Shown: one piece after another, positions 1 to 32,903 of the stretch
How positions within the stretch are numbered: position 1 is the stretch's first letter
How the letters are laid out: each line of letters opens with the position of its first letter
From: Patescibacteria group bacterium
GTDB lineage: Bacteria > Patescibacteriota > Saccharimonadia > CAILAD01 > BJGX01
DNA length: 32,903 bases
Assembly: GCA_009691555.1 (NCBI GenBank)
Contig: SICB01000002.1
Span: 1 to 32,903 of the forward strand
Direction: 5' to 3'
Translations under genes and position numbers: made by a program
Notes under the pieces: model-generated
The model's input: only the letters and a program-made list of their open reading frames with translations
The model's database searches: none
Told to the model about the DNA's origin: nothing

Positions 1-483
1 TGGGTAGTGGTAGCTAATAATTTCGAAGTTTTCGATGCTCACCTCGCGGCTGGGCATTGCTGGCGACTGACCTTGTCGGGCTAGCTTGTAGGCTCGCTGG
101 CCACCGATTTTGATGGCCGAATAAATCGGTGGGGTTTGGATTATTTGCCCTGTTAGGGCTTTTATAACTTCAGCTAATCTGGCTTTGGTTGGTTTGGTAT
201 CAGAGACCTTGGTCTTATCGCCCTCCTCATCGTCGGTACTGGAATTCTCGCCAAGCTTTATATCGAATAGGTATGTTTTATCGAGTTTCGAATAGTCGCC
301 GGCTTGCCTGGTAAATTCCTTGCCGACCAAGACTATTAAAAGGCCTTCGGCCTGTGGGTCGAGCGTGCCGGCGTGGCCAACCTTTTTGATGCCACTGGTG
401 CGGCGAACTTGAGCCACCATACTAAAGCTACTGCGGCCTCGAGGTTTGTTTATTAGGTGTAGTCCTTCTGATTTGATGTCCAT
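1..483 (-). CDS. truB: tRNA pseudouridine(55) synthase TruB, N-terminal part (3' end runs off the window)
   Basis: Not in the ORF track because it is open at the window edge. My minus-strand translation from ATG at 483 gives MDIKSEGLHLINKPRGRSSF...IKKVGHAGTLDPQAEGLLIVLVG...IYSAIKIGGQRAYKLAR. This contains the GHxGTLDP catalytic-Asp motif of TruB. Confidence 0.85.
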   Translation of the reverse strand, partial: MDIKSEGLHLINKPRGRSSFSMVAQVRRTSGIKKVGHAGTLDPQAEGLLIVLVGKEFTRQAGDYSKLDKTYLFDIKLGENSSTDDEEGDKTKVSDTKPTKARLAEVIKALTGQIIQTPPIYSAIKIGGQRAYKLARQGQSPAMPSREVSIENFEIISYHYP

Positions 484-613
484 AGGTTATATTGTAGCTT
501 AAAAGTTGGCTAAAGCGTGGTCTAGGCCTGAGTGGCAGATGGGCCAATTTTGCCCTGAAAAGGTCCAGGCTTAAAGGCTTCGTCTGGGTCTTGAAAATCG
601 CCTTTAGACCAAA

Positions 614-1660
614 TTAGATCTTTTTTTTTGAGCCGTTTTGCTGAGCTTCACTAGCCTCGGCCGCTGGGGCTTCGGTTTTTGCAGTAGGTTCGGCGGTTTT
701 AACGGCAGCGGACTCGGCTTCGGCAGCTATTTGAGCCTGCACGATAGCCTCTTTAATACTAGTTGCGGCGCTCGGATCGGGAGCTACAGCTTCGGTATTG
801 GGCTCTTTGGCGGTGGCCGAAGCGGCAGTCGGTGGCTTTGGGTTGGGAGTTGTTGGGTTCGGTTTGCTGTATGGCGCTGGAGAGGCCGTAGCCTTGGGAG
901 GGTTATTAGATTGCAAAACCTTTACGATCTCTTGCTGTTTGGCGCCAGCTGCTAGCATCTGAGCAGCGACCGTCATGGACTTGGCGGTGGTATCTGGGGT
1001 AGTAAAGTTGTGGGTGGCAGTAGTAATACCAGTATATAGCGCCGTGGCAATCGATTCATCGACCATTCCCTGCTCAAGGGATTCAAATAGCGATACTAGC
1101 ATCTCGCAGACCGAGCTAGAGTTTTGGTCGATATAATTGACACTACCGTACTCTTCGTTGATACGATGATAATCGATATTAATAAGGTGTAGGCCGTCGA
1201 ATATGGTCGGGTTTTTTTCGACAATTTTGTCGAGTTTTATAATCTGTGGTACGCCTAGTGCGATAACCAAATCGAACTTAAATGGGCCCTGCTCAAAGCT
1301 CACATCGCTAGCCTTAAAGTTGCCATTGAGGGGTGTAATCGTAACATCTAGCCTGTCGCCTTCGACATTGTATTTGAGCTTATCGACCATCACGGAGTGC
1401 ATCGCAACGCTAATTACGAAGTCGCGCACGCCCTGGATGTCGGTGCTAATAAATTGGGTATCGAAAAGCTCGGCGCTCTTGGGCAATGCGTCGGTAATAA
1501 CAATACTGGCCTGCTTTTGGAGCTTATTTAGTGCCCGCTGAGTAGCGATTGCAGCCGCAAGCTGATCGTTGCTTGGCTCTCGGCCAGTAACAATCACGAT
1601 ATTGTGAGCTTGCTTGATGAGCTCGCTGGCTTGCTGTTTTGGGGTTAAATCATTTTGCAT
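614..1660 (-). CDS. DHH-family phosphoesterase-like protein (NrnA-like fold) with degenerate motifs and an Ala/Pro-rich tail
   Basis: 348-aa ORF. LINIDYHRINEEYGSVNYIDQNSSSVCEM resembles the DHH-motif region of NrnA, with DHH reading DYH. LYTGITTATHNF resembles the GDTG region. It lies next to truB, as nrnA-like genes often do. The C-terminal ~100 aa are low-complexity A/P/T/E, and I saw no DHHA1 GGGH motif. Confidence 0.6.
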   Translation of the reverse strand: MQNDLTPKQQASELIKQAHNIVIVTGREPSNDQLAAAIATQRALNKLQKQASIVITDALPKSAELFDTQFISTDIQGVRDFVISVAMHSVMVDKLKYNVEGDRLDVTITPLNGNFKASDVSFEQGPFKFDLVIALGVPQIIKLDKIVEKNPTIFDGLHLINIDYHRINEEYGSVNYIDQNSSSVCEMLVSLFESLEQGMVDESIATALYTGITTATHNFTTPDTTAKSMTVAAQMLAAGAKQQEIVKVLQSNNPPKATASPAPYSKPNPTTPNPKPPTAASATAKEPNTEAVAPDPSAATSIKEAIVQAQIAAEAESAAVKTAEPTAKTEAPAAEASEAQQNGSKKKI

Positions 1661-1766
1661 AATATTTGCGTAATTATTGTTTATTAGATAACTTTATGAA
1701 CAATGGGTTATTATACACGACATAAGCGTTATTGTCAAGGTATAAGAGCCTTCAGGCTTGGTGGGG

Positions 1767-1795
1767 TTGATAAATATATAAGATTATGGTAAAAT
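1767..1795 (+). promoter_or_regulatory. sigma70-like promoter TTGATA-17nt-TAAAAT
   Basis: TTGATA at 1767-1772, an exact 17-nt spacer, and TAAAAT at 1790-1795 in an AT-rich intergenic region. The predicted start is near 1801-1803. Confidence 0.4.
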
Positions 1796-1801
1796 ACCAC
1801 T

Positions 1802-1953
1802 ATGAATAACCAAAGCAAAAATACCTTCCTAATCCGTTCGCGGATGTTTGCCCTTACAGGGGTAAGGTTTGCTTTGGCTTATCGAATGATCTAATTGGTT
1901 ACTAGCAGTTTCTAATATCCGATGAGCCTCCATTTAAGAAGATGGAGTTTTTT
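1802..1953 (+). ncRNA. candidate structured small RNA, or leaderless mRNA for a 30-aa micro-ORF; family unknown
   Basis: It sits between the promoter above and a hairpin (ctccat/atggag, 1928-1947) followed by T6 (1948-1953). It contains a perfect 10-bp long-range stem (ccaaagcaaa 1810-1819 with tttgctttgg 1868-1877). It also has a UUCG-looped hairpin (atccg-ttcg-cggat, 1832-1845). Segment 1861-1868 can pair with either 1823-1829 or 1852-1857, which are mutually exclusive. Confidence 0.3.
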
Positions 1954-2044
1954 AACTTAATAGAAGAAACGCCACTTTGCAAGGAGGCCCATCGGGTCTC
2001 GGAAACACCGAGATCTGCACCTAACTACCACTAAAGGAGTAGCT

Positions 2045-2722
2045 ATGAGCTATGGATTGCCCATGCGTTTTGGGCCCATTAGTGATGGTGTGGAATACCA
2101 CATCATCATGCGAGCTTACCAAGAAAGCGAAGGTACGGCTATGGCGAAAGCCATAAGTCGAGCAAATATACAGCGTTACATCATGCTCTCTGCCACACAA
2201 ACTCCAGCAATGGAAGAAACGTGGATGGAGCAGACAGCTACCGCCAAAGATGATTGCACATGGGCGATTTGTATCGCTCAAGACAGCTCAGATGAGCTTG
2301 GCACACCGATTGGTAGTACTGGCTTGCACGGCATTAAAGACGGCCGAGCACATTCGGGTATTGTCATTTATAATGACTCTTTCTGGGGCTATGGTATCGC
2401 CAGTGCCTGCCATCGTGCCAGAAGCCTCTATGCTCATGAAGTCCTAGGCATTCGTGCCATCGATAGCTTCGTCATCAGGAGCAATGATGCCAGCCTAAAG
2501 GCTCTAGAGAACATTGGCTATACGCGCACCGGCACTCAGTACAGCCATAGTATTGTCGATGGTAAGGTCTGTCATGTTGATAATTTGACATGGGTCAATC
2601 CATTTGGGCACCAGTGGGATTATTTTTGGGGAGACAATCAGCCCCCCGAAGAGTTTAATATCTCCCGCCGTAATGCAGAATTGGCTATTAAACGAGCCAA
2701 AAAAGATGTCACCTTTATGTGA
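2045..2722 (+). CDS. GNAT-family N-acetyltransferase (RimJ/RimL-like)
   Basis: 225-aa ORF with SD AAGGAG 6 nt upstream. The core GIVIYNDSFWGYGIASACHRARSLYAHEVLGIRAIDSFVIRSNDASLKALENIGYTRTG matches the GNAT acetyl-CoA-binding region pattern. Confidence 0.75.
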   Translation: MSYGLPMRFGPISDGVEYHIIMRAYQESEGTAMAKAISRANIQRYIMLSATQTPAMEETWMEQTATAKDDCTWAICIAQDSSDELGTPIGSTGLHGIKDGRAHSGIVIYNDSFWGYGIASACHRARSLYAHEVLGIRAIDSFVIRSNDASLKALENIGYTRTGTQYSHSIVDGKVCHVDNLTWVNPFGHQWDYFWGDNQPPEEFNISRRNAELAIKRAKKDVTFM

Positions 2723-2740
2723 CACCAGGTATGTTACTTC

Positions 2741-2775
2741 AAGGGACCAGGTTTTTACCTGGTCCCTTTTACTTT
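2741..2775 (+). terminator. rho-independent terminator after the GNAT gene
   Basis: Perfect 12-bp stem aagggaccaggt (2741-2752) with acctggtccctt (2757-2768), a 4-nt loop, then a T-rich tract. Confidence 0.7.
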
Positions 2776-2961
2776 ATTTTGTTACTTTATTTTGCTTTGA
2801 TAATTTTCCACCATAGATCGCTAGTATTAGTGAGCTCCGGTGGAGTCCCTAGTAGCCGTAGACTCATTTTGAACCTTTAGTGCAAGATTTCTTGGAGTCA
2901 AAATTATAACATAACCTCAAAATGGTACTTAACAAGTGCGCCTCAATTGTGGAAAATACCC

Positions 2962-2990
2962 TTTACAGATGAGGCATTATCAGGTATACT
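2962..2990 (+). promoter_or_regulatory. sigma70-like promoter for rpsT, TTTACA-17nt-TATACT
   Basis: TTTACA at 2962-2967, a 17-nt spacer, and TATACT at 2985-2990, about 58 nt upstream of the rpsT ATG. Confidence 0.4.
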
Positions 2991-3048
2991 TATGCCTATC
3001 ACTATTTATTAAGTAATTTACTCTTTAAAAAGAAGGATTAATCGTTAT

Positions 3049-3453
3049 ATGCCAGTAATCAAATCAGCTATCAAGAGAGTCCGCCAAGAAAAAAAGCGCA
3101 AAGCTTACAATATTGGTGTAAAGACATCTGTAAAAGCCAAGTTTAAGGCTGTTCGCGATGAAGTTGCCACGGGCAAAGTCAAGAGCAACGAAGAGCTTGT
3201 AGCTGCTATTAAAGCTATCGACCAAGCTGTACGCAAGGGCGTTATCAACAAACACAGCGCCGGTCGCAAAAAGAGCCGCCTAACACTTGCCTACAACTCT
3301 GTGGCCGAGAAGCCTTTTGGTACCGAGCCTGCCAGCAAGCCTAAGGCTAAAAAAGCTGCCGTCACCAAGAAACCAGCCGCAAAAAAAGCTGCTACCATCA
3401 AAAAGACAGCCGCAAAAAAGCCCGCTACCAAAAAAGCAACTACAAAAAAATAA
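3049..3453 (+). CDS. rpsT: 30S ribosomal protein S20 with a Lys/Ala-rich C-terminal extension
   Basis: The N-terminus MPVIKSAIKRVRQEKKRKAYN is the typical S20 start. The S20 core is about 85 aa. It is followed by about 49 aa of repeats of the AKKAAVTKKPAAKKAATIKK type. Confidence 0.9.
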   Translation: MPVIKSAIKRVRQEKKRKAYNIGVKTSVKAKFKAVRDEVATGKVKSNEELVAAIKAIDQAVRKGVINKHSAGRKKSRLTLAYNSVAEKPFGTEPASKPKAKKAAVTKKPAAKKAATIKKTAAKKPATKKATTKK

Positions 3454-3494
3454 CCAGACTACCAAGCGCTATATAATAATGTCGAGCTAGTCCT

Positions 3495-3520
3495 AAAACC
3501 TCCAAAACGGAGGTTTTTTA
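3495..3520. terminator. bidirectional hairpin terminator between rpsT and holA
   Basis: 9-bp stem aaaacctcc (3495-3503) with ggaggtttt (3509-3517), with T-runs on both strands. It abuts the holA stop codon. Confidence 0.65.
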
Positions 3521-4450
3521 GTTTTTAGAGCTGGGCTCTCGGTTACAAAGGCTATAAAACAGCCCGTTCATGGCTTCTTCGGACGGCAGCGCACCGGTTT
3601 TGGTAGCGATGTCGGCCTCGGAGATGAGCTGGTAAGCCCGTGAGATGTCATCGATATCTAGCCCGCTAACCAAAGGCAGGGCTTTTTGGGTTGAGTACGG
3701 CGATATTTTGTAGGCCTGATTGAGCTGGGGGTTATTGATAATAACCAGCATCAATACCCGGAACTGATAAATAATAGCCCCTAGTATCATCTGGTCGGCG
3801 TAGCCCTGGAGCTTGAGGCTTTTGTATAATTTTATTACTCGCGGCAAATCCTTACGCACCAAGGCTTCGGCCAAGATGAAGGCGTTGTTTTCAAGACTCG
3901 GCGTGGCCAGCTCATCGACCGAAGCCCGTGAAATATCGCTGTTGTAGCTGGCTAGCTTGGCGATTTCGTTATGCAAACTCCACTGGCTCTCGCCCACTAG
4001 GTCAATAAGATAGCCAGCGAGCTGGCTGTCGAGCGTCGCACCTGCTCTGTGGGCCTCGACCAGTGCCCATTTTATGAGCTCGACTCGGCTAGGCCGCCTA
4101 AACTCCGTAGCGCCCTGAACCTTACTCAGGCTCTTATAAAGAGTGGTGCGTTTATCTGGGTTGGGGTCGATAATGACTAGATTAGTGCTATCGGTAGCAT
4201 TTTGCAGTATCGCATCGATCTGTGCTGGGCTCGGTTTGGATTTGGGCAAGTTAGTCAGTATAATCAGCCGGCTACTAACGAACATCGGCATCGCCGACAA
4301 ATTGGCAAGCAGGCCATCGGTTCCCTGCTCGAGGGCATCGATAGATTGCATATCTCCCTCGGATCCAGTTTTTTTGATATATTGAGATTTTATTAGACTC
4401 AGCTGGCGACTGATTGCATAACTATTTTCGCCATATAAATACAAGATCAT
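3518..4450 (-). CDS. holA: DNA polymerase III delta subunit
   Basis: 310-aa ORF starting MILYLYGENSYAISRQL. The length and overall pattern (clamp-loader delta, C-terminal helical domain) are typical of HolA. Confidence 0.8.
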   Translation of the reverse strand: MILYLYGENSYAISRQLSLIKSQYIKKTGSEGDMQSIDALEQGTDGLLANLSAMPMFVSSRLIILTNLPKSKPSPAQIDAILQNATDSTNLVIIDPNPDKRTTLYKSLSKVQGATEFRRPSRVELIKWALVEAHRAGATLDSQLAGYLIDLVGESQWSLHNEIAKLASYNSDISRASVDELATPSLENNAFILAEALVRKDLPRVIKLYKSLKLQGYADQMILGAIIYQFRVLMLVIINNPQLNQAYKISPYSTQKALPLVSGLDIDDISRAYQLISEADIATKTGALPSEEAMNGLFYSLCNREPSSKN

Positions 4451-4518
4451 TTTTAAAACCTCTGCTTTCGAGCTTAATTATACTTCATATCAGTGCAGGT
4501 GTGGCGAAAAGGTGCTGG

Positions 4519-5406
4519 CTAGCCTGCAAGTTTTGGCACTTTTTGACAGTGCGGACAGATGTGGGTACCCCTGCCTGCGGCGCGGATTTTGATAATCGTC
4601 CGGCCGCAATTAGGGCAATCACTACCCTCTTTGCGAAATACCTGTGCGAATTTCAAATAGCTACCTTTGTTGCCCTTGGCATCGACATAATTTCGGTCGC
4701 TACTCCCACCCAAGCTAATACTCAGGCTCATGACCTCTCTGACTGCGTTAAAAAGCCTTTTAAGCTTAATAGCGCTAACATCGCCAACTTTGGTAAGAGG
4801 GTGGATTTTGGCCATAAAGAGTGACTCGTCGGCATAGATGTTGCCGACTCCAGCTAGTACCGTCTGATCGAGCAGAGCGGCCTTGATGCTAGTTTTGGAG
4901 CGTTTTTTAAGAGCTGAGCCAAATTGCTCAAAAGTATAGTTATCTTCGAGTGGTTCGGGTCCGAGCTTTTTCAAAAAAGCATTGTTTTGGTGAAGTCCAT
5001 CGGTTGGCTCGAGCTTGACCCAGCCAAATTTGCGCTGGTCGTTAAAAAACAGTGTGCCGTTTGTGAGCTCCAAGATGACCCTGGTAGATTTGTCAGGAAG
5101 TTTATCGACCAAGCTAGCGTTAGGGTGTCCGCCACCGAAGCCCGGCCCCAATTTTGGCCGATACACCAATTGCCCGGTCATCTTGAGGTGTATCAAAATA
5201 CTATAACCACTGCTGAGAGGCATAATTATAAGCTTACCGCGGCGCTGAACTGATTGGACTGTGGCACCAATCAGCTTACCGGCCATCAGCGCCTCGCTTA
5301 TGGCCAAGCTCTTTGGCCAGTCACAAGTAGCGGATATTACCTTTTGTGTAGGCAGAAACTCTTGTAAACCGATTCGAACAGTCTCGACTTCAGGTAGCTC
5401 AGGCAT
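4519..5406 (-). CDS. mutM: formamidopyrimidine-DNA glycosylase
   Basis: The MPELPEVETV N-terminus carries the catalytic Pro2 and Glu3. The C-terminal zinc finger CPNCG...CPHCQ is intact. Confidence 0.92.
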   Translation of the reverse strand: MPELPEVETVRIGLQEFLPTQKVISATCDWPKSLAISEALMAGKLIGATVQSVQRRGKLIIMPLSSGYSILIHLKMTGQLVYRPKLGPGFGGGHPNASLVDKLPDKSTRVILELTNGTLFFNDQRKFGWVKLEPTDGLHQNNAFLKKLGPEPLEDNYTFEQFGSALKKRSKTSIKAALLDQTVLAGVGNIYADESLFMAKIHPLTKVGDVSAIKLKRLFNAVREVMSLSISLGGSSDRNYVDAKGNKGSYLKFAQVFRKEGSDCPNCGRTIIKIRAAGRGTHICPHCQKVPKLAG

Positions 5407-5648
5407 CTGAGGTTTTTAGATTTGAATTGTTCATTAGTCCATTATACCTGATAATTAAACTTTACTTTTATACAATTTTGTTATACTATGTTGTATTGAA
5501 ATCCGTACCTACTAGAAAGGACTATTTTTGAACAAATATAGTCTGGCAGAGAGTATCAAGACATTGGTGGGCATCATGGTAATCTGCACTGCCGCCATGG
5601 CATGCGTGGTTGTCATAATGAGCCTCCCCTGAAACGAAAGGAGCTGCT

Positions 5649-5984
5649 GTGTCTTACGTCAGCAGAAGCAAACTTAAGGGCCACGGCCTTGTCGGCCAGC
5701 TTATCAGTATGACGAGGCTTCTTGACTTGCATAGCTACCAGGAGCAAGAGGTTGTTAATCCGAAATGGTCAAAAGGAATGATCGTTCGTTTCGTGCACAG
5801 ATCCGAAGTGATGTATTTTGAGTTTGAGGGCTTTGGCGACTTGCTTGGGCAGGAGGCCACCCTCTGCTACGGAAACCATGCGATCGCGAGTGGCCTTATC
5901 GGGATCGACAACGATGTCGCTCTCTACTATCAAAACCCCCTACCAAGGGTTGGTATGGCGATTACAGTTGCCACACCCGACTAG
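5649..5984 (+). CDS. hypothetical protein (GTG start)
   Basis: 111-aa ORF with SD AAAGGAG about 6 nt upstream of the GTG. I recognise no family. Confidence 0.35.
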   Translation: MSYVSRSKLKGHGLVGQLISMTRLLDLHSYQEQEVVNPKWSKGMIVRFVHRSEVMYFEFEGFGDLLGQEATLCYGNHAIASGLIGIDNDVALYYQNPLPRVGMAITVATPD

Positions 5985-6022
5985 CCTAGCTTTTATTAGC
6001 TAGGCTAGTTTTATTTAATAGA

Positions 6023-8788
6023 TTACTTGAGATCTCCCCAGCTGGTACCCTGACGAACTTCGGCAATAATAGGAACCTCAAACCGCTGCACGCCCTCCAT
6101 GGCTTGCTTGATAATCTTGGCGACTTGCTCGGCATCAGCCTTGGGACATTCGGCTATCAATTCGTCATGAATTTGCAGTAGCAAGTTTGTTTGCTCTGGG
6201 GCTTTTTTGCCCTTATTAAACTGCTCGAAACTGTTGGCTATGTCGACCATCGCCAGCTTCATCATATCGGCCGCTGTACCCTGCAGGGGCAGATTAACCG
6301 CGGCGCGCTCGGCGGCGGCTCGCACTATAAAATTGCTAGAGCTGACATCTGGGCAGGGGCGGCGGCGGCCAAAAAATGTTTCGGTATAGCCTTCGTCGTG
6401 GGCAAACTTCTTAATACTAGCGATGTATGCAGCAACGCCTTTGCGCAGGCCAAAATAGCTGTCTATAAACTCGCGGGCTTTATCGTAATCAAACCCCGTA
6501 GCAACCGATAGCCCGTGGGGGTTCATACCATACAGCACACCAAAGTTGATGGTCTTGGCGGCGTAGCGCATTTCTTTGGTTACTTTTGCTGGTGCGACGC
6601 CGAACATCTCGGCAGCGGTTAGGGTGTGGATGTCAGCCCCGCTCTTAAAATCGTCGATCATGGGCTGGTCTTTAGCAAGCTCGGCTGCGAGGCGCAGCTC
6701 TATTTGGCTATAATCGGCCGAAACCAGCACCTTACCTGGGCTGGCCACAAAAGCTTTGCGTATTTCTCGACCCATCTCGCTTCGAATCGGTATATTCTGA
6801 AGGTTTGGGTTGGTACTACTGAGGCGGCCTGTCTGGGCGATGGTTTGATTGTAACTAGTGTGGATGCGGTCGTCTGGCTTGACGAGCTTTGGCAAAGCGT
6901 CGACATAGGTACTGGCGAGTTTTGTTAGCTCTCGATACTCGAACATCATATCGACCAGCTCGTGCTTGCCACGAAGTTTTTCGAGCTCACTAGCAGCAGT
7001 ACTAATGCCAGTCTTGGTTTTTTTGAGGCCGGCCGTTGGTATCTTGAGCTTCTCAAATAGCACAACCTGAAGCTGGGCTGGTGAGCTAATGTTGAATTCG
7101 CCGCCGGCTAGCTTCCAGATATCTTTTTGCAACTGATTGATTTTTGAGGCGTATTGAACCGATAGTTTATTCAAAAACTTCGAGTCTAGCTCGACCCCGC
7201 AATACTCCATATCGCCGAGCACCGCAATTAGCGGCCACTCCATTTGTTCGGCAAGTTCGGAAAGTCGCCCAATGGTCTTCAGGTCTTTTTGCAACTTCAG
7301 GTACAATCGCCAGCTAATATCGGCGTCCTCGGCGGCATACTGGCCAGCTTCTTTGATAGCAACTGCGTCAAAAGTTTGTTGGTTTTTGCCTTTTGGTCCA
7401 ATCAGCTCCTCGATACCAATCATTGATATTCCGAGCTCATTATAGGCTAGCTGGCTGAGGCTCTGGGCCCGGCCGATGGGGTTTATCAGATAAGCTGCGA
7501 CCATCGTATCGAAAACAATCGGCCCGAGTCGCAGATTGTTAAACGGACGCATCATGACATAATCGTATTTGATATTGTGCCCGACCTTACCGATAGTTTC
7601 ATCTGCTAGTATTGGACCAATCAAATCAAAAAACTTGGCGTAGTCGATTTCGGTTTTTTCGGCGTGGGCCAGCGGTACATAGTAGGCCTCGCCGGCCTTG
7701 AAGCTAAAAGATGCCCCGACTAACTCGGCGTCGATTTGGTCGGTACTAGTCGTCTCGGTATCAAAAGCAAAGACTTTTTGCTGAGACAGCTCCTTGGCCA
7801 AGGCCTGCAGCTCGGAAACTTTTGTGATGAGCTGGTACTTGGCATCTTTGAGGTGTTGGCGGTTAAACTCTGCGGCGTCATTTTTGTGTTCATCGAAGGC
7901 TTCGGTTTGGTCGTCGGTGACTTTTTTATTCGGCAGTTTGGCCAGCAGGCTCTTGAACTCGAGCTGATGAAAAAGGTCGTAGACACTTTTCTTGTCGTAC
8001 TCGTGTATAACTGCGTCCTTGAGGTCAAAATCGAGCTTCAAATCGAGCTTGATGGTCGATAAATCTTGGCTCATATAGGCACTGTCTTTACCGAGCGTCA
8101 GCTTTTTGGCTACTGCCGGCTTTATATTATTCAGGTTTTCATAAATGGTGTCTAGGTCGTGATACTGGCTTACAAGCTCGGTGGCGGTCTTGTCGCCGAT
8201 ACCAGAAACGCCCGGGATATTGTCGCTAGTATCGCCCTTGAGCGCCTTATATACAATAAACTCCTTGGGGTTAACGCCATACTTGTCGATAACGGCTTGG
8301 GTGTCATAAATAAAGGTATCGCTAAAGCCCTTGCGCATCGTAAATACCGTTGTGGCATCACTAACTAGCTGGAGCTCGTCCATATCGCCCGTCACTACTA
8401 CGACATCGACTTGGTCCTGGTACTGGGCGCTGAGTGAGCCAATGATATCGTCGGCTTCAAAGCCAGGCATCTCCAAAAGAGGAATATTGAAGGCCGCAAT
8501 TACAGCCTTGGTGGTCGGAAACTGATCGTAGAGCTCTTGATCGGCCTTTTTACGGGTGGCCTTGTACTGGTCGTACTGGTCGTGTCGAAAAGTTTTGCCC
8601 GGCGCGTCCCAGGCCACCGCGACATAATCGGGCTTGAGCTCGCGCAGTGCTAAGAGCATCATCATCGTGAAGCCATACACCGCGTTGGTCGGAGTACCAT
8701 CTTTGGTCGTCAAGTGCGGAATTGCATGGTAGCCCCTATGGACTAAGGCGTGGCCGTCGAATACAACTAGTTTTTTGCGTTTGTTCAT
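6023..8788 (-). CDS. polA: DNA polymerase I (5'-nuclease, 3'-5' exonuclease and polymerase domains)
   Basis: 921 aa. The 5'-nuclease N-terminus is LVVFDGHALVHRGYHA. Exo motifs are FAFDTETT, NIKYDYVMM and YAAEDADI. Pol motifs are DYSQIELR, RYAAKTINFGVLYG and QIHDEL. Confidence 0.97.
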   Translation of the reverse strand: MNKRKKLVVFDGHALVHRGYHAIPHLTTKDGTPTNAVYGFTMMMLLALRELKPDYVAVAWDAPGKTFRHDQYDQYKATRKKADQELYDQFPTTKAVIAAFNIPLLEMPGFEADDIIGSLSAQYQDQVDVVVVTGDMDELQLVSDATTVFTMRKGFSDTFIYDTQAVIDKYGVNPKEFIVYKALKGDTSDNIPGVSGIGDKTATELVSQYHDLDTIYENLNNIKPAVAKKLTLGKDSAYMSQDLSTIKLDLKLDFDLKDAVIHEYDKKSVYDLFHQLEFKSLLAKLPNKKVTDDQTEAFDEHKNDAAEFNRQHLKDAKYQLITKVSELQALAKELSQQKVFAFDTETTSTDQIDAELVGASFSFKAGEAYYVPLAHAEKTEIDYAKFFDLIGPILADETIGKVGHNIKYDYVMMRPFNNLRLGPIVFDTMVAAYLINPIGRAQSLSQLAYNELGISMIGIEELIGPKGKNQQTFDAVAIKEAGQYAAEDADISWRLYLKLQKDLKTIGRLSELAEQMEWPLIAVLGDMEYCGVELDSKFLNKLSVQYASKINQLQKDIWKLAGGEFNISSPAQLQVVLFEKLKIPTAGLKKTKTGISTAASELEKLRGKHELVDMMFEYRELTKLASTYVDALPKLVKPDDRIHTSYNQTIAQTGRLSSTNPNLQNIPIRSEMGREIRKAFVASPGKVLVSADYSQIELRLAAELAKDQPMIDDFKSGADIHTLTAAEMFGVAPAKVTKEMRYAAKTINFGVLYGMNPHGLSVATGFDYDKAREFIDSYFGLRKGVAAYIASIKKFAHDEGYTETFFGRRRPCPDVSSSNFIVRAAAERAAVNLPLQGTAADMMKLAMVDIANSFEQFNKGKKAPEQTNLLLQIHDELIAECPKADAEQVAKIIKQAMEGVQRFEVPIIAEVRQGTSWGDLK

Positions 8789-8840
8789 ACTTAAAATTAT
8801 ACACCTTATCTTATCAGCAAATTAGCAAAATATAACGCTG

Positions 8841-9176
8841 ATGTGGTTAAATGTAACTATGACTGAAAAAACATTCCCCTATGAAGCCAATGATTTCCCC
8901 AACAAAAGAGCTTTCTACCCAAAAATTCTTCAAGACGATACTACAGAAGAAAATGATCAACACCTGTCTGACCCAGGAGAAGAAACAGGCAACCCAGGAG
9001 ATTTGGGTGGTGGGTACAATAGCCTAGGAGAGGGCAAAATTACCCCTCCGCCAACCGAGAATCCTTACTGGCCCAACCAAGAGCAGAGAGCTGCTGGCCG
9101 AGAAGGCGTCCAGAGAGCTCGCGAAGCACTCAAGCGACCTAAAAACCCTGAAGCTACTGCCGAAGACCCTAGCTAA
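8841..9176 (+). CDS. hypothetical acidic low-complexity protein (doubtful)
   Basis: 111-aa ORF in an otherwise empty spacer. It is convergent with rpoD and overlaps it by 8 nt. No clear SD, and the composition looks disordered. Confidence 0.25.
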
Positions 9177-10278
9177 TGTAGTCTTTGAGGCGCTTGCTGT
9201 CTTTGTGCTTGCGTAGCTTAGTGAGGGCTTTGGCTTCGATTTGGCGGATTCGCTCTCTGGTTACACCAAACTCCTGCCCGACTTCTTCGAGGGTGTGGCT
9301 ACGGCCGTCTTCGAGCCCAAAGCGCATGCGCAGTATCTTTTGCTCGCGCGGTGTAAGTAGCTCGAGAGTGTCGTCGATGTGTTCCTTGAGAAGTTCGTAG
9401 GTAGCGGCTTCTTCTGGACTGACGGTATCGACGTCTTGAATAAAGTCCCCCAAACTAGAATCCTCGTCTTCGCCAACTGCGGCATCGAGGCTGGTGGTGT
9501 CTTGAGATATCTTAAGAATATGATTAACTTTATCGACATCGATTTCCATCTCTGCAGCCAGCTCTTCTGGTAGTGGCTCACGACCGAGCTCTTGGGTAAG
9601 ACGACGCTGGGTGCGAATCAGTTTGTTGATTGTCTCAACCATATGGACGGGTATTCTAATAACCCGGGCTTGGTCGGCGATAGCGCGGGTGATAGCTTGG
9701 CGAATCCACCAGGTAGCGTAGGTACTAAATTTGAAACCCTTGTGATAATCAAATTTTTCGACGGCTCGAAGCAAGCCGGTGTTGCCCTCTTGGATGAGGT
9801 CGAGTAGGTCTAGGCCGCGGCCGATGTATTTTTTGGCGATACTAACCACCAGGCGCATATTGGCTTCAGCCAGGGCGTCTTTGGCGGCCTTATCGCCCTT
9901 TTCGATTCTTTTGGCGAGCGATACTTCTTCGTCGGCAGTGATAAGCGATATTTTACCGATTTCGCGCAGGTAAAGTCGCACCGAATCGTCGGCGATATCT
10001 TTAATGTTGGCTTCGCTGGTGGCGTTTTCGACATCTTCCTCTGGCTCAGTTTCCCAGAGTTTATCTTTTTGGTCGGTAACTTCAATGCCTTTATCGATGA
10101 GTTGCGAATACAGGTCGTCGAGCAAATCGACGCTGTCTTCGGCCTCGGGAATAGTGGCCTGGATTTCTTGCTGGGTCACGAAACCCTGCTGTCGTCCTTT
10201 GACAATCAGCTTTTCAATTGCTTCACTAAAATCGTTTGTTAGTTTTGGCTCTGGAGTCGATTTGGCTTTTCTAGGCAT
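9169..10278 (-). CDS. rpoD: primary RNA polymerase sigma factor (sigma70 family)
   Basis: Region 2 is [28 protein letters not shown]. Region 4.2 is [23 protein letters not shown]. It lies directly downstream of dnaG, the classical dnaG-rpoD arrangement. Confidence 0.95.
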
Positions 10279-10285
10279 ATAGTTA

Positions 10286-12070
10286 TTAATCCTCGTTTAA
10301 TAGTGCTTGGTAATCTCTTAGGAGCTGTTTTGTTTTTTTGGTGTCTCCATCGGCCTCGGCTTCTGATAGCTGTCGGGCCAAATGGTGCTTGGCTTTTTGT
10401 CTGTTGATTTCTTGAATCCTGGCAACCTGGGTGAAGGCTTCGAGCCTAATGTCGTGCGCCGTCAAATCGGCGTAATTTTGTTCACCTCTTAATGAAAGTA
10501 TTTTAACATAATTTTCTTCTTTAGGCAACGCTTTTAAGACGGTCGCGAACTTTGCTTTGGGAGATTTTTTGAGAACTTCGAATATACTGCGGTGCAACTC
10601 CGAGGATTGTTCCAAATCTAGATCGTCGAGTGACGAGATGTTTTCAGGAAAAGCCAAGCAGAGTTCTAGCAGTATTTGCTCGAGCTTTTCTTGTCTGGTA
10701 AGCTTTCGCTTTTCGGAGGGGCTGTTGGTTGGGTCGGCTTGTGAGTCGATATCGGTCTGGATATCTGGGTTGGCCTGTGGTGGGGTCGAGGGGGTAGCCT
10801 GGGCCTTGGCTAAAACCAATTTGCCGATGCTCTCCTCGGTGGTATCTAGCAACTGAGCGACTACTTTAGTGTAATGTTGGCTTTCGATATCATCGCGCAA
10901 GCTCAAGAGCATCGGGGTAATAAACTTAATAAATTGTTTTTTGCCAGGTGCCGTGGTGGTGCCATATTTATCCTTGGCGATTGCTATTAGATAGTCTGGG
11001 GCGTACTTGGCGTCCTCGACCGCCTTCTGCCATTCGGCTTTGCCTTTTTTGAGAAGCTCATCGGGATCTTTTGCACCCTGGAGGCTGATGATATCAATTT
11101 TGACATCCATCGTTGCTGCGATATCGATGGCCCGAAGCGTTGCAGCAATTCCAGCCTCATCGCTATCGAAGCAAAAAGCGATATTGCCTGTCAGGCGAGC
11201 TAGCTGTTTTAATTGCAGTTGCGTCAGTGCTGTACCGCTACTCGCCACGACATTACTAAAACCAGCATTAGACAGCGCCACAACATCCATATTGCCCTCT
11301 ACCACAACAGCCAGGTCGGCCTGCCTGATGGCCTCCTTGGCCTGAGCCAGTCCATAAATGGCCTCACTCTTGTTGTAAATGGGTGTTTGTGGGGTGTTGA
11401 TATATTTGGCAGTTTTTTCGCTGCCGAGTATTCTGGCGCTAAAGCCCACCACCCGAGCTTGGGTATCGAAAACCGGAAACATCACGCGAGCTCTGAAAAG
11501 ATCGTAGGCACCCTTGCCCTGCTTGCCCTCGACACAGAGGCCAGCAGCAATCAGCTCTTCAACTTTGAAACCTTTTTTGGTCAGGTAGTTGGTGAGCGAT
11601 TCCCAGCTATCAGGCGAATAGCCTAACTTATAATTCTTGATGGTTGCCGAGCTCAATCCCCTGGTTTTAATGAAGTACTCCTTGGCCTTCTCGTTTTTAG
11701 ATAAGCACAAATGAAAGTAGGCCATTGCCGACTGGCAGGCGTCGTAGAGCTTGGTCTTATGGCTGGCGTTGGTTTGGCTCGATCCAGATCTGGGTGTGAG
11801 CTTGACTCCAGCTCGCTTGGCGAGCATCTCGAGGGCTTCAGGAAAGCTCAAGGCCTCCATCTCCATCACAAAACTAATAACGTCGCCGCCCTTGCCCGAG
11901 CTAAAGTCGTGCCAGATATTTTTGTCGGGGCTAACAATAAAGGATGGGGTTTTTTCGGTCTTAAAGGGGCTCAGGCCCTTAAAGCTCTTGCCGGTTTGCT
12001 TTAATGGCACGTAGCCGCTTATGACATCGACTATGTCGAGGCGCGATTTGACTTCATCTACATCGTTCAT
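10286..12070 (-). CDS. dnaG: DNA primase
   Basis: 594 aa. The zinc-binding-domain-like N-terminus is [39 protein letters not shown] motifs are [12 protein letters not shown] and FCFDSDEAG. Confidence 0.95.
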
Positions 12071-12120
12071 ATATCTATTATAGTCTTATACCGCCGTTAT
12101 AAAAGCAAACCCAAATAAAA

Positions 12121-12149
12121 ATGTTCGGCTCAATGACTGAGCCGAACAT
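12121..12149 (-). terminator. rho-independent terminator after the 12164-12757 gene
   Basis: Perfect 12-bp stem atgttcggctca (12121-12132) with tgagccgaacat (12138-12149). On the minus strand it is followed by TTTTTATTT. Confidence 0.7.
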
Positions 12150-12163
12150 TATAACTTAGCTGA

Positions 12164-12757
12164 CTATCCTCTACCGTTCGAGTAAAGCACAGCGTGGGTG
12201 GGTACGGCTGCCTTGCCGTATTGGCCCCTAAGTCCGCGAATACGTGCATCACGAGCGTCGGCTAGTGATTCAACTTCGGCCCTACGACGGCTCTTATTCA
12301 CGAAATTCTCTGCATCTTTCAAGTCTTTGGATCGAACAGACAGATGCATGTACTTACTCTTAGCGTAGTTATCATATACGGACGAGTATAGAATCGTCCT
12401 GATGTCGGCCAACTCACTGGCAGAATACTTATCACGCCTGTCCCATTGGTCAAGAAAGAGGTTAACAAAATCGAAGCATTGGCTGCTTAGGCCAGGCTCT
12501 GGTTTACCCTTCTTCACCTTTTCTTGACTAAGCGTAGTGAGGTGCCCAACTGCACCTTTAATATCCGCCCTAGAAAACCCTACGTCTCCTGACGATGGGT
12601 AGTTGGCCATAACTTTATTGGCCAGATAATCCTTTATGATGACCATCTCAACGGTGTTGTATTTAACCGTCTCAGGCCAATGAACTGCCCAGTTATCGAG
12701 GAATCCGGATATCACTCCCTCGGATTCAGAGGATAGCAACCAGCGTTTTCTATTCAA
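12164..12757 (-). CDS. hypothetical protein (TTG start)
   Basis: 197-aa ORF with purine-rich SD AGAAAGGAAAG before the TTG, and its own terminator. I recognise no family. Confidence 0.5.
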   Translation of the reverse strand: MNRKRWLLSSESEGVISGFLDNWAVHWPETVKYNTVEMVIIKDYLANKVMANYPSSGDVGFSRADIKGAVGHLTTLSQEKVKKGKPEPGLSSQCFDFVNLFLDQWDRRDKYSASELADIRTILYSSVYDNYAKSKYMHLSVRSKDLKDAENFVNKSRRRAEVESLADARDARIRGLRGQYGKAAVPTHAVLYSNGRG

Positions 12758-12853
12758 TGACTTTCCTTTCTGGTACGGCGCCGTTTAGCGCGTTTTACAA
12801 GATTACTCCTTTATCGAGATTTTTTCAAGTCTGGACAGACAAGCAAACGCTGG

Positions 12854-14185
12854 CTACTGCCAGCGCCAGGTGTCTAGTATGTTTTTTGTGACCGTTTTAT
12901 CGAATTCGTCTTGGTAGGTCGTAGTAATAGCAACAACCGTGACAGTTTTGCCATCTTGCTGGTAGTTTTTACCCACCAATAGCAATGCTGCTAGGGAGTA
13001 GGTTTTGCCATCAGTAGCTTTGTATATAACCTGTGTGGCATCGAGACCGTCGAGCTTGATGACATCTGTTGACAGTACTGTTACGGACGCACTAGATATT
13101 GCCAAGTATTCGTCGATCTTTTGGTAAGGTTCTGTCTTGGTATCTACCGCAATTGTACTAATTGCTTTTTGGCCAAATGTAGATGGGCCAAAGCTGCAGT
13201 TTTCGTCTGTTGGGACAGAGTTGGGTATAAAGATAGCAAAGCTATAGCACTGCTTAGTGATGGTGGTATAGCCTTCGGGGGGAGTGGCTGGGCCAGAGCC
13301 TGACGAAGGTGTTGGCGTTGGTGTTGGTGCTGAGTCTGGCGTTGGTGTAGGCGCTGGGGTCGACTTTTTGGCAATAACTGCGAAGTAATAAACTCCGCCG
13401 CCGACCAAGGCGAGGCCCAAAACAATGCCAAGGATAATAAATATCATTTTTTTACTCTTTTTGGGTGCCGGGCCAGGAGTGCCCATGGTATTCATTGCGG
13501 ATACAGCAGCCCCCAAATTGGCGGCTCCCGGTAAAGCCTCTGGCTGGGCATAGCTCGGGGGCATTGGCTCAGGAGCTGGTGCTGGCATTGGCTCAGGAGC
13601 TGGTGCTGGCATTGGCTCAGGAGCTGGTGCTAGAATTGGCTCGGTGGCTGTTGCTGGCATTGGCTCAGGAGCTGGTGCTAGCATTGGCTCGGTGGCTGTT
13701 GCTGGCATTGGCTCGGCTGAGACACCAGGTGCCATCGAGCCATCATCCATAGCGCCTTCTATCGGCGTTACTGCGGCGTAGCTATCAGACATTGTTGGGT
13801 CCACCTGCGGCGGAGTTGGATTGGCAGGCAGAGGCATATCTAGAGTAGCAGATGGCTCTGGCGCGACAGTACTGTCAGGTGTGACTGGCATAAAGCTAGT
13901 GTCTGCAGGCGGGGCAAATGTCGGCTGATCTATTTGGCCTGCGCCCAAAGCATCATTCGGAGCTTGGGTACTGAGCATATCGGTATCGGCTTGGGCATCT
14001 TGTTGCCAGGCTGGGGCCGAATCCTGGGGGCTGGTTTGCGGTGAAAAAGTTGCCCCACCCTGCAATGACCCAGTCTGATTATCTGGCTGGCTGGCCGCAT
14101 CGCCTAAGCCCGTATTGCCTGCAGCAGCAGCTTGACCATCGGTCGTAATTTGATCTATCGGAAAGTTATTGTCTTGGGGTTGCAT
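12854..14185 (-). CDS. Pro/Ala/Thr-rich single-pass membrane protein with a C-terminal globular extracytoplasmic domain
   Basis: 443 aa. The long disordered N-terminus carries EPMPAPAP/EPMPATAT repeats. One TM segment is MIFIILGIVLGLALVGGGVYYFAVI. A PTPTP linker precedes a ~140-aa folded-looking C-terminus. Confidence 0.6.
   Translation of the reverse strand: MQPQDNNFPIDQITTDGQAAAAGNTGLGDAASQPDNQTGSLQGGATFSPQTSPQDSAPAWQQDAQADTDMLSTQAPNDALGAGQIDQPTFAPPADTSFMPVTPDSTVAPEPSATLDMPLPANPTPPQVDPTMSDSYAAVTPIEGAMDDGSMAPGVSAEPMPATATEPMLAPAPEPMPATATEPILAPAPEPMPAPAPEPMPAPAPEPMPPSYAQPEALPGAANLGAAVSAMNTMGTPGPAPKKSKKMIFIILGIVLGLALVGGGVYYFAVIAKKSTPAPTPTPDSAPTPTPTPSSGSGPATPPEGYTTITKQCYSFAIFIPNSVPTDENCSFGPSTFGQKAISTIAVDTKTEPYQKIDEYLAISSASVTVLSTDVIKLDGLDATQVIYKATDGKTYSLAALLLVGKNYQQDGKTVTVVAITTTYQDEFDKTVTKNILDTWRWQ
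13561..13720. repeat. in-frame 24-nt tandem repeat, about 6.5 copies in two unit variants
   Basis: Units gcattggctcaggagctggtgct(g/a) and g(c/a)attggctcggtggctgttgctg tile 13561-13704, with a partial copy after. They encode the 8-aa repeats PAPEPMPA and TATEP(M/I)LA. Confidence 0.85.
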
Positions 14186-14228
14186 GATTACTTTTTATTA
14201 TAGCAAGATTTTATCAAAGAGCTAGTGC

Positions 14229-15023
14229 TTAGCTCATTTCTAATGTCAGGCACTTCGCACCACCGCCAGATTTACGAAACTCTAGTATGGAAGTTCCGAT
14301 AACCTCAAAGCCGGCAGCTCGATACTTATTTAGCAAACTCTCCGATTCGTTACTAGCGACAATAGTTTTGCCATTACTCACGGCATTTAAGCCAAATCCT
14401 TTGGCCTCTTCGTGGGTGGCCTCGATAATATTTGGGATTGTCAATTTTAGCCTCTTTTGGCTTGCCTCATCAATCGCCGCTGGGTAATACGCCACCGTGT
14501 CATCAGATAATACCGTAAGCGAAGTGTCGAGGTGGTAAAAGTTTGGATCTACAATCTTCAGGCTGACAACTTCACAGTCGAAATACTCGCGCATTTCGGT
14601 AGCAGCTGCGGGGTCCGAACGAAAGCCATGCCCAGCCAAAATTTTATTTCCACACACCAAGTTATCTCCCCCACCTTCGAATAAATGCTCGGACAGCTTG
14701 GTATTTGTATATCCATTTTCGTGAAACCACTTTTCAAAATGAGCGGTCTCGGGCTGGCGTTGTGGGTATCGGAAGCTACTCAAAAGTATCTTGCCGTCTT
14801 TTATTAAGCAACAGTCGGTCGCAAAGACCATATCTGGCAAACCCTTAACAGGGTCAATTAGTTTTACATTCCAGCCCAGCTTGCGGGTATAGATACCATA
14901 CAAATCCTGCCACTGCTTGGTGGCAATTACACTATCGACACTATTGTCGGTGTGCATCCAGGAGTTTATTTCGTACTCTATGCCAAAGTGAGTTGGCTCA
15001 CACATTAGTATAGTTTTTGTCAT
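14229..15023 (-). CDS. amidinotransferase/DDAH-superfamily hydrolase (guanidino-group modifying enzyme)
   Basis: 264 aa. It starts ILMCEPTHFGIEYEINSWMH and ends with the nucleophile context GGGAKCLTLEM, typical of this superfamily. Confidence 0.7.
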   Translation of the reverse strand: MTKTILMCEPTHFGIEYEINSWMHTDNSVDSVIATKQWQDLYGIYTRKLGWNVKLIDPVKGLPDMVFATDCCLIKDGKILLSSFRYPQRQPETAHFEKWFHENGYTNTKLSEHLFEGGGDNLVCGNKILAGHGFRSDPAAATEMREYFDCEVVSLKIVDPNFYHLDTSLTVLSDDTVAYYPAAIDEASQKRLKLTIPNIIEATHEEAKGFGLNAVSNGKTIVASNESESLLNKYRAAGFEVIGTSILEFRKSGGGAKCLTLEMS

Positions 15024-15083
15024 CTTAGCAATTATAACAGCCCAGGCTTTATATATAAGAGTCTATCGGGCTATAATAGAGGC

Positions 15084-16406
15084 ATGAAAAAGACAATCAA
15101 AAAAATTGTTCAGCCAATAATTCCAAAGTCGTTGATCAACTTTTTTCACTTCTCGGAGTCGATTGCTGCGGCCCAGAAATACCAGCACCCAAGCAACAAG
15201 ATGATTGTGATTGGGTTGGTTGGTAGTAAGGGCAAAACCACGACTGCCAATATGCTGTGGTCGATTTTGAGTGCCGAAGGCCATAAGGTCGGGCTTATCG
15301 GTACCGCCAATATTCGCTTTGGCCAAAAGGAAGAGCTAAATCATTATCATATGACTATGCCGGGGGCCTTTGTGCTTCAAGGATTACTGGCAAAAATGTC
15401 GGCTATGCACTGTCAATATGTAGTTATGGAAGTGCCATCGGAGGGTCAAACCCAACACCGGCATGTTGGTATCAATTTTGATGTATTGATATTTACCAAT
15501 GTCACCAATGAGCTAATGGCGGCCCATGGCTATAGTATCGACACCCTGCACAAGCACAACAAGCGTGTCTTTAAGCGGCTTAACCACTCTAAACGCAAAA
15601 CTATCGGCTTGCAAAAGATTGCAAAGATAATTGTCGCCAACGCTGACAGTAAAGATGCGCCTGACTACCTGCTGTTTCAGGCTGACAAGAAAATTACTTT
15701 TGGTCGGTCCAAAGATGCCGATTTTAGAATCAGCAATATTGCTCAAATTCCAGATAAAATTAGTTTTGATGTTAATGGTGATAATTACACTACCAAAATA
15801 CTCGGTAAAATAAACGCCATTAATGCAACCGGTGCTATCGCTACGGCTGTTGCGCTTGGTATTAGCGACAGATCTATCAAACAAGGACTGGCCAAGCTCC
15901 CCACCATCCCGGGCCGTATGGAAGTAATCGAGAGCAAGCAGCCCTTCGCTGTGGTGGTCGATTACGCCCATGAGCAAGCCAGCATGACCGCACTGATGGA
16001 CAGTGCGCGCGATATGATACCCAAAGGTGCCAAGGTTATTACCCTTTTGGGTGCCGAGGGTGGCGGACGAGATAGTGCCAAACGCCCCGAAATGGGCGCA
16101 ATCTGCGCCAAGGGCTCGGACATAATAATACTTAGTAATGTTGACCCCTACGATGACGATCCTGAAACAATCCTTGCTGATATCGCGGAGGGGGCGCTTG
16201 GGGCTGGTGCCGAAAAAAATAAGACTATGTTTATTGTCCCCGACCGCCGCGAAGGTATTCGTAAGGCCCTAGAGCTAGCTAGCAAAGACGACATAGTACT
16301 AATTACCGGCAAAGGTGCCGAACAGTCGATGGAAATTGGCGGCCAGTCGATAGCTTGGGATGACAGAAAAGTTGTCCGCGAAGAGCTGGCAAAATTAGTC
16401 GGTTAA
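15084..16406 (+). CDS. Mur ligase family protein, MurE-like, with a short N-terminal domain
   Basis: The P-loop is GLVGSKGKTTTANM. VVVDYAHE and GAEGGGRDSAKRPEMG match Mur ligase central and C-terminal motifs. The position of the MurE DNPR motif reads NVDPY. Confidence 0.8.
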   Translation: MKKTIKKIVQPIIPKSLINFFHFSESIAAAQKYQHPSNKMIVIGLVGSKGKTTTANMLWSILSAEGHKVGLIGTANIRFGQKEELNHYHMTMPGAFVLQGLLAKMSAMHCQYVVMEVPSEGQTQHRHVGINFDVLIFTNVTNELMAAHGYSIDTLHKHNKRVFKRLNHSKRKTIGLQKIAKIIVANADSKDAPDYLLFQADKKITFGRSKDADFRISNIAQIPDKISFDVNGDNYTTKILGKINAINATGAIATAVALGISDRSIKQGLAKLPTIPGRMEVIESKQPFAVVVDYAHEQASMTALMDSARDMIPKGAKVITLLGAEGGGRDSAKRPEMGAICAKGSDIIILSNVDPYDDDPETILADIAEGALGAGAEKNKTMFIVPDRREGIRKALELASKDDIVLITGKGAEQSMEIGGQSIAWDDRKVVREELAKLVG

Positions 16407-16503
16407 GCTTTACTGCTACCCTCTAGATGTAAACAGTGCTGGGCACATCCCCACCATTGAGATAAAAAATAAAAAGATCAGCCCTTATTTGTCCTTACAA
16501 TAT

Positions 16504-16531
16504 GCCCAACGTGTGTACTTGGCACGTCATT
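16504..16531. repeat. left copy of the 28-bp perfect inverted repeat
   Basis: gcccaacgtgtgtacttggcacgtcatt is the exact reverse complement of 18577-18604. Confidence 0.9.
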
Positions 16532-16554
16532 AACACTCGTGGTTACGGTACGCC

Positions 16555-17148
16555 CTAATTACTAATTTTTCTAGCGATAATATCAAAAACATGCCAATGT
16601 TTTGGATTTCCATCCGCTGTTTTACCTTCAAATTCTTTTACGTCAAATAGTATCACATTCATATCGCCGAGCATCAATTGCGCTTCTTCTTTTGTAACAA
16701 AAGTCAGATTTTTATTCAGATGCCATTCATCACGATTTCCAAAAAATTGCCCACAAAAAATTCCATTTTTAACTAGAGATTTTTTTATACCTTCAAACAC
16801 GCCAGTAAACTTACTGGAATGGATAAATGGCAATGAGTATATAGCCGCGGCTACGTCATACTCATTTTGAGGAAAATCAAAATCAGCAAAATCGGTGCGG
16901 AAAAATTTCAGCTCGTTTGATTTAATATTTTGAACAGAGTCCTCCACTGCTTTCTCTTTATCAATAATCGTTGTTTCAAAGCCCTGAGAAAGTAAATATT
17001 TAGTGTCTTTCAATGTACCTCCACCGCCAATATCTATTGCTTTATTTTTGACTTTAACATACTCCATGGCTTTAACGAGTAATGGAGCCGGAGGATAGCT
17101 CTTTGTATTCTCAAAATAATTTTCCCAATCAATTGATTTGTTATTCAT
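16555..17148 (-). CDS. class I SAM-dependent methyltransferase (TehB-like size and motifs)
   Basis: I trimmed the start to MNNKSIDW (ATG at 17148), because the tracked N-terminal extension runs through the upstream terminator hairpin. Motif I is AIDIGGGGTLKD. The gene is about 33% GC in the two 60-nt rows I counted, versus about 50% in the neighbours. Confidence 0.75.
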   Translation of the reverse strand: MNNKSIDWENYFENTKSYPPAPLLVKAMEYVKVKNKAIDIGGGGTLKDTKYLLSQGFETTIIDKEKAVEDSVQNIKSNELKFFRTDFADFDFPQNEYDVAAAIYSLPFIHSSKFTGVFEGIKKSLVKNGIFCGQFFGNRDEWHLNKNLTFVTKEEAQLMLGDMNVILFDVKEFEGKTADGNPKHWHVFDIIARKISN

Positions 17149-17170
17149 GTAGATTATTATAACAAAAATT

Positions 17171-17214
17171 AAAAAAAATCCTACACAGTATACAATGATG
17201 TATACTGTGTAGGA
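17171..17214 (-). terminator. strong rho-independent terminator after the 27-aa peptide gene
   Basis: Perfect 16-bp stem tcctacacagtataca (17179-17194) with tgtatactgtgtagga (17199-17214) and a 4-nt loop. A8 at 17171-17178 gives U8 downstream on the minus strand. Confidence 0.8.
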
Positions 17215-17232
17215 TAGCACTACGGTCACAGG

Positions 17233-17316
17233 TTACGTTGTGCAGCCCTGACAGGATGCGCATTTCGCGGAGTAAAGCTTCTCAGCGATGCGCTTAATTC
17301 GTTCCTGACGTGTCAT
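17233..17316 (-). CDS. 27-aa Cys-rich peptide MTRQERIKRIAEKLYSAKCASCQGCTT (candidate RiPP precursor)
   Basis: Not in the ORF track because it is too short. ATG is at 17316 and TAA at 17233-17235. SD AAGGAGGTGAT lies 4 nt before the ATG. It is 35 nt downstream of the oxygenase stop and 18 nt upstream of the terminator hairpin. Confidence 0.5.
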   Translation of the reverse strand: MTRQERIKRIAEKLYSAKCASCQGCTT

Positions 17317-17351
17317 TTCTATCACCTCCTTCTTTCTGGGATCGTGCGGGT

Positions 17352-18008
17352 TCATACGTACTGTATAAAAACCCTGAGCTGTAAACGCCTACTCGACGGA
17401 TCAAGCTGATCGCGTCCATGAAGCATTACGAAGTTATCGAACCAGATTGCCTGACCAGCCTTGAGCTTAAAAGACAAAAATCTTTTCTCACTCCGTCGGA
17501 TCAACAGTACCTCGTTGAAGCGTTTGATCGCGGTCACTTGGGAATCATTGAGCTTGTCTAGATTCACGAGGGCGAACGCTGGCAGCCAGTAAACGTGCGG
17601 TGGTCGACCTTCTTCTACGGTCAACAGCGGGAGCCGATCTTCACTGCGTGGCAAGGGTATCTGAACACTTTTCAAGTCCTCAACCTCTAGCAGAGAAAGC
17701 TCTCCCAGTATGTCACGAGTATCAATCAGCAGATTCTCTCCACCACCCAGATTATCCACCTCTTCACAAAACAAGCCCACAACGTTCGCTAGCGGATAAT
17801 CTGTATGAAACGGAACCTCATCCGGTAAGTGGGAGTACCCGGTGTATTTTTCCACCGTTTCTTTGGGTTTGAGGAAAATTTCCCTGGTTTGAGTAACCTT
17901 GCCAAGTTCGTTACAAATTGCCAAGTAGTTTTCCCTGTCGCCGACATCGGCGATAACGTACCTGTTCAGATCGAGACAGCTACGGATATTCAATACGCTA
18001 GGTTTCAT
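17352..18008 (-). CDS. TauD/TfdA-family Fe(II)/2-oxoglutarate-dependent oxygenase
   Basis: The HxD motif is in VPFHTDYP. The distal His and Arg are in FDNFVMLHGRD. I prefer the ATG at 18008 (GAGG 9 nt upstream) over the tracked GTG at 18023. It overlaps the upstream gene by 11 nt. Confidence 0.75.
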   Translation of the reverse strand: MKPSVLNIRSCLDLNRYVIADVGDRENYLAICNELGKVTQTREIFLKPKETVEKYTGYSHLPDEVPFHTDYPLANVVGLFCEEVDNLGGGENLLIDTRDILGELSLLEVEDLKSVQIPLPRSEDRLPLLTVEEGRPPHVYWLPAFALVNLDKLNDSQVTAIKRFNEVLLIRRSEKRFLSFKLKAGQAIWFDNFVMLHGRDQLDPSSRRLQLRVFIQYV

Positions 18009-18498
18009 GATGCACCGCCTCACAGGGTTGATCGAAAAGTCTCGGTTTCTGAAGCTTGACGAGCACTTCGGCTGAGTATCTTACGGAATATTCTTCATAC
18101 CACCTGATCATCGTGTCCTCGCCGACTACTTCGCAGATGTAGTTCAGTTGCAACTCAGTTTCTTCGCGACTGGGTGGTTGGAAGTCGGGTGCGCCCGGGG
18201 AATGATGAATGAAGGTCCCCAGATACTCCTTACAGAATTGCTCGTAGTCGCGCGTATGGAGGACGAAGGTGTGCCAATATTCATCGACAACCACCATCCC
18301 CGAATGGATGACCAGAATACGCGGGATGTCTTCGTGATTTTGCGAGCGATCTTGCTTCAGTCGGGCATTGAGCCATAACCACTTAAGTGCCTCTAAGGCG
18401 ATTTCCTGCGCCTCGGGCAATGAGACCGCATACAATACTCTGAACTGGTTAAGTACTCGGTCGTTCTTATAGTTCAAGGCTTCCTCGAGACTACGCAT
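17998..18498 (-). CDS. hypothetical His-rich protein, possibly DUF1399/GRDP-like
   Basis: I trimmed the start to MRSLEEAL (ATG at 18498, SD AAGGAG 5 nt upstream). The motif VVDEYWHTFVLHTRDYEQFCKEYLGTFIHHSP resembles the D-x2-WH-x-H-x-L-x3-Y-x3-C...HH-P pattern I recall for glycine-rich-domain-containing-protein-like families. That is recollection only. Confidence 0.6.
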   Translation of the reverse strand: MRSLEEALNYKNDRVLNQFRVLYAVSLPEAQEIALEALKWLWLNARLKQDRSQNHEDIPRILVIHSGMVVVDEYWHTFVLHTRDYEQFCKEYLGTFIHHSPGAPDFQPPSREETELQLNYICEVVGEDTMIRWYEEYSVRYSAEVLVKLQKPRLFDQPCEAVHHET

Positions 18499-18549
18499 GT
18501 TCACTCCTTCCTGGAGTTTATTGAGATTGTTAATGTACACTAAAAACAC

Positions 18550-18578
18550 AGATTACCAGAAGGTGACCTTTTTATCAA
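18550..18578 (-). promoter_or_regulatory. sigma70-like promoter for the islet operon, TTGATA-17nt-TAATCT on the minus strand
   Basis: The minus-strand -35 TTGATA is plus-strand tatcaa at 18573-18578 and overlaps the inner end of the right inverted repeat. The -10 TAATCT is plus-strand agatta at 18550-18555. The spacer is 17 nt. Confidence 0.4.
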
Positions 18579-18604
18579 TGACGTGCCAAGTACACACGTT
18601 GGGC
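18577..18604. repeat. right copy of the 28-bp perfect inverted repeat
   Basis: aatgacgtgccaagtacacacgttgggc is the exact reverse complement of 16504-16531. Its outer 5 nt (tgggc, 18600-18604) are already part of the Mur-ligase-tail homology. Confidence 0.9.
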
Positions 18605-18907
18605 GCAATCTGCGCCAAGGGCTCGGACATAATAATACTTAGTAATGTTGACCCCTACGAAGACGATCCTGAAACAATCCTTGCTGATATCGCTGAGGGG
18701 GCGCTTGGGGCTGGTGCCGAAAAAAATAAGAGTATGTTTATTGTCCCCGACCGCCGCGAAGGTATTCGCAAAGCCTTGCAGTTGGCCCAAAAAGACGACT
18801 TGGTGCTAATTACCGGCAAGGGTGCCGAACAGTCGATGGAAATTGGCGGCCAGTCGATAGCTTGGGATGATAGAAAAGTTGTCCGCGAAGAGCTATTGAA
18901 GCTTTAA
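18600..18907 (+). pseudogene. displaced 3' fragment of the Mur ligase gene (about 102 codons)
   Basis: It encodes GAICAKGSDIIILSNVDPYEDDPETILADIAEGALGAGAEKNKSMFIVPDRREGIRKALQLAQKDDLVLITGKGAEQSMEIGGQSIAWDDRKVVREELLKL. That is nearly identical to the C-terminus of the 15084-16406 product. It lacks the ATPase domain. Confidence 0.8.
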
Positions 18908-19776
18908 GTTTTTTTACTCAAATCTCTAACCGCGACCGGGCACAAGCCATTGTGCAACTTATCGCAAGCTTTGCAGCAAATAAATAGCTGGTGACAGTCT
19001 GGCTTGGCGCAGTCGATGTAGCGATCGCTAGATTTTTGACAGTGCGCGCATTGGCCCAGTACTTGCTGGCCACTCTCGGTATCGCCATTGGTTATCATGC
19101 GCTCATCAAACACAAAGTTTTTGCCCTTAAAGTACCCGTCAGGATAGTGCTCGAGGTACTTTGCTATTCCGCCTTCAAGCTGATAAACATCCGTAAAACC
19201 CTCCTCGGCAAGTAGTGCAGTGGCTTTTTCGCAGCGGATCCCCCCGGTGCAGTATGTAACGACTTTTTTGGTTTTATCGATCTTGAGGTTTTTGATTTTT
19301 TTGGGAAGCTCATAAAACTTGACCGTGTCTGGTTGTATCGCACCATCAAACCGCCCAACCTCGTATTCATAATTATTGCGCATATCCACCACCACCATAT
19401 CTTCGCCCTTTTCAAATAGCCGATGCATTGCTTTAGGCGTTAGGTATTGGCCGGTTTTTTTCATATCGACTTTTTTGCCGAGGGTCACTATCTCGGGCCG
19501 ATACTTGACTATCATTTTTGGAAAAGGCATTTTACCAGCCGGGGTACGCTTAAATGCGATGCCTCCAAAGCTCGGGTGGGCGTTCATATACTCGACATAC
19601 TGCCTGAGCTCGGAGCGACTTCCGGCCACGGTACCATTAATTCCCTCTTCACTAATTAAAATACGGCCCTTCAAGCCGATGCCATTACAGACTAGCTTGT
19701 GCTGAGTGGTTTCGAACTTCGGGTCGCTGATATCTACGAATTTATAATAAAGTAGTACAAAAATGTTATTCGACAT
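18904..19776 (-). CDS. trhO: rhodanese-domain protein of the UPF0176/YceA family (tRNA uridine(34) hydroxylase TrhO-like)
   Basis: The N-terminus is VLLYYKFVDISDP. The rhodanese active-site loop is YCTGGIRCEKA. A Cys-rich C-terminal tail is present. Confidence 0.8.
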   Translation of the reverse strand: MSNNIFVLLYYKFVDISDPKFETTQHKLVCNGIGLKGRILISEEGINGTVAGSRSELRQYVEYMNAHPSFGGIAFKRTPAGKMPFPKMIVKYRPEIVTLGKKVDMKKTGQYLTPKAMHRLFEKGEDMVVVDMRNNYEYEVGRFDGAIQPDTVKFYELPKKIKNLKIDKTKKVVTYCTGGIRCEKATALLAEEGFTDVYQLEGGIAKYLEHYPDGYFKGKNFVFDERMITNGDTESGQQVLGQCAHCQKSSDRYIDCAKPDCHQLFICCKACDKLHNGLCPVAVRDLSKKT

Positions 19777-19896
19777 AATCCAAAGATTATAGCAATAAAT
19801 AACTTTTATTTCCAGATAGACCCACTTGCTTTAGATATTGATATCTGGTAAAACTTATAACGATGCTTACGAATATTTCCAACTCAGAGGAGAGGC

Positions 19897-20655
19897 ATGG
19901 CACTAGATTTACAGAACAGGCTGTTCGAACTACCGGATATCAAGCCACCCTGCAATTTCAGGAGGGCTCTACTCAAACTTAGCGGCGAAGCCCTCATGGG
20001 TAGCCAAGAATCTGGCGTCGATGCCGATGTCATCAGAAGATTCGCTCAAGAAATTGTGATTGCTCGTCAGGATCTCGATGTTGAGCTAGCAGTGGTAGTT
20101 GGCGGTGGTAACTTCTGGAGGGGCAAACAGCACCCCGAGATGGACCGTAACCAAGCAGATTTCGCTGGTATGCTCGCAACCGTAATCAACGGCTTGTGCC
20201 TGCAAGATCATCTCGAAAAGCTCAACCAGCCAACTCGAGTTATGTCGGCAATCAGTATGGAAAAGGTTGCCGAGCCCTACATTCGACGGCGTGCCATTAG
20301 GCACCTCGAAAAAGGTCGGGTTGTAATCTTGGCCGGAGGTACGGGCAACCCAACCTTCACTACCGATACTGCAGCTGCACTACGCTCGGTCGAAATCGAA
20401 GCCGAAGTACTGCTGATGGCCAAAAATGGTGTCGATGGAGTTTACTCTACCGACCCCAAAACTAACCCAGACGCAGTTCGCTACAAGGAGCTAAACTACC
20501 TTGATATTATCAATGATGATCTCAAAGTAATGGACCCCACGGCCGCAACCCATGCCATGGAAAACCATCTACCGATTGTTGTTTTCGATGGTTTGCGTGA
20601 AGGTGGCCTCGAGGAAGCCCTCGTCAACCCATATTCGGGAACCGTTATTAAATAG
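19897..20655 (+). CDS. pyrH: UMP kinase
   Basis: Motifs LLKLSGEAL, VVVGGGNFWRG and ILAGGTGNPTFTTDTAAALR. SD GAGGAGAGG lies upstream. Confidence 0.93.
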   Translation: MALDLQNRLFELPDIKPPCNFRRALLKLSGEALMGSQESGVDADVIRRFAQEIVIARQDLDVELAVVVGGGNFWRGKQHPEMDRNQADFAGMLATVINGLCLQDHLEKLNQPTRVMSAISMEKVAEPYIRRRAIRHLEKGRVVILAGGTGNPTFTTDTAAALRSVEIEAEVLLMAKNGVDGVYSTDPKTNPDAVRYKELNYLDIINDDLKVMDPTAATHAMENHLPIVVFDGLREGGLEEALVNPYSGTVIK

Positions 20656-20700
20656 CTCTCTAAAAGAGCCTTACTAGTCGCTTGCAATTACTGCAGGCGA

Positions 20701-21426
20701 TTATTTTATTAGATTCTGCTCTAGCTTGGTGCTGTAGAGGTTGTTCTCGATTAGCCAAGATTGAAAAGATTTGTCTAGTCCAAAAATTACTATCACACCG
20801 ACAATAACAAGTACTATACCCAGACCTCTTTTGAATTTGCCATTAGGATCCTCAAGCCAATTGAGCTTTTTGATGAGTCGTTGTCCAAACATAGTGATTA
20901 GCAGTAAGACCAAGCAAAGCCCCAAAACGTAGGCTAGAATGTAGCTTAGCCCCGTGATGAAACTGGCCGGCAAAACAATCGAAAGTATCAGCAAGTACAC
21001 TGGGCTGCAACTGCTAAAGACTGGGCCGAGGGCGGCGCCAACCAAAACTGCACCCCAAAATCCCTTCTTCTTGTAGCCTTGTCCAAGAGCGAGATTGGAC
21101 TTTTTATAAATACCCAGCTTGGCTTCGATGGCGGTCCATAAATTTGGATAGAGCAAGCTAACACCAAATAAAATTACTATCAGCCCCGATATCAAACTCC
21201 ATATCCAGGCAGGTATTCCCAGTAGCGCGGTGCTGGCTTTTAATAAAAAAGTAAATAGCACAATCGATATAAACAGCGAGCCAATTACAATGTACGGACG
21301 GTTTTTTTCTTTAGACGAGATTGAGCCGCCGACCACAACAGGTATTATCGGCAAGACGCAAGGCGACATAGTAGTCAGGACGCCGGCCAAAAAAGAAATC
21401 AGTAAAAAGCCAAGTGTCTCTGGCAT
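20701..21426 (-). CDS. ccdA: cytochrome c biogenesis / thiol-disulfide electron transporter, CcdA/DsbD family
   Basis: Polytopic membrane protein with the two conserved Cys contexts MSPCVLPIIP and FSSCSPVY. Confidence 0.8.
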   Translation of the reverse strand: MPETLGFLLISFLAGVLTTMSPCVLPIIPVVVGGSISSKEKNRPYIVIGSLFISIVLFTFLLKASTALLGIPAWIWSLISGLIVILFGVSLLYPNLWTAIEAKLGIYKKSNLALGQGYKKKGFWGAVLVGAALGPVFSSCSPVYLLILSIVLPASFITGLSYILAYVLGLCLVLLLITMFGQRLIKKLNWLEDPNGKFKRGLGIVLVIVGVIVIFGLDKSFQSWLIENNLYSTKLEQNLIK

Positions 21427-21932
21427 TATTTAACGATCTGGTCATTAAGCTGGTCAATATTAGAGCTACCGGACCACTTCTTGATCAAATTTCCGTTAGC
21501 ATCAACCTGCACAAAGGTGTGCTGGTAAGTCACACCATACTTCTGTTTTAAGGCAGTGTTTTTATCGTAATCGACACTGGCAATAGTTAGATTTTCGGGT
21601 ATTTGTTGCTTAAGGAAATTGGCATTGGCTGCTTGGCAGGTCGAGCACCACTTGGCATTAAAAAATAACACTACCTGCCCATTTTCGGCTCTTGAGAGAT
21701 CGGATGCCTCGTAGCTTTTATATACCCCTGCAGTCTGATTCGTGGCATTTTGTGAATCCTTTTTGGTCGGACTTGTAGAGGCTGGCGTGGTGCTATCTAT
21801 GCTCTCTGATTTTGAATTTGCCATTAGGATTAAGAGAATAGCGATACCGGCCGCCAGAGATACTACCACTGCCAGCGCAATAAAAGCTATCTTTCTATTC
21901 TTATTGTTTTTACTCATTTTATTGCCTTTCAT
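21426..21932 (-). CDS. membrane-anchored thioredoxin-like protein (TlpA/ResA-like)
   Basis: An N-terminal signal anchor is followed by a thioredoxin fold with WCSTCQ. Its stop overlaps the ccdA start. The likely true start is MSKNNKN at 21917. Confidence 0.75.
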   Translation of the reverse strand: MKGNKMSKNNKNRKIAFIALAVVVSLAAGIAILLILMANSKSESIDSTTPASTSPTKKDSQNATNQTAGVYKSYEASDLSRAENGQVVLFFNAKWCSTCQAANANFLKQQIPENLTIASVDYDKNTALKQKYGVTYQHTFVQVDANGNLIKKWSGSSNIDQLNDQIVK

Positions 21933-21986
21933 ATTATTTATATGGATATATTATAAAATCTTTTTTAGCTCAGGGCTGTTGTGGTG

Positions 21987-22105
21987 ATCGACACTGGCAA
22001 TAGTTAGATTGTCAGGCACCTGTTGCTTAAGGAAATTGGCATTGGCTGCTTGGCATTAAAAAAAACACTAGCTACCCATTTTCGGCTCTTGAGAAATCGG
22101 ATGCC
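21987..22105 (-). pseudogene. decayed remnant of a second thioredoxin-like gene copy
   Basis: It aligns to 21570-21708 of the intact gene with scattered mismatches. It is about 20 nt shorter because the segment encoding WCSTCQ is missing. Confidence 0.6.
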
Positions 22106-22116
22106 CACTCAGTTTT

Positions 22117-22314
22117 CTACTCTTCTACGGGCTGGGGCATGGAATCTGGTGGATTTGGATTGGTAATGGTGGTGGTAGATATGTCTATCTCTTGTGAAGT
22201 TCCTGATTTTGTATTTGATGCCATACTGGAGTAGATGTAGATACCAACTGCCAAAACCGCTACCACTACCAGCACAATAAAGCCGATTTTGCTGTTCTTG
22301 TTATTTTTACTCAT
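22117..22314 (-). CDS. small signal-anchor protein, probably the surviving 5' part of the decayed thioredoxin paralog
   Basis: MSKNNKNSKIGFIVLVVVAVLAVGIYIY parallels MSKNNKNRKIAFIALAVVVSLAAGIAIL of the intact gene. SD AAGGAG lies upstream. Confidence 0.4.
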   Translation of the reverse strand: MSKNNKNSKIGFIVLVVVAVLAVGIYIYSSMASNTKSGTSQEIDISTTTITNPNPPDSMPQPVEE

Positions 22315-22339
22315 TGTATATTCACTCCTTTTTTAAATA

Positions 22340-22615
22340 CTACTTACGCTTTCTCTTTCTGCTAATATATACCACAAAACCCACAATCGCAACAAAATAA
22401 ATTCCGAGCACTAATAGTAGAGCCGAGTCGTTGAGCAGCGCAAAAAATGGCAAGATAAAAAATAGACCAAGCCCCATAATTAGCAGCCCAATAATTACAT
22501 CACCAAATGCTCCGGCTTGGTAATCTTCGTGCGGGGTTTGGTAGGATTGGTTCTCATGCTTCTTTTTGTGTTCGTGCTTGGCGTGGCTGTTTTTGCTCAT
22601 TTTATTGTCTTTCAT
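22340..22615 (-). CDS. small two-TM membrane protein with a His/Lys-rich N-terminus
   Basis: 91 aa with N-terminus MSKNSHAKHEHKKKHENQ, two hydrophobic segments and an RKRKRK tail. It shares the roughly 35-nt start-region module with the thioredoxin-like gene. Confidence 0.5.
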   Translation of the reverse strand: MKDNKMSKNSHAKHEHKKKHENQSYQTPHEDYQAGAFGDVIIGLLIMGLGLFFILPFFALLNDSALLLVLGIYFVAIVGFVVYISRKRKRK

Positions 22616-22637
22616 ATTATTTATTATTAATTATATT

Positions 22638-23606
22638 CTAACTCTTTTTTAGAATTAATTCTATCTTATCGAGTGCCTCTTGGGGCGAGTGAGTCTCCAT
22701 TAGTTTGGCCCGAACTTGGGCCGAACCGTCGAAGCCACTAATATAGAGCTTGAAGAATTTCTTGAGTGGCTCAAACGATTTGCTATCTCCCCAAGTCTTT
22801 TGATAAAGGCCAATATGCTCTACTAGGATTCCTAGCATCTCGGGAAGGCTATGCTGTTTTTGAATTTCGTCGAATACAAATAAATTTTGAAATACTCCCC
22901 GACCAATCATAATTCCATCGACTCCAGTTTGTTTGGCTCTATCACTAGCCTCTGCTCTGGTGAGGACATCGCCATTACCGATTATGACGGTACTAGGCGA
23001 AATCTTATCGCGCAGTGCGACGGCCTTTGTTACTTCATCCCAATGTGCTGGTACTTTGCTCATTTCTTTTTTGGTGCGACCATGCACTATGATGGCATCG
23101 AGCTTTTGTTGCAATAAAAACCCAATCCAGTTTTCGGTATCGATAGTGTTAAACCCAATGCGTGTTTTAACACTAACTGGCACCTTACCACCGGCACCCT
23201 TAATCGTTGCGGCGATCACCTCGCTGGCTAGTTCGGGGTTTTGAATCATCGCACTGCAAGCACCTTTTTTGATCATATCTTTTACGGGACAGCCCATATT
23301 GATATCAATGCCGGCAAAGCCCATGGCGACCAAGTCTTGAGCCATAGTGAAATAGTTGTCAGCGTTAATACCCCAAATCTGTGCAATTACCGGGCCTTCG
23401 CTAGGATTCAAACGCAGCCGCGTCTTAATGGCTTCTTTGCCAGGGCTACAATAGCCGTCGGCATTGGCGAATTCGGTCATCATCAAATCAGCCGGCGCAT
23501 GCTTGGCGACTATTTGTCTAAAAACCGTGTCCGTGACATCGTCCATCGGAGCCAATACGCAAAATGGCTGTTTAGATTTTTTAAGATTTTGCCAGATGTT
23601 ATTCAT
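22638..23606 (-). CDS. dus: tRNA-dihydrouridine synthase
   Basis: Motifs FCVLAPMDDVTDTVFRQ, GIDINMGCP and IVHGRT match the Dus TIM-barrel family. Confidence 0.9.
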   Translation of the reverse strand: MNNIWQNLKKSKQPFCVLAPMDDVTDTVFRQIVAKHAPADLMMTEFANADGYCSPGKEAIKTRLRLNPSEGPVIAQIWGINADNYFTMAQDLVAMGFAGIDINMGCPVKDMIKKGACSAMIQNPELASEVIAATIKGAGGKVPVSVKTRIGFNTIDTENWIGFLLQQKLDAIIVHGRTKKEMSKVPAHWDEVTKAVALRDKISPSTVIIGNGDVLTRAEASDRAKQTGVDGIMIGRGVFQNLFVFDEIQKQHSLPEMLGILVEHIGLYQKTWGDSKSFEPLKKFFKLYISGFDGSAQVRAKLMETHSPQEALDKIELILKKS

Positions 23607-23617
23607 ATATTTTGGAT

Positions 23618-24448
23618 TTAAAAATGAGAATGCTCGGAATATTTTTTTAGTATTAAGCTATGGACAATGGTCTTGTCGTCTCCATAGACCTTACTCTGGT
23701 GGGTAAAATGCTCTAGTAAGTCGTTATTGACCGGCTCATAAATAAACCCTCTCAGACCCTCAACGTTACGACATACCACCACCGCGTCAGCAGGCATAGT
23801 ATCACAGATTTGACGCATGATTAGCGGCTTTGGTTTGGCTAGGGCTGCCACAACGATATGGGTATAACCCGAGTAATCATGCTCCGCCGCGTCACAATAT
23901 CTGATGCTAATTGTCTTATCTAGCCCCAGCTCAGATATAATTTTGGTGGACAGAACAACAGCTTCGGGATTATTGTCTATAATTGTGATTTTACAGTTAT
24001 TCTGTTTGCTATAAGCAATCGCTGTTTCGGGAAACGGCCCGCCACCAATAAATACAACTTTTGATTGGGGCGTAAAACCAGCTTCTAAGGATTCCTTTTT
24101 GGCGAACTGAAAGGTACGGCCAATGAATTGGTCCTTAAGAAAGTCTATTTTGCCAGAAACGATATCGAGGTAGGTGGATGTCTCCAGAAAAACCTCAAAC
24201 AATTCATAGACGCGTCGAGTTTGGTGGGCTAAATTACGAAAGTGTGCAGTATCTAAAAGCTCCTTCGATAGTTCATTGTACTGACGATCACGAGCGATGT
24301 GCTCTAGCCGCTCTATGAGTGTGGTAAAGTCTTCACTCAAAAAAACCGCTGGAGACTTTTCAGCGGCACAGAGCTCGGCGGTGATTGCTTCGATGTCAGA
24401 TTTAAAATTATTATAAAGGTTATTTTTCACCGAAATACCATAGCACAA
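23618..24448 (-). CDS. nicotianamine synthase-like protein (NAS/CntL family)
   Basis: VVFIGGGPFPETAI...ITIIDNNPEAVVLSTKIISELGLDKTISIRYCDA...YTHIVVAALAKPK parallels the (V/A)FIG(S/G)GPLPLT ... AALAEPK/AALVGM pattern of plant and archaeal NAS as I recall it. The length of 276 aa is like archaeal NAS. Confidence 0.6.
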   Translation of the reverse strand: MCYGISVKNNLYNNFKSDIEAITAELCAAEKSPAVFLSEDFTTLIERLEHIARDRQYNELSKELLDTAHFRNLAHQTRRVYELFEVFLETSTYLDIVSGKIDFLKDQFIGRTFQFAKKESLEAGFTPQSKVVFIGGGPFPETAIAYSKQNNCKITIIDNNPEAVVLSTKIISELGLDKTISIRYCDAAEHDYSGYTHIVVAALAKPKPLIMRQICDTMPADAVVVCRNVEGLRGFIYEPVNNDLLEHFTHQSKVYGDDKTIVHSLILKKYSEHSHF

Positions 24449-24502
24449 AAATGCTTATAATTCTAGTCACATTCTGTCCGTAAAAGCGTTATAATAGTCT
24501 GT

Positions 24503-25987
24503 ATGCCAGAAGAAAAACACAAGACTCCGCACAAGAATTCGAAAAAAGAGCAAGATAAGCCAGATTTTGTGTATGACCCCGAAAGCGACGAATTTCAGCA
24601 GTCTCGTGATGCACTGGCGCTGGAGCTTGACCCAATGAAAAGCAATTCTGATAACACCCTGCTAGACCCCAAGCTACTCCAAAAGAAAGCCAAGAGGAAA
24701 AAAAGAATCAAACGGACAATTATATTTACACTGCTATTTTTACTATTGCTGGGTGCCGGTGTATTTACATACCTAGCCATTAAGGCCGGTAAAATCAGCA
24801 CCAATCCATTTAACCTCTCGAGTAAGCTCAAGGGCGAAGACGAAGGGCGCGTCAATATTATGCTGCTAGGAGTTGGCGACCCGGGACATGAAGGCGAAAC
24901 TCTGGCTGATACCAATATGGTTGTTAGTATCGATACCAGAAACAACAAAGTTGCAATGATCAGTATCCCCCGCGACACCAGAGTATATATACCTGGCGAG
25001 GGCTACGCAAAAATCAACAATGCCCATGCTATTGGCGAGAATAAAACACCTCCCCAGGGTATTGAAATAGCCCAAAAAACTATCGAACAAACCTTGGATA
25101 TACCAATACATTACTACGTACGAGCCAACTTCTCAGGCCTCAAGCAGGCCGTTGATGCCGTTGGCGGTATTGATATAGATGTCAAGGATGCTCTGTATGA
25201 CCCCGAGTACCCCTGTGAAAAAAATGAGGACCGAAGCTGTGGTTTTAAAATTAGCGCTGGCCAAACTCAGATGGACGGCTCGACGGCACTAAAGTATGCC
25301 CGATGTCGCAAGGGTAACTGCGGCGATGATTTTGGTCGAGCCATGCGTCAGCAAGAAGTCCTGCAAGCTCTCCGCACCAAAGCTGCTAGCACAAAAACTC
25401 TATCTGACCCCAAAAAACTTAGTGGGCTTATTGAGGCTGCGGCCAATAACATCAAGACCAATATGAGCCTTTCTGAAATGCAGCGGGCTTACGAGATAAG
25501 CAAAAAAATAACGCCCGAAAACACCATCGACGCGGTGCTATCATTAAACCCCAACGGCTTCTTGAAGTCCGATCCTTCTAGCAGCGACTTGCTGCCGTCA
25601 GGTGGTAACTTTGATGAGATCAAAAAGTTCGTCAAGGATATCTTCATATTTGGTCCCATCTGGGCCGAGGATCCAAAAATAGTCTTGCAAAATGGAACCT
25701 CAATAGTTGGTATTGCCGGCAAACTAAATATTAAACTTATCAATTCTGGAGTGCCAATCACGGTCCTTGAAATCCAAAACTCCGATACCAGAGACTACAC
25801 TACCAGCGAAATAATTGACTATACTGGTGGAAAAATGCCCAATACCATTAAGTACCTTGAGGACTTGCTGGGAGTAAAGTCTACTCAACTAGATAAGTCC
25901 AAAAGGCCTCCGTCGGGTGAAGACATTACTGTGATTCTAGGTACCGACTACGCCGATAAGATTACTCAAAATGGTACCAGCAATTAG
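24503..25987 (+). CDS. LytR-CpsA-Psr (LCP) family cell-envelope phosphotransferase
   Basis: A basic N-terminus and one TM segment are followed by NIMLLGVGD...LADTNMVVSIDTRNNKVAMISIPRDT and a LytR_C-like C-terminus. Confidence 0.85.
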   Translation: MPEEKHKTPHKNSKKEQDKPDFVYDPESDEFQQSRDALALELDPMKSNSDNTLLDPKLLQKKAKRKKRIKRTIIFTLLFLLLLGAGVFTYLAIKAGKISTNPFNLSSKLKGEDEGRVNIMLLGVGDPGHEGETLADTNMVVSIDTRNNKVAMISIPRDTRVYIPGEGYAKINNAHAIGENKTPPQGIEIAQKTIEQTLDIPIHYYVRANFSGLKQAVDAVGGIDIDVKDALYDPEYPCEKNEDRSCGFKISAGQTQMDGSTALKYARCRKGNCGDDFGRAMRQQEVLQALRTKAASTKTLSDPKKLSGLIEAAANNIKTNMSLSEMQRAYEISKKITPENTIDAVLSLNPNGFLKSDPSSSDLLPSGGNFDEIKKFVKDIFIFGPIWAEDPKIVLQNGTSIVGIAGKLNIKLINSGVPITVLEIQNSDTRDYTTSEIIDYTGGKMPNTIKYLEDLLGVKSTQLDKSKRPPSGEDITVILGTDYADKITQNGTSN

Positions 25988-26048
25988 CAGCACTAACTAA
26001 AATATAAAAATTATTGTATAATCATCTTAATTAACAAGGAGTTTTACA

Positions 26049-26624
26049 ATGGATTTAGTATATTCACCATCCCGCAATTCAATGATCCTAAGAAGCGCTG
26101 TCAATATCCTATTTGGAGCGGTTATTATTCTGTTCCCAGGTATTAGTTTATTGGTAGTGGCAGTTGCCTTTGCGGTCAATTTGCTCGTGCTCGGTATGTT
26201 TATGATATTTGAACCAACCATTGATACCCAGAATAAACATGCCGTCCTGACTGTCATGTTGGGTATTTTGACGGTCGGCGCTGGAGTCTATGTACTGTCC
26301 CGACCGCTGGCAGGAATCGCCGTACTAAGCCTGCTCTTTGCCGCCTGGGCCCTGCTTTATGGCATCATCGATATAATGATCGGCTTGAGACTATCAGACG
26401 CAAAAAACAAAAGCAGCTGGGTATTTTTGTTGGCCGGGCTAATATCGATAATCTTTGCAATCTATTTGGCGTTTAATCCACTCGAGGGTGGCCTGACGCT
26501 GCTTTGGATAGTGGGTATTTACTCGATTGCAATTGGCTTGGTGCTGGCTTTTGAGACCGTTTCAGGAAAACCCAAGAGTAAGGCCACTAAGGTTGCCAGC
26601 TCGAGCAATAAGGGCAAAAAATAA
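26049..26624 (+). CDS. HdeD/DUF308 family membrane protein
   Basis: Repeated DUF308-like TM pairs (LRSAVNILFGAVIILFPGISLLV and others). It is a paralog of 27389-27925. Confidence 0.7.
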   Translation: MDLVYSPSRNSMILRSAVNILFGAVIILFPGISLLVVAVAFAVNLLVLGMFMIFEPTIDTQNKHAVLTVMLGILTVGAGVYVLSRPLAGIAVLSLLFAAWALLYGIIDIMIGLRLSDAKNKSSWVFLLAGLISIIFAIYLAFNPLEGGLTLLWIVGIYSIAIGLVLAFETVSGKPKSKATKVASSSNKGKK

Positions 26625-27307
26625 TGGACCAAACTAAGCTTCAGACCAAAGCGGCTGGAACTTTTAGCGACTACCTTTCTGGTATATTTGCCTGGATGTT
26701 CGCTGGGCTTTCGGCCAGTGGGCTGGTTGGATATTTAATCGCCAATAGTGGAGATAGCATTAAGGTGCTGTTTTTGAACCCAGTATCATTTTTTGTGCTA
26801 ATTATTGCTCAGTTCGGACTAGTAATATTCTTGAGTGCGCGCATCACCAAGCTATCCGCCAATGCAGCCCGTGCGCTGTTTATGGCCTACGCCGTTAGCG
26901 TTGGGGCGACGCTATCGACGATATTCTTAGTCTATACATCGAGCTCCATAATGCGCGTCTTCTTTATTACTGGCAGTATGTTCTTGGTGATGGCAATTGT
27001 CGGATTCCTGACAAAAGTCGATCTCAGCAAGTTTGGCGCCCTGCTTATAATGGGCTTGGTTGGTATTATTATTGCTAGTGTTGTAAATATCTTTCTGGGC
27101 TCCGACTCGCTCCAAATGATAGTTTCGTATTTGGGTGTTGGTATTTTCTTGGGCCTAACAGCCTATGATGTTCAGAAAATCAAAAAACTATACGCCGAAT
27201 TCGGAAGCGCCGGAAACCTTGCGATTTTGGGTGCTCTCAGCTTGTACCTAGATTTTTTGAATCTTTTTCTGTTTTTACTGAGAATCTTCGGGGTGAGCAA
27301 GGATTAA
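26624..27307 (+). CDS. Bax inhibitor-1/YccA family membrane protein
   Basis: Seven predicted TM segments, a YDVQKIK motif region and an LYLDFLNLFLFLLRIF C-terminus. Its start overlaps the previous stop (ATAATG). Confidence 0.8.
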   Translation: MDQTKLQTKAAGTFSDYLSGIFAWMFAGLSASGLVGYLIANSGDSIKVLFLNPVSFFVLIIAQFGLVIFLSARITKLSANAARALFMAYAVSVGATLSTIFLVYTSSSIMRVFFITGSMFLVMAIVGFLTKVDLSKFGALLIMGLVGIIIASVVNIFLGSDSLQMIVSYLGVGIFLGLTAYDVQKIKKLYAEFGSAGNLAILGALSLYLDFLNLFLFLLRIFGVSKD

Positions 27308-27388
27308 AGCAATTGGCTAAATAAAAAACTTGCATAATACATCAATAAAGCATTACAATTGAAGGTATTAAATTAAGGAGGAGTAATT

Positions 27389-27925
27389 ATGGAGATCGCA
27401 GTTTTACCATCGAAGAACGCAATATTAATAAGAGCAGTCCTGAATATAGGTCTTGGAGCCATACTACTGATTTGGCCCGGAATCACACTATTGGTTTTGA
27501 TCTATGCTTTTGCACTGAACATACTTCTAGTGGGGCTATCGACCCTTTTTGAGCCGTCTTACGACAAATCCGGCAAGGGTTCTGTAGTGCACGTCTTATT
27601 GGGCATCGTCGGGATTGTAGCTGGCATATACCTAGTCGCAAGACCAGAGCTAACAGCCGAAATAATCGCCCTACTGCTAGCCATGTGGGCTATAATTTTT
27701 GGTATCGTTGATATCTATCTTGGCTTCACAACTACAGATGGCGGCGGCAACTTGCTATTTGTCTTGGTAGGTGTCGTTTCGGTAATATTTGGTATCTATG
27801 TACTAAATAGCCCGCTACAGACAATTCTAGACCTTGTGTATGTAATTGGTATCTACTCTCTAATTGTTGGTATAGTCCTGGGTATTGCAGGCCTTATCTT
27901 CTACCCAAAAACTAAGTCCAAATAA
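27389..27925 (+). CDS. HdeD/DUF308 family membrane protein (second paralog)
   Basis: LIRAVLNIGLGAILLIWPGITLLV and the matching architecture. A strong SD AAGGAGGAG lies upstream. Confidence 0.7.
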   Translation: MEIAVLPSKNAILIRAVLNIGLGAILLIWPGITLLVLIYAFALNILLVGLSTLFEPSYDKSGKGSVVHVLLGIVGIVAGIYLVARPELTAEIIALLLAMWAIIFGIVDIYLGFTTTDGGGNLLFVLVGVVSVIFGIYVLNSPLQTILDLVYVIGIYSLIVGIVLGIAGLIFYPKTKSK

Positions 27926-27931
27926 TTTCTT

Positions 27932-28876
27932 ATGGCCGATAGTTTAAAAACAAAAAAGCCGCACGCTGGCTGGAACAGAGTAGTCTTAGTTATACTAACG
28001 ACTACTCTTGTTTTGGTCAGTTTTGCGACTGTCCTGAGAGACAACTTCACTACCGGCGCAAAGAGTTATTTATTTTTAAAGGAATCGCGCGCCTTTGATA
28101 ACATCGCACAAATTGCCAAAAATGATATTAGCAATAACTTGCCTGATAACATTAAAAACAACTTTATCAAACGAGCAATCATCACAAAGATCATGGATAT
28201 TATAATAACTCCAGAAAATGTATCCAAGGTCGCCGAGCCAGCCATCATTAGACTTTATAAGCTATCCGGCAAGGCTACAAAAATTGCCGACAAGCAGATT
28301 GTATTCGACACCACAGTCTTTAAGTCGCAGGCCAAAGACTATCTGCCAGCGGTAGGCCTACCACAAGGACTAGCCGATACTACCTCTGATTTTGTAAACT
28401 CTATACCCAATACAATCACAATCCTAGATGTCGAAAATAACCCAAATTCTCCTTTGGCAATACTAGTAAAGCTACAATCGGCTTTTAGGGCCATCTCTAC
28501 CGTTACGAGCGCTCTATGGTTGGCCGTAGTAGTCAGTATACTAGCTGCATTGCTACTAAATGTTAAAAACCTACGCAGGCTCCTCAAAACATACTATTTG
28601 GCTTTTGGTATTTCCGCCGGATTGGTGCTTGGGTTGTCATATGGTGGTCCTGCAATCACAGCTTCCCTGCTACCAGCAACGACACCCACTAACGCCCTAG
28701 TCAATAACCTAGTCAATAACTTCTGCCTGATGACTCAGGGCTACGGCTGGATACTTTTATCAATCGCAGCTGCCACTCTCGCCATTAGTTGGCTCACAAA
28801 AACCACTAAAGCCAAGCAGCTCATCGCGACTGCCCAGCAAAAAACAGCGGCTCTTATAAAAAAGACTTTTTCCTAA
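27932..28876 (+). CDS. hypothetical membrane protein
   Basis: 314 aa with an N-terminal TM segment, a central soluble region and 3-4 C-terminal TM segments. It starts 6 nt after the previous stop. Confidence 0.5.
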   Translation: MADSLKTKKPHAGWNRVVLVILTTTLVLVSFATVLRDNFTTGAKSYLFLKESRAFDNIAQIAKNDISNNLPDNIKNNFIKRAIITKIMDIIITPENVSKVAEPAIIRLYKLSGKATKIADKQIVFDTTVFKSQAKDYLPAVGLPQGLADTTSDFVNSIPNTITILDVENNPNSPLAILVKLQSAFRAISTVTSALWLAVVVSILAALLLNVKNLRRLLKTYYLAFGISAGLVLGLSYGGPAITASLLPATTPTNALVNNLVNNFCLMTQGYGWILLSIAAATLAISWLTKTTKAKQLIATAQQKTAALIKKTFS

Positions 28877-28885
28877 ACAGCAGTC

Positions 28886-29386
28886 CTAGATACCTAAATC
28901 TGAGAAGTTGTCGACATAGAGATTCAGGTCGTCTAGAAGAGGCTGAATGCTTTCGGTAAAGTTAGCGTTTGACTCGGTAGTGTATGTTTGTCCATTATTG
29001 AGCGTGATGCTAATGGTATAACTAGGGCCGCCAAGCGGTCCTAGCTGTGAAGGTTGCTTATTGGCGAGCACCTTGTCGATAACGGAATAGGTGTAAATGT
29101 CTTTTTGGATTGTACCAAACTTATCGGCCTGAAGGTTACAAGCTGTAGATGTGACCTCGTTTGAGATAGTCTTGGTAACTGTAATGCTACAGCTCGTGCT
29201 AGTTAGCTCAAATACCGAAGTCTGCTGAAACTCAGGCGATACTGGGCCTGAGTTGGTGGTTATGGTGATAGACCGCAGTTTGTGCGAAAAGCTGTTTTGG
29301 GCAATTAATAATATCCCGACTAGTAGGGCGACGAATATAAGTATTCCGGCGATAAGTTTTTTGGCTGCTGAATTATTGTTTGGCAT
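28886..29386 (-). CDS. hypothetical signal-anchored extracytoplasmic protein
   Basis: I trimmed the start to MPNNNSAAKKL (SD AAGGAG upstream). One TM segment is followed by a Thr/Ser-rich beta-looking domain. Confidence 0.5.
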   Translation of the reverse strand: MPNNNSAAKKLIAGILIFVALLVGILLIAQNSFSHKLRSITITTNSGPVSPEFQQTSVFELTSTSCSITVTKTISNEVTSTACNLQADKFGTIQKDIYTYSVIDKVLANKQPSQLGPLGGPSYTISITLNNGQTYTTESNANFTESIQPLLDDLNLYVDNFSDLGI

Positions 29387-29474
29387 TGTTTTCTCCTTTT
29401 TTATATCATAGCACCTTTCAAAAATAGTAAAATAGTACATTTATCTGTATCATTAAATTATATAAGGAGGACTA

Positions 29475-29843
29475 ATGAAAAAATTAAGCATTATAAACAT
29501 CTGTGTTTCGCTACTGTTTTTAGCTATTGCCGTAATCGTACTAATCGACCTGCTGGGGCTCCTTGACTCCTCGGTGATAATTTCTGAGTACTGGCCTGTG
29601 CTACTGGTTTTCATTGGACTATTTACGATATCTCCATCTAGGGCTAAGGGTAATGGTTTTTCGTTCGGTATTATGACTCTAGGGCTAATTTTTATGCTCC
29701 GAAACCTAGGCGTATTCAGTACACAAACAGGCAAAGTGATGCTTGTAATACTGCTAGCCTTGTGTGGTTTAGTAGTTCTGATATTCGCAACTTCCAAGAG
29801 TGCCGATAGCACCAAACAAGACAAAAAAGATCTTTATTTTTAA
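29475..29843 (+). CDS. small polytopic membrane protein
   Basis: 122 aa with SD TAAGGAGGA 5 nt upstream and four hydrophobic segments. Confidence 0.55.
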   Translation: MKKLSIINICVSLLFLAIAVIVLIDLLGLLDSSVIISEYWPVLLVFIGLFTISPSRAKGNGFSFGIMTLGLIFMLRNLGVFSTQTGKVMLVILLALCGLVVLIFATSKSADSTKQDKKDLYF

Positions 29844-30481
29844 TCTTTAGTAATTGGCTGGCGAATAATTGTTCTTAGCCGGCCAGTCTTGGTGCGTGTT
29901 GGGTCGCTTAGATATATACTATGGAGTCTCAGGGCGGGCTTAAAGCCTTTTTTATCTAAAAAGGCATTCAGCTTATCGGTAGCTTTTTGTTCATTCTTAA
30001 GCAACCCTGTGTGTAATACCTGTACGGAAGTTTTTTCTTGTAGCGACGCAATGTGTAGCTCGGCGTGGCGTTCGCTGGCCTGAGTCTCTGGTATCTGAGA
30101 CCTAGCAATATTAACAATGTTTTGAGTAATAAAGCCTGGTACCACAATAAAAGCTTCCCAGAGAATATTATCTTTTTGGCTAGTATCAAGTTTTGCGCCG
30201 TTTTTCATGCTCCACATCACTTCAACTGCAGCGACATTAAAATCGATATATCCCTCTGGGTTGATATTCTTCCTAGGCAAAAACTTAATTGCGTGTGCCA
30301 TAGAGTATAGTGCCGCGACAGAGTCTTTGAATCTGGGGCCCTGGGGGTCCCCCTCGCCGTTGATTGCCAAAACCCTCATCAGGGGAACTTCGACAATAGT
30401 CGGCTTATCTTTGCTAGCAAAATACAAACTAGGGTATATCTTGGAGATATCGAATTTTTCAGATTCCATAGCTACCCGCAA
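29840..30481 (-). CDS. GyrI-like small-molecule-binding domain protein
   Basis: The pattern VEVPLMRVLAINGEGDP...ALYSMAHAIKF...WEAFIVVPGFIT...VQVLHTG...HSIYLSDPTRT...LRTIIRQPI matches the GyrI-like family layout. Confidence 0.7.
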   Translation of the reverse strand: MRVAMESEKFDISKIYPSLYFASKDKPTIVEVPLMRVLAINGEGDPQGPRFKDSVAALYSMAHAIKFLPRKNINPEGYIDFNVAAVEVMWSMKNGAKLDTSQKDNILWEAFIVVPGFITQNIVNIARSQIPETQASERHAELHIASLQEKTSVQVLHTGLLKNEQKATDKLNAFLDKKGFKPALRLHSIYLSDPTRTKTGRLRTIIRQPITKD

Positions 30482-30734
30482 AATAAATTACTACTAGGCT
30501 AACAATAGCAATCAAGATCCAAAATGAGTTAAGAAAAACCAGGTGCTGACTTTTTCTCTGCCAACCGAAGAACACTAATCCGACTGCACCAAGTAGATTA
30601 ATCAGATGGTAGATAGCCGAATCGGAACTAACAATTTTAAGAACAAGCAATAGATAGGCCAATATAAATACTAGTACTGAAATCCAGCCTACTATATCTA
30701 TAATGATATTCTTTTTTTTCTGGGCTTTGTTCAT
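30459..30734 (-). CDS. small three-TM membrane protein
   Basis: 91 aa. Its start overlaps the upstream gene stop (ATGA-type coupling at 30731-30734). No confident family. Confidence 0.5.
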   Translation of the reverse strand: MNKAQKKKNIIIDIVGWISVLVFILAYLLLVLKIVSSDSAIYHLINLLGAVGLVFFGWQRKSQHLVFLNSFWILIAIVSLVVIYFAGSYGI

Positions 30735-31984
30735 AGCTTCATCTCTTCAAAAGCCCAGCTCAAGACACTTAGCATCTCCTGATAGTTGATCTTGGCGTCA
30801 GGACAATAGAGATACAAGACATTATCGACCACTTCGATGTTGATCTCAAAATCAAGGCCGTAGATTTTTTCCATAAAGTTTGGTGCCAACAGCTCAAAAC
30901 TAGTTGCTCGGTCTGGTTTCGCGGCCCAGACTGCAAACTTCTTATTGAAGGCGTTGCCTTCGGTGTTTATTTTGGTCAAACCCGAGCGCTTTGGTTTGAA
31001 ACGGTACCAGCTCTTTTCTGTGACCAAAATATCGTCGTAGCGTTTGGGCAAAATCGCCTGCGCAACTGTCATAGCCTTGATGCCAGAGCCTGCCCTAGGC
31101 TCATAGCTATAAAACTCTACCACAACATTTTTATAATACCCCACTACGTGGTTATTGATATCAGCTTGCCCGAAGCCGGCGGGTCCAAATATGGCTCCCC
31201 TGGTTGGCATCATCAGCCATCCAAAATCTGGGTCGTAGTAAAATCCGTTAGACTTGGCAAAGTCTGCTATACCACTATCAAATTTCGATGCGTCGGCGGT
31301 GGATTGGTCGATGCCATCCAATACATAGCCATGGCTGGCTTTAGTAAAGTGCCAAGTTTCTGAAAATACCGAATTGTCGACAAACAAATCCTTGCCTGCT
31401 TTGGTATCGACCAGCCTGTCTTTTGCCGATGCTACAAAATATATTGCAAAGACGGCGCTATAATCATCTTGCTTAAATATAAGGGCGTTCGATATTTTGG
31501 TATCCTCCATGATATTTTGGCGCTGGTAGTTATTGAGGATATTGAGCTCTAGAGTCATTTTTTTGAAGTACTCTTCTGAGAGTATTTCTTTCATACCTTT
31601 CAGGTCGGAGCCAGACCAAGAATTCTGGAACTTCATAAATATTTCTTTGGCAGCTGTGGCCAGCTTTTTTTCTTCTGGAGTAGCGTCTTTGCTTGAAAAG
31701 GGGTCAATAAAACCTGCCGGTTTGGCACCAACTGCTCTGCTTTGATCTACATACTTTTTAGCTATATATCTGTAAATCAAGAATATAGCAAAAAATATCA
31801 ATGCCGGCCATACTAAATATGAATCATTCTGGTCCGAACCTGAAGTGCCTCCAACATAGCCGCCCGAACTGCTGGTGCCACTCGAGGACCCTCCGCCTCC
31901 GCCGCCGCCGCCCGAAGAAGACCCGCCGCCGCCGCCTCTTGCTAACAAATGGGTATTGTTATTAAATAGCTCATATTCATTCAT
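30731..31984 (-). CDS. membrane-anchored Tim44-like domain protein with a Gly/Ser-rich N-terminus
   Basis: A GGGGGSSSGGGGGGGGSSSG run and one TM segment come first. Then EIFMKFQNSWSGSDLKGMKEILSEEYFKKM...SETWHFT resembles the Tim44-like domain. The C-terminal half is unassigned. Confidence 0.55.
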   Translation of the reverse strand: MNEYELFNNNTHLLARGGGGGSSSGGGGGGGGSSSGTSSSGGYVGGTSGSDQNDSYLVWPALIFFAIFLIYRYIAKKYVDQSRAVGAKPAGFIDPFSSKDATPEEKKLATAAKEIFMKFQNSWSGSDLKGMKEILSEEYFKKMTLELNILNNYQRQNIMEDTKISNALIFKQDDYSAVFAIYFVASAKDRLVDTKAGKDLFVDNSVFSETWHFTKASHGYVLDGIDQSTADASKFDSGIADFAKSNGFYYDPDFGWLMMPTRGAIFGPAGFGQADINNHVVGYYKNVVVEFYSYEPRAGSGIKAMTVAQAILPKRYDDILVTEKSWYRFKPKRSGLTKINTEGNAFNKKFAVWAAKPDRATSFELLAPNFMEKIYGLDFEINIEVVDNVLYLYCPDAKINYQEMLSVLSWAFEEMKL

Positions 31985-32059
31985 AGCCTTATTGTAGCAA
32001 TATAAAGATAGACTGTGCTAGCTATTGGCAATATTGCAAGGTTTTTAAAATGCAAAAAC

Positions 32060-32548
32060 TCAATGGCAGACATTTAGGTTGCGCTTATGCAGGTACTGCT
32101 GGTGGTACTCTTCGGCCTTCCAAAAAGTCTTTGCCTCAACTAGCTGGGTTGCAATAGGGTCTTGGTACTGATCAGCAGCTTCAAGCTCCCTGATTTTTTT
32201 CTCGGCGGCTGCTTGCTGCTTTTGGCCATGATAAAAAATCGCGCTACGGTAGCTATCGCCAATGTCGGGCCCTTGCCTGTTCACCTGAGTGGGATCGTGA
32301 TTTTCAAAAAATATATCCAAAAGCTCCATGTAGCTAACTTTTTTTGGGTCAAACTCTATCTGCACTGTCTCGGCGTGGCCAGTGGTGTGCGAGCAAACCT
32401 GCTCGTAGCTTGGGTTGTCAGTGTGCCCGCCCTCGTAGCCAACCTTGGTATCGATAACGCCTGGTGTTTTTCTGAACACCTCCTCGACGCCCCAAAAACA
32501 ACCTCCCCCAAAATCCGCTAATTCACTACTTGTTTGTGCTTTTGCCAT
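32060..32548 (-). CDS. msrA: peptide-methionine (S)-S-oxide reductase
   Basis: GGGCFWGVEE active site and GHAETVQIEFDP. Confidence 0.95.
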   Translation of the reverse strand: MAKAQTSSELADFGGGCFWGVEEVFRKTPGVIDTKVGYEGGHTDNPSYEQVCSHTTGHAETVQIEFDPKKVSYMELLDIFFENHDPTQVNRQGPDIGDSYRSAIFYHGQKQQAAAEKKIRELEAADQYQDPIATQLVEAKTFWKAEEYHQQYLHKRNLNVCH

Positions 32549-32585
32549 AATTATTTCCTTACCATTATCTTATTTAGTGCTAACT

Positions 32586-32903
32586 CTACGGAGTCGTGGC
32601 GTACTTTTGTGCAATCACTTCCCAGACCTTGATGTCTGCCCCGCTAGGTTTGCCGTAGCCGTCTTTGGCGGTCTGAACCACAACATCGGCGACCCGCTCA
32701 GCTGGCATGCCATGAAAATCGGTCATTTCGGTCGATGTCATTGTGGGGCTAACAGAATATACATTCAAACTGGGCGTCTCGATAGCCAGGACCTCGGTAA
32801 AACCCCTGACGCCGTACTTACTAGCGCAATAAACACTCAAATCTACCACCGGGTGCGAGGCCGAGCCGGCTGTGATATTAATGATGGTGTCTTTGATATG
32901 CGG
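32586..32903 (-). CDS. short-chain dehydrogenase/reductase, C-terminal part (5' end off the window)
   Basis: The frame stays open to the window edge. It reads IINITAGSASHPVVDLSVYCASKYGVRGF, giving the SDR catalytic Ser and YxxxK. Confidence 0.8.
   Translation of the reverse strand, partial: PHIKDTIINITAGSASHPVVDLSVYCASKYGVRGFTEVLAIETPSLNVYSVSPTMTSTEMTDFHGMPAERVADVVVQTAKDGYGKPSGADIKVWEVIAQKYATTP

What the first reader, a model, noticed from the sequence alone, without database searches (positions are those of the whole stretch)
16093..18907. Islet inserted in the Mur ligase 3' end with a diverged ~295-nt direct duplication of the gene tail
16093-16387 and 18600-18894 align without gaps at a constant offset of 2507 nt. 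By hand I count about 19 mismatches. The first 61 nt are identical, and the differences cluster downstream.

The amino-acid changes are few and conservative (D/E, T/S, E/Q, S/Q, I/L). So both tails look like functional alleles from related lineages, not a copy that is decaying.

This is the classic signature of an integrative element that targets the 3' end of a gene and brings a replacement tail. On that reading the 61-nt identical block is the att core. The distal copy (18600-18907) directly abuts the convergent native neighbour trhO and is probably the original host tail. No integrase, transposase or excisionase gene is present in the islet or anywhere in the window.
Basis: partly seen in the sequence, partly recalled or inferred. 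Interest (0 to 1): 0.72.

Follow-up and report, generated by a model that had tools for sequence, protein, structure and literature searches.

The report
Integrase-free gene islet duplicating MurE tail
A 2.2-kb four-gene cassette sits behind the cell-wall ligase gene of an ultra-small (Patescibacteria) bacterium, flanked by two diverged copies of the ligase's last 295 bases; it most likely arrived by ordinary homologous plus microhomology recombination with DNA from a related strain, not through a dedicated integrase.

Summary
Bases 16093-16387 and 18600-18894 are a gap-free 295-nt direct repeat with 19 mismatches, and the first 61 nt are identical.

A same-species contig (L120) and the sister species L003 and L002 end the Mur ligase in ...LLKL*/...LAKL*, with its stop overlapping the stop of convergent trhO. 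Copy B is therefore the native tail.

The "integrative element with a 61-nt att core" reading is not supported.
- No recombinase domain was found in the ORFs scanned across the window.
- The replacement tail (copy A) is followed by a remnant of an 820-aa gene that sits at this position in sister lineages, so it is donor chromosome, not an attP.
- The distal junction is a 5-nt microhomology (TGGGC).
- Three sequenced islet-bearing strains, plus a fourth known from its protein only, carry different mosaics of the two tail alleles, which implies variable crossover points.
- The same four-gene cassette occurs elsewhere in Patescibacteria without any Mur tail.
- An independent insertion-duplication with a different insert and joint exists at the same gene (L125, L004).

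Best reading: insertion-duplication by one-sided homology, either homology-facilitated illegitimate recombination or Campbell-type, anchored on the conserved MurE 3' end.

A perfect 28-nt inverted repeat bracketing the cassette remains unexplained. Interest is moderate.

The parts
15084..16406 (+). Mur ligase (MurE-like, 440 aa), intact. Its last ~100 codons are the replacement tail.
   Evidence: Pfam Mur_ligase_M and Mur_ligase_C. Closest homologues are annotated as UDP-MurNAc-tripeptide synthetase of Saccharibacteria/Patescibacteria.
16093..16387 (+). Copy A of the 295-nt direct repeat (proximal, inside the intact ligase gene).
   Evidence: It carries the E-type allele block (ALELASKDDIVL) in the window.
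16388..16460 (.). Donor-type gene end ...AKLVG* (16388-16406) plus a remnant of the 3' end of an 820-aa minus-strand gene (16407-16460, reads LNGGDVPSTVYI*).
   Evidence: Homologous to L001 9320-9378 and L004, where the 820-aa gene is intact between Mur(KLVG*) and trhO. A similar remnant is present in L118.
16461..16503 (.). 43 nt of mostly unknown origin between the gene remnant and the inverted repeat.
   Evidence: Apart from the window's own lineage (L068), only the last ~5 nt (16499-16503) match any fetched locus; there they continue the cassette homology with L069.
16504..16531 (.). Left arm of the perfect 28-nt inverted repeat (downstream end of the cassette): GCCCAACGTGTGTACTTGGCACGTCATT.
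   Evidence: This arm is conserved (27/28) downstream of the cassette in L069/L071.
16555..17148 (-). Class I SAM methyltransferase (197 aa, weak TehB-like), low G+C (0.34-0.38).
   Evidence: Pfam and NCBIfam weak hits; composition; conserved in all cassette copies.
17178..17215 (-). Intrinsic terminator: a 17-bp perfect stem followed by a run of eight U, directly after the peptide gene.
   Evidence: (z = -6.5).
17233..17316 (-). 27-aa Cys-rich peptide gene (MTRQERIKRIAEKLYSAKCASCQGCTT) with a strong Shine-Dalgarno sequence (GGAGG).
   Evidence: Conserved with its Shine-Dalgarno sequence in cassette copies of 75-91% nt identity: L069-L073, L075-L077 and L081.
17352..18008 (-). TauD/TfdA-family Fe(II)/2-oxoglutarate dioxygenase-like protein (218 aa).
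   Evidence: Pfam PF02668, E = 1e-11.
17998..18498 (-). UCP032817-like protein (166 aa, PF27765), all-helical, function unknown.
   Evidence: Precomputed Pfam annotation. AlphaFold model pLDDT 88.7, with no significant PDB fold match.
18550..18578 (-). Promoter-like boxes of the cassette: TTGATA, 17-nt spacer, TAATCT.
   Evidence: Read from the sequence. The boxes are conserved as TTGACA/TAGACA ... TAnnnT in L069, L072 and L078. They are below the threshold of the consensus scanner, so this is inferred.
18577..18604 (.). Right arm of the 28-nt inverted repeat. Its last 5 nt (TGGGC) are also the first 5 nt of copy B, marking the illegitimate joint.
   Evidence: The outer 17 nt of this arm are absent from every other cassette copy.
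18600..18907 (+). Copy B: the displaced native 3' tail of the ligase (aa 338-438, ends ...ELLKL*), a gene fragment with no ligase start.
   Evidence: Its end and its overlap with the trhO stop are identical to the empty sites in L003 and L120. In L068 and L121, copy B is nearly identical to the same-species empty-site allele.
18904..19776 (-). trhO-like rhodanese-domain gene, the native convergent neighbour.
   Evidence: Pfam UPF0176_N, Rhodanese and Rhodanese_C. Adjacent to Mur in the empty-site genomes.

Best explanation
**What it is.** The structure is an insertion-duplication made by the cell's general recombination machinery, not by a site-specific integrase.

**How it formed (inferred).**
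- DNA from a related lineage entered a genome with the ancestral arrangement, in which Mur ends ...LKL* with its stop overlapping the stop of trhO.
- The donor lineage had the arrangement Mur(...KLVG*) followed by an 820-aa gene. In the donor, a horizontally mobile four-gene cassette had already replaced most of that 820-aa gene.
- One end of the incoming DNA recombined homologously inside the highly conserved 3' part of the Mur ligase gene.
- The other end was joined illegitimately at a 5-nt microhomology (TGGGC) to codon 337/338 of the recipient's ligase gene.
- This is homology-facilitated illegitimate recombination. A single crossover of a circularised 2.5-kb fragment (Campbell-type) gives the same product.

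**Result.** The order is: intact ligase with a donor-type tail, 820-aa gene remnant, cassette, displaced native tail, trhO.

**Afterwards.** Recombination between the two tails, or with other strains' alleles, reshuffled the tail alleles and spread the islet among strains. The same recombination can delete the islet cleanly.

**Status of the steps.**
- Shown: the anatomy, the empty sites, the donor-gene remnant, the microhomology joint, the mosaic tails and the second independent event.
- Inferred: uptake by natural transformation, RecA dependence, and whether the intermediate was linear or circular.
For: 1. **Empty sites.** They occur in the same species (L120: Mur N-terminus 332/336 identical, 438 aa, stop overlapping trhO) and in sister species (L003, L002). 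Seven of the 11 members of the 90% protein cluster are the 438-aa form; six end ...LLKL and one ...LKSL.
2. **Donor chromosome carried in.** Copy A ends in KLVG* and is followed by a 54-nt remnant of the 820-aa gene. That gene is intact at this position in L001, L004 and L115-117.
3. **Microhomology joint.** The distal joint reads ...ACACGT[TGGGC]GCAATC. Mur has ...GAAA[TGGGC]GCAATC and the other repeat arm has ...ACACGT[TGGGC]ATATTG.
4. **Variable crossover positions.** In the window, copy A is E-type and copy B is Q-type. In L068, copy A is Q-type from about 16178 onward and copy B is E-type, matching the native L120 allele. P0148 switches between 16225 and 16265. L121 is yet another mosaic. 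The 5' ~85 nt are homogenised within each genome but differ between genomes at 6 sites.
5. **The islet is younger than its backgrounds.** It differs at 5 of ~2200 sites from L068 and from L121. The left flank differs by 1.1-1.2% and trhO by 3.3% (L068) (Poisson p ~7e-6).
6. **The cassette is a portable unit with no fixed handle.** It occurs in at least five other genomic contexts in Patescibacteria at 75-91% nt identity, without a Mur tail.
7. **Independent second event at the same gene.** In L125 and L004 the order is: full Mur, 820-aa gene, 75 nt of a foreign trhO 3' end, then Mur from aa 284. The joint is at a CAG microhomology and the tails are 79% identical over 461 nt. In L125 the native neighbour is not even trhO.
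8. **A third rearrangement.** L118 shows a microhomology deletion at this locus.
9. **No recombinase.** None was found in the ORFs scanned across the window.
10. **Competence in the group.** Cultivated Saccharibacteria are naturally competent and integrate linear DNA by homologous recombination, and com genes are conserved across the group (PMC10633639).
Against: - The perfect 28-nt inverted repeat that brackets the cassette exactly, with the joint at its very end, is not predicted by this model. It might mark a recombinase site or a transposon-like end.
- In L069 the same cassette lies next to a tRNA-Tyr gene and is flanked by diverged partial tRNA-like direct repeats. That is the classic context of integrase-driven islands.
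- Only 32.9 kb of the genome was seen, so a recombinase acting in trans cannot be excluded.
- Duplication-type outcomes are not the usual product reported for homology-facilitated illegitimate recombination (from my own knowledge of the Acinetobacter and pneumococcus work; not checked here).
- Mosaic tails could also arise by gene conversion after a site-specific event.
Confidence: 0.6

Rival explanations
1. The islet is an integrase-less remnant or satellite of a site-specific integrative element (a cis-mobilisable, CIME-like island). A recombinase encoded elsewhere recognises the Mur tail as attB. The two 295-nt copies are attL and attR, and the identical 5' block contains the core.
For: - Direct repeats of a gene's 3' end flank the insert, the gene is restored by an incoming tail, and clean empty sites exist.
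- The same cassette in L069 sits beside tRNA-Tyr and is flanked by partial tRNA-like repeats.
Against: - No recombinase was found in the ORFs scanned across the window.
- The incoming tail drags an adjacent chromosomal gene remnant.
- The repeat's left edge is a bare 5-nt microhomology.
- Allele exchange points differ among strains.
- The second event at this gene starts at aa 284.
- None of about 10 related loci shows an integrase-bearing element here.
- Cassette copies elsewhere lack a Mur-derived attP.
Confidence: 0.14
2. The cassette is a discrete module bounded by 28-nt inverted sites and moved by an enzyme supplied in trans. It would resemble Acinetobacter pdif modules moved by XerC/D, or a non-autonomous transposon with terminal inverted repeats. 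On this reading the tail duplication is a by-product.
For: - The 28-nt inverted repeat is perfect and brackets the cassette exactly, with 0 expected by chance.
- The arms are intact in L068. L121 shows only 5 differences from the window across 16504-18599 plus an inverted match at the left arm.
- The distal joint coincides with the outer end of one arm.
- The outer heptamers GCCCAAC / GTTGGGC happen to fit the integron core-site consensus RYYYAAC / GTTRRRY. This is read from the sequence and is a lead only.
Against: - No target-site duplication is present (flanks are ...CAATAT and GCAATC...).
- The upstream arm is absent from every other cassette copy. L069 keeps only the downstream arm, and L072, L075, L078 and L079 have neither arm, with homology in L072 and L078 stopping at the inner edges of the arms.
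- There are no further copies in the window, in JGI metagenome contigs or in IMG/VR.
- The sequence has only a 5-bp internal dyad, not the 11-6-11 dif layout.
- The cassette orientation is the same in all four islet contigs, so there is no sign of inversion.
Confidence: 0.1
3. An in-situ ancient segmental or tandem duplication of the ligase tail, with the copies diverging in place.
For: The repeat is a direct duplication with 6% divergence, mostly at synonymous sites.
Against: - Copy A and copy B end in two different haplotype-specific junctions (KLVG* plus the 820-aa remnant versus LLKL* overlapping trhO). A tandem duplication cannot produce this.
- Empty sites occur within the same species.
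- The islet is younger than its flanks.
Confidence: 0.03
4. A mis-assembly that merges two strain variants of the ligase tail.
For: All data are metagenome assemblies, and strain mixtures are evident.
Against: - The same junctions are found in at least three independent assemblies from different projects (the window, L068 from ENA and L121 from JGI), each with its own SNPs. A fourth contig (P0148, no DNA held) shows the methyltransferase gene right after the ligase.
- Identical stretches between the copies are at most ~90 nt, shorter than the k = 141 implied by the contig names, so the copies can be phased (inference).
- The joint between the repeat arm and Mur codon 338 is a novel sequence that must exist in the reads.
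Confidence: 0.03

Closest known systems
Homology-facilitated illegitimate recombination during natural transformation (described for Acinetobacter, Streptococcus pneumoniae and Pseudomonas stutzeri; recalled from my own knowledge)
   Same: - One end of the foreign DNA is anchored by homology and the other is joined at a short G+C-rich microhomology (TGGGC here; CAG in L125/L004).
- No mobile-element enzymes are needed.
- The host group is naturally competent (PMC10633639).
   Different: - This is a natural population-level case rather than a laboratory selection.
- The incoming DNA carries its own copy of the anchor's distal part, so both tails persist as a 295-nt direct repeat.
- The recombination machinery was not tested here.
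Campbell-type insertion-duplication (single crossover of a circular DNA carrying an internal homologous fragment, as used for insertion-duplication mutagenesis in Firmicutes)
   Same: - The product topology is identical: the homologous segment is duplicated on both sides of the insert.
- The alleles of the two copies partition according to the crossover point, as seen in the window versus L068.
- It is reversible by recombination between the repeats.
   Different: - It requires a circular 2,507-nt intermediate, for which there is no direct evidence.
- Such a circle would itself have to be formed by an illegitimate TGGGC joint.
Genomic islands integrated at 3' ends of genes by tyrosine integrases, and their integrase-less derivatives (cis-mobilisable elements, CIMEs)
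   Same: Flanking direct repeats made of the target's 3' end, a target gene restored by incoming sequence, and presence/absence polymorphism with clean empty sites.
   Different: - No integrase was found.
- There is no constant attP or core.
- Exchange points vary.
- The replacement tail is contiguous with a neighbouring chromosomal gene remnant from a sister lineage.
pdif modules of Acinetobacter plasmids (cargo flanked by inversely oriented 28-bp XerC/D sites, recombinase in trans)
   Same: Cargo of a few genes without its own recombinase, bracketed by 28-nt sequences in inverted orientation.
   Different: - The 28-mer lacks the dif-like architecture.
- It is not found around other cargo or around other copies of this cassette.
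- No Xer involvement is shown.

Membership tests
Site-specific integrative element / CIME targeting a gene 3' end | Integrase (tyrosine or serine recombinase) in or next to the element | tested here: not met
   No recombinase Pfam hit in the cassette proteins or in the other candidate ORFs of at least 100 aa scanned across the window. The one unknown cassette protein is all-helical with no PDB fold match. The rest of the genome was not available.
Site-specific integrative element / CIME targeting a gene 3' end | Direct repeats (attL/attR) derived from the target's 3' end, and an empty attB in relatives | tested here: met
   295-nt repeat. Empty sites in L120, L003 and L002.
Site-specific integrative element / CIME targeting a gene 3' end | A constant core with a fixed crossover position | tested here: not met
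   Allele exchange points differ among the window, L068, P0148 and L121. The identical 5' block differs between strains at 6 sites but is homogenised within each genome. This could in principle be later gene conversion.
Site-specific integrative element / CIME targeting a gene 3' end | An element-borne attP that travels with the element to other hosts | tested here: not met
   Cassette copies in L069, L072, L075, L078 and L079 have no Mur-derived sequence. In the window the incoming tail is followed by a donor chromosomal gene remnant.
Homology-facilitated illegitimate recombination / Campbell-type insertion-duplication | One junction lies within extended homology, with a variable crossover position | tested here: met
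   Mosaic tails with at least three different switch points.
Homology-facilitated illegitimate recombination / Campbell-type insertion-duplication | The other junction is at a microhomology of a few bases with no flanking homology | tested here: met
   TGGGC at 18600-18604. CAG in the independent L004/L125 event.
Homology-facilitated illegitimate recombination / Campbell-type insertion-duplication | The inserted DNA is ordinary chromosomal DNA of a relative, carrying over neighbouring genes | tested here: met
   820-aa gene remnant at 16407-16460. In L125 a foreign 75-nt trhO fragment is carried in.
Homology-facilitated illegitimate recombination / Campbell-type insertion-duplication | Dependence on DNA uptake (competence) and RecA; a circular or linear intermediate | not testable with these tools
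   Only group-level support: natural competence and homologous integration in cultivated Saccharibacteria (PMC10633639).
Transposon with terminal inverted repeats / MITE-like element | Terminal inverted repeats plus a target-site duplication, and multiple copies | tested here: not met
   The inverted repeat is present. There is no target-site duplication, no other copies in the window or the collections, and the repeat is absent from most cassette copies.
Xer-dependent (pdif-like) module | 28-bp sites with two ~11-bp recombinase-binding arms around a 6-bp spacer, shared by different modules | tested here: not met
   The 28-mer has only a 5-bp internal dyad (ACGTG...CACGT), read from the sequence. 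The sites are not found with any other cargo. Recombinase binding is not testable.
Integron gene cassette | A single attC at the cassette's 3' end, recombination at G|TT of the core site, and IntI nearby | tested here: not met
   The outer heptamers fit RYYYAAC / GTTRRRY, but the arms lie 2 kb apart on either side of the cargo. The joint retains GTTGGGC where a G|TT crossover with Mur would give GATGGGC. No IntI was found.

The most novel reading that the evidence does not exclude
The four-gene cassette may be a recombinase-free mobile module of Patescibacteria. On this reading it spreads by carrying a captured, highly conserved gene tail as a homology handle. RecA pops it out as a 2.5-kb circle, and competent relatives take it up and re-integrate it. 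Alternatively, the 28-nt inverted sites could be targets of a host recombinase acting in trans, making it a pdif-like system in the candidate phyla radiation. Its cargo (a TauD-like dioxygenase, a UCP032817-like protein, a 27-aa CxxCxxC peptide followed by a terminator, and a methyltransferase) could be an undescribed peptide-modification pathway.
Probability: 0.15. Interest if true: 0.7.

Novelty: new member of a known kind. Interest (0 to 1): 0.4.

Why it matters
Patescibacteria have tiny genomes with few recognisable mobile elements, so how they gain genes is poorly documented. This locus preserves most states of one acquisition in public metagenomes:
- the empty site;
- the donor-type arrangement;
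- the filled site with both gene tails;
- several recombinant mosaics.

A second, independent event of the same architecture is also present at the same gene.

Together these give a natural example, testable at the read level, of gene gain and loss by general recombination in a naturally competent, uncultivated lineage. The anchor is a conserved essential-gene tail, and the recombination combines homology with microhomology.

The case also shows that "duplicated gene tail plus islet" is not by itself proof of an integrase.

Finally, it flags an uncharacterised, widely transferred four-gene cassette that encodes a Cys-rich peptide.

Tried and rejected
- **Exact search for the 28-nt repeat core.** No hits in JGI metagenome contigs or IMG/VR. 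A fuzzy search (up to 6 mismatches) of all fetched loci found it only in the window's lineage and, as a single arm, in L069/L071.
- **Islet DNA against plasmid and phage collections.** No match. A profile of the UCP032817-like protein against IMG/VR gave only short, distant motif matches.
- **The 28-mer as a degenerate tRNA-Tyr 5' half.** This idea was suggested by a MAFFT alignment with the L069 tRNA array. It was not confirmed: Rfam finds nothing at the repeat, and only the true tRNA-Tyr in L069. I dropped it.
- **The 28-mer as an RNA structure or terminator.** It shows no stability beyond shuffled sequences.
- **The UCP032817-like protein as a hidden recombinase.** It has no hit in the local Pfam library, NCBIfam or PDB sequences (precomputed annotation only: PF27765). 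The confident all-alpha model has no fold match. Literature search for the family name: 0 papers.
- **The 820-aa gene as a mobile-element gene.** No Pfam or NCBIfam hit.
- **Flanking repeats around other cassette copies** (L072, L075, L078, L079). None found, so duplicated flanks are not a constant hallmark of the cassette.
- **Exact-protein look-up of the window's own ligase.** Not on record.
- **Integron-like reading of GTTGGGC / GCCCAAC.** Rejected on geometry and on the position of the crossover.

Full report
**1. Observation**

Bases 16093-16387 and 18600-18894 align without gaps at an offset of 2507 nt. There are 19 mismatches in 295 nt (93.6% identity), and the first 61 nt are identical.

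Both copies encode the C-terminal part of a Mur ligase (Pfam Mur_ligase_C).

Homology stops 19 nt before the stop codon of the full gene.
- The full gene (15084-16406, 440 aa) ends ...ELAKLVG*.
- The distal fragment ends ...ELLKL*, and its TAA overlaps the stop of the convergent trhO-like gene at 18904-19776.

**2. What lies between the copies**

All islet genes are on the minus strand:
- a UCP032817-like protein (17998-18498);
- a TauD-family dioxygenase-like protein (17352-18008);
- a 27-aa Cys-rich peptide gene with a strong ribosome-binding site (17233-17316), followed by a very strong intrinsic terminator (17178-17215);
- a low-G+C class I methyltransferase (16555-17148).

- A perfect 28-nt inverted repeat (16504-16531 / 18577-18604; none expected by chance) brackets the cassette. 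The last five bases of its right arm, TGGGC, are also the first five bases of copy B.
- Directly after the stop codon of the full ligase, 16407-16460 is a remnant of the 3' end of another gene. Read on the minus strand it gives LNGGDVPSTVYI*.

No recombinase, transposase or excisionase domain was found in the cassette proteins or in the other candidate ORFs of at least 100 aa scanned across the window.

**3. Relatives**

The organism is a Patescibacterium of the Saccharibacteria-related UBA4664 group. The interval between Mur and pyrH exists in several haplotypes.

| Type | Arrangement | Loci |
|---|---|---|
| 1 | Mur ends ...L(L/A)KL*, stop overlapping the trhO stop | L002, L003, L120 |
| 2 | Mur ends ...KLVG*, followed by an intact 820-aa minus-strand gene, then trhO | L001, L115-117 |
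| 3 | A deletion of type 2 that keeps ~100 nt of the 820-aa gene's 3' end and removes trhO, joined at a CCAG-type microhomology | L118/119 |
| 4 | The window's arrangement (islet with both tails) | window, L068, L121 (contig ends inside copy B); probably the P0148 contig (gene table only: the methyltransferase gene follows Mur) |

L120 belongs to the same species as the window: its Mur N-terminus is 332/336 identical.

In the 90%-identity protein cluster of the window's ligase, 4 members are the 440-aa KLVG form and 7 are the 438-aa form; six of these end ...LLKL and one ...LKSL. The islet is therefore a presence/absence polymorphism within one species.

Copy B plus trhO is the native type 1 junction. 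Copy A plus the remnant is a type 2 junction. The window thus joins two haplotypes that otherwise occur in different lineages.

**4. Why not an att/integrase element**

1. The "replacement tail" is contiguous with a neighbouring chromosomal gene remnant in the same relative position as in sister genomes. It is therefore a piece of a relative's chromosome rather than an element-borne attP.
2. The left edge of the repeat is a bare 5-nt overlap. The joint reads ...ACACGT[TGGGC]GCAATC. Mur has ...GAAA[TGGGC]GCAATC, and the other repeat arm has ...ACACGT[TGGGC]ATATTG.
3. The tail alleles are shuffled differently in every islet-bearing strain.
   - A block at 16263-16300 exists as an E-type (ALELASKDDIVL) and a Q-type (ALQLAQKDDLVL).
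   - The window has E in copy A and Q in copy B.
   - L068 has Q in copy A from about 16178 onward and E in copy B.
   - P0148 switches between 16225 and 16265.
   - L121 is a further mosaic.
   - In L068 and L121, copy B is almost identical to the same-species empty-site allele L120.
   - The 5' ~85 nt are identical within each genome but differ between genomes at six sites. The "61-nt identical block" therefore reflects homogenisation rather than a conserved core.
   - These patterns are what a Campbell-type or one-sided homologous exchange with variable crossover points predicts. A fixed site-specific crossover would need additional gene conversion to produce them.
4. The cassette is a portable unit without a fixed handle.
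   - The same four genes, including the peptide, occur in at least five unrelated contexts in other Patescibacteria: L069-71 at 91% nt identity, L072/73/81 at 89%, L078 at 88%, L079/80 at 83% and L075-77 at 75%.
   - None of these copies carries Mur-derived sequence.
5. An independent event has the same architecture at the same gene.
   - In L125 and L004 the order is: full Mur (KLVGQT*), the 820-aa gene, 75 nt of a trhO 3' end, then Mur again from aa 284.
   - The joint is at a CAG microhomology, and the two tails are only 79% identical over 461 nt.
   - In L125 the native downstream neighbour is a different gene, so the trhO fragment was imported with the insert.
   - Fragment proteins with this joint form clusters of 9 and 5 member sequences.

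**5. Age and spread**

Between the window and L068, and between the window and L121, the segment 16388-18599 differs at only 5 positions (99.8% identity). The left flank differs by 1.1-1.2%, and trhO by 3.3% (L068) (Poisson p about 7e-6). The two tails are the most divergent stretches because their alleles are swapped.

The islet is therefore younger than the backgrounds it sits in. It has moved between strains through recombination in its flanks.

**6. Most likely mechanism**

The best explanation is a one-sided-homology insertion-duplication.
- The incoming DNA was a fragment of a type 2-derived chromosome in which the cassette had replaced the 820-aa gene.
- It recombined homologously within the MurE 3' region. 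At the nucleotide level this region is much better conserved between species than the rest of the gene: 85-91% identity against ~80% for the gene as a whole in L001 and L003.
- The far end was sealed at the TGGGC microhomology.

This is the product expected of homology-facilitated illegitimate recombination or, equivalently, of a single crossover by a circularised 2,507-nt fragment.

Cultivated Saccharibacteria are naturally competent and integrate linear DNA by homologous recombination (PMC10633639). The uptake route is therefore plausible, but it is inferred.

Recombination between the two 295-nt copies would delete the islet cleanly. It would yield an allele such as E-type plus LLKL*, which is what most of the same-species empty sites carry. 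The data cannot tell whether those sites are pre-insertion or post-excision.

**7. What remains unexplained**

The perfect 28-nt inverted repeat is not required by this model.
- Its downstream arm is part of the cassette's 3' flank and is shared with L069 (27/28).
- The outer 17 nt of the upstream arm occur only in the window's lineage. Only the inner ~10 nt (GCACGxCATT) are shared with L069.
- One possibility, which is my inference, is that the upstream arm was copied from the downstream arm by template switching when the illegitimate joint formed.
- Another possibility is that the arms are sites for an enzyme acting in trans. Against this: the 28-mer is absent from other cassette copies and from the scanned collections, has no target-site duplication and lacks a dif-like layout.

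In L069 the cassette sits after a tRNA-Tyr gene, between diverged partial tRNA-like repeats. An integrase-mediated episode in the cassette's earlier history therefore cannot be excluded.

**8. Comparison with known systems and verdict**

The structure works like homology-facilitated illegitimate recombination or Campbell-type insertion-duplication. It resembles integrase-less islands (CIMEs) only superficially. It fails the defining tests for a site-specific element, a transposon with terminal inverted repeats, a pdif module and an integron cassette (see the membership table).

It is a real, well-documented natural example of a known kind of event in a poorly studied phylum. The cargo cassette is uncharacterised and may itself deserve study.

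- **Interest:** 0.4.
- **Novelty:** new member of a known kind.
partly supported. The insertion, the native distal tail and the empty site are right; the att core and site-specific integration are not supported.

Noticed in passing
window 17233-17316 (-), with terminator 17178-17215: A 27-aa peptide gene (MTRQERIKRIAEKLYSAKCASCQGCTT) has a strong Shine-Dalgarno sequence and a 17-bp-stem terminator. It is conserved, as C..C..CQGC, in cassette copies of other Patescibacteria and lies between a TauD-like dioxygenase gene and a methyltransferase gene. It looks like a precursor peptide of an undescribed modification pathway, or a small metal-binding peptide.
   Followed up: partly
window 16504-16531 and 18577-18604: A perfect 28-nt inverted repeat brackets the cassette. 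Its outer heptamers GCCCAAC / GTTGGGC fit the integron core-site consensus. The upstream arm is unique to this lineage. Its origin and function are unexplained.
   Followed up: partly
L125 1033-5647 and L004 8001-12453: A second insertion-duplication at the same ligase gene. The order is: full Mur, an 820-aa gene of unknown function, 75 nt of a trhO 3' end, then Mur from aa 284. The joint is at a CAG microhomology. In L004 the second tail is again followed by the 820-aa gene's 3' end, which may indicate a tandem array.
   Followed up: partly
L118 7270-7500 (also L119): A related genome has lost trhO and most of the 820-aa gene by a microhomology deletion, leaving Mur(KLVG*) plus a ~100-nt remnant next to pyrH. 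trhO is therefore dispensable in this clade.
   Followed up: no
L069 5530-5910 and 8008-8089: A true tRNA-Tyr (5647-5733) is surrounded by degenerate tRNA-Tyr-like units with large insertions. The cassette lies between two diverged partial copies (~82 nt, ending CCCACCAACT). This may be a relic of repeated integrations at a tRNA gene.
   Followed up: partly
window 12854-14185 (-), especially 13400-13800: A 443-aa Pro/Ala-rich low-complexity protein with PAPEPMP-type repeats and a predicted membrane segment. Its repeat region is only 84-86% identical to L068, while neighbouring DNA is ~99% identical, so it is a hypervariable surface-protein candidate.
   Followed up: no
window 16500-17250: The methyltransferase gene has much lower G+C (0.34-0.38) than the rest of the cassette (0.47-0.52) and the flanks. 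It follows a terminator, which suggests it was added to the cassette separately.
   Followed up: no
window 20400-21950 versus L068: Identity to the sister strain falls stepwise from ~96% to 76-85% across the DsbD-like and thioredoxin genes. This points to another recombination boundary downstream of pyrH.
   Followed up: no

What the first reader, a model, noticed from the sequence alone, without database searches (positions are those of the whole stretch)
16504..18604. Perfect 28-bp inverted repeat brackets exactly the cargo genes
gcccaacgtgtgtacttggcacgtcatt (16504-16531) is the exact reverse complement of 18577-18604. Identity stops abruptly on both sides. The right copy touches the duplicated Mur-tail homology, sharing tgggc. 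The left copy lies 97 nt past the ligase stop and 23 nt past the methyltransferase stop.

A perfect 28-bp match 2 kb apart is not expected by chance. Possible readings:
- Terminal inverted repeats of a non-autonomous, cargo-carrying transposon-like element.
- Recombinase arm sites. In a circular form they would flank the att/Mur-tail segment.
- Substrates for inversion of the whole cassette.

The predicted operon promoter -35 overlaps the inner edge of the right repeat.
Basis: seen in the sequence. Interest (0 to 1): 0.65.

Follow-up and report, generated by a model that had tools for sequence, protein, structure and literature searches.

The report
Inverted-repeat ends of an imported gene cassette
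The two perfect 28-base mirror-image repeats are real and arrived as the ends of a small four-gene cassette that moves between very distantly related ultra-small bacteria, but the duplicated Mur-ligase tail beside them comes from ordinary recombination between strains, and nothing suggests that the segment flips.

Summary
The 28-mer at 16504-16531 is the exact reverse complement of 18577-18604, and it occurs nowhere else in the 511-kb genome.

- **The repeats belong to the imported cassette, not to the host.** The cassette encodes a PF27765 protein, a TauD dioxygenase, a 27-aa Cys peptide and a SAM methyltransferase.
  - The nearest copy sits in a host whose TyrRS is only 42% identical, yet the cassette DNA is 91% identical. 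It carries the same 28-mer (27/28) at its downstream end.
  - Two unplaced metagenome contigs carry it (25-26/28) at the upstream end.
  - More distant copies (83-89% DNA identity) lack it, and for the closest of these homology stops at the repeats' inner edges.
- **The Mur-tail duplication is a separate event.** Tail A belongs to a G005-like haplotype and tail B to a G001-like one. The right repeat meets tail B at a 5-nt microhomology (TGGGC). Two further murE partial duplications with 4-6-nt microhomology junctions exist at this locus.
- **Population data.** Empty-site alleles coexist with filled ones in three public runs. No inverted orientation was seen in 16 runs.
- **Missing parts.** I found no transposase, no matching IS or MITE in more than 500 genomes, and no short target duplication.

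Best reading (about 0.5): these are the terminal repeats of a non-autonomous cargo element resembling a mobile insertion cassette. Here it is truncated and is gained or lost through tail homology.

The parts
16504..16531 (.). Left 28-bp inverted repeat, at the downstream end of the cassette. Its outer flank CAATAT resembles the flank seen in other hosts (GTATTC in L046; TAC, i.e. GTA on the other strand, in L043/L044).
   Evidence: The same 28-mer (27/28) follows the methyltransferase gene in L046 and L071.
18577..18604 (.). Right 28-bp inverted repeat, at the upstream end of the cassette. The inner 2 nt form part of the -35 hexamer. The outer 5 nt (TGGGC) are shared with murE and form the junction to tail B.
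   Evidence: Copies matching 25-26 of 28 lie upstream of the promoter in L043 and L044.
16532..18576 (-). Horizontally mobile four-gene cassette running from promoter to terminator. GC is 43.6%; the methyltransferase part is only 33.8%.
   Evidence: DNA homology to L023 covers exactly 18576..16530 and to L046 covers 18586..16499. The same module sits in different contexts in Doudna-, Colwell- and Saccharibacteria MAGs. GC values.
17998..18498 (-). Gene 1: 166-aa PF27765 (UCP032817-like) protein.
   Evidence: Pfam family precomputed for homologues. No hit in my own Pfam scan.
17352..18008 (-). Gene 2: TauD/TfdA-family Fe(II)/2-oxoglutarate dioxygenase, 218 aa.
   Evidence: PF02668, E = 1.3e-11; homologues.
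17233..17316 (-). Gene 3: 27-aa peptide MTRQERIKRIAEKLYSAKCASCQGCTT, a possible precursor peptide.
   Evidence: The peptide C-terminus is conserved in L042 and L047.
17178..17215 (-). Perfect 17-bp-stem terminator hairpin followed by a T-run, lying between the peptide and methyltransferase genes.
16555..17148 (-). Gene 4: SAM-dependent methyltransferase, 197 aa, low GC.
   Evidence: P0026.
16093..16387 (+). murE tail A, part of the intact murE gene (15084-16406). It belongs to the G005-like haplotype.
   Evidence: It is 91.5% identical to G005 against 86.4% to G001; in the divergent patch the figures are 92% and 75%.
18600..18894 (+). murE tail B, the displaced copy. It belongs to the G001-like haplotype and overlaps the TrhO-like gene's stop, as in empty-site genomes.
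   Evidence: The A/B differences cluster at 16262-16313.
16423..16461 (-). Remnant (last 12 codons plus stop) of the 820-aa gene that G005 and G003 carry between murE and the TrhO-like gene.
16462..16503 (.). A/T-rich orphan stretch between the 820-aa-gene remnant and the left repeat. No relative was found.
18904..19776 (-). Right-flank host gene: TrhO-like rhodanese protein (UPF0176).

Best explanation
The two 28-mers are the inner 28 bases of the terminal inverted repeats of a roughly 2.1-kb non-autonomous cargo element. In the ancestor these repeats were probably 30-33 bp long. The element is a promoter-to-terminator four-gene cassette that has recently crossed between very distant Patescibacteria.

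**Origin (inferred).** An older, repeat-less version of the cassette became enclosed between the two arms, in the way a passenger gene replaces the transposase of an insertion sequence. The resulting arm-cassette-arm unit then moved as one piece. The likely agent is an enzyme supplied in trans, which I did not find.

**History in this genus.**
1. The unit replaced most of an 820-aa gene downstream of murE in a G005-like genome.
2. It then entered a G001-like 'empty' strain by one-sided homologous recombination in the murE tail, plus an illegitimate join at a TGGGC microhomology between the outer end of the upstream repeat and murE codon ~337. This could be homology-facilitated illegitimate recombination, or Campbell-type integration of a circle.
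3. That join duplicated the 295-nt tail and trimmed the outermost bases of the right repeat.

**Today.** The 2507-bp unit is gained and lost in the population by homologous recombination between the two tails. The repeats themselves are probably inert in this host.

**Shown:** the repeat, its unique association with the cassette lineage, horizontal transfer, the junction anatomy and the presence/absence polymorphism.

**Inferred:** that the repeats are enzyme-recognised ends, the order of events, and the uptake route.
For: 1. **The repeats bracket exactly the transferable DNA.**
   - Homology to L023 (88.8%) runs 18576..16530, ending at the inner edges of the repeats.
   - Homology to the nearest copy, L046 (90.9%), runs through the downstream 28-mer and ends 5 nt beyond it.
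2. **The 28-mer is tied to the closest cassette lineage.**
   - L046 and L071 have it downstream, 27/28.
   - L043 and L044 have it upstream of the promoter, 25-26/28. Their contigs start exactly 30 nt (k-1 for Logan's k = 31) outside the inner repeat edge. That is what a repeat of at least 30 nt present in both orientations would produce (inference).
   - L023, L026, L030, L033, L034 and L035 lack it.
3. **Transfer is recent and crosses deep lineages.** TyrRS of the L046 host is 42% identical to that of this genome, while the cassette DNA is 91% identical.
4. **No mobilising gene lies nearby.** There is none inside the cassette or within the 33-kb window.
5. **The tail duplication is recombinational.**
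   - Tail A is G005-like and carries the 3' remnant of G005's 820-aa gene. Tail B is G001-like and joins the TrhO-like gene as in empty genomes.
   - The A/B differences are clustered.
   - Three independent murE partial duplications have microhomology junctions: TGGGC here, CGCGCG in X12/L066 and CAGC in G003.
6. **Presence/absence polymorphism.** Empty-site contigs ('skips 2507') occur alongside cassette contigs in runs X10, X11 and X15.
7. **The structure is reproducible.** It appears in 16 runs from 11 studies and in JGI and ENA contigs.
Against: - **No enzyme and no autonomous partner.** The 26-28-mer (up to 3 mismatches) is absent from 32 family-level, 60 order-level and 401 class-level genomes and from four other cassette hosts. 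Exact 23-24-mers are absent from the GTDB genomes and the JGI metagenomes, and the degenerate 23-mer is absent from IMG/VR. Plasmid and phage collections gave only chance hits.
- **No short target-site duplication** in the window (flanks CAATAT and GCAATC).
- **Few contexts.** I saw only two host contexts with the repeat.
- **L046 is incomplete.** Its upstream arm is mostly missing, and its flanks are ~90-nt direct repeats of a tRNA-Tyr-like 3' half. That could point to a site-specific integrase rather than a transposase.
- **The outer limit of the repeat is uncertain.** On the right it is set by the junction. The claim that the repeat ends mark the element's ends therefore rests mainly on the L046 downstream junction and on the contig ends of L043 and L044.
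Confidence: 0.5

Rival explanations
1. The arms are recombination sites rather than transposon ends. They would be the two halves of a long hairpin site split by cassette insertion, or mirrored attachment sites. A Xer-like tyrosine recombinase or a large serine recombinase supplied in trans would act on them, in the manner of integron, pdif-module or recombinase-mediated cassette-exchange systems.
For: - The module is flanked by inverted 28-bp sites, the arrangement and length seen for pdif modules (from my own knowledge).
- The genome has one Xer-like recombinase.
- Large serine recombinases sit next to tRNA genes in same-genus genomes G001 and G005 and in the other cassette host G048.
- In L046 the cassette starts 3 nt after the CCA end of a tRNA-Tyr-like gene and is followed by a second copy of that gene's 3' half.
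- Earlier unchecked notes of this scan describe repeat-bracketed cassettes in Patescibacteria.
Against: - The 28-mer has only a 5-bp dyad (ACGTG N9 CACGT) centred on a single base. That is unlike the 11-6-11 layout of dif or sites with a 2-bp crossover (read directly from the sequence).
- No related site exists elsewhere in the genome at up to 8 mismatches, and none lies beside the Xer gene.
- No 28-mer-like sequence lies near the serine recombinases examined.
- No cassette array and no integron-type recombinase is present at either locus.
- No inverted orientation was seen.
Confidence: 0.2
2. The arms are a passive relic. An older, repeat-less cassette was inserted by illegitimate recombination into the loop of a long palindrome (a hairpin or fragile site) in some earlier host. 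The arms have simply been carried along since, and no enzyme recognises them.
For: - Homology to repeat-less cassettes stops exactly at both inner edges.
- Long perfect palindromes with 17-bp stems are common in these genomes.
- All junctions that can be read in this genus are microhomology joins, not enzyme-type joins.
Against: - It does not explain why DNA shared between two hosts with 42%-identical TyrRS ends within 5 nt of the arm's outer end.
- It does not explain why L043 and L044 break at the position expected for an arm of at least 30 nt.
- No uninterrupted palindrome of this sequence was found in more than 500 genomes or in the three collections.
Confidence: 0.12
3. The element transposed directly into murE, and the transposase itself created the long Mur-tail duplication, as IS1634 and IS1549 do (direct repeats of 8-514 bp).
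For: - IS1634-family elements make long, variable direct repeats (PMC2266710).
- In L046, direct repeats of about 90 nt abut both ends of the cassette.
Against: - In the window the left repeat is 116 nt away from tail A.
- The two tails are different population haplotypes (G005-like and G001-like) with a clustered 29%-divergent patch.
- Equivalent murE duplications occur without the repeats, in X12 and G003.
- No IS1634-like gene was found in the window; I did not search the rest of the genome for DDE transposases.
Confidence: 0.07
4. The repeats are the substrates of an inversion switch that flips the 2.1-kb segment.
For: The only support is the geometry: perfect inverted repeats about 2 kb apart.
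Against: - No opposite-orientation contig or strand-changing joint was seen in 16 runs. Logan's k = 31 exceeds 28, so both orientations would assemble.
- There is no invertase gene in the window, and no serine recombinase in the assembled genome.
- The operon's promoter lies inside the segment, so flipping would not switch it.
Confidence: 0.03
5. The repeat is a one-off local rearrangement scar or an assembly artefact of this MAG.
For: The right repeat touches a recombination junction.
Against: - The 28-mer, including its outer TGGGC, is present in another host that has no murE nearby.
- The arrangement recurs in independent assemblies from many studies.
Confidence: 0.02

Closest known systems
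Mobile insertion cassettes (MICs, e.g. MIC231 derived from IS231 in Bacillus cereus; the qnrD and qnrS2 MICs)
   Same: Passenger genes are enclosed by perfect or near-perfect terminal inverted repeats. No transposase lies inside. The element is found in unrelated hosts, and the transferable DNA ends at the repeats.
   Different: No cognate insertion sequence with these ends was found. There is no short target duplication. The cargo is a four-gene operon with its own promoter and terminator. The present copy was placed by homologous plus microhomology recombination, and one end is trimmed.
pdif modules of Acinetobacter plasmids (gene modules between inverted 28-bp XerC/XerD sites)
   Same: A discrete gene module lies between two inverted 28-bp sites, and a Xer-type recombinase is present in the genome.
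   Different: The 28-mer lacks the 11-6-11 dyad layout. There is no dif-like relative in the genome. The location is chromosomal, and there is no alternating array of sites.
Homology-facilitated illegitimate recombination in naturally transformable bacteria (described in Acinetobacter and Streptococcus; cited from my own knowledge and mentioned in PMC8116780)
   Same: There is one homologous anchor (the murE tail) and one illegitimate join at a GC-rich microhomology of 4-6 nt. Recipient sequence is duplicated, and the process recurs at the same locus (three junction types).
   Different: This explains the tail duplication and the right junction only, not the existence of the inverted repeats. 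DNA uptake by this organism is assumed, not shown.
Integrative elements that carry a replacement 3' end of their target gene (phage 21 and e14 in icd; tRNA-targeting islands)
   Same: There is a direct repeat of the target gene's 3' end, the gene stays intact, and a displaced tail is left behind.
   Different: There is no integrase. The tails are two natural alleles of the same population. The crossover is spread over the 295 nt rather than confined to a short core.
IS1634 / IS1549 (long, variable target duplications)
   Same: Long direct repeats lie next to an element bounded by inverted repeats, most clearly in L046.
   Different: In the window the repeat geometry and the haplotypes do not fit a target duplication, and no such transposase was found in the window.

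Membership tests
Non-autonomous TIR transposon / mobile insertion cassette | Terminal inverted repeats at both ends of the mobile DNA | tested here: met
   28/28 inverted repeat. Shared DNA with L046 ends 5 nt outside the downstream arm. Homology to repeat-less copies ends at the inner edges.
Non-autonomous TIR transposon / mobile insertion cassette | No transposase inside the element | tested here: met
   The four genes are a PF27765 protein, TauD, a 27-aa peptide and a methyltransferase.
Non-autonomous TIR transposon / mobile insertion cassette | Short direct target-site duplication immediately outside the repeats | tested here: not met
   The flanks are ...CAATAT | element | GCAATC.... L046 instead has ~90-nt direct repeats.
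Non-autonomous TIR transposon / mobile insertion cassette | A cognate autonomous element (transposase gene) with the same ends | tested here: not met
   No further copy in the own genome at up to 8 mismatches, in about 500 genomes at up to 3 mismatches, or in three collections as exact 23-24-mers. MAGs and exact-match scans can miss such elements.
Non-autonomous TIR transposon / mobile insertion cassette | Copies at several unrelated insertion sites | tested here: inconclusive
   Two host contexts: the murE 3' end here and a tRNA-Tyr-like locus in L046, L071 and L032. L043 and L044 are unplaced.
pdif / Xer-site module | A 28-bp site built as two ~11-bp inverted arms around a 6-bp centre and related to the host dif site | tested here: not met
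   Only ACGTG N9 CACGT is symmetric (read from the sequence). No related site in the genome or beside the Xer gene.
pdif / Xer-site module | A Xer-type recombinase is available | tested here: met
   One PF00589 protein of about 324 aa on contig C28.
Invertible DNA segment (invertase switch) | Both orientations present in the population, and an adjacent invertase | tested here: not met
   Contigs from 16 runs show one orientation only. No recombinase in the window. Contigs drop rare variants.
Integron gene cassette | An attC hairpin at one cassette end, an array next to an integron-type integrase, and usually no promoter in the cassette | tested here: not met
   Single cassette between murE and the TrhO-like gene, with its own conserved promoter. 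No integrase nearby.
Homology-facilitated illegitimate recombination / Campbell-type insertion (for the tail duplication only) | A homologous anchor on one side and a microhomology join on the other | tested here: met
   Tail haplotype mosaic. TGGGC is shared by the repeat and murE. Parallel junctions CGCGCG and CAGC.
Homology-facilitated illegitimate recombination / Campbell-type insertion (for the tail duplication only) | Reversible gain and loss through the repeats within a population | tested here: met
   Contigs that 'skip 2507' coexist with cassette contigs in X10, X11 and X15.
Homology-facilitated illegitimate recombination / Campbell-type insertion (for the tail duplication only) | Natural DNA uptake by the organism | not testable with these tools
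   Would need culture or co-culture experiments.

The most novel reading that the evidence does not exclude
The 28-33-bp arms would be the working ends of an undescribed, trans-mobilised cassette system of Patescibacteria. The system would shuttle complete promoter-to-terminator biosynthetic modules (here a candidate peptide-modification operon) between classes of ultra-small bacteria. Its circular form would carry the two arms abutted as one long palindromic site, recognised by a host Xer-like or serine recombinase or by a rarely assembled transposase.
Probability: 0.18. Interest if true: 0.7.

Novelty: new variant of a known kind. Interest (0 to 1): 0.45.

Why it matters
Gene flow in the ultra-small, host-dependent Patescibacteria is poorly understood, and few mobile elements are described for them.

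This case gives a clean, datable example. A 2.1-kb operon is shared at 91% DNA identity by hosts whose TyrRS is only 42% identical. Its ends are defined by inverted repeats. It also has a second, purely recombinational layer of spread inside one species: a homologous anchor plus a microhomology join, and loss through the resulting repeats.

If the arms turn out to be recognised by an enzyme, they would identify a new vehicle for accessory and biosynthetic genes in this phylum. If not, the locus still documents how integrase-less cassettes become installed at the 3' ends of essential genes.

Tried and rejected
**Further copies of the 28-mer. None found in any of these:**
- The own genome, allowing up to 8 mismatches.
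- Family (32), order (60) and class (401) genome sets, and four other cassette hosts.
- Exact or degenerate 23-24-mers in GTDB genomes, JGI metagenomes and IMG/VR. Near-identical records are masked in those scans.
- Plasmid and phage BLAST, which gave chance hits only.

**Other checks that led nowhere:**
- Assembly artefact: rejected.
- Inversion: no strand-changing joints were seen.
- dif-like site beside the Xer gene: none.
- Link to large serine recombinases at tRNA genes in G048, G001 and G005: no 28-mer-like sequence and no long mirrored arms there.
- Structured RNA or a terminator role for the 28-mer: no Rfam hit and no fold better than shuffles for the left copy. The right copy's z-score of -2.6 comes from the murE GC hairpin next to it.
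- Empty site for the L046 locus in relatives of its host: the region is rearranged and inverted there, so this was uninformative.
- Resemblance of the outer end (ATAYGCCCAAC) to IS231 ends, which I recalled from memory. Only the general IS4-family end consensus could be checked, and it does not fit convincingly, so I dropped the lead.
- The 42-43 nt at about 16461-16503: no relative anywhere.
Full report
**1. The observation**

GCCCAACGTGTGTACTTGGCACGTCATT at 16504-16531 is the perfect reverse complement of 18577-18604, with 2045 nt between the arms.
- These are the only two copies in the 511-kb, 39-contig genome, even allowing 8 mismatches.
  - 97 nt after the murE stop.
  - 23 nt beyond the methyltransferase stop.
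  - A 5-nt overlap (TGGGC, 18600-18604 = 16093-16097) with the 295-nt, 94%-identical direct repeat of the murE tail (16093-16387 and 18600-18894).
  - The two innermost bases of the right arm belong to a conserved -35 hexamer.
- It is not a MAG artefact.
  - One Logan contig from another study (run X3) spans 16358-18629. X1 and X4 cover the same stretch in overlapping pieces.
  - JGI and ENA contigs L062, L064 and L070 hold both perfect arms with identical flanks.

**2. What lies between the arms**

All genes are on the minus strand:
- a 166-aa PF27765 (UCP032817-like) protein;
- a 218-aa TauD-family dioxygenase;
- a 27-aa peptide ending CASCQGCTT;
- a perfect 17-bp-stem terminator;
- a low-GC 197-aa SAM methyltransferase.

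The flanks are housekeeping genes: a murE-type ligase on the left and a TrhO-like rhodanese on the right. Further out are PolA, sigma-70, DnaG and PyrH. The 33-kb window holds no recombinase or transposase.

**3. The cassette is horizontally mobile and the arms bracket exactly the mobile DNA**

- The same four-gene module occurs, at 82-94% TauD identity, in Doudnabacteria, Colwellbacteria and other Patescibacteria MAGs. More distant copies (58-65%) are in a Saccharibacteria and another Doudnabacteria MAG. Each has different neighbours.
- DNA homology to L023 (88.8%) runs 18576..16530, ending at the inner edge of each arm. L030 starts at 18578.
- None of the more distant copies has any inverted or direct repeat across its borders.
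- The nearest copy is L046/L071, with a partial copy in L032. It is 90.9% identical over 2095 nt, covering window 18586..16499.
  - It includes the downstream 28-mer (27/28) and stops 5 nt beyond it.
  - Its host is very distant: TyrRS is 42% identical, with flank GC of 53% against 46.5% here.
- Logan contigs L043 and L044 (TauD 94% identical) carry the 28-mer (25-26/28) upstream of the promoter.
  - Both contigs begin 3 nt outside the 28-mer, which is exactly 30 nt from the inner edge of the arm.
  - Thirty is k-1 for Logan's k = 31. This is where a unitig must break if the arm is present twice, in both orientations, over at least 30 nt.
  - From this I infer that the ancestral repeat is at least 30 nt. 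It would extend by TAC/GTA, which matches the GTATTC outside the L046 arm and resembles ATATTG outside the window's left arm.
- The arms are therefore a derived feature of the closest cassette lineage. They are present at both ends and travel with the cassette.

**4. The Mur-tail duplication is a different kind of event**

- G001, G002 and G004 (same genus) have the empty arrangement, in which murE overlaps the TrhO-like gene's stop.
- G005 and G003 carry an 820-aa gene between the two.
- Window 16423-16461 is the last 12 codons plus stop of that 820-aa gene. The stretch from about 16461 to 16503 is an orphan.
- The two tails are different haplotypes.
  - Tail A is G005-like: 91.5% overall, and 92% in the divergent patch.
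  - Tail B is G001-like: 90.2% overall, and 92% in the patch.
  - Fifteen of the 19 A/B differences lie in 16262-16313.
  - The tails are thus two haplotypes joined together, not a fresh target duplication.
- The right arm meets tail B at TGGGC, which belongs to both partners. L046 shows that TTGGGC is intrinsic to the 28-mer in a host with no murE nearby.
- Two more murE partial duplications with the same 'backward' geometry exist.
  - In run X12 (contig L066), cassette position 18254 is joined to murE 16012 at CGCGCG. This variant lacks the right arm and the promoter.
  - In G003, a 60-nt fragment of the TrhO-like gene is joined to murE 15936 at CAGC, with no cassette involved.
- Recurrent junctions built from a homologous anchor plus a GC-rich microhomology of 4-6 nt are the signature of two processes (established knowledge):
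  - homology-facilitated illegitimate recombination;
  - equivalently, integration of an illegitimately closed circle by a single crossover.
- The 'abrupt end' of the right arm is therefore a recombination breakpoint. It probably removed the outermost 3-5 nt of the repeat.

**5. Population data**

The stretch is held nearly identically by at least 20 public freshwater and sediment runs. I examined 16 of them, from 11 studies.
- Contigs that join 16187 to 18695 (X10), 16313 to 18821 (X11) and 16364 to 18872 (X15) skip exactly 2507 nt.
  - These are empty-site alleles of the same species. X10 shows 0 differences over 388 nt of murE.
  - They coexist with cassette contigs.
- The unit is thus polymorphic for presence and absence through the tail repeats.
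- No strand-changing joint and no alternative flank at either arm appeared.
- Logan's k = 31 exceeds 28, so both orientations would assemble. However, contigs drop rare variants, and no raw-read runs were available.

**6. What could act on the arms**

- The assembled genome (86% complete) has one Xer-like tyrosine recombinase, with no similar site beside it. It has no serine recombinase.
- Large serine recombinases sit beside tRNA genes in G001, G005 and G048. Nothing like the 28-mer lies near them.
- The 28-mer has only a 5-bp internal dyad (ACGTG N9 CACGT) and no significant fold.
- It is absent, at up to 3 mismatches, from about 500 Patescibacteria genomes, and from the three sequence collections as exact 23-24-mers. 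It is therefore not the end of a common IS or MITE.
- In L046 the cassette begins 3 nt after the CCA end of an odd tRNA-Tyr-like gene and is followed by a second copy of that gene's 3' half.
  - These are ~90-nt direct repeats, with GTATTC shared at the junction.
  - This could be a long target duplication, as IS1634 and IS1549 make (PMC2266710).
  - It could equally be an integrase-type att duplication or another microhomology event. I could not resolve it, because the locus is rearranged in relatives.

**7. Interpretation**

- **Most likely (about 0.5).** The arms are the terminal inverted repeats of a non-autonomous cargo element resembling a mobile insertion cassette. The element was formed when an older, repeat-less cassette became enclosed by them. 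It was moved between distant hosts by an enzyme supplied in trans. In this genus it was installed and spread by recombination, and here it is truncated and inert.
- **Rivals:**
  - recombinase sites or a split hairpin site (0.2);
  - a passive split palindrome (0.12);
  - long-duplication transposition (0.07);
  - an inversion switch (0.03);
  - a local scar or artefact (0.02).
- **Membership.** I cannot claim membership in the mobile-insertion-cassette class. Two defining features, a short target duplication and a cognate transposase-bearing element, were tested and not met.

**8. Novelty and verdict**

- Cargo cassettes bracketed by inverted repeats, and microhomology-assisted integration, are both known kinds.
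- New here are the combination, the host phylum, the depth of the transfer and the absence of any recognisable partner enzyme.
- I rate it a new variant of a known kind, with interest 0.45.

Noticed in passing
window 16555-18549; L047:1-5600: The cargo looks like a peptide-modification (RiPP-like) operon: a 27-aa peptide with a C-terminal CxxCxxC, a TauD hydroxylase, a methyltransferase and a PF27765 protein. In L047, two PF27765 paralogues and a partial copy of the methyltransferase lie next to a YcaO / nitroreductase cluster, which supports a RiPP role for PF27765.
   Followed up: partly
L043, L044, L045 (3' contig ends); window 17316-17340: Three independent Logan contigs of the cassette all end within a few bases of the peptide gene's ribosome-binding site. 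This suggests several peptide variants per sample, i.e. a hypervariable precursor region.
   Followed up: no
L015:2705-5167 (G005); L016:654-3116 (G003); window 16423-16461: Same-genus genomes carry an 820-aa gene of unknown function in the murE/TrhO gap. The window keeps only its last 12 codons. The gap is a hotspot: in other genera of the family (G012, G011) it measures about 390-940 nt.
   Followed up: partly
L016:28-606 (G003): G003 has its own partial murE duplication (from the equivalent of window 15936) fused to a 60-nt fragment of the TrhO-like gene at a CAGC microhomology. The contig ends right after the duplicated tail, which suggests a tandem array of hotspot cassettes.
   Followed up: partly
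L066 (= run X12 contig), window 18254 joined to 16012: A population variant in which the cassette is cut inside the PF27765 gene and joined to murE at CGCGCG. It lacks the promoter and the right repeat, and it co-occurs with the full form in the same study's samples.
   Followed up: yes
L046:4183-4556 and 6647-6736; L058, L059, L060: Next to a normal tRNA-Tyr gene, these Patescibacteria carry tRNA-Tyr-like units. They have hairpin insertions in the D and anticodon regions (intron-like) and, in some genomes, a T-arm replaced by a GC hairpin. ARAGORN does not call them.
   Followed up: partly
L075:3719-6444 (G048); L076, L077: Large serine recombinase genes sit directly beside tRNA genes (His, Gly and Pro). 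In G048, a flipped partial copy of the tRNA-His 5' part lies on the far side of the recombinase gene.
   Followed up: partly
window 16555-17151 versus 17352-18498: The methyltransferase gene has 33.8% GC against 49.1% for the two upstream genes, and it lies behind a strong terminator. Even so, the four genes keep the same spacing in all homologous loci.
   Followed up: no
window 18578-18907: The right repeat supplies an ATG in frame with the displaced murE tail, giving a 109-aa open frame that contains only the ligase C-terminal domain. The same open frame is called as a gene in L062, L064 and L070.
   Followed up: no
L046:7106-7142 and many sites in G048, G408-G410: A 17-bp-stem perfect palindrome (ACCCAGCACCACTTTTT...AAAAAGTGGTGCTGGGT) is a multicopy element, about 20 copies per genome, in the L046 host and its relatives.
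   Followed up: no

What the first reader, a model, noticed from the sequence alone, without database searches (positions are those of the whole stretch)
16555..18578. Compact peptide + TauD oxygenase + His-rich unknown + methyltransferase cassette: candidate undescribed RiPP-like system
The minus strand reads as one tight unit.
- Predicted promoter TTGATA-17-TAATCT (18550-18578).
- A 166-aa His-rich protein of unknown function.
- An overlapping TauD/TfdA-type Fe(II)/2OG oxygenase (HTD ... H facial triad visible).
- After 35 nt, a 27-aa Cys-rich peptide with a near-consensus SD.
- A perfect 16-bp hairpin plus U8.
- A SAM methyltransferase.

2OG-dependent hydroxylases (for example CinX in cinnamycin) and methyltransferases are established RiPP tailoring enzymes. 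I see none of the known class-defining enzymes: LanB/C/M, YcaO, radical SAM, MNIO/DUF692, ATP-grasp or lasso B/C. I also see no leader protease and no exporter.

If the peptide is a substrate, the core chemistry would fall to the uncharacterised 166-aa protein together with the oxygenase. That would be a new minimal peptide-modification logic, carried on an acquired islet in an otherwise housekeeping region.

Alternatives are a metal-binding micro-protein, or a leader peptide controlling the terminator upstream of the methyltransferase.
Basis: partly seen in the sequence, partly recalled or inferred. Interest (0 to 1): 0.85.

Follow-up and report, generated by a model that had tools for sequence, protein, structure and literature searches.

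The report
Split microcin-like peptide-modification cassette
A 2.1-kb horizontally acquired gene cassette encodes a conserved 27-residue cysteine-rich peptide, an iron oxygenase, a methyltransferase and an unknown helical protein that proves to be a relative of MctA, the key determinant of the chemically unsolved E. coli microcin Mcc1229, so it looks like a minimal 'split' version of that peptide-toxin pathway.

Summary
In 10 distinct relatives, from Patescibacteria MAGs and unbinned metagenome contigs (one MAG labelled Gammaproteobacteria), in at least seven different genomic contexts, the order is the same: 166-aa protein, TauD-like oxygenase, 27-aa ORF, hairpin plus T-run, methyltransferase.

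The small ORF is always 27 codons. It has invariant T2, R3, R6, I7, I10, L14, C19, C22, G24 and C25, with synonymous variation (pN/pS 0.33).

The 166-aa protein is Pfam PF27765 ("UCP032817-like"). It has no solved structural relative. It is homologous to the N-terminal domain of MctA (BLASTP 3e-27; hhalign 99.8%).

MctA is required, together with an ABC exporter and a JmjC oxygenase, for the E. coli microcin Mcc1229, whose chemistry is unknown. MctA and other family members carry the helix-plus-Cys-cluster peptide as a fused C-terminal tail. Others encode it as a separate small ORF beside the gene (5 of 6 loci; P about 3e-6).

The cassette is therefore best read as a split, exporter-less, TauD- and methyltransferase-equipped variant of an Mcc1229-like peptide-modification system. 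Modification itself is not shown.

New here: the cassette is bounded by perfect 28-bp inverted repeats and sits between two diverged copies of the murE 3' end, so it is an imported islet.

The parts
18550..18578 (-). Promoter-like site TTGATA-17-TAATCT upstream of the 166-aa gene. Cassette homology between loci begins at its -35 hexamer.
   Evidence: Read from the sequence. Conserved in position in L001, L039/L012 and L042. Not reported by the consensus scan because the -10 hexamer matches only 3 of 6 positions.
17998..18498 (-). 166-aa all-helical protein, PF27765 'UCP032817-like'. It is a homologue of the N-terminal domain of MctA of microcin Mcc1229. Conserved residues are D72, W75, H76, Y85, C89, H98, H99 and P101.
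17352..18008 (-). 218-aa TauD/TfdA-family Fe(II)/2-oxoglutarate oxygenase. Its start overlaps the upstream stop by 11 nt.
   Evidence: PF02668. Invariant H68, D70, H197 and R208. AF2 model pLDDT 82. Foldseek top matches are AsnO, TtnM, IsnB/PvcB, CarC and TmpA.
17233..17316 (-). 27-aa ORF MTRQERIKRIAEKLYSAKCASCQGCTT behind a strong SD: an N-terminal amphipathic helix followed by a C-terminal CxxCxxC.
   Evidence: Ten distinct alleles, always 27 codons, pN/pS 0.33, invariant residues carrying synonymous changes. Aligns with the fused tails of MctA, P0084 and P0085.
17170..17215 (-). Intrinsic-terminator-like hairpin (17-bp perfect stem, 4-nt loop) plus T8, located between the peptide ORF and the methyltransferase.
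   Evidence: An equivalent hairpin plus T-run occurs in all 10 loci with different stem sequences, dG -25 to -35 and z -5 to -8. No antiterminator pairing was found.
16555..17148 (-). 197-aa class I SAM-dependent methyltransferase with weak TehB/TPMT-like affinity. It has no SD, and TGTTATAAT ends 7 nt before the ATG.
   Evidence: Present in all complete cassettes.
16504..16531 (.). Inverted-repeat arm downstream of the methyltransferase (GCCCAACGTGTGTACTTGGCACGTCATT).
   Evidence: Conserved with one mismatch in L001.
18577..18604 (.). Inverted-repeat arm upstream of the promoter. It is 100% complementary to 16504-16531 and abuts the murE remnant.
   Evidence: L001 carries a degenerate counterpart.
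16093..16406 (+). 3' end of the intact murE gene (15084-16406): direct-repeat copy 1. It is followed by a 97-nt unique spacer (16407-16503).
18600..18907 (+). Orphan copy of the murE 3' end: direct-repeat copy 2, 94% identical. It differs from copy 1 by 9 synonymous codons and 5 conservative replacements, with no frameshift. It sits next to trhO.

Best explanation
The islet is a self-contained peptide-maturation cassette. It is a split variant of the MctA/MctC-type system behind E. coli microcin Mcc1229.

**Shown here**
- One promoter-proximal unit encodes the PF27765 protein, a translationally coupled TauD-type Fe(II)/2OG oxygenase and a 27-aa peptide, and ends at a strong hairpin plus T-run. 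A methyltransferase gene follows.
- The four genes travel together as one unit between Patescibacteria genomes.
- The peptide is under amino-acid constraint.
- Across the PF27765 superfamily, the same 'amphipathic helix plus Cys cluster' peptide is either fused to the C-terminus of the domain or encoded as a separate small ORF next to it.

**Inferred**
- The PF27765 protein binds the peptide's N-terminal helix. It then either presents the C-terminal CxxCxxC-T-T/S core to the partner enzymes or itself acts on it through a metal site formed by D72, H76, C89, H98 and H99.
- The TauD-like enzyme oxidises or hydroxylates a core residue.
- The methyltransferase methylates the product, possibly on sulfur.

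Whether the product is a toxin like Mcc1229, a metal-binding peptide or an intracellular cofactor is not known. The islet carries no exporter, protease or immunity gene.

The islet was imported by recombination together with a donor copy of the murE 3' end. That left the recipient's own murE 3' end as an orphan beside the upstream inverted repeat.
For: - **Anatomy:**
- **Fixed gene order.** All 10 distinct close loci (WIN, L001, L004, L007, L010, L013, L015, L016/L040, L039, L042) share it. The seven whose neighbours or flanks were inspected (WIN, L001, L004, L007, L010, L039, L042) lie in different contexts.
- **Peptide constraint.** Always 27 codons. Invariant T2, R3, R6, I7, I10, L14, C19, C22, G24, C25. 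T2 and L14 are each encoded by 4 different codons. pN/pS is 0.33.
- **Terminator.** The structure is conserved in all 10 loci while the stem sequences differ.
- **Homology to MctA.** tblastn 30% identity over 92% of the query, E=5e-19, including on p0.1229_3 itself. BLASTP 3e-27. hhalign 99.8%.
- **Experimental background.** mctA, mctB (ABC exporter) and mctC (cupin; JmjC) are required for a secreted, heat-stable, protease-sensitive, SOS-inducing activity. MctA has a Cys-rich C-terminal region (bioRxiv 10.1101/646182; PMC8853679).
- **Fused tails.** The tails of MctA, P0084, P0085 and P0130 align with the split peptides.
- **Separate small ORFs.** Cys-C-terminal small ORFs abut or overlap the PF27765 gene in L043, L044, L046, L047 and L048. 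The background rate is 5.5%, so P is about 3e-6.
- **Legionella locus L028.** A TauD-like gene and a PF27765 gene follow a GrrM/OscB-type radical SAM peptide maturase (TIGR04261, 352 bits) and a 57-aa ORF ending in ...SQCTS. An ABC ATPase and an aspartic protease lie upstream.
- **Link to methyltransferases.** P0129 is a PF27765-TPMT fusion, and methyltransferases neighbour the gene in L043 and L046.
- **Islet import.** The two murE copies differ mostly by synonymous changes, and the junction lies at a TGGGC microhomology.
Against: - No experiment or structure shows that the peptide is modified.
- The islet has no protease, exporter or immunity gene, unlike Mcc1229 and most RiPP clusters.
- The oxygenase is a TauD-family enzyme, not the JmjC cupin of Mcc1229, so the chemistry need not be the same.
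- The partner enzymes of intermediate PF27765 relatives vary: methyltransferases, glycosyltransferases, a B12 radical SAM enzyme. The TauD + methyltransferase + 27-aa combination is confined to the close (at least 46% identical) family.
- The microcin product of the mct cluster has never been identified. That MctA is its precursor is the authors' presumption.
- The PF27765 model has no structural neighbour, so a catalytic role rests only on conserved residues.
- The methyltransferase lies behind a terminator and may be expressed independently.
Confidence: 0.55

Rival explanations
1. The 27-aa product is not a substrate. It is a metal-binding micro-subunit (Zn, Fe or a metalloid bound by CxxCxxC) of a complex with the His/Cys-bearing 166-aa protein. 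The cassette would then act on a small molecule or metal(loid), for example oxidation plus methylation as in TehB/TPMT-type detoxification.
For: - The peptide has three invariant Cys, and four in half of the alleles (C15).
- The domain has conserved D, H, C, H, H residues.
- The methyltransferase has weak TehB-like matches, and P0129 is a PF27765-TPMT fusion.
- The islet has no protease or exporter.
- Small mobile cassettes often carry resistance functions.
Against: - In E. coli the fused homologue MctA is needed, together with an ABC exporter, for a secreted protease-sensitive antibacterial activity (10.1101/646182; PMC8853679).
- The Legionella homologue pair sits in a radical-SAM peptide-maturase cluster.
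- Core sequences differ widely between subfamilies (CCCC, CxxC, CGxC repeats). That is typical of RiPP cores rather than of a fixed metal site.
- The TehB matches are below their cut-offs.
Confidence: 0.2
2. The 166-aa protein is only a leader-binding scaffold (functionally like a RiPP recognition element). All chemistry is done by the TauD-like enzyme and the methyltransferase: hydroxylation plus methylation of the core.
For: - The shared amphipathic helix N-terminal to the Cys cluster in split and fused forms looks like a recognition helix.
- Partner enzymes change between subfamilies while the domain-plus-peptide pair stays.
- The domain has no fold neighbour among known enzymes.
Against: - D72, W75, Y85, C89 and P101 are invariant, and H76, H98 and H99 nearly invariant, across a 29%-identity superfamily alignment. 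That pattern fits a metal or active site better than a binding groove.
- Some members appear with no obvious enzyme partner besides the unknown ~360-aa protein.
Confidence: 0.2
3. The small ORF is a cis-acting leader peptide whose translation controls the hairpin terminator ahead of the methyltransferase (attenuation responding to Cys-tRNA supply).
For: There are three Cys codons in the last nine codons, 20-30 nt upstream of a strong terminator that precedes the methyltransferase.
Against: - The N-terminal residues are conserved at the amino-acid level with synonymous variation.
- In all 10 loci the hairpin folds on its own, with no conserved alternative pairing to the coding region.
- Homologous peptides occur upstream of PF27765 genes without such a terminator, or as fused tails.
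Confidence: 0.03

Closest known systems
Microcin Mcc1229 cluster mctABCDE of E. coli plasmid p0.1229_3 (and pHUSEC41-3)
   Same: The 166-aa protein is homologous to MctA residues 17-176 (30% identity, BLASTP 3e-27, hhalign 99.8%). In both systems a 2OG-type oxygenase gene lies in the same operon. Both involve a Cys-rich C-terminal peptide preceded by an amphipathic helix. Both are carried on mobile DNA.
   Different: - In MctA the peptide is fused to the domain. Here it is a separate 27-aa ORF.
- The oxygenase is JmjC/cupin (PF08007) there and TauD-family (PF02668) here.
- Mcc1229 has an ABC exporter and DUF4440/DUF2164 immunity genes and no methyltransferase. The islet has a methyltransferase and none of the others.
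- The hosts are Enterobacteriaceae there and, for the cassette's relatives, mainly Patescibacteria.
- The Mcc1229 product itself has not been chemically identified.
Two-enzyme cascades of a TauD-family or other 2OG hydroxylase with a His-rich metalloenzyme: SmaO/SmaX (Asp to aminomalonate in a RiPP, PMC12186529), PhnY/PhnZ, TmpA/TmpB
   Same: A 2OG hydroxylase gene is paired with a small helical protein carrying conserved His/Asp residues. TmpA is among the structural and NCBIfam neighbours of the TauD-like protein.
   Different: SmaX, PhnZ and TmpB are HD-domain proteins. The 166-aa model has no Foldseek match to any PDB chain, HD domains included. Sequential action is only an analogy here.
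MNIO (DUF692) systems: bufferins, and TIGR04222 membrane proteins with Ser/Gly/Cys-rich C-terminal tails (PMC12452194)
   Same: Cys-rich cores or C-terminal tails, sometimes on large proteins, are presumed targets of non-haem iron enzymes. Distant PF27765 members carry very similar Gly/Ser/Cys tails.
   Different: No MNIO, DUF2063 or TIGR04222 match was found for any protein tested here. The iron enzyme here belongs to the TauD family.
Borosins (OphMA-type fused, and split, precursor and methyltransferase)
   Same: The same family occurs with the core peptide fused to the C-terminus of the partner domain or encoded separately.
   Different: There is no homology. The borosin domain is an alpha-N-methyltransferase, whereas the activity of PF27765 is unknown. 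(Borosin facts are from my own knowledge.)
Plant GRDP / DUF1399 (PF07173) 'glycine-rich domain-containing proteins'
   Same: Some bacterial PF27765 proteins are named this way by NCBI, and one (P0245) carries both PF07173 and PF27765. They share the WH..(I/L)..T..Y-type core motif.
   Different: The 166-aa protein does not match PF07173 in the local Pfam copy. The plant proteins have no known biochemical activity.

Membership tests
Mcc1229-type (MctA/B/C) microcin system | MctA-like PF27765 domain protein | tested here: met
   BLASTP 3e-27 over residues 1-153 against 17-176. hhalign 99.8%. tblastn hit on p0.1229_3 ORF 3094-3792.
Mcc1229-type (MctA/B/C) microcin system | Cys-rich C-terminal region on the MctA polypeptide | tested here: not met
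   The 166-aa protein ends ...QPCEAVHHET with one Cys. The Cys cluster is on a separate 27-aa ORF that aligns with the MctA tail.
Mcc1229-type (MctA/B/C) microcin system | Adjacent cognate ABC exporter (MctB) | tested here: not met
   The islet between the inverted repeats holds no ABC transporter. Its ORFs are the four described.
Mcc1229-type (MctA/B/C) microcin system | JmjC/cupin protein MctC | tested here: not met
   MctC is PF08007 JmjC_2. The window enzyme is PF02668 TauD. Both are 2OG-oxygenase folds, but they are different families.
Mcc1229-type (MctA/B/C) microcin system | DUF4440 and DUF2164 immunity pair (MctD/E) | tested here: not met
   There are no such ORFs in 16400-18700.
Mcc1229-type (MctA/B/C) microcin system | Secreted SOS-inducing antibacterial activity | not testable with these tools
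   This needs expression and bioassay.
RiPP (generic) | Conserved, translated precursor gene next to the tailoring enzymes | tested here: met
   A 27-codon ORF with a strong SD occurs in all 10 loci, with pN/pS 0.33.
RiPP (generic) | Leader (recognition) and core organisation | tested here: inconclusive
   An amphipathic helix followed by a Cys cluster is shared by split peptides and fused tails. No cleavage site or protease was identified.
RiPP (generic) | Post-translational modification of the peptide by the neighbouring enzymes | not testable with these tools
   This needs co-expression and MS/MS.
Known RiPP classes (lanthipeptide, YcaO/azoline, radical SAM, MNIO, ATP-grasp, lasso) | Presence of the class-defining enzyme | tested here: not met
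   Pfam and NCBIfam scans of all four products found none.
TauD/TfdA Fe(II)/2OG oxygenases | PF02668 match, HxD...H triad, 2OG-binding Arg, DSBH fold | tested here: met
   45.4 bits against a cut-off of 27. H68, D70, H197 and R208 are invariant. Foldseek E of about 4e-8 to AsnO and other family members.
TehB / TPMT S-(Se,Te)-methyltransferases | Score above the family cut-off | tested here: not met
   PF03848 scores 19.5 against 20.4. NF008405 scores 31 against 218. Only the generic class I methyltransferase model passes (Methyltransf_11, 24.1 against 21.2).
Transcription-attenuation leader peptide | Conserved alternative (antiterminator) pairing between the coding region and the terminator arm | tested here: not met
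   In all 10 loci the terminator folds on its own and the coding region pairs within itself.
TIR-bounded non-autonomous element (MITE / mobile insertion cassette) | Terminal inverted repeats at the cassette ends | tested here: met
   28 of 28 nt complementary arms at 16504-16531 and 18577-18604. The downstream arm is conserved in L001 at a different insertion site.
TIR-bounded non-autonomous element (MITE / mobile insertion cassette) | Short target-site duplication, and further copies or a transposase | tested here: not met
   The flanks are long diverged repeats (295 nt of murE; 80 nt tRNA-like in L001). No other copy of the repeat occurs in the window. L039 and L042 carry the cassette without the repeats.

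The most novel reading that the evidence does not exclude
The PF27765 domain is the class-defining maturase of a large, unrecognised family of ribosomal peptides (4,510 representative clusters). It would be a new-fold metalloenzyme that acts on Cys-rich cores attached in cis (MctA-type) or supplied in trans (this cassette). With a 2OG oxygenase it would convert cysteines into an oxidised sulfur heterocycle or a similar group, which a TPMT/TehB-like enzyme then S-methylates. On this reading the Patescibacteria islet is the minimal four-gene form of that chemistry, and it also explains what Mcc1229 is.
Probability: 0.3. Interest if true: 0.85.

Novelty: new variant of a known kind. Interest (0 to 1): 0.7.

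Why it matters
Mcc1229 is a clinically relevant E. coli microcin. It induces the SOS response, prophages and Shiga toxin production, and its chemical identity has remained unknown since 2019.

This work shows three things:
- Its key determinant MctA belongs to a very large domain family.
- That family is systematically tied to Cys-rich peptides, either fused or split.
- A four-gene, 2.1-kb split version exists.

Together these give a compact, directly testable system: a 27-aa peptide plus three small soluble enzymes. It can be used to find out what this domain does.

If the domain is catalytic, it defines a new RiPP class with a new fold. The cassette would also be a horizontally mobile peptide-natural-product locus in the genome-reduced Patescibacteria.

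Tried and rejected
- **Local family scans.** Pfam, NCBIfam and PADLOC scans of the 166-aa protein and of seven small peptides gave nothing. The family name comes only from precomputed PF27765 labels.
- **PDB searches for the 166-aa protein.** Neither sequence nor fold searches found a relative. An HD-domain or ferritin-like reading was therefore dropped.
- **Literature searches.** Searches for UCP032817/PF27765, for DUF1399 together with RiPP, and for Patescibacteria + TauD + RiPP found no description.
- **TIGR04222.** I recalled it as a possible match. It did not match any member tested.
- **The ~360-aa neighbour of distant members.** It has no Pfam, NCBIfam or PDB match.
- **TauD co-occurrence outside the close family.** It was seen only in Legionella L028.
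- **Attenuator model.** Tested by folding and rejected.
- **A second peptide copy in L013.** This was a chance DNA match.
- **Empty-site search.** An exact look-up of the window's TrhO protein found nothing on record.
- **Viral contigs.** The inverted repeat has no exact match in viral contigs, and viral relatives of the domain are only remote.
- **Methyltransferase against the TPMT domain of P0129.** Only generic class I similarity.
- **Not possible here.** Model coordinates are not exposed, so spatial clustering of the conserved residues could not be checked.


Full report
**Observation.**
- A promoter-like TTGATA-17-TAATCT lies at 18578-18550.
- A 166-aa ORF (18498..17998) sits behind GGAAGGAG.
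- A 218-aa ORF (18008..17352) overlaps it by 11 nt. It matches PF02668 TauD (45.4 bits, cut-off 27) and has invariant H68-x-D70, H197 and R208.
- After 35 nt comes a 27-aa ORF (17316..17233) behind AAGGAGGTGA.
- A perfect 17-bp hairpin with a 4-nt loop and T8 follows (17215-17170).
- Last is a 197-aa class I SAM methyltransferase (17148..16555; Methyltransf_11 above cut-off, TehB-like matches below).

The -10 hexamer is weak, and the consensus scan does not report the promoter. However, the -35/-10 pair is conserved in position in three other cassettes.

The four genes lie exactly between perfect 28-bp inverted repeats, at 16504-16531 and 18577-18604. None were expected in shuffles. The whole unit is flanked by two copies of the last ~300 nt of murE.
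- One copy is the end of the intact gene (15084-16406), followed by a 97-nt spacer.
- The other is an orphan (18600-18907) next to trhO.
- The copies are 94% identical. They differ by 9 synonymous codons and 5 conservative replacements, with no frameshift.

That is the pattern of two orthologues that diverged under selection, not of a decaying in-situ duplication. The cassette therefore arrived with a donor's murE 3' end. The orphan junction lies at a TGGGC microhomology with the repeat end. I infer one homologous crossover in murE and one illegitimate crossover. This is not shown.

GC content drops to 38% over the methyltransferase. The neighbours are housekeeping genes: polA, rpoD, dnaG, murE, trhO, pyrH and dus.

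**The cassette is a conserved, mobile unit.** The 166-aa protein has 25 close relatives (at least 46% identity). Every named source is a Patescibacteria MAG, except one MAG labelled Gammaproteobacteria (L015). All carry the precomputed label PF27765 'UCP032817-like', a family absent from the local Pfam copy.

In all 10 distinct loci that could be read, the order is the same: PF27765, TauD, 27-aa ORF, hairpin plus T-run, methyltransferase. In the seven loci whose flanks were inspected, the surrounding genes are unrelated.

DNA homology between cassettes starts at the -35 hexamer and ends about 25 nt after the methyltransferase stop. L001 is 91% identical to the window over the whole repeat-to-repeat span.
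- It sits beside a tRNA-Tyr array.
- It keeps the downstream repeat arm with one mismatch.
- It is flanked by 80-nt diverged repeats of a tRNA-like 3' half.

L039 and L042 carry the cassette without the repeats. The repeats are therefore a feature of one sub-lineage and not needed for the cassette as such.

**The small ORF is a real gene.**
- Ten distinct alleles are all exactly 27 codons, each behind AAGGAGG.
- T2, R3, R6, I7, I10, L14, C19, C22, G24 and C25 are invariant. T2 and L14 are each encoded by four different codons.
- pN/pS is 0.33.
- Each allele is followed by a 13-18-bp hairpin and a T-run. The stem sequences differ between loci (dG -25 to -35 kcal/mol, z -5 to -8).
- Folding the coding region together with the hairpin shows no conserved antiterminator. 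The leader-peptide/attenuator alternative is therefore not supported.

**What the 166-aa protein is.**
- The AlphaFold model is confident (pLDDT 88.7) and all-helical.
- It has no PDB neighbour by fold (best E 1.8, TM below 0.25) or by sequence.
- A profile search finds 4,510 representative clusters at E of 1e-3 or better.
- The core motif is IDEMWHxFILFTxDYxxFCxxYFGxFIHHxP. D72, W75, Y85, C89, P101, G126 and W133 are invariant. H76, H98 and H99 are nearly so.
- Some members are named 'glycine-rich domain-containing protein', and one also matches DUF1399.

The decisive link came from annotated plasmids. The protein matches the first ORF of the mct operon at 30% identity over 92% of its length. 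The match is found on small ColE1-like E. coli plasmids, including p0.1229_3 itself. Pairwise BLASTP gives 3e-27 and hhalign 99.8%. That ORF is Hp1/MctA.

According to bioRxiv 10.1101/646182 and PMC8853679:
- mctA, mctB (ABC transporter) and mctC (cupin) are required for microcin Mcc1229.
- Mcc1229 is a secreted, heat-stable, proteinase-K-sensitive activity that induces the SOS response.
- It is exported via TolC and imported via CirA/TonB.
- mctD/E confer immunity.
- Its chemical identity is unknown.
- The authors note MctA's cysteine-rich C-terminal region.

MctC is a JmjC-type protein, another 2OG-oxygenase fold.

**Domain and Cys-rich peptide go together, fused or split.**
- MctA continues past the domain with ...LPAAEFVKIIMRKDVWNDNGSVCGCSGKGCGAGCSCNSR.
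- Other members end in similar tails, for example ...DAVIAEILATRFKNRYCRGCGVYCTCRRKCTD in P0084 and the tail of P0085.
- These tails align with the window's 27-aa peptide: an amphipathic helix followed by a Cys cluster.
- In intermediate relatives without a tail, a small same-strand ORF with a C-terminal Cys cluster abuts or overlaps the start of the PF27765 gene. This holds in 5 of 6 loci with DNA (L043, L044, L046, L047, L048).
- A seventh locus, listed without DNA, shows a 66-aa gene overlapping the start.
- The background rate for such an ORF in the fetched loci is 5.5%, giving P of about 3e-6.
- More distant members end in CGxC or long Gly/Ser/Cys tails. In 11 of 22 of those loci the gene is followed by an unknown ~360-aa protein (cluster 1), and all seven of these proteins that were read also end in SCSSCSSC...GGD-type tails.

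**Partner enzymes.**
- In Legionella (L028) a TauD-like gene and a PF27765 gene follow a GrrM/OscB-type radical SAM/SPASM peptide maturase (TIGR04261, 352 bits, cut-off 310).
- A 57-aa ORF ending ...WSQCTS precedes them, and an ABC ATPase and an aspartic protease lie upstream.
- Elsewhere the partners are methyltransferases, glycosyltransferases or a B12 radical SAM enzyme.
- P0129 is a PF27765-TPMT fusion.
- The TauD-like model (pLDDT 82) is closest to amino-acid beta-hydroxylases and relatives: AsnO, TtnM, IsnB/PvcB, CarC and TmpA. No specific function follows from that.

**Interpretation.** The best-supported reading is a split variant of an Mcc1229-like peptide-maturation system.
- Shown: the co-inheritance of the genes, the constraint on the peptide, the homology to MctA, and the fused/split pattern.
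- Inferred: the domain binds the peptide's helix, the domain and/or the TauD-like enzyme oxidise the Cys/Thr-rich core, and the methyltransferase finishes the product.

A useful analogy is a 2OG hydroxylase followed by a His-rich metalloenzyme: SmaO/SmaX (PMC12186529), PhnY/PhnZ and TmpA/TmpB. The fold here is not an HD domain. Another analogy is the fused-versus-split architecture of borosins (from my own knowledge).

The main rival is that the peptide is a metal-binding partner rather than a substrate. The lack of an exporter, protease and immunity gene in the islet keeps this open.

**Novelty.** The cassette fails most membership features of the Mcc1229 cluster: there is no fused tail, ABC exporter, JmjC protein or immunity pair. 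It shares that cluster's central and only family-specific component. I therefore file it as a new variant of a barely characterised kind.

Two points are new here. PF27765 is systematically coupled to Cys-rich peptides. A minimal, soluble four-gene version exists on a mobile islet carried mostly by Patescibacteria. Neither point appeared in the held literature.

Noticed in passing
L001 5540-5909 and 8010-8089: There are three tandem tRNA-Tyr-like units, of which ARAGORN calls only 5647-5733. The other two share the 5' end but carry insertions of about 60 nt. The cassette sits directly after the third unit, and an 80-nt diverged copy of that unit's 3' half follows the cassette.
   Followed up: partly
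window 17148-17170: The methyltransferase ATG has no Shine-Dalgarno sequence. An extended -10-like TGTTATAAT ends 7 nt upstream, which suggests an own promoter and a leaderless mRNA. Similar TAGAAT boxes occur in L001 and L016, but not clearly in L007 or L013.
   Followed up: partly
L017-L036 (e.g. L019 5339-6442, L032 5259-6326): In 11 of 22 distant loci the PF27765 gene is followed by a conserved protein of about 360 aa. It has no Pfam, NCBIfam or PDB match. All seven such proteins that were read end in SCSSCSSCSSCGGD or CGGGCGGGCGG-type tails. This is an uncharacterised two-gene module found in MAGs labelled Kapaibacterium, Flammeovirgaceae/Tunicatimonas, Tenacibaculum, Planctomycetaceae, Verrucomicrobiota, SAR324 and Marinicella.
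   Followed up: partly
L018, L023, L030, L033, L035: Gammaproteobacterial PF27765 members have an N-terminal transmembrane helix, the core motif, and a long Gly/Cys-rich tail ending in GGGD. The architecture resembles the TIGR04222 proteins discussed as MNIO substrates, but they do not match that model.
   Followed up: partly
L028 1-5219 (Legionella sp. MAG): A candidate triceptide-type cluster: an ABC ATPase, a clan AA aspartic protease-like protein, a 57-aa ORF with WSK and WSQ motifs ending in CTS, a GrrM/OscB-type radical SAM maturase, a TauD-like protein and a PF27765 protein.
   Followed up: partly
L015 4260-4298 and 7482-7520: In this MAG (labelled Gammaproteobacteria) the cassette is bracketed at some distance by two copies of a 39-nt GC-rich palindrome, which looks REP-like.
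   Followed up: no
window 16407-16503: A 97-nt spacer lies between the murE stop and the downstream inverted-repeat arm. It has no counterpart beside the orphan murE copy and is presumably donor DNA.
   Followed up: no
window 17316-17355: An upstream in-frame ATG overlapping the TauD stop (ATGA) would extend the small ORF to 40 aa. This extension is not conserved in other loci, so the 27-aa form is the gene.
   Followed up: yes
L007 717-3646 versus window 9169-12070: In the Doudnabacteria locus the cassette lies about 2.4 kb downstream of dnaG-rpoD. The window also has dnaG-rpoD about 4-6 kb from the islet. This could be residual synteny or coincidence.
   Followed up: no

What the first reader, a model, noticed from the sequence alone, without database searches (positions are those of the whole stretch)
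17233..17316. Untracked 27-aa ORF with a helical basic N-terminus and a C-x2-C-x2-C C-terminus
My translation of the minus strand gives MTRQERIKRIAEKLYSAKCASCQGCTT. The signals are unusually strong for a random short ORF. AAGGAGGTGAT sits 4 nt before the ATG. The stop lies 18 nt before a perfect terminator. The position directly follows an enzyme gene.

The layout is a charged amphipathic N-terminal half followed by a short Cys/Ser/Thr-rich C-terminal core. That layout is shared by very short RiPP precursors such as methanobactin MbnA-type and SCIFF/ranthipeptide precursors. This is analogy only; no sequence homology is claimed.
Basis: seen in the sequence. Interest (0 to 1): 0.8.

Follow-up and report, generated by a model that had tools for sequence, protein, structure and literature searches.

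The report
Conserved Cys-rich mini-gene beside dioxygenase
The 27-codon reading frame is a real, strongly conserved but unannotated gene that always travels with an uncharacterised helical protein and a small iron/2-oxoglutarate dioxygenase on a mobile cassette in ultra-small (CPR) bacteria. It is most likely the precursor of a new kind of enzyme-modified peptide.

Summary
The ORF is a genuine gene.

**Conservation**
- A homologous peptide lies next to every related enzyme pair whose contig covers the position: 20 distinct loci and 20 distinct peptides.
- Codon substitutions are those of a coding gene: differences by codon position 0.23/0.18/0.50, and median dN/dS 0.14.
- Gene order differs between lineages (A-B-peptide-MT versus peptide-A-B), but the association persists.
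- Conserved features are a leader helix (I-x-x-I-[AVL]-x-x-[LM]) and a C-terminal C-x-G-C-x-x-COOH, usually CQGC.

**Partners**
- ORF A is a PF27765 "UCP032817-like" protein. Its confident all-helical model has no neighbour in the PDB, and D, H and H residues are invariant.
- ORF B is a rare, short TauD-family Fe/2OG dioxygenase with intact HxD...H...R motifs.
- A SAM methyltransferase is usually present, from at least two unrelated families.

**Mobility**
In the window the four genes form a 2.2-kb insertion, bracketed by a 295-nt duplication of a Mur-ligase gene's 3' end.

**Interpretation**
The best reading (about 0.55) is a new RiPP-like precursor modified at its C-terminal Cys motif. It is not a member of the MbnA or SCIFF families. 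The main rival is an unmodified metal- or redox-binding partner peptide. No published description was found.

The parts
17233..17316 (-). 27-aa peptide gene (MTRQERIKRIAEKLYSAKCASCQGCTT, stop included). Proposed leader is residues 1-14 (amphipathic helix I-x-x-I-A-x-x-L). Proposed core is the C-terminal C-A-S-C-Q-G-C-T-T.
   Evidence: Conserved in 20 distinct loci. dN/dS about 0.14.
17321..17331 (-). Shine-Dalgarno sequence AAGGAGGTGAT, 4 nt before the ATG.
   Evidence: A GGAGG(T) motif lies 5-8 nt upstream of the start in all type (i) homologues.
17171..17215 (-). Intrinsic terminator: perfect 17-bp stem with 4-nt loop (17215-17178) and T-run (17177-17171).
   Evidence: A hairpin of different sequence follows the peptide gene in all other loci.
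17352..18008 (-). ORF B: short (218 aa) TauD/TfdA-family Fe(II)/2-oxoglutarate dioxygenase. H68-x-D70, H197, R199 and R208 are invariant. Its start overlaps the end of ORF A.
17998..18498 (-). ORF A: 166-aa PF27765 'UCP032817-like' protein. It is all-helical with no PDB structural neighbour. D72, W75, H76, Y85 and H99 are invariant.
16555..17148 (-). Class I SAM methyltransferase (197 aa, TehB-like), immediately after the terminator. It has no Shine-Dalgarno sequence, and a TATAAT box lies just upstream of the ATG.
   Evidence: It follows the peptide gene in 12 of 14 distinct type (i) loci.
16093..16387 (+). Left copy of a 295-nt direct repeat. It is the 3' end of the intact Mur-ligase gene (15084-16406).
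18600..18894 (+). Right copy of the direct repeat (94% identical). It is an orphan Mur_ligase_C fragment. Together the two copies bracket the 4-gene cassette as an insertion.

Best explanation
The 27-aa ORF encodes the precursor (substrate) peptide of a previously undescribed RiPP-like pathway, carried on a small mobile cassette in Patescibacteria (CPR).

**Shown**
- The gene is real and under purifying selection.
- It is always linked to ORF A (PF27765) and ORF B (short TauD-like Fe/2OG dioxygenase), and usually to a SAM methyltransferase.
- Its conserved parts are an N-terminal amphipathic helix and a C-terminal C-x-G-C-x-x-COOH.

**Inferred**
- The peptide is translated at a high level, from its strong Shine-Dalgarno sequence. 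In the alternative gene order, the hairpin after the gene would raise the peptide-to-enzyme transcript ratio.
- The helix acts as a leader that docks on the acidic ORF A and/or ORF B.
- The dioxygenase oxidises the C-terminal Cys/Gln/Gly motif, by hydroxylation or thiol-directed oxidation or cross-linking.
- ORF A, with its invariant Asp/His cluster, acts either as a second metalloenzyme or as the substrate-presenting partner.
- The methyltransferase then methylates a thiol or the C-terminal carboxylate.
- The cassette carries no protease or exporter. The product may therefore act inside the cell (metal- or redox-active peptide, or cofactor precursor), or it may rely on host functions for release.
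For: **Real coding gene**
- 12 distinct 27-codon homologues show pairwise differences of 0.23/0.18/0.50 at codon positions 1/2/3. Mean pN is 0.20 against pS 0.68, and median dN/dS is 0.14.
- Length, Shine-Dalgarno sequence and downstream hairpin are conserved, while the hairpin sequence itself varies.

**Obligate association**
- Every locus of the ORF A + ORF B clade that covers the position has the peptide: 14 distinct loci with order A-B-peptide and 6 with order peptide-A-B.
- Distant PF27765 loci that lack an ORF B-like gene have no such peptide.

**Leader/core pattern**
- The alignment of the first 18 peptides shows a conserved I-x-x-I-[AVL]-x-x-[LM] helix and a variable linker of 4-10 residues.
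- C-x-G-C lies exactly two residues from the C-terminus in all 20 peptides.
- pN is lower in the core (0.14) than in the leader (0.24).

**Enzyme partners look catalytically competent**
- ORF B keeps HxD...H...R and matches a TauD/TfdA structure (7tcl, E = 7e-11).
- ORF A has invariant D72/H76/H99 on a confident model (pLDDT 93).

**Methyltransferases**
- At least two unrelated families sit in the cassettes.

**Other peptide-modification enzymes nearby**
- In L024 a radical SAM/SPASM-like enzyme lies directly upstream of the peptide gene.

**Charge complementarity**
- Peptide net charge anticorrelates with ORF A net charge (r = -0.68, n = 17, not corrected for phylogeny).

**Published precedents**
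- Fe/2OG enzymes paired with a second helical metalloenzyme act on RiPP precursors: SmaO/SmaX (PMC12186529) and the alpha-KG HEXXH enzymes (PMC12636437).
Against: - No modification has been observed.
- No RiPP recognition element, leader peptidase or transporter is in the cassette.
- ORF A matches no known RiPP enzyme or RRE by sequence or fold.
- C-x-x-C motifs are also typical of simple metal or redox sites.
- The chemistry proposed for each enzyme is inferred only from family membership.
- The charge correlation is not phylogenetically independent.
- The radical SAM neighbour occurs in a single locus.
Confidence: 0.55

Rival explanations
1. The peptide is not modified. It is a small Cys-rich metal- or redox-active partner, such as an Fe/Zn/Cu-binding subunit, a metallochaperone or a CxxC electron donor. 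It would work together with ORF A and ORF B, which act on some other (small-molecule) substrate.
For: - The invariant C-x-G-C, often C-x-x-C-x-G-C, is a classical metal/redox motif.
- The cassette has no protease or exporter.
- The peptide gene occurs once per enzyme pair in all loci.
- A basic helix paired with an acidic ORF A suggests a stable complex.
- TauD-family enzymes mostly act on small molecules.
Against: - The N-terminal two-thirds diverge almost completely between lineages. Only the helix periodicity and the last six residues are kept, which is more typical of a substrate than of a structural subunit.
- The third Cys is dispensable.
- The fixed two-residue distance of the motif from the free C-terminus is unexplained by this model.
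- So is the repeated recruitment of different methyltransferases, and of a radical SAM enzyme in L024.
Confidence: 0.27
2. The ORF is a cis-regulatory leader or arrest peptide. Translation of its Cys codons would sense cysteine or sulfur status and control the adjacent terminator, and so the expression of a TauD-type sulfur-scavenging operon or of the methyltransferase.
For: - A hairpin or terminator always follows the ORF.
- In six loci the ORF lies upstream of A-B.
- Classical TauD enzymes are sulfur-starvation proteins (established knowledge).
Against: - In the window and 13 other loci the ORF lies after A-B, so it cannot regulate them.
- No alternative anti-terminator pairing is predicted; the centroid fold keeps the 17-bp terminator intact.
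- There is no Rfam match.
- The distance from stop codon to hairpin varies from 8 to 33 nt.
- Purifying selection also acts on non-Cys residues: the I-x-x-I-x-x-x-L helix, and the Q and G of CQGC.
Confidence: 0.05
3. It is a chance ORF in an intergenic spacer, or the remnant or frameshifted tail of the dioxygenase gene.
For: It is below gene-caller length limits and absent from protein databases. In the window an upstream in-frame ATG overlaps the ORF B stop codon.
Against: - The frame, length and start are conserved in 20 loci, with saturated synonymous change.
- The frame relative to ORF B differs between loci, and each copy has its own Shine-Dalgarno sequence.
- In six loci the gene sits upstream of ORF A instead.
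Confidence: 0.01

Closest known systems
SmaA/SmaO/SmaX-type RiPP tailoring (Fe(II)/2OG hydroxylase plus a helical Fe-dependent HD-domain oxygenase; PMC12186529)
   Same: A small ribosomal peptide is encoded beside an Fe/2OG dioxygenase and a second, all-helical His/Asp-rich protein. By analogy a two-enzyme oxidative cascade on the peptide is plausible. The same logic applies to PhnY/PhnZ and TmpA/TmpB, and ORF B weakly matches TmpA.
   Different: - ORF A is not an HD-domain protein. It has no Pfam or PDB sequence match and no Foldseek neighbour.
- The target motif is C-x-G-C at the C-terminus, not Asp in Gly-rich regions.
- There is no ATP-grasp gene or PCAT transporter.
Methanobactin precursors (MbnA with MbnB/MbnC)
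   Same: A very short precursor (about 25-30 aa) has a leader and a Cys-containing C-terminal core. An iron enzyme plus a small partner protein could modify Cys to give a metal-binding product.
   Different: - There is no DUF692/MNIO (MbnB) or MbnC gene.
- The iron enzyme here is a mononuclear TauD-fold 2OG dioxygenase.
- There is no sequence similarity, and no transporter or TonB genes.
SCIFF / ranthipeptide and other radical-SAM/SPASM-matured Cys-rich peptides
   Same: These are small Cys-rich peptides with a conserved C-terminal Cys motif. One relative (L024) has a radical SAM/SPASM-like gene directly upstream of the peptide gene.
   Different: - There is no radical SAM gene in the window or in the other 19 cassettes.
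- The peptide has 2-3 Cys, not six.
- There is no NCBIfam hit for the peptide.
- The L024 enzyme scores far below every family cut-off.
Alpha-KG-dependent HEXXH enzymes acting on the C-termini of RiPP precursors (PflC/PosC, BpmH, ChlH; PMC12636437)
   Same: A non-canonical helical metalloprotein recognises a short motif at the peptide C-terminus. ORF A carries an invariant D-E-x-W-H, which is ExxH-like.
   Different: ORF A matched no NCBIfam or Pfam model. It lacks the first His of HEXXH. A separate TauD-fold enzyme supplies the 2OG chemistry.

Membership tests
RiPP precursor peptide (generic definition) | Short ribosomally encoded peptide gene that is genuinely coding | tested here: met
   Conserved frame in 20 loci; dN/dS about 0.14.
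RiPP precursor peptide (generic definition) | Consistent co-localisation with candidate modifying enzymes | tested here: met
   Always found with PF27765 and a TauD-like gene, in two different gene orders. A methyltransferase is usually present.
RiPP precursor peptide (generic definition) | Bipartite leader/core organisation (recognition helix plus conserved modified core) | tested here: met
   Conserved I-x-x-I-x-x-x-L helix, variable linker, invariant C-x-G-C-x-x C-terminus. The functional roles are inferred.
RiPP precursor peptide (generic definition) | Recognisable RRE, leader peptidase or exporter in the cluster | tested here: not met
   None lies between the direct repeats. ORF A has no RRE-like fold. 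This feature is not obligatory for RiPPs.
RiPP precursor peptide (generic definition) | Demonstrated post-translational modification of the peptide | not testable with these tools
   Needs co-expression and mass spectrometry.
Methanobactin (MbnA) system | Adjacent MbnB (DUF692/MNIO) and MbnC | tested here: not met
   Pfam and NCBIfam scans of all cassette genes show TauD, a methyltransferase and PF27765 only.
SCIFF / ranthipeptide | Six-Cys C-terminal motif matching the SCIFF model, and an adjacent radical SAM/SPASM maturase | tested here: not met
   No NCBIfam hit for the peptide at E <= 1. There is no radical SAM gene in the cassette and only 3 Cys.
TauD/TfdA Fe(II)/2OG dioxygenase (ORF B) | HxD...H facial triad and 2OG-binding Arg; match to the family model | tested here: met
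   PF02668 E = 1.2e-11, above the cut-off. H68, D70, H197, R199 and R208 are invariant. PDB 7tcl E = 7e-11.
PF27765 UCP032817-like (ORF A) | Match to the Pfam model | tested here: inconclusive
   The tag PF27765 is precomputed for all close homologues, including a 99%-identical one. The model is absent from the local Pfam copy, so it could not be rerun.
Leader-peptide transcription attenuator | Position upstream of the regulated genes, with mutually exclusive terminator and anti-terminator structures | tested here: not met
   The ORF lies downstream of A-B in the window. No alternative pairing is predicted and there is no Rfam hit.
Known anti-phage defence systems (PADLOC) | Match of the cassette proteins to defence-system models | tested here: not met
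   Only a generic methyltransferase-domain hit.

The most novel reading that the evidence does not exclude
The cassette makes a new class of ribosomal peptide product. A minimal TauD-fold dioxygenase and a metalloprotein of a previously unseen helical fold (PF27765) together transform a C-terminal Cys-x-Gly-Cys motif, with subsequent methylation. The product would be a thiol-derived metal-binding or redox-active moiety, or a peptide-derived cofactor in the manner of PQQ, mycofactocin or methanobactin. It would be spread horizontally as a 2-kb, exporter-less module among genome-reduced CPR bacteria. This would also assign a first function to PF27765.
Probability: 0.3. Interest if true: 0.85.

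Novelty: new variant of a known kind. Interest (0 to 1): 0.72.

Why it matters
- The gene is invisible to standard annotation. At 84 nt it falls below gene-caller limits, and no homologue of the 27-aa form was found among the 5.8 billion protein clusters searched. Yet it is the conserved centre of a mobile module.
- If it is a precursor, it defines a new RiPP-like family with a very small, experimentally tractable gene set of four genes (about 2.2 kb).
- That would give a first functional handle on PF27765, a family also found in cyanobacteria, Bacteroidota, Bdellovibrionota and Legionella-like bacteria.
- It would also extend TauD-fold chemistry to C-terminal Cys motifs.
- It would be one of the few natural-product-like pathways known in Patescibacteria, whose reduced genomes are thought to carry little secondary metabolism.

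Tried and rejected
- **Protein search with the 40-aa extended form:** no candidates. The peptides are too short to have been called as genes.
- **Pfam, NCBIfam, PHROGs and PADLOC on the peptide:** nothing meaningful.
- **ORF A against the local Pfam copy,** even at E <= 10, and for 70 family members: no family. My recollection that it resembles the GRDP/DUF1399 domain could not be confirmed. Only one distant homologue carries NCBI's name "glycine-rich domain-containing protein", and NCBIfam gives nothing.
- **ORF A profile against PDB sequences and Foldseek against the PDB:** no neighbour. HD-domain, HEXXH-protease and RRE folds are therefore not supported.
- **Structure prediction of ORF B with an alignment built from fetched loci:** A profile search against PDB sequences was used instead.
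- **The broad alignment A2** was too diverse for the metagenome scan. A1 was used instead.
- **Viral contigs** hold only distant PF27765 relatives, without the peptide.
- **Attenuator idea:** rejected on geometry and folding.
- **Read-through or frameshift fusion to ORF B:** rejected because the relative frames differ between loci.
- **Literature searches** for UCP032817, PF27765, TauD + RiPP and CPR + RiPP found no description of this system.
- **Look-up of P0048** (Microcoleus homologue) found no contig.

Full report
**1. Observation**

The minus strand of the window reads AAGGAGGTGAT-AGAA-ATG ACA CGT ... ACA ACG TAA.
- Seventeen nucleotides after the stop there is a perfect 17-bp stem with a 4-nt loop (17215-17178), followed by a T-run.
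- The region folds much better than shuffles (z = -4.6), and the centroid structure keeps the terminator.
- A longer 40-aa version from an upstream ATG at 17355 overlaps the stop of the preceding gene. That extension is not conserved elsewhere.

**2. Surroundings**

The ORF is the third gene of a minus-strand unit.
- **ORF A** (18498-17998, 166 aa) has no hit in the local Pfam copy.
- **ORF B** (18008-17352, 218 aa) starts inside the end of ORF A. It is a TauD-family Fe(II)/2OG dioxygenase (PF02668, E = 1.2e-11) with weak similarity to gamma-butyrobetaine and TmpA hydroxylases.
- **A 197-aa class I SAM methyltransferase** (TehB-like, 17148-16555) follows the terminator.
- **The rest of the window** is ordinary housekeeping: PolA, DnaG, RpoD, Fpg, HolA, TrhO, PyrH, Dus and LytR.

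The four genes sit between two copies of a 295-nt direct repeat (16093-16387 and 18600-18894, 94% identical).
- The left copy is the 3' end of an intact Mur-ligase gene (15084-16406).
- The right copy is an orphan Mur_ligase_C fragment, 93% identical at protein level.
- The cassette is therefore an insertion of about 2.2 kb at the 3' end of that gene.

**3. Related sequences**

Homologous loci were collected from several sources:
- a scan of one genome per species with ORF B, which found five loci, all in Patescibacteria/CPR MAGs: Colwellbacteria, Doudnabacteria, Saccharibacteria, FCPU426 and an unclassified Patescibacteria bacterium;
- protein searches with ORF A, which found 25 close homologues among 5.8 billion clusters and, with a profile, 297 family members, all tagged PF27765 "UCP032817-like";
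- contig look-ups;
- a metagenome scan.

The small gene is present in every locus of the ORF A + ORF B clade that covers the relevant position.

*Type (i), order A-B-peptide-hairpin-(MT).* There are 14 distinct loci, including the window.
- The peptide is always 27 aa.
- It always has a GGAGG(T) Shine-Dalgarno sequence 5-8 nt upstream.
- It is always followed by a hairpin plus T-run whose sequence differs from locus to locus.
- Examples: MTRKERIKRIAKKLCAANCAACQGCQS (L005) and MTREQRIETIAATLHESTCAACQGCTS (L010).

*Type (ii), order peptide-hairpin-A-B.* There are 6 distinct loci, with ORF A only 43-53% identical to the window's.
- L007: MQDDKKILIEQIVATMYDSKLSNINLNCQGCTV
- L024: MSKELLIQKILIDMYETDSYNSNLNCQGCTA
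- L017: MSKDEIINSILSKLYGPASVGECHGCQGCTA
- L018 (Moraniibacteriota): MQVETIADAKTSAQKDQVIARILAQLKAGNGACQGCES
- L052: MAKKKMAIARILSKLRASSYNACQGCTGCSN
- L053: MMDKKATLIRTLVAKLHQSGTSKGESPACQGCTT

*Controls and context.*
- Loci with only distant PF27765 proteins (38% identity or less) have neither an ORF B-like gene nor such a peptide.
- Flanking genes differ in every locus. None of the window's neighbours recurs.
- Integrases (L012, L014-L017) or a tRNA gene (L018) lie next to several cassettes.
- These points agree with the insertion seen in the window.

**4. Is it coding?**

For the 12 distinct type (i) genes then in hand:

| Measure | Value |
|---|---|
| Mean pairwise difference, codon positions 1/2/3 | 0.23 / 0.18 / 0.50 |
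| Mean pN versus pS | 0.20 versus 0.68 |
| Median dN/dS | 0.14 |
| pN in the C-terminal nine codons | 0.14 |
| pN in the leader | 0.24 |

- The frame relative to ORF B differs among loci, and each copy has its own ribosome-binding site. It is therefore not a read-through or frameshift tail.
- The 27-aa form is absent from the 5.8-billion-cluster protein collection. At 84 nt it is probably too short for standard gene callers (my knowledge, not tested here).

**5. What is conserved in the peptide**

The alignment of the first 18 peptides, together with L052 and L053, shows three features.
- A short helix-forming motif, I-x-x-I-[AVL]-x-x-[LM].
- A linker of variable length (4-10 residues) and composition.
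- An invariant C-x-G-C followed by exactly two residues and the stop. It reads C-Q-G-C in 19 of the 20 peptides (L002 has C-T-G-C).

The triad is therefore not the essential unit.

**6. The partners**

*ORF B.*
- It retains the facial triad and the 2OG-binding arginines. H68, D70, H197, R199 and R208 are invariant.
- Its profile matches a solved TauD/TfdA dioxygenase (7tcl, E = 7e-11).
- It belongs to a rare group of short (about 200-230 aa) TauD-like proteins. In 1.84 billion representatives only 266 score E <= 1e-3 and 50 score E <= 1e-10.

*ORF A.*
- Its model is confident (pLDDT 93.4, pTM 0.88) and consists of eight helices.
- It has no structural neighbour in the PDB (best Foldseek E = 1.8, TM <= 0.26) and no PDB sequence relative.
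- Across 70 diverse family members, D72, W75, H76, Y85 and H99 are invariant. W40, L41, W42, L43, H98, C89 and G94 are nearly so.
- D72 and H76 sit one helical turn apart (D-E-x-W-H), and H98-H99 lie in the following loop. I read this as a probable metal site (inference).

*Methyltransferases.*
- The window type recurs in 12 of the 14 type (i) loci.
- L018 and L052 carry a different, mutually homologous 175-aa methyltransferase-like protein.
- L053 carries a third, only weakly related one on the opposite strand.

*Other neighbours.*
- In L024 a radical SAM enzyme lies directly upstream of the peptide gene. It most resembles SPASM-type peptide maturases but scores below all cut-offs.

*Charge covariation.*
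- Peptide net charge and ORF A net charge are anticorrelated (r = -0.68, n = 17). Basic peptides go with acidic ORF A, and the two most acidic peptides go with basic ORF A.
- This is suggestive of contact but is not corrected for shared ancestry.

**7. Explanation**

The pattern is that of a precursor peptide and its tailoring enzymes. The supporting features are:
- an obligate but order-independent linkage;
- a diverging recognition helix;
- an invariant motif anchored to the free C-terminus;
- a strong ribosome-binding site and a hairpin after the peptide gene in both arrangements;
- recurrent recruitment of non-orthologous methyltransferases.

I therefore favour (about 0.55) a new RiPP-like pathway in which the TauD-like enzyme and ORF A oxidatively modify the Cys-x-Gly-Cys C-terminus and a methyltransferase finishes the product. 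Which atoms are modified cannot be deduced.

Published precedents show that Fe/2OG enzymes paired with a second helical metalloenzyme do act on ribosomal peptides:
- SmaO/SmaX (PMC12186529);
- the alpha-KG HEXXH enzymes, which recognise C-terminal motifs (PMC12636437).

ORF A belongs to neither family by the tests run here.

The lack of a protease, an exporter or an RRE in the 2.2-kb cassette is the main weakness. It also suggests that the product may act inside the cell.

**8. Rivals**

- **Unmodified metal/redox partner peptide (about 0.27).** It fits the CxxC chemistry and the missing export genes. It does not readily explain the leader divergence, the dispensable third Cys, the fixed distance to the C-terminus or the methyltransferases.
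- **Cys-sensing leader or attenuator peptide (about 0.05).** This is contradicted by the position after A-B in most loci, by the absence of an anti-terminator alternative or Rfam family, by the variable stop-to-hairpin distances, and by selection on non-Cys residues.
- **Chance ORF.** Excluded.

**9. Comparison and novelty**

- The system is not a methanobactin system, because it has no MbnB/MbnC.
- It is not a SCIFF/ranthipeptide system, because the window has no radical SAM gene and the peptide matches no model.
- It is not a lanthipeptide or a known defence system.
- No paper in the searchable library mentions UCP032817 or PF27765 or describes this gene set.
- I rate it a new variant of a known kind: a candidate new RiPP-like family with a novel enzyme pair, pending biochemical proof.

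Noticed in passing
window 16093-16387 and 18600-18894 (+): A 295-nt direct repeat (94% identical) duplicates the 3' end of the Mur-ligase gene on both sides of the cassette. The right copy is an orphan Mur_ligase_C fragment (ORF 18497-18907). This looks like the att-type scar of an island that integrated into the 3' end of the gene, but no integrase lies between the repeats.
   Followed up: yes
window 17146-17170 (-); the same position in L001-L004, L013, L014: The methyltransferase gene has no Shine-Dalgarno sequence. It does have a -10-like box (TATAAT, TAGAAT or TAATAT) only 4-9 nt upstream of its ATG, directly after the terminator. This suggests a leaderless transcript or its own minimal promoter.
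   Followed up: no
window 17353-17355 (-): An in-frame ATG overlaps the ORF B stop codon (ATGA) and would give a 40-aa form of the peptide. The extension is not conserved in other loci.
   Followed up: yes
L024:558-1604 (+): A radical SAM enzyme (CxxxCxxC motif, Radical_SAM E = 4e-25) lies immediately upstream of the peptide gene in this AT-rich metagenomic contig. Its best matches are SPASM-type peptide maturases, below cut-off. It is the only cassette of this kind seen.
   Followed up: partly
L017:2107-2919 (+): An R2K-clade ATP-grasp protein is encoded just upstream of the peptide gene, next to an integrase and HTH regulators. Whether it belongs to the pathway is unknown.
   Followed up: no
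L028:3883-4935, L030:3839-4942, L033:3888-4895, L041:3766-4956 (+): Distant PF27765 proteins (about 30-37% identity) are each followed by a conserved, unannotated protein of 335-396 aa starting MYF..K..IDPS..., instead of a TauD-like gene. This appears to be a second, different PF27765 partnership with no Pfam match.
   Followed up: partly
L037:2517-4767 (+): A PF27765-like protein is followed by a homologue of the window's methyltransferase (28% identity, E = 2e-31) and a sulfotransferase, without a TauD gene or a CQGC peptide.
   Followed up: no
L025 and L026 (3489-4082 and 4535-5254): Two PF27765 paralogues lie in tandem in a GC-rich contig.
   Followed up: no
L018:4390-4464 (+): A tRNA-Asp gene lies directly upstream of the peptide gene, after an ABC transporter gene. 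It is a possible integration site for that cassette.
   Followed up: no
window 12854-14185 (-) and 12164-12757 (-): Two sizeable ORFs (443 aa and 197 aa) next to a DDAH/arginine-deiminase-like gene have no Pfam match.
   Followed up: no
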